DNA of 16,261 nucleotides from Candidatus Heimdallarchaeota archaeon B3_Heim (GTDB lineage Archaea; Asgardarchaeota; Heimdallarchaeia; Hodarchaeales; Hodarchaeaceae): assembly GCA_003144275.1 (NCBI GenBank), contig NJBF01000055.1, forward strand, positions 1 through 16,261. Direction: 5' to 3'. The translations under genes were made by a program, and so were the position numbers. Numbering within the stretch: position 1 is the first letter of the stretch; each line of letters begins with the position of its first letter. This document shows positions 1 to 16,261 of the stretch, piece by piece. A model generated the notes under the pieces. It made no database searches, was not told the origin of the DNA, and was given only the letters and a program-made list of their open reading frames with translations.

Positions 1-110
1 TGGAACCGTGGCCTAACTCTTACTTGATAGCGGAAAGGTTATTTTAAAGGTCAGGTGATAAAAATGTGATGAACTAATCCATTAGACTTAAAAATGCCAG
101 TGAATTGAAG

Positions 111-128
111 TTACTCATCGATCGAGAT
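111..128. repeat. Candidate IS terminal inverted repeat (right end of a putative IS at the window start)
   Basis: TTACTCATCGATCGAGAT matches the reverse complement of 15887-15904 (TTACTCATCATTCGAGAT) at 16/18. The partner lies 68 bp upstream of a transposase-like ORF. The match alone could be chance; its position is what supports it. Confidence 0.45.
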
Positions 129-274
129 TCTAGTATTTATTATTTTACTAAACAAACTGACCTTTAGCTAAATGTGTTTTTGAGGATTTTATTGATTTAA
201 TCTAAACATATTATCTACCAAAATCCTTTTCAATAAATCAATATTCTATGAAATTATTGTAGGAGAGGTCTTCG

Positions 275-637
275 ATGTTTTCTTCTTTAACCCAAGTTTA
301 TTCAAACCAACTAAAAATATGGATTAATGGAATTAATACAGAGATTGAGATATTAAATCAAACAGCAAATCCAATAGAATTTCAAAATTCGTTTTTCAAA
401 TTTATTTTCCATATTATTTATTTTGATTCTTTATTGAAAGATATTGAAGATGAAATCAGGGCATTTGTCAGCCTCACCCTCAAATTTTGTAAAGACCTTG
501 GTCTTCCTCAACCTCAAAATTTTATTTCAGATAATAAAATCCCAATTCTTTCTCTATTTGACGAAGTAGAGAAAGATGGTAGAGGTAGCTATGATACAGG
601 TAGACAGGCTAAAAGAGAAATTAAAAGGAGCTCATAA
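275..637 (+). CDS. Hypothetical protein, 120 aa; probably the N-terminal part of the HEPN gene below
   Basis: ORF with AGGAGAGG RBS-like motif just upstream of the ATG. Its TAA (635-637) is in frame with the next ORF, 9 nt away. Confidence 0.6.
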   Translation: MFSSLTQVYSNQLKIWINGINTEIEILNQTANPIEFQNSFFKFIFHIIYFDSLLKDIEDEIRAFVSLTLKFCKDLGLPQPQNFISDNKIPILSLFDEVEKDGRGSYDTGRQAKREIKRSS

Positions 638-646
638 TTCTTTTCT

Positions 647-1687
647 ATGATTCCCTTTTCATCAGAGGCCTATGAATTATTCAATAATGAGATAGAGAAC
701 ATAGAAAAATATGTAACAAAGTACTCAAATTTAGTTTTTGCTTATCAACAACAAATTCTCGATTTTCAAAAGAAAGCAATAATAGAAATTGAATCATTAC
801 TCCCACAGGTTCCACCACCTACTCCTCAGCATCTTTATCCGTTATTACAAAATTTAGTTGTCAGTAGCAAGATGTTTGGCAAAATTGGCGGAAAGGGAAC
901 AGATGTTCCACAACTAGGTAGATTACAGAGTGAAACCTTTAAACCATTCTTATCTACCATAATGAGATTCTTCAATGGCCAAGATAAACTGTATACTCAT
1001 GATAAGTTGTTACAGAATGCTAATATTCTGTCTGCTCAGGAAAAACCTGAACTTGAAGATATTAGGAAAGAACGAAGTGAAAATAATCAAAGAGGATCTG
1101 AGCTCAAAGATAGGCTGAAAAAATACGCACAGACAGCAACTCTAGAACCTAAAGTCCTGGAAACATTAACAAAAATGGACCCTGAATTTCCAGTCTTTTT
1201 ACCAAGACTAGCAGAGTTAATAGAAGAGGAAAAGGAACTAACCGAGTCTGCTCTTAAGTTTGTCCTTCAAAGATCACCTGATATAGGTAAATATGATTCT
1301 ATGTCCCAAGTTTTAAAATTTTCAAAACCTGAAGAAGCACATTCGATGATTGACAATCTTTTACAGAGTTACCAAGATCGTACATTTGAAGAATTGATTG
1401 TTTTACTAGAAAAAAATGATAAAATTACCCAACACGAGAGAACTTCTTTAGTAACTTTCATTTATAATCAACTTGAAGCAAAACTTCATGAGAAGATAAA
1501 AGCAGAAGAAAAGCTTGACTTACTTAAAGCAATTGATGTAGCCAATGAACAAGGAGTTCTAAATGATGAAGAAAAAGCCCTTCTCCAAAAATTTCGAAAA
1601 TGTCGCAATGAATTAGTTCATGACAATGGAGCCGCTTTATCTTCAGATCTAATCTTAAGTACCAATAATGTGTTAAAACGACTTTAA
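647..1687 (+). CDS. Helical protein with C-terminal HEPN domain (putative RNase/toxin)
   Basis: C-terminal segment ...QLEAKL...LLKAIDVANEQGVLNDEEKALLQKFRKCRNELVHD has the HEPN RxxxxH motif (RNELVH, nt 1604-1621) in typical helical context. No obvious RBS before ATG 647. Confidence 0.7.
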   Translation: MIPFSSEAYELFNNEIENIEKYVTKYSNLVFAYQQQILDFQKKAIIEIESLLPQVPPPTPQHLYPLLQNLVVSSKMFGKIGGKGTDVPQLGRLQSETFKPFLSTIMRFFNGQDKLYTHDKLLQNANILSAQEKPELEDIRKERSENNQRGSELKDRLKKYAQTATLEPKVLETLTKMDPEFPVFLPRLAELIEEEKELTESALKFVLQRSPDIGKYDSMSQVLKFSKPEEAHSMIDNLLQSYQDRTFEELIVLLEKNDKITQHERTSLVTFIYNQLEAKLHEKIKAEEKLDLLKAIDVANEQGVLNDEEKALLQKFRKCRNELVHDNGAALSSDLILSTNNVLKRL

Positions 1688-1727
1688 TCAAAGTATATTC
1701 TAATCAAAACAGAAAGAGGGTTGAAAT

Positions 1728-1913
1728 TTGAGTGACCAAAAGGAACAAAGTGAAACAAAAAATATTCACCTTTTCTTTACTGAATCTGAATTTAAGGAAT
1801 TAGTTCAGAATGGGTTGATACAATTAGAAATAACGCTTAAAGATGAGAAATTAGAAACGTGGATAGAATCGATTATTCAAAATACACTTGCAGAAGAAAC
1901 CGCTCCTGCATAG
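1728..1913 (+). CDS. Small acidic hypothetical protein, 61 aa
   Basis: TTG start preceded by AAAGAGGG; 13 D/E versus 5 K/R residues. Confidence 0.5.
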   Translation: MSDQKEQSETKNIHLFFTESEFKELVQNGLIQLEITLKDEKLETWIESIIQNTLAEETAPA

Positions 1914-2007
1914 GGGATTTGGTTCAGCATATAGTAGGAGAAATTTTAATAAAATGTACAGGGTAAATCCCTTATGGGATGAAGAGTTATTATATAAAAA
2001 TCGGGCT

Positions 2008-2048
2008 TAACCAGCGAGCAGTTCCGAAAAAAAGTTGATATAGGAATA
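2008..2048 (+). repeat. Intergenic site S1 (core plus right arm)
   Basis: TAACCA-gcgagc-AGTTCCGAAAAAAAGTTGATaTAGGAATA. Positions 2020-2048 are 28/29 identical to 4991-5019. Confidence 0.9.
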
Positions 2049-2224
2049 GATATTCATATCAATTAGAGAATAATCGAGTGGTTTTACTATCTCTGTTGAT
2101 TATTAGTTTCCTAGCTCTCCTTAACTATAATAGAAATCTTCCTGAAAAACTGAAGAAGTTCCAAGAAGCGACCAAAGAAACATTTAATAAAGAAAATTTT
2201 CCCCTAGTTCATTCAGGTGTTGAC

Positions 2225-2743
2225 ATGGATATCTCTTCTTCAAAATTAGAATCCTATCCGATGAAGATAGTTTGTATATCCGCATCATTGACTATCATAA
2301 GCTATTTAGCTGGTGCCTCTATATTATACTTCTTTCATCCCTTATTAAGTGTATTTTATCTAATACTTGCAGCACTAACTCTTGTAGTAAGTATGAAACT
2401 TCGTTGTACCCATTGTTACTACTTTGGGAAATATTGTAATTTCGGTTTGGGGAAACTTGCTCAGAATTTCTTCAGTAAAGGAGAGCCAAGAGAATTTCGT
2501 AATCCTAAGAAGGTAGGTATTACCGCAATTTTAAGTTTTGGGACAATGCTAATTCCAGTGTTTATTGGGTTATTGATACTAGTAACAGATATGAATTTAT
2601 CTAATCTAGGGCTTCTCTTTGGTTATATACTAATTGGTATTACTCCTAATTTTCTTGTACGAGGTAAATTTTGTGATGAATGTATGCAAGGGCAACTTGG
2701 ATGTCCTAGTTATGAACGAATGATAAAATCCAGAGACACATAG
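2225..2743 (+). CDS. Multi-pass membrane protein with Cys clusters (CTHCYYFGKYC; CDECMQGQLGCP)
   Basis: About 4 hydrophobic segments and two Cys clusters. The ORF track starts at GTG 2078, but ATG 2225 has a CAGGTG archaeal-type RBS and is the more likely start. Confidence 0.75.
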   Translation: MDISSSKLESYPMKIVCISASLTIISYLAGASILYFFHPLLSVFYLILAALTLVVSMKLRCTHCYYFGKYCNFGLGKLAQNFFSKGEPREFRNPKKVGITAILSFGTMLIPVFIGLLILVTDMNLSNLGLLFGYILIGITPNFLVRGKFCDECMQGQLGCPSYERMIKSRDT

Positions 2744-2744
2744 C

Positions 2745-2782
2745 AGATGTGCAATAATCAACGAAAAATTCTGAAAAGAACT
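2745..2782 (+). repeat. Intergenic site S2 (left arm, core, degenerate right arm)
   Basis: AGATGTGCAA-TAATCA-acgaaa-AATTCTGAAAAGAACT. Positions 2745-2764 are 19/20 identical to 3452-3471, and 2767-2782 match the S1/S4 right arm at 12/16 in register. Confidence 0.8.
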
Positions 2783-2865
2783 AATTTATTATTAACAATT
2801 TCAAAACAAATAATTCAGAGATAAATTTTCCAGAAGAGTTCAAATAACTGCTGGTTGTGTTACCA

Positions 2866-3330
2866 ATGAAATCTCTATTAGTCTTATTTTCATACCATCA
2901 CAAGAACACTGAGAAAATCGCTAAGGTCTTCGCAAAAATTCTTGATGCACAAATAAAAGCACCAAAACAAATAAATCCTGATGAGCTTCAAGAATATGAT
3001 CTAGTAGGCTTCGGTTCAGGAATATATAGCGATAAACACCATAAATCTCTGCTTAATCTTGCTGATAAAATACCACAAGTCACTAATAGGAAAGCATTCA
3101 TTTTCTCCACTAGTGCTATGATGGGAGAAGATAAAGTCGCTAAAGATCACTCGATGCTTAGGGAAAAACTACGATTTAAAGGTTACAGGATTGTAGATGA
3201 ATTTGCCTGTAAAGGTTTTAACACCAATAGTTTCCTGAAATATTTTGGAGGAATGAATAAAGGCAGACCTAATGCTGATGACCTTATACATGCGGAAGAG
3301 TTTGCTCAGAGCCTGAAGCAGAACTTATAA
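2866..3330 (+). CDS. Flavodoxin family protein
   Basis: N-terminal FMN-binding loop SYHHKNTEKIA, DLVGFGSGIY, AFIFSTS and C-terminal GRPNADDLIHAEEFA are typical of short archaeal flavodoxin-like proteins. ATG 2866 preferred over GTG 2857. Confidence 0.88.
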   Translation: MKSLLVLFSYHHKNTEKIAKVFAKILDAQIKAPKQINPDELQEYDLVGFGSGIYSDKHHKSLLNLADKIPQVTNRKAFIFSTSAMMGEDKVAKDHSMLREKLRFKGYRIVDEFACKGFNTNSFLKYFGGMNKGRPNADDLIHAEEFAQSLKQNL

Positions 3331-3451
3331 ACGAAAATGTGAACAAAACAATGAGGATTAATTATAAGAGCGATTATATAACAGACGTGGAAAAAGCATT
3401 CGCCTCATATGCACTAGATCTTTTTTTCAGGAAAAATTTGAAAAAAATTAT

Positions 3452-3471
3452 AGATGTGCAATAACCAACGA
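3452..3471 (+). repeat. Intergenic site S3 (left arm plus core only)
   Basis: AGATGTGCAA-TAACCA-acga; 19/20 to S2. It shares TGCAATAACCAA exactly with S4, and similarity to the right arm stops after the core. Confidence 0.8.
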
Positions 3472-3511
3472 TATATGATTTCTCTTTCTGGGTATTAACA
3501 TAAAATGAAAT

Positions 3512-3544
3512 AAAAAAAATGAGCATCTTCCTAAAAAAGATGCT
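3512..3544 (-). terminator. Hairpin plus oligo-T, putative terminator of the clostripain gene
   Basis: Perfect 8-bp stem AGCATCTT/AAGATGCT (3522-3529/3537-3544) with a 7-nt loop, followed on the minus strand by T8, about 10 nt after the clostripain stop. Confidence 0.5.
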
Positions 3545-3554
3545 ATTAAATAGT

Positions 3555-4760
3555 TTAAATACCCCAGTATGTCTGAAGAAATTCCCACCAACCTTCGTGC
3601 GGGAATTGCACTTTAAGATATTCCTCACCATGCCAATATACATTATTCTGGAAGGATCCATAGGAGTTAGGGAAGAAAATACCTAAACCTTCCGCAGATT
3701 CCATGGGTTCGGTAGTCTTAACATAGACTGCAGCTGTGAGAGTTTCATATAGAGCTAATGCCTCTGGGATACCCAAACTCTTCACAAAAGTAGGGAGGTC
3801 GATGTATGCTTCCCAACCATACTGAGACCATCCTAGATTTCCTAGTCCACGGGCTTCTGCAATCAATTCGTGATTGATGTCTAAATCTTCATCATCTTCC
3901 TCAAGCATGGTTATTAGTGCATCTGTCAGATCGCTAAGTTGATGGACAATAGGATCGATGTATGTTAAATCAATGGAAGCTAATTCAACTAGTCGTGATG
4001 CAGGTCTTAATGTCTCATAGTAAGCGATGTAGTCATCGACAATTACTTTTGAAAAGTCAAAACCGTTCATCTCGGGATTAGCTGCGAGATCAGCTAAAAT
4101 GGTGTCATATGGATATCCCCAGCTCGGGACGTACCCTTCCGTCGCGACAACGTAGTCAATTTGCGGGCCTCTTGGATCCCAAACGTATTCATATACCACT
4201 TCGATCATTCCTTCAACACACGCATCGAAAGCGAGGATGTCTAACTGTATCCCGGAAAGGGCGTGAGTAATTTCTTGGTGGGTTAGATGATCCTCGGGGT
4301 GGTCATCCCAACAGCAACCTCTAAAATCATCTCCATGATCCCAAAGCACAAGGACATAATGATTTGCTTTGTAGTGTTTCATCGTGTATTTCACGAATGT
4401 TTCGAGAGTTTTAGGATCCCCCATATTTACTTCCGTACCTGTTAACGGAAATCCTTGGACAATCTCGGGGCTATCCTTTGTAATTTTGTAAAGGTTGGCT
4501 ACATCATCGTATTTGTCCCAAAGAGTGATAATGTTTACATCTTGAGAGGAACCTACTGTACTCATTGCTTCCACATTTTGGTATCCAAAGTAATCTAAAT
4601 TATTATCTGCATCGAGATAGACCATGAAAGTCCATTCAGCCTTCGCTTGTTTTGGGTTAGCCCAAGTTACTGATACTGACATTGTGAGTAGAAGAATAGC
4701 AAACACTAATGCGAGTTTAATTCGGTATTTATCGTGAATCCTTTTATTAAGTCTTATCAT
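3555..4760 (-). CDS. Clostripain-family (peptidase C11) secreted or membrane-anchored cysteine protease
   Basis: WTFMVYLDADNNL N-terminal motif, catalytic His in LVLWDHG and catalytic Cys in FDAC, plus a signal peptide (LALVFAILLLTMSVSVTWA). Start moved from TTG 4958 to ATG 4760 (MIRLNK...), which precedes the signal peptide. Confidence 0.9.
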   Translation of the reverse strand: MIRLNKRIHDKYRIKLALVFAILLLTMSVSVTWANPKQAKAEWTFMVYLDADNNLDYFGYQNVEAMSTVGSSQDVNIITLWDKYDDVANLYKITKDSPEIVQGFPLTGTEVNMGDPKTLETFVKYTMKHYKANHYVLVLWDHGDDFRGCCWDDHPEDHLTHQEITHALSGIQLDILAFDACVEGMIEVVYEYVWDPRGPQIDYVVATEGYVPSWGYPYDTILADLAANPEMNGFDFSKVIVDDYIAYYETLRPASRLVELASIDLTYIDPIVHQLSDLTDALITMLEEDDEDLDINHELIAEARGLGNLGWSQYGWEAYIDLPTFVKSLGIPEALALYETLTAAVYVKTTEPMESAEGLGIFFPNSYGSFQNNVYWHGEEYLKVQFPHEGWWEFLQTYWGI

Positions 4761-4973
4761 TTTTCTTCTGGACCTCTTATATCGGATAAATTCGAAAGTA
4801 AATTTATCATTGGAGTTTAGAGTATATAATTTTTTGCTATGGCAATTTGTGCTAATTTCATCCTGGATTGGATTTTCCTCATCCATAAGAGAATAGATGA
4901 ATTTAAAATAAATATTCATTGCAAAGAAGGGTATCCATCTTATTATGATAGAATTCAAGGAAAGAGAGGATTA

Positions 4974-5019
4974 TGCAATAACCAATGCATAGTTCCGAAA
5001 AAAAGTTGATTTAGGAATA
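4974..5019 (+). repeat. Intergenic site S4 (left arm, core and full right arm)
   Basis: TGCAA-TAACCA-atgcat-AGTTCCGAAAAAAAGTTGATtTAGGAATA. It shares its left part with S2/S3 and its right part with S1. Confidence 0.9.
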
Positions 5020-5151
5020 ATTATGACCTCATTTCCTATACTCTAAAATCGATTCTTTTTGATTCAATATCCTAATTGGTCTAGTGAATTTCCGTAAATT
5101 TTAAAAAAATCTTATACATCATTAATAAGAGTGTAAAATCAGGGATATAAC

Positions 5152-5334
5152 ATGCAAACCATTAACAATCAGATGAAACACCGTTTCTTGATAATTTCAC
5201 CCATCTTGTTACTTTTTAGTACTGCTATAATGTTTCTCGTACTAATAAACTTATTCAATGATGAGGTAGGATACTTAATTGGATTTTTATTTCATTATGT
5301 GGTGAAGATTCGAATCATGAAAATTTATTTCTAA
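5152..5334 (+). CDS. Possible small membrane protein, 60 aa
   Basis: ATG ORF with a long hydrophobic stretch; no recognisable family. Could be spurious in AT-rich DNA. Confidence 0.3.
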   Translation: MQTINNQMKHRFLIISPILLLFSTAIMFLVLINLFNDEVGYLIGFLFHYVVKIRIMKIYF

Positions 5335-5417
5335 TAGACCAAAAAACACAATGTAACCAGAAATTATCAGGTAAGACTTCTCATTTTATTGGAATTATCG
5401 TTACGGGAAAGATAAAT

Positions 5418-5867
5418 ATGGCTGAAATTAAAGAAATCATTGATTTTGCAATTAAAAAAGAAATTGAAGCATATGATCTATATTCTGGCATTGCTAAAAC
5501 CTCAAACAATCCAGCTGTTCAAAAACTCCTCCAAGAAATCGCGAACGATGAACTTGGCCATAAAGAGGCTCTTGAAAACCTTTCAAGGGCAGAGGAAATT
5601 TTAAATTTCGATATAGACCAGGTTCAAGATCTTAAATTATCAGATCATCTTCAAACGACTTCTATTGATGAGGATTCCGACCTTCAAGAAATTCTTGTGT
5701 TTGCCATGAAAGAGGAAAAAGGTGCTTACGAATTATATACTAAGATGACAAAGGCAGCACAAACGAAGGAAAATGCAACGATCTTCCAAAAACTTGCTCA
5801 AATGGAACTCATCCATAAGAACAAACTAGAATCTCTTTATGATGACATGTTTTACACAGACAATTAA
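5418..5867 (+). CDS. Rubrerythrin-like ferritin-fold di-iron protein (no rubredoxin domain)
   Basis: Duplicated helix pairs FAIKKEIEAYDLY...DELGH and FAMKEEKGAYELY...MELIH carrying ExxH iron ligands. Confidence 0.9.
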   Translation: MAEIKEIIDFAIKKEIEAYDLYSGIAKTSNNPAVQKLLQEIANDELGHKEALENLSRAEEILNFDIDQVQDLKLSDHLQTTSIDEDSDLQEILVFAMKEEKGAYELYTKMTKAAQTKENATIFQKLAQMELIHKNKLESLYDDMFYTDN

Positions 5868-5895
5868 ATCATTAAATCTACTATTATTTATTATC

Positions 5896-6501
5896 CTAAT
5901 CTTCCAGAAAGCGCTTAAAACTTTCTATAGACAGAAAGTCATCCCAATAATTTACTAAAAGTTCTACTGATCCAAATGGTTTCAAGAATGTATTTTTGGG
6001 GATTTCTCTTTCATCTTGGGTAATTAACTTGGCACCTGCATTGAGGAGTGAAGATAATGTACCTCCCTGAATTAGTGGAGGTGGAAGAAATACTAGAGCT
6101 GGTACTTCCATATTTGGTGTTGGATTAGATCTTATGCTTCCTAAATATATGCCACTCGACATTTTGAGTGTTTCAGAATCGTAGATCAAAATCGGGCATA
6201 TTTCATCATCTAATTCATGATAGGAAATACCAGGGACTTCTAATGAACACTTCATTGTCCTATTGGAGGATAGAAGGTCAATTTCACACCCTATCTCCTC
6301 CAAAACTTCTCTTTTCGTTGCTTCAAGAATAGTCTCGCTATTTTCGACATGACCTCCTGTATTGGTATAGGTAATTACCCAGTGGGTATCAGTCTTTTTC
6401 CAGTACTTTTCATTTCCTAAAGCAAACAGGAAAGAACCATTCCAGCGAATGAATACTCCATTTCCCTGACTTGCATACAATAATAGATCTTCAGTAAACA
6501 A
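5896..6501 (-). CDS. Nudix hydrolase
   Basis: Nudix box GGHVENSETILEATKREVLEEIG; TTG start preceded by AAGTGATGA. Confidence 0.88.
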   Translation of the reverse strand: MFTEDLLLYASQGNGVFIRWNGSFLFALGNEKYWKKTDTHWVITYTNTGGHVENSETILEATKREVLEEIGCEIDLLSSNRTMKCSLEVPGISYHELDDEICPILIYDSETLKMSSGIYLGSIRSNPTPNMEVPALVFLPPPLIQGGTLSSLLNAGAKLITQDEREIPKNTFLKPFGSVELLVNYWDDFLSIESFKRFLED

Positions 6502-6679
6502 TTATCATCACTTTTTTGTGTTAATTTCTCAACATTTGCCCATATAAGATAGCATCTATGCAAGTAAGTATTATGGTTGATGGTCTTTATATTTCGGTAG
6601 CTTCGGAAAATTATCATTTCATCTTCGGATCGCTAATATAAATTATATAGTCAATTAATTACAGAAGATTCAACTGCAA

Positions 6680-7585
6680 ATGATGAACATACATTCACGA
6701 CCCTACAACAAAAACGTTGATTTTACTCGTATTATGAGGTTTCTAGGAGATCTCTTCGAGACAACTAAATCCTATGAAAATTGGTTTCCCGATCGATTTG
6801 AGAACAGTAGTGATACACGTGAAGACGGAATAAGAATATGGGAGGTAGTAAATGATTCTCTTACTCCTCCTAGTGAAGAAATAATAGCATTAACTACTCG
6901 TGATTCCCCTAAAGATTATTTTCTTCAGGTGAATCCAAACTATCGGAATATAGAACGAGATATGATCATATGGATAGAACAACATTTCAGAGAGAAAGAA
7001 TCAGACGATGTACAGAAGGTCAATATCAATATTTTAGAGGGAAATGAGGAGCGGGAGAGATTATTAGCTGAACTAGGATATAAAAACGACTCAATATATG
7101 GATATTATAGAATACGTCCAGGTGATACTCCAATCCCCAGCTTTAACTGTCCTGAAAACTTCAAAATTAGAACCCTCAAGCGGTCTGATTATGAGCAACT
7201 TGCTTTGCTGATTAGAAGGGTCTTTGGACATGGAGAATTTTTTACAGCTGATGTCTTAGAATGGCTCGCTAGCTGTTCTTTTTATAATAGAGAATTGGAT
7301 CTTGTTATTGTGAATCCAGAGGGTATAATAGCCTCTTTTTGTACCTTCAGGATAGATCCTCATAGTAGAATTATTAGCTTAGAACCAACGGGAACCAACC
7401 CTGATTTCAGAAAACTTGGATTAGGGAAAGCTTTAATAACAGAAGGAATAAAACGTTCCATGAAATATAGCCCCCCCTTTTTCTATATTGATGGTGCTGC
7501 GAATACCCCAGCTGCTAATCGACTATATGACGTAACTGGATTCACAGAGAAGTATGTAATTACATCATGGGTAAAAAGAATATAA
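6680..7585 (+). CDS. GNAT family N-acetyltransferase
   Basis: C-terminal acetyl-CoA motif EPTGTNPDFRKLGLGKALI and NTPAANRLYDVTGF. Confidence 0.88.
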   Translation: MMNIHSRPYNKNVDFTRIMRFLGDLFETTKSYENWFPDRFENSSDTREDGIRIWEVVNDSLTPPSEEIIALTTRDSPKDYFLQVNPNYRNIERDMIIWIEQHFREKESDDVQKVNINILEGNEERERLLAELGYKNDSIYGYYRIRPGDTPIPSFNCPENFKIRTLKRSDYEQLALLIRRVFGHGEFFTADVLEWLASCSFYNRELDLVIVNPEGIIASFCTFRIDPHSRIISLEPTGTNPDFRKLGLGKALITEGIKRSMKYSPPFFYIDGAANTPAANRLYDVTGFTEKYVITSWVKRI

Positions 7586-7664
7586 CCATTTTTCAAAGAA
7601 AATCACGTTAATTCGTAATATTCTCAGTTCTAGGGTTAAATGGGTAATTTTTTCTAGTTAAATA

Positions 7665-10592
7665 TCAGGAACAATTCACACACCGAGCGATTACTTCCTC
7701 ATTCTTGATTTTGACCTTCACTCTGCCACACGAATCACAGACTTCCGTTCCACACTTTTTACAGACTGAGAGAAGTTCAGGAGCAAATGATTTTTTGCAT
7801 CCCTGACACATCTTAGGAGTATGTTCTGGACAATATGTAGCTTTTGTATTAGCATCAATTTCGCTGCATTCTCCGCATAAGGTCTGTTCACAAATCTTGC
7901 ATATTTCTGAATGATCGAGACAGGCGGTTTTACCGCATTTTTGACAAAATGAAATGTGTTCACTGCAGAATAGTTTCAAGCAAGTTGTACAGACAAACGT
8001 GGGAGGTGAAATTTCTACTGCCAACAAAGATTGATAGTAATTTTCTGTGCTTATTTGAGGGCCACAACCTTCACACATGAGCTCGGCGTTTCCATTATAC
8101 AGGTTTAAATTGAGATGGAATTGGTCTACTTCTTCAAGATCGTCCTGAAAACCTTTGACGTGGACAGAAACTAATAAACGAGGAACCCAATAAACTGATT
8201 TTTCAATAATTGAGATATCTGCCTTTCCAGGTCTATAAAGATCTGGTGGAACGCCTTGGCCTTTGAGTACTTCAATAGATTTGTGAAAAGCCTCATAATT
8301 CTCCTGTTTCTCTTTAAACAAATCTTGTCGTTTCTTTTCAGCATTAGCTATCTGCTTTCGAATTTCCTTTGTTCGTTCTTCATGTCTCATTTGTTTTGCT
8401 GAGGTGGAATCAATTGATCGCTCAATTGCTTTCACAGATCTTCCTTCTGCTATGCGAGCTTTCCTTTCCCCTTCCAAATTCTCCAACCGTACAATTGTCT
8501 CGTCGAGTTTTTGATTTTCAGTCTGTTGTTTCTCCTCTAATCCACTTATTTGGGTTGATAATTTGGTTAATTCTTTTCCCACTTTCTTTCCAGCAAGTTT
8601 GGAAATTTCTACCCTCTCAAATTCACGTAAGCGCTCCTGGTAGATAGACTCAGCCTCTGGAAAGGGATTCTGAGTAAAATACCAGATTAAATTTTCTGGA
8701 AGCTTCGTAATTACTTCTTTATCGAATTCCAGAAATTTGTAGCCTGGAGCAGGTTGAATTGCTAAATCACCAGCAGGCAGTGATGAAGCATGAATTCCCT
8801 CAATCGTTGTTGTATTCCAATCAATCTTCCGAAGATCAAAGGTACGAGCCATTTCCTCTTTGATTTGAACAGGAAATTGTAATTGGCCCTCTTTAATAGA
8901 TCGTTTTATATTAATCAAGGTCTTCGTAAAATAAAGAGGTGAATAAAAGATTTCGTTTGATTCACCAAATTCGATGTAAACACCATCCTGCTCAGGATTG
9001 TCACTAAGACTTAATCTTTTACGAATGACAGCCATATGTTCATCATTCTCGGGTTTGATCTTCGGTTTCAGATAGCGTTCTGTGATTTTTCCCATTGCTG
9101 GTTTTTTGGTATTAAAAGAAATTATTGATTTAATTTTCTTTTCTTTAGTTTCAAGAGTAGGCTTTTCCTTCTTAATGGTCACTTTTTCAGGTTTGGGGGG
9201 TTTTAACGTGAGTGCAGATATTTCTGAATTTGTTAAAGGACCTTTATGTAAGGATAACAACCATCGTGTCTTTAACATATTGACCCCATAGAGAGGGTTG
9301 TAAGCAATGAAGTTACCTGGTTTTAATGCACGAATTTTACCCATCAAAGATCTAAACTCCTCCTCCGTACCACCACCCCCTTCAAACACCGGTTTTAACG
9401 CACCTTGAACTTTAGCAATATCTTGATTGGTTGCCAACCTACCTAGTACCCAAGTGGCAATGTTTGAAAGCCCCCGATAGTCTAAATCACCAGGATTCTG
9501 AGTTGCTAAAACACACCCTAGTCCTGCTGCTCTTGCTTGCTTTAGTAATATCAATAATGCTGTTTTCGAAGGAGGACTCAAGGAACCTGCAGGCATAAAG
9601 CCATACAGCTCGTCAAAGTATATTATTGCACGTAAACGACTTGTACCACCTTTCGACCAAGCCCAACGTTGAACTTCACCTAGTATTTCTGCTACGAAAG
9701 TATTTTTTTCATCTGAATCGGTAATTTTGCGTAGGTCAAAAACAATAATAGGTGTTTTCTTCTCCTTAGTTGCTAAACCGATTAATTTATTAAAATCAAG
9801 TTCTACCCCTGGAACTGCTCGGACCATTAATGCATTTATGTTACGGGCCAATTCCTGACGTTTTGTATCAGATATGAATTTATCAATAGCCAATGATCCT
9901 ATTTTTTCAAATGGAGGGTCTTGAATCTTTTCGATTAAAAGATCCAACCCAACAACATTCTTTCTTTCATTTACCCATACGTGACGAATTATGTTGTTTA
10001 GATATATAACACGGTTATCAGTAGAGGAAGATGTACCTATCCCAACACGAGATAACAACAATTGAATTTTCAGATCTAAGGCACTCAAAACCGCATCAGG
10101 TGATTCTTCCATCATTTTACTATAATTCTTAGGTTTTTCAAAATGAGGTGTAAGAGAAATTTGGACGCCGGCGGCATTTTTAGGAGTAATTAAAACTGTA
10201 GCAATTTTATCTGAATATTCAGCTTCAGCAGAAAGGTAATCATCACCAAAAGATTCTTCCAGTTTCTCTTCATACAAATTAATCCAATCTTCTGCGATTT
10301 CTTCAGGATCTCCTCCTCCACGATCTTCAGCTTCGACTTTAGCATGAATTATCAGTCTATCTTTGGAAAAATCCCCTAAGCCTATCCCTAATGCTCCAAT
10401 ATCTCCCTTAGGATCAATTGCAATTACTGGGATACTGGATCGAATAGCTTCTTCAACTATTGACTTACACACAACAGTTTTCCCAGAACCACTTGCTCCT
10501 AACACTGCTACATGCGTCAAAAAGGCCGTAGAGGGTAATTCGAATCTTTCGCCATCATCTAAACGTCCAAGAAAAAATTTAGGATCTGCCAT
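7665..10592 (-). CDS. HerA/FtsK-superfamily (DUF87-like) P-loop ATPase with coiled coil and C-terminal tandem Cys/His zinc-binding repeats
   Basis: Walker A GASGSGKT, IAIDPKGD, Walker B IIYFDE, and KQARAAGLGCVLATQNPGDLDY. Coiled coil at about nt 8640-8270. Cys-rich tail from about 8075 to the stop. Confidence 0.88.
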   Translation of the reverse strand: MADPKFFLGRLDDGERFELPSTAFLTHVAVLGASGSGKTVVCKSIVEEAIRSSIPVIAIDPKGDIGALGIGLGDFSKDRLIIHAKVEAEDRGGGDPEEIAEDWINLYEEKLEESFGDDYLSAEAEYSDKIATVLITPKNAAGVQISLTPHFEKPKNYSKMMEESPDAVLSALDLKIQLLLSRVGIGTSSSTDNRVIYLNNIIRHVWVNERKNVVGLDLLIEKIQDPPFEKIGSLAIDKFISDTKRQELARNINALMVRAVPGVELDFNKLIGLATKEKKTPIIVFDLRKITDSDEKNTFVAEILGEVQRWAWSKGGTSRLRAIIYFDELYGFMPAGSLSPPSKTALLILLKQARAAGLGCVLATQNPGDLDYRGLSNIATWVLGRLATNQDIAKVQGALKPVFEGGGGTEEEFRSLMGKIRALKPGNFIAYNPLYGVNMLKTRWLLSLHKGPLTNSEISALTLKPPKPEKVTIKKEKPTLETKEKKIKSIISFNTKKPAMGKITERYLKPKIKPENDEHMAVIRKRLSLSDNPEQDGVYIEFGESNEIFYSPLYFTKTLINIKRSIKEGQLQFPVQIKEEMARTFDLRKIDWNTTTIEGIHASSLPAGDLAIQPAPGYKFLEFDKEVITKLPENLIWYFTQNPFPEAESIYQERLREFERVEISKLAGKKVGKELTKLSTQISGLEEKQQTENQKLDETIVRLENLEGERKARIAEGRSVKAIERSIDSTSAKQMRHEERTKEIRKQIANAEKKRQDLFKEKQENYEAFHKSIEVLKGQGVPPDLYRPGKADISIIEKSVYWVPRLLVSVHVKGFQDDLEEVDQFHLNLNLYNGNAELMCEGCGPQISTENYYQSLLAVEISPPTFVCTTCLKLFCSEHISFCQKCGKTACLDHSEICKICEQTLCGECSEIDANTKATYCPEHTPKMCQGCKKSFAPELLSVCKKCGTEVCDSCGRVKVKIKNEEVIARCVNCS

Positions 10593-10717
10593 TTTCTTTC
10601 CCTGTGTTTGATTCTTTGAAAATGAATTAAATTAATAAATGAATCCTTTAGATCACGGAATAAATCGTATTAATCTATTATGAAAATACTAGGAAATATT
10701 TACTATTTTGGAGTTTG

Positions 10718-11743
10718 ATGATGTCTTCTGCAAAATTTCCAGTTATTAAATTAAAGGGAAGCCCAGAAGATATTGGTTTTAAACATGGGGATATATTAAA
10801 AGATAGAATTCATTCTACAGTCGATTGGTATAAAAAGACCATAGGGAGAGATGAAAACCAACTATTGAAGATATCTTCTAACTTTAAATCAGTAATCAAT
10901 CATTTTAATCCTAGTTATGTAACTGAAATAGATGCTATCGCAGCTGGTGCAGACATCAATCCAGCTTGGATTTACATGCTGAATGCTCGTTCTGAAATTA
11001 TGAACATTTTTCAGAATGAATGTACAGCAGTCTTTTTCAAGGCTTCAGCTATTTTAGGACAAAATTGGGATTGGGCTCAGAACCTAGAGAACTTAGCTGT
11101 CATTATGAGAATGGAAATAGAAGATAGACCTGATATACTCATGATGACCGAGCCTGGTATAATTGGAAAAATAGGATTTAATTCGGATGGAGTAGGAGTC
11201 TGTTTAAATTTTTTAGATTCTGGAAGGCCAACTCAAGGTGTTCCAATTCATCTCATCCTCAGAAAAGTGTTAGAATCATCAACTATTGATAAAGCTGTGA
11301 AATCTATTGATCCTTTTATGGCAGGTAAATCTGCAAATATTCTAATAGGGGACTCTAAAGGGAAATTTATTGATATTGAATTTGCAAATGATAAAATATA
11401 TCGACCTTTGGCAGACAATGATATTTTCTTACATACCAATCATTACCTGGAAAATGACGAACTTAACCATGATAAAGAGAAATTAGCTAGTTCTTTCAAT
11501 AGGTATCGAACAGGCATGAGACTAATACAAAATAGACACCTACAATCGGTTGATGATATGAAACAAGTCTTATTGGATCGCTCAGAGGAAGATCTACCAA
11601 TCTGTCGTCATTACGTTGAAAATCCCGATATAGGTACAGTAGGAACGATTTGTACAGTAATCATGGACTTAAGAAGGCTACGGATGCACATCACTAGAGG
11701 CAATCCAATAGCAACTCCATTTTCAGTGATAAATCTTATTTAG
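10718..11743 (+). CDS. Peptidase C45 family (Ntn-hydrolase, acyl-CoA:6-APA acyltransferase-like)
   Basis: GSPEDIGFKHG N-terminus, N-terminal nucleophile context ECT...LGQNWDW, IGFNSDGVGVCLN, HTNHY and SSFNRY. Start could be 10715, 10718 or 10721. Confidence 0.88.
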   Translation: MMSSAKFPVIKLKGSPEDIGFKHGDILKDRIHSTVDWYKKTIGRDENQLLKISSNFKSVINHFNPSYVTEIDAIAAGADINPAWIYMLNARSEIMNIFQNECTAVFFKASAILGQNWDWAQNLENLAVIMRMEIEDRPDILMMTEPGIIGKIGFNSDGVGVCLNFLDSGRPTQGVPIHLILRKVLESSTIDKAVKSIDPFMAGKSANILIGDSKGKFIDIEFANDKIYRPLADNDIFLHTNHYLENDELNHDKEKLASSFNRYRTGMRLIQNRHLQSVDDMKQVLLDRSEEDLPICRHYVENPDIGTVGTICTVIMDLRRLRMHITRGNPIATPFSVINLI

Positions 11744-11817
11744 GGGATTCTTCAGGATTATCACTATCGTTTGTATTTAAAGTGGGATATTAAAGCAAAA
11801 TCTGTGATGTTATTCAT

Positions 11818-12858
11818 ATGACTGAATATTCTATTGAGGTATTTGACCCTCCTAAAGTTGCTGATGAAGAAGTTTGGGACAATCTCTACAAATTTTACTT
11901 AGCGTTCTTCAATGACATGTATCCTAATGATCCAGTCACTCCCAAAGCACGTCTAATAAAATCATTAAAAGACCCACATCCTCATTATCATATTAACTAC
12001 TGGCTGATTTTTACTCTTGATAAAACTATCATTGGCTGGGCCAATAGCTATATTTCGAAAAAAACAAACCCTGCATACGATACAAATAAGCATATAGCAG
12101 AATGTAATACTATTATATTGAAAGAGCATCGTCGTAATGGATTAGGGACCAAACTTTTACAGAATCATGTTAATTTAGCAAAGAAACATAATAGAACTCT
12201 TATACAGTCTGGGACAACTGAAGAATCAGGACATAACTTCCTCAAAAAATTTGGAGGAAAAGAGGCCATTCAAGGCTCTGAAAATCGTCTGCAAATGAAG
12301 GAAGTAGAATGGTCATTGATGAAGCAGTGGATTGATGATGGGCCAAAAAGAGCCAAGGGTGTAACTCTCGAACGGTTTGTTGATGTTTCTGAAAGTGATA
12401 TTGAAGAGTATTGCATTATTTATACTGAAACTATGAATCAACAACCTTTTGGAGAGCTTGAAGGCAGAGCTAGACAAACTCCTGAATCACGAAGGTTAAG
12501 CGAGGAGAGGATCCGAAAAAGGGAAGGTAAATGGACTACTCTAATTTCAAGAGAAAAAGATGGGCCAATTAGTGGTTTAACGGAAATTATTTTCTTTCCA
12601 GATAAACCTACGATGCTCTACCAAGATCTAACTGGAGTTAAAGAGGAGTATCGTGGACGAGGTCTTGGCAAATGGCTGAAAGCATCAATGTTATACTGGA
12701 TTAGCAGCGAATACCCAGAGGTCAAAACAATTATCACTGGGAATGCAACGGAGAATGCTCCAATGCTATCCATTAACGAGAGAATGGGTTTTAAGGAATA
12801 TAAATCTGGGACAGAGTACAAGGTTCAGGTTGAAGAACTTGAAAAACTATTAGCATAA
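11818..12858 (+). CDS. Tandem (two-domain) GNAT acetyltransferase
   Basis: Two CoA-binding motifs: ILKEHRRNGLGTKLL and TGVKEEYRGRGLGKWLK...TGNATENAPMLSINERMGF. Confidence 0.9.
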   Translation: MTEYSIEVFDPPKVADEEVWDNLYKFYLAFFNDMYPNDPVTPKARLIKSLKDPHPHYHINYWLIFTLDKTIIGWANSYISKKTNPAYDTNKHIAECNTIILKEHRRNGLGTKLLQNHVNLAKKHNRTLIQSGTTEESGHNFLKKFGGKEAIQGSENRLQMKEVEWSLMKQWIDDGPKRAKGVTLERFVDVSESDIEEYCIIYTETMNQQPFGELEGRARQTPESRRLSEERIRKREGKWTTLISREKDGPISGLTEIIFFPDKPTMLYQDLTGVKEEYRGRGLGKWLKASMLYWISSEYPEVKTIITGNATENAPMLSINERMGFKEYKSGTEYKVQVEELEKLLA

Positions 12859-13189
12859 GTCAATCTAGTCGACAGGATTTTCCTTCTAATCCAAATATCT
12901 AGCCAATATTCCTCATTTCTTTATTTTCTTCCCTCTAAAACCTTTGGGAGAACATTGCTAAAAATCATTTTTTGCATTCTAACTAGATTTTTACGAATAG
13001 AATCTTTCATTAAAACAAATAATATTCATAATACATATAATTTAAGATAACTTAGGACGCATTATTAGCTTCCCTAGGACTCTATCGAACGAAAAATGCT
13101 TTAATTCATCTCAAAACTCGTGTAAATGGAGAGATGACAATCTACAAAGCGAGATTTTGTAATAGATTACTATAAGGAGATACGTATTA

Positions 13190-13777
13190 GTGGTAAATAT
13201 TGGAATTTTAGGTGACATGAATTGCGGGAAAACATCAGTATTTGTACGATTTATGAATTCATTAGCCGCCACTAATGAGAAAATTATTTCTGGTTCCCCA
13301 GGAGGCCCAGAGATGTACACCACTCAAACTGTAGATTTCATAAGATTTACCCATAGGGGATTTATTCATGTTTTATACGGCACAGGTGGTCACACTACTC
13401 CTATCACTGATTACTACCGTGTATATGTCTTAAGAAATGCTAACCGCTTTCTATGCATGTTCGATTTGTCTAAAGACTTAGAAAGACAACTTAAATTCTA
13501 CGAGAATCTCCAAATTCCTACCAAACAAGTCACTATCTTTCTTAATAAATTTGATTTAGCAAATGATAATTTTGATGATTATAAAGAGAAAATTGAAGAT
13601 TTTTTCATCAATAAGCAAAAAAAGCTTGTCAAATTTATCCTTCCTACTGTTGCTATTAAGGTTGAAGACGGTCAATTCCAAAAGGAAACCCAGAACTGTT
13701 TAACTGGTATCCTGGATCTGTGTGAATTTGATAAAGATTCTTCTGCATTTGATGTTTGGGATGGTCAAGGAGGGTAA
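13190..13777 (+). CDS. Small GTPase, MglA/Ras-like
   Basis: G1 GDMNCGKT, G2 TTQTVDF, G3-position YGTGGH, G4 NKFD, G5-position TVA. GTG start with AAGGAGA RBS 9 nt upstream. Confidence 0.85.
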   Translation: MVNIGILGDMNCGKTSVFVRFMNSLAATNEKIISGSPGGPEMYTTQTVDFIRFTHRGFIHVLYGTGGHTTPITDYYRVYVLRNANRFLCMFDLSKDLERQLKFYENLQIPTKQVTIFLNKFDLANDNFDDYKEKIEDFFINKQKKLVKFILPTVAIKVEDGQFQKETQNCLTGILDLCEFDKDSSAFDVWDGQGG

Positions 13778-13781
13778 TTTA

Positions 13782-14684
13782 ATGGAATCAGATCCGTTCG
13801 TTAGATTAGTTGATACTTTATCAGTAATCGAAAATCAGGATCGCATTCTATGTTTAACAGCGGTTTATATCGGTCAAAAGGCAGACAAGAATACTATTCA
13901 GGGCATCACAGACATTCTTTCATGTCTATTAGGAAAAGAAGATGAATACACAACCACAAAAACTCGTGGATTAATAACCTCACTGGTAAATGGTGGGATT
14001 CTGGAACGTGAACGTGAAAAAGTTATTAGCTCAACTAGAGTATCTTTTCATTCTATAAGTCCTTTAGGTTATATTGTTCTCGCTTATGTTCTTGTAACTT
14101 ATGTCCTAAGAGAAGATCCATCTTCAATTGCATGGGATAACGCAAAATTTCAAGATTATGCTGATTCAGAAGATAAGCTTGTCCTATTCATTATTAATAC
14201 ACTGCTTGTTCAAATTCCGAGTACTAAACGTATTCTAACATCTTTACAATCTGGAAAGGAGCCGCGGAGGATTAAACTAACTAAACCTCTTTCTTTCCCC
14301 GTTTATAAAATTTTTAGCGGAAAAAGTGGTTACAACGTCTTTAAACTACTAGAGGAAGTAATATGGGATCATCTCCAATTTAATGTCGGATTATCCAAGA
14401 CCGAACTATCAAAAAACTTTTCAGGACCAATTGGTGGTTATCTGAATAAACTTTCAACCTTCTTCATGACAGAAGAAAATTGGGGTAAAAATAAACGTTT
14501 CAAACTTTCAATTCGAGGTGTTTTCTTACTACCTGTTTTTGCCTTATTAATAAAGTCGTTATCGGTTGATAAAACTATTTTCCAGTCATTGATAATTACT
14601 AAGCTAGATGAAAATGATAATTTATGGATTCGTTTCACTCAGTTGGGACACTCGTTTTTTAAAAACGTCTTTAGGATCTCCTGA
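13782..14684 (+). CDS. Hypothetical protein, 300 aa, with two putative winged-helix domains
   Basis: ATG 13782 lies 4 nt after the GTPase stop with AGGAGG in the GTPase 3' end, so it is preferred over 13722. There are two helix-helix-wing-like segments: LITSLVNGGILERE...FHSISPLG and LSKTELSKNF...GYLNKL...KRFKLSIRG. Confidence 0.7.
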   Translation: MESDPFVRLVDTLSVIENQDRILCLTAVYIGQKADKNTIQGITDILSCLLGKEDEYTTTKTRGLITSLVNGGILEREREKVISSTRVSFHSISPLGYIVLAYVLVTYVLREDPSSIAWDNAKFQDYADSEDKLVLFIINTLLVQIPSTKRILTSLQSGKEPRRIKLTKPLSFPVYKIFSGKSGYNVFKLLEEVIWDHLQFNVGLSKTELSKNFSGPIGGYLNKLSTFFMTEENWGKNKRFKLSIRGVFLLPVFALLIKSLSVDKTIFQSLIITKLDENDNLWIRFTQLGHSFFKNVFRIS

Positions 14685-14867
14685 AGTAGAAGAGTAATCT
14701 ACTGATATCGGAAAGGACAATCTAAATGATTGAATTTTTATATTTAATTTATTGCCTAAAATAATGAGCATTATCAAATACATTGAACAGATTATTACTA
14801 AGTAAAATGAGGTGTAAATCCTTATCATATTTATATTGTAGTGATTAAAAGAATTAGATGAACTGAA

Positions 14868-15758
14868 TTGAGAGAAAAAAGAAACCATACTCGGAGCGAA
14901 AAAATACTATTATCCAAAATACCACCAAAAGAACTAGAGTTTATTGAAAAACTAGAATCACAAATAGGACTGGTACATATAGGTGAATCAGACGATTATG
15001 GAGGTATTCGTATAGAAAATAGTCACATTGCAGGAATATTTTTGGAATATAGATCGTTGACTGAAGTACCTGATTGTATAAATAATTTAACAGAATTAAA
15101 AGATGTAATTCTTGATAATAATGACTTAATATCGTTACCAGAGAGTTTAACTAAACTTACAAAGCTTGAATATCTGTGTTTGAGTGAAAATAATTTCATG
15201 TTTCTTTCTGATGGTCTAGGTCGATGGTTAATCGAACAGGAGGATGCAGGGTGTGAAATTACTGGTATTTCTACTAAAAGAATAAAAACACTATGGGAGA
15301 TACCACCCGAAGAAAAAGAGTTTATTCTGAAACTAGAAAAATTTACAGGGTTGCTACCTTTATGGCAAAATGATATAGAGAATCGTCCTCCAAGTGCGGG
15401 AAAATCACAGGTAAGTTTTTTTTCAGTAGAAGATAACCATATAAATATTGTTAGAATAAAAGATCATAATTGTGATGGTCATTCAACAAGTATACTTGAA
15501 CCACTCTCTTACATAGGGAATCTCAAGAATTTAGAAGAATTGACAATTGCTGGCTACAAATCTGAGTGGTCAATGATCCAGACCATCATAAAGCAAAAGT
15601 TTCCAGACAGATTCGTGGTAAGATTCTGTGATTATGAAATTAACTATATTATGGAAATCTGTTTCTTTCCCAAGGATGGACTTGAGGGATTGGATGGTAT
15701 ATTTGGTTTATCTTACAAGGGTAGATCACCTCAAAAATATTATGGTGGGATTCGGTGA
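14868..15758 (+). CDS. Leucine-rich repeat protein with duplicated N-cap module
   Basis: 23-aa-type LRRs LTEVPDCINNLTELKDVILDNNDLISLPESLTKLTKLEYLCLSENNF. The cap IPPKELEFIEKLE recurs as IPPEEKEFILKLE. Confidence 0.8.
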   Translation: MREKRNHTRSEKILLSKIPPKELEFIEKLESQIGLVHIGESDDYGGIRIENSHIAGIFLEYRSLTEVPDCINNLTELKDVILDNNDLISLPESLTKLTKLEYLCLSENNFMFLSDGLGRWLIEQEDAGCEITGISTKRIKTLWEIPPEEKEFILKLEKFTGLLPLWQNDIENRPPSAGKSQVSFFSVEDNHINIVRIKDHNCDGHSTSILEPLSYIGNLKNLEELTIAGYKSEWSMIQTIIKQKFPDRFVVRFCDYEINYIMEICFFPKDGLEGLDGIFGLSYKGRSPQKYYGGIR

Positions 15759-15886
15759 TAAATAAAACAAAAAACAGTTATGTATTATTTGAAAAATCAG
15801 AAAAGTACTAAATAAAATCGCTAAAAAGTCCAGACTAATTATTTCTTCTTCAGAATCAGTCATATATTTCTTTCAGTTAATTTTAT

Positions 15887-16261
15887 ATCTCGAATGATGA
15901 GTAAGTCACCATCGGGGAGTAATGACGGAGCTGACCCATAAGCATTTAACTTCTGAGCCAAATGTTTTTCTATGATAGCGAATCAAGAAATACACTCGTT
16001 AGAAAACGGACTCCGTCACTATCCCTCACGGACAGTCCAAGTTTTTAAAACTACCCATCTGACCCGTATTCTCAGAAAACACATTCACGAGACAGATGCC
16101 GACAAAAATCGGAAAGAATTTAGCTGCGAACAGTGGATTAAAGGTCTTTCCTTGATGCAGATTCAGAAATTCGAAGCGGTACGACCCTTTGTGCGACAGC
16201 TAGAGCAAAATAGATCCTGGCAAGCTATTTGTGGTTATCAAGGAAACGTACCCACTCAAGG
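15887..16261 (+). mobile_element. Left end of a putative insertion sequence (truncated by the window edge)
   Basis: Candidate terminal inverted repeat at 15887-15904 followed by a transposase-like ORF. The exact boundary is uncertain. Confidence 0.55.
15972..16261 (+). CDS. Putative DDE transposase N-terminus (IS4/IS5/IS1182-like), partial
   Basis: Open frame from ATG 15972 to the window end, translated by hand: MIANQEIHSLENGLRHYPSRTVQVFKTTHLTRILRKHIHETDADKNRKEFSCEQWIKGLSLMQIQKFEAVRPFVRQLEQNRSWQAICGYQGNVPTQG. The FVRQLEQNRSWQAICGY...VPTQ segment resembles the N-terminal helical (DUF772-like) region of these transposases. It is absent from the ORF track, presumably because it has no stop in the window. 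Confidence 0.7.
   Translation, partial: MIANQEIHSLENGLRHYPSRTVQVFKTTHLTRILRKHIHETDADKNRKEFSCEQWIKGLSLMQIQKFEAVRPFVRQLEQNRSWQAICGYQGNVPTQ

Follow-up and report, generated by a model that had tools for sequence, protein, structure and literature searches.

A genus-wide site in Heimdall-type archaea points to an undescribed integron-like or dif-module-like gene-shuffling system

The attC site of integrons is an imperfect palindrome of 55-140 nt that folds as single-stranded DNA and carries R''-L''...L'-R' boxes; the integrase, IntI, is a tyrosine recombinase distinguished by an IntI-specific insert. In Acinetobacter, dif modules with pdif sites depend on XerC/XerD and are found on plasmids as well as on chromosomes (PMC6449649, PMC13141974, PMC12907356). 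A dif site measures ~28 bp, with two imperfectly inverted arms of 11 bp on either side of a 6-bp centre and ATAA...TTAT adjoining the centre. That of E. coli is given in the literature as GGTGCGCATAA-TGTATA-TTATGTTAAAT, and IMEX, which use Xer at dif, include the CTX and TLC phages and the gonococcal genetic island (review PMC5357621).

The window analyzed here is a stretch of 16,261 nucleotides from a Heimdallarchaeota genome. Its region 2008-5019 is read as a short array in which crossover sites of site-specific recombination connect three gene cassettes, an interpretation to which we give a probability of about 0.6, and which points to an undescribed gene-shuffling system of integron-like or dif-module-like character. 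An earlier note on this DNA had described four sites, S1 to S4, with one substantial gene in each interval; all four were found where it had placed them, and the intervals do hold the genes of a Cys-rich membrane protein, a flavodoxin, and a clostripain/C11 peptidase (Table 1). Its pairwise identities were also reproduced, namely 28/29 for the right arms of S1 and S4 and 19/20 for the left arms of S2 and S3. A 29-mer pair with at most one mismatch was observed once in the window and in none of 100 first-order Markov shuffles, and matching 20-mer pairs numbered 13 overlapping windows against a mean of 0.02 in 100 such shuffles; together with reversed-pattern controls, the shuffles rule out a chance origin of the repeats.

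Table 1. Sites, arms, and genes of the array and of its downstream edge (window positions)
Feature	Position	Strand	Remarks
S1 core TAACCAGC	2008-2015	+	Joins unrelated upstream DNA to cassette 1; without left arm
Right arm, copy 1	2020-2048	+	AGTTCC-N17-GGAATA around A-run plus TTGATATA; 5' end of cassette 1
Cassette 1 gene, 221-aa Cys-rich membrane protein	2078-2743	+	
S2 left arm and centre AGATGTGCAATAATCAACG = AGATGTGCAATAA-TCAACG	2745-2763	+	PWM score 31.2
S2 decayed right arm	2764-2795	+	5' end of flavodoxin cassette; aligns with intact arms in G013:C144 and G004:C278
Cassette 2 gene, flavodoxin	2866-3330	+	PF12724/PF12641
Degenerate extra site copy TTATATAAC-AGACGTGGAAAAAGCATTCG plus ~50-nt spacer	3374-3451	+	
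S3 consensus left arm and centre AGATGTGCAATAACCAACG = AGATGTGCAATAA-CCAACG	3452-3470	+	PWM score 35.9; 3' end of flavodoxin cassette
Cassette 3 gene, secreted clostripain-family (C11) peptidase	3555-4760	-	PF03415, E=3e-48; TIGR02806
S4 partial left arm and core ATGCAATAACCAAT, i.e., ATGCAATAA-CCAATG	4973-4986	+	
Right arm, copy 2	4991-5019	+	28/29 match to copy 1
60-aa hydrophobic ORF	5152-5334	+	Downstream of S4 right arm

The layout of S1, in which the core is followed by 4 nt and the right arm, recurs at G000:C32:48492(-) and in relatives, and S2 begins only 2 nt past the stop codon of the cassette 1 gene. The product of this gene matched no Pfam or NCBIfam family; homologues with 75-78% identity occur in two relatives (G031 and G003), where they share a common backbone context without sites. 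The right arm of S2, earlier scored as a 12/16 match, is genuine but decayed, as a full right arm occupies this place in the orthologous cassettes with the flavodoxin gene in G013 and G004. The left side of S3 is a "long" variant of ~100 nt (3374-3470), made of the extra site copy and the ~50-nt spacer. This variant is common to G000:C103, G000:C57, G004:C278, and G004:C118 and is missing from the flavodoxin cassette of G013; the stretch 3374-3451 either forms it or is an empty mini-cassette. The peptidase gene of cassette 3 runs opposite to the site orientation, and a homologue with 80% identity, in G014:C298, is not accompanied by sites. Further downstream, positions 4991-5079 are 80% identical to G011:C4:129254-129341, located there upstream of a gene for a 1271-aa beta-propeller protein. 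The 60-aa ORF may be a last, small cassette ahead of the conserved backbone, whose first gene, for rubrerythrin, begins at 5406 and which is syntenic with G031, G003, and G018 from 5406-5418 onward.

The arms that the earlier note had joined into one site of ~45 bp are real, but they are two things: a universal left arm plus core of 27 nt, TTATATAAY-AGATGTGCAATAA-CCAACG, which is the constant part of the family, and an optional, cassette-borne right arm of 29-35 nt. Information content drops sharply after CCAACG in the alignment of sites, and the site opens with a perfect TATA-like palindrome, TTATATAA. On the first check proposed in the earlier note, the motif has many copies beyond the window: 9 strong ones in its own genome, 73 in the genus, and others on 44 metagenome contigs, the last being exact matches. 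With an 18-mer and at most two mismatches, the site is present in 19 of the 22 genus genomes, giving 73 matches versus 3 for the reversed control, and stays at background in 61 other genomes of the class (12 matches versus 8). The proposed system is confined to one Heimdall-type genus. No exact match was found on viral contigs, and no Rfam family matched the site. The literature was searched for both the site string and cassette systems of Asgard archaea and returned the integron paper alone and no published description; Aloposons are unrelated to the family.

The observed placement of the sites is regular. All but one of 37 are intergenic, and the gene upstream runs in the direction of the site at 26/35, the one downstream at 20/34. 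Arrays in a single orientation, mostly of one-gene cassettes with the site at the 3' end, are seen at S2-S4 of the window, in three relatives (G004:C230, G007:C53, and G013:C122), and on metagenome contigs L081 and L084. The cargo of the arrays in relatives and metagenomes is integron-like, comprising GNAT, VapBC, TumE, RidA, and DUF4258.

The site can be parsed as an 11-bp arm, ATGTGCAATAA, taken to bind the recombinase, an asymmetric centre of 6 bp, CCAACG, and a second arm, which most copies have in degenerate and some in symmetric form; binding and strand exchange are inferred. Complementarity to the left arm at 6 or more of the 11 nt that follow the centre is present in 8/37 and 14/78 sites versus ~6% expected, which makes second-arm symmetry about 3 times commoner than chance predicts. 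The symmetric type is TTAnnnGACAT, absent from the remaining sites. Given this parse, the exclusion of dif-like symmetry in the earlier note needs qualifying, and the geometry, judged from sequence, would be like that of Xer/dif and other tyrosine-recombinase core sites. A weak point is that most copies have no recognizable second arm, although a homodimeric XerA would presumably require one.

It also counts against the reading that the chromosomal dif of the genus was not recognized: no one dif-like palindrome was found to be conserved genus-wide, the candidates being kept between close genome pairs alone. A multicopy palindrome family, TGCAATAA-N6-TTATTGCA, showed an apparent 4-fold enrichment versus the reversed control but was treated as background, because spacer 6 was not enriched over other spacers (in G000) and the reversed control contains CG. 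The loose A-type pattern ATGTCGTMAAA-N6-TTTKACGACAT was likewise not enriched over controls; individual palindromes of this type are real and serve as IS targets.

Variable genes are delimited by the copies, a point that the earlier note had proposed to check: breaks in homology at the core are observed for flavodoxin, prenylcysteine-lyase, and VapBC blocks. In G013 and G004 the flavodoxin block (2782-3398) recurs with 93% identity and lies there between the same bounding cores with different neighbors; in these two genomes and in G000 cores stand at both ends, the three upstream arms differ, and the part in common is the ~8-nt core. The prenylcysteine-lyase block, 92.5% identical between G011 and G007, has its 3' end at a site in both, and its 5' end shows a clear core in G007 and merely a partial core-like ATAACC in G011. 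The VapBC block occurs in seven genomes and ends exactly at a site in four; for the older VapBC cassette, the 5' boundary lies away from a core in 5/6 genomes, which counts against the crossover reading. Among 78 distinct sites, 10 pairs share the upstream flank alone, 4 the downstream flank alone, and none both; in 10 of these 14 one-sided pairs the homology comes as close as 0-6 nt to the site, and in the other 4 it stops 17-31 nt short.

Further evidence against the crossover reading is that in G004:C230 the junction between array and backbone falls at the TATATA end and not at the core of the site. In addition, genes have been gained or lost without any site at 10.7-13.0 kb of the same window, indicating that the genus has a high background flux. 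The orthologous backbone loci of G031, G003, and G018 have no sites upstream of rubrerythrin, so that no empty-site comparison is possible. No product of recombination, either a circle or an empty site in otherwise syntenic backbone, was seen.

According to the proposed mechanism, the working site would be ~27 bp long, would normally lie at the 3' end of a cassette in gene orientation, and would have its strands exchanged within the CCAACG centre. Recombination of two directly repeated sites would excise the intervening DNA as a circle with one site, and this circle could integrate at any other site, with the consequence that left and right flanks would assort independently. The recombinase would act in trans and would not be encoded beside the sites. 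Site conservation, orientation, breakpoints, and IS targeting rest on observation; the strand-exchange chemistry and the circular intermediates are inferred.

The window encodes no recombinase, and 544 kb of site-bearing loci hold one in all, a scarcity that fits action in trans; that no enzyme is linked to the sites also counts against the crossover reading. The cassette-capture system with a trans-acting recombinase suggested in the earlier note finds support in all three checks proposed there (copies elsewhere, variable genes delimited by them, and no known IS or MITE end or operator behavior), whereas the enzyme and the reaction are still matters of inference. The leading candidate, by inference only, is the host XerA (G000:C27 31242-32150(-); NF040815 recomb_XerA_Arch, 269 bits with a cut-off of 220), since it is the sole recombinase found in all five genus genomes searched, where the best matches to PF00589 number one per genome (5/5). 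That XerA or another trans-acting host recombinase acts on a one-armed dif-like site at each cassette 3' end, without a dedicated integrase, is a tentative proposal which stops short of being probable. Linkage to other tyrosine recombinases was discarded: the integrases at G011:C27 and G000:C61 are 3-10 kb from a site and have no sites beside them, and one metagenome contig has the same downstream flank as an integrase-linked site without the integrase.

One explanation that dispenses with a dedicated recombinase is that the 27 nt represent a conserved functional motif of some other sort, e.g., for 3' ends, termination, or the binding of a factor, and that the mosaicism arose by ordinary recombination (RadA-type or microhomology), for which identical 27-nt copies served as short homology. 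The sites do trail co-oriented genes (26/35), no recombinase is nearby, the gene flux of the genus also affects site-free places, and the site starts with the TATA-like palindrome. This account is nonetheless unlikely. At S1, at S4, and at the three flavodoxin upstream arms, junctions exist although the partner offers merely the ~8-nt core or another arm, which is too short for homologous exchange. The site also lacks a T-run, and such runs are typical of archaeal terminators. A promoter running from TATA to transcription start in the left arm was rejected, because the orientation of the downstream gene is random (co-oriented in 20/34) and 14/34 sites face a convergent gene; on the same count, left arm plus core does not behave as an operator, in agreement with the earlier note. 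Lastly, the 6-bp centre is the exact cutting point of a site-specific IS, as is known for ISs that hunt recombinase-bound dif sites (PMC10132070).

This IS is a 1280-bp ISH3-like element that specifically exploits the centre of the sites: a half-site is present in one register in 14/14 readable flanks, and in both complete copies the 4-bp duplication is the middle of the centre. The abundance of its transposase and its tie to the sites would agree with another view, namely that left and right arms are the ends of nonautonomous elements (MITE-like or passenger-carrying), with the transposase encoded elsewhere and the core as preferred target. Units often begin with a right arm and finish with a left arm, and there are inverted left-arm pairs (G004:C46, 2748(-)/6756(+)) as well as a head-to-head pair sharing TTATATAA. 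We consider this view quite improbable. Neither arm is an inverted repeat of the other, and no target-site duplications surround the units; nor does the site correspond to the end of a known IS or MITE, which the earlier note would have taken as a refutation. The ends of the ISH3-like IS, CAGTACTTCGTA, are unrelated to either arm, and ends of the IS200/IS605 type were dismissed, no Y1 (HUH) transposase having been found in the genome. Furthermore, arrays keep one orientation, adjacent units share a single core, and 63/78 left arms have no right arm within 70 nt downstream.

The right arm is better regarded as a separate element at the 5' end of some cassettes. Its consensus is nGTTCC-N17-GGAAYA around an A-run plus the TTGATATA box, and in 14 instances it follows the core after 4 or 6 nt, with a loop of 16-17 nt. 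It precedes co-oriented genes of unrelated function (PIN, DUF4258, RidA, prenylcysteine lyase, SBF transporter, glyoxalase, and flavodoxin), suggesting that it may be a generic cassette promoter and not a regulon operator. A redox regulon, at which flavodoxin, rubrerythrin, and glyoxalase had hinted, was discarded, as the downstream genes in relatives are unrelated. The most likely role, an inferred one, is that of a promoter which travels with the cassette and has a dyad operator, with an accessory binding site as the alternative; a promoter consensus anchored on tRNAs, sought for comparison, yielded no common box among merely 16 tRNAs called.

A canonical integron array or an integrase-less attC cluster (CALIN), for which the same-orientation, mostly single-gene cassettes with typical cargo, the enrichment of integrons in Asgard MAGs (PMC9668308), and an IntI-like gene fragment at G000:C77 (TIGR02249, 186 bits) could be adduced, is hardly tenable, since this gene is frameshifted, abuts an IS21 on a separate contig, and has no counterpart (TIGR02249, E<=1e-30) in the other 21 genus genomes, 18 of them site-bearing, R''/L''-L'/R' boxes are lacking, and single-strand folds are no better than shuffles for 8/11 sites/strands, full left-core-right included. 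The remaining 3/11, with a weak excess (z -1.9 to -2.7), are a small hairpin of S4, on two strands, and one palindromic relative; over the whole range of z (+1.1 to -2.7, most near 0) there is no conserved hairpin and none like attC, in agreement with the earlier note, which had seen no long palindrome of this type.

The genomes of Asgard archaea are large and mosaic and contain many acquired genes, and to our knowledge few mechanisms of gene flow have been recognized for them. A genus-wide crossover site that joins freely assorting blocks would offer a concrete, testable mechanism, with a 27-bp substrate and one obvious candidate enzyme. The site also gives annotators a marker of accessory cassettes in these MAGs and explains assembly breaks in such regions.

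Like IMEX, the Heimdall-type system as read here would combine a site of which one arm is good, the centre shared, and the second arm degenerate with a host recombinase acting in trans; IMEX, however, integrate at the single chromosomal dif, whereas the sites described here are many and dispersed, without a demonstrated link to a terminus dif. With integrons and CALINs, including archaeal ones (Ghaly et al. 2022, PMC9668308), it has in common arrays that run in one direction and consist mostly of single genes, promoterless or self-promoted, with a 3' site, as well as similar cargo (GNAT, toxin-antitoxin pairs, and small enzymes), the occurrence of empty mini-cassettes, and the existence of site-specialized mobile elements (IS1111-attC and group IIC-attC introns). 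In contrast, its site is a 27-bp motif of double-strand type and not a folded attC of 55-140 nt, no IntI is associated with it, and its sequence is almost invariant genus-wide, whereas attC is conserved in structure and not in sequence.

The dif modules of Acinetobacter are similar in that short sites of Xer type, made up of an arm, a 6-bp centre, and another arm, bound small accessory-gene modules, toxin-antitoxin pairs among them, which are shuffled between contexts without a recombinase gene of their own, the host Xer being presumed to act in trans. Opposite to the pdif sites, which are inverted (C/D then D/C) and have two distinct, well-kept arms, the Heimdall-type sites are direct repeats, one per cassette at the 3' end, usually with one arm kept, and they lie on chromosomal contigs of an archaeal host that has a single XerA. 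In both systems ISs hunt the sites (IS1202 family in Acinetobacter, PMC10132070); those of Acinetobacter insert 5 bp outside the XerC arm, and the ISH3-like IS inside the centre. The present sites would extend the principle of a host recombinase with a tiny portable site from the dif modules of bacterial plasmids and from integrons to archaeal chromosomes and, if the reading is true, represent an archaeal counterpart that mixes integron and dif-module features and has its own site-hunting IS.

The sites separating the single-gene cassettes are best read as crossover sites of a trans-acting site-specific recombinase, and their flanks assort independently. The four copies S1-S4 described in the earlier note were recovered in the window, where the right arms of S1 and S4 are identical at 28 of 29 positions and the arms of S2 and S3 at 19 of 20; no pair of 29-mers as similar as the S1/S4 arms was found in 100 Markov shuffles of the window. 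Its claim that exactly one substantial gene lies in each interval was likewise confirmed, these being the genes for a membrane protein, a flavodoxin and a reversed clostripain-type peptidase (see the table), and no recombinase occurs among the window ORFs. The membrane protein is 221 aa long, with CxxC-type motifs and no Pfam or NCBIfam match; homologues of its DNA, 67-78% identical, occur across the genus in another, conserved context.

Sites and genes of the cassette region, and copies of the insertion sequence in the source genome (G000)
Feature	Position	Remarks
S1	2008-2015 (core), 2020-2048 (right arm)	core TAACCAGC; 29-nt right arm
S2	2745-2763	AGATGTGCAATAATCAACG; begins 2 nt past a stop codon
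S3	3452-3470	AGATGTGCAATAACCAACG
S4	4973-4986, 4991-5019 (right arm)	ATGCAATAACCAAT plus right arm
Membrane protein gene	2078-2743	Cys-rich, no known family
Flavodoxin gene	2866-3330	
Clostripain-type peptidase gene	3555-4760	reversed
1280-bp ISH3-like IS, copies	C84:11974-13252; C32:60394-61673	
1280-bp ISH3-like IS, partial copies	ends of contigs C103, C32, C36, C47, C60, C3, C7, C21, C59, C91	

The window is an entire contig of 16,261 nt (C56) from an assembly of 3.95 Mb, 36% GC and 103 contigs, and its gene content, including Roc/Ras-like GTPase, LRR and HerA-like genes, is compatible with a Heimdall-type Asgard archaeon. Its ends (1-147 and 15880-16261) are repeats that recur elsewhere in the genome on several contigs; the right-hand one codes for a DUF772 transposase fragment, and IS copies bound the contig.

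The left arm plus core is also found on contigs C32, C41, C57, C59, C61 and C103 of the same genome, and similarity among these copies always ends directly after CCAAC(G). A position-weight scan of this genome gave nine strong copies versus none with the reversed matrix, and an 18-mer with at most two mismatches occurs in 19 of 22 genomes of the genus (73 matches versus three for the reversed control). By contrast, 61 genomes from other genera of the class gave only background (12 versus 8 for the control). The exact 18-mer is present in 44 metagenome contigs, and the exact site in no viral contig. The constant part of the aligned sites is TTATATAAY-AGATGTGCAATAACCAAC-G, past whose final G the information content collapses. 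Almost all sites (36/37) lie between genes. The gene beside the left arm has the same orientation as the site in 26 of 35 cases (p ~0.004, one-sided, by our own normal-approximation estimate), whereas on the far side the proportion is random (20/34); the site thus behaves like an appendage to the 3' end of a gene rather than like a promoter.

The right arm follows only 15 of the 78 distinct sites. Its 14 clean instances consist of the core, 4 or 6 nt, nGTTCC, 16-17 nt and GGAAYA, with an A-run and a TTGATATA-like box in the middle, compared with two instances of the pattern when the core is reversed. In the flavodoxin and prenylcysteine-lyase cassettes it moves together with the gene downstream, and the genes behind right arms are functionally unrelated. 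We infer that it serves as a portable promoter that includes a dyad operator, or else as an accessory binding site.

That the sites delimit variable genes, a check proposed in the earlier note, is upheld by three gene blocks and by a comparison of flanks. The flavodoxin block (window 2782-3398) is 93% identical in two contigs of related genomes (G013:C144 and G004:C278), where it starts directly after a core followed by a full right arm and is limited on its 3' side by a consensus left arm plus core; everything beyond the block differs. The upstream arms of the three copies of this block, ATGTCGGATAACCAAT, TTACATTAACCAAC and GTGCAATAATCAAC, have only the core in common, which places the junction at the core side of the arm; the sequence they share is too short for homologous exchange. 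The prenylcysteine-lyase block (92.5% identity between G011:C35 and G007:C61) ends 3' at a site in both genomes; its 5' end has a clear core in G007:C61 and merely a partial core-like stretch in G011:C35. The VapBC block, found in seven genomes at 81-88%, terminates exactly at a site in four, and in genome G018 a copy of a related site, with the centre CCAGCC, lies on either side of it. When 300 nt on each side of the 78 sites were compared, the site itself being left out, ten pairs had just their upstream flanks in common and four just their downstream flanks, and no pair matched on both sides; homology reaches to within 0-6 nt of the site in ten of these 14 pairs and stops 17-31 nt short in the other four. 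In one example the same upstream block continues into a different downstream sequence at each of three loci (L080, L090 and L096).

One-orientation arrays with a spacing of 0.5-4 kb occur in related genomes (G004:C230, G007:C53, G013:C122 and G001:C31) and in metagenome contigs L081 and L084, carrying GNAT acetyltransferases, VapBC pairs, TumE, RidA and DUF4258. Tandem sites only 45-110 nt apart, "empty" mini-cassettes, are found on C41 and C61 of the source genome and on G011:C35 and G007:C61, and such an arrangement explains the long variant of S3. Comparison of G004:C230 (locus L019, 5969 nt) with G002:C45 (L051) and G004:C399 (L052) shows that its two ends each hold half of a gene that relatives have in one piece; the contig is therefore circularly permuted, and may represent a small circular element of site-bounded modules or a tandem arrangement.

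Several observations do not fit this picture as neatly. No excision or empty-site product was seen in the sequences compared, which included no sequencing reads. The conserved backbone of the window begins at 5406, upstream of which relatives have unrelated DNA without sites. At 10691-12968, a peptidase-C45/AAT-like gene (10715-11743) and a double-GNAT gene (11818-12858) are present or absent among the syntenic genomes G013, G031, G003 and G018 with no recognisable site at the junctions, which points to a high background flux. The 5' boundary of the older VapBC block is reproducible, yet no core adjoins it in five of six other genomes, and in G004:C230 the junction with the backbone falls at the site's TATATA end.

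The absence of symmetry reported from the window holds for its four copies, which like most others retain one arm and the centre only, but not for every member of the family. The 11 nt after CCAACG complement the left arm ATGTGCAATAA at six or more positions in 8/37 and 14/78 sites, where about 6% is expected (TTATACGACAC, TTCATTGACAT and TTAAACGACAT, for example); the family can thus be parsed as 11-6-11, with an asymmetric centre bordered by ATAA and TTAT. Read in this way, the layout resembles that of dif, as in the E. coli dif string, and archaeal dif is described as 11-6-11 with cleavage at the spacer edges (PMC2958812, PMC8371274). The one-armed copies recall the degenerate sites on which Xer-exploiting elements rely (PMC5357621). 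Related palindromes, ATGTCGTMAAA-N6-TTTKACGACAT with various centres, often adjoin the main sites. Uninterrupted 28-bp examples with differing centres lie at C10:982, C15:11892, C50:40059 and C94:8222 of the source genome and at G013:C106:9010, one being identical in the two genomes, and they resemble the targets of the insertion sequence discussed next. At G004:C46:6728-6773 (L021), two head-to-head site copies share the palindrome TTATATAA in a near-perfect inverted structure of ~46 bp.

This 1280-bp IS, with ends CAGTACTTCGTA and an ISH3-like DDE transposase, has several copies in the source genome, many of whose contigs break inside it. All 14 readable IS flanks terminate in a half-site in one register, and all readable copies are inserted at the centre of an 11-6-11 site. 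In four flanks the last bases are ..TAACCAAC or differ from it at one base (TACCAAC), and one of these four is at the main-site copy on C103. Both complete copies are bordered by 4-bp duplications, CAGC and CGTT, that correspond to the four inner bases of the 6-bp centre, and in metagenome contig L086 the same IS abuts another site copy. Acinetobacter IS are known to target recombinase-bound dif and pdif sites (PMC10132070); the analogy supports the idea of the centre as a structurally special, putatively protein-bound point.

As to the enzyme, integron membership fails: the sites show no attC-like folding in single-strand folds, and the sole IntI-like gene among the 22 genomes of the genus (TIGR02249, 186 bits, C77:8755-9382, locus L047, in the source genome) is a frameshifted fragment directly followed by an IS21 (IstA/IstB). 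No Y1 transposase was found in the source genome. When six of its recombinases (five tyrosine, one serine) and the IS1280 transposase were used as tblastn queries against 544 kb of site-bearing loci, a single integrase was found (G011:C27), 3 kb from a site, and in one metagenome contig the flank downstream of that site occurs with no integrase. XerA (C27:31242-32150, minus strand, in the source genome) is the simplest candidate, since all five genomes searched encode it and it satisfies its NCBIfam model; there is no evidence here that it acts on the sites, and the chromosomal dif of the genus was not identified in the genome comparison.

No published description of such a cassette system was found in the literature searched. 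Like integron arrays, these arrays carry one 3' site for each cassette, keep a single orientation, have comparable cargo and host site-specific parasites, whereas the attC and IntI criteria fail. They resemble the Acinetobacter dif modules and IMEX in having a short site of Xer-like layout, mostly one-armed, and no dedicated enzyme, but they lack the inverted-site structure of the former, and the link to dif of the latter was not found. The system therefore belongs neither to the integrons nor to the dif modules and IMEX.
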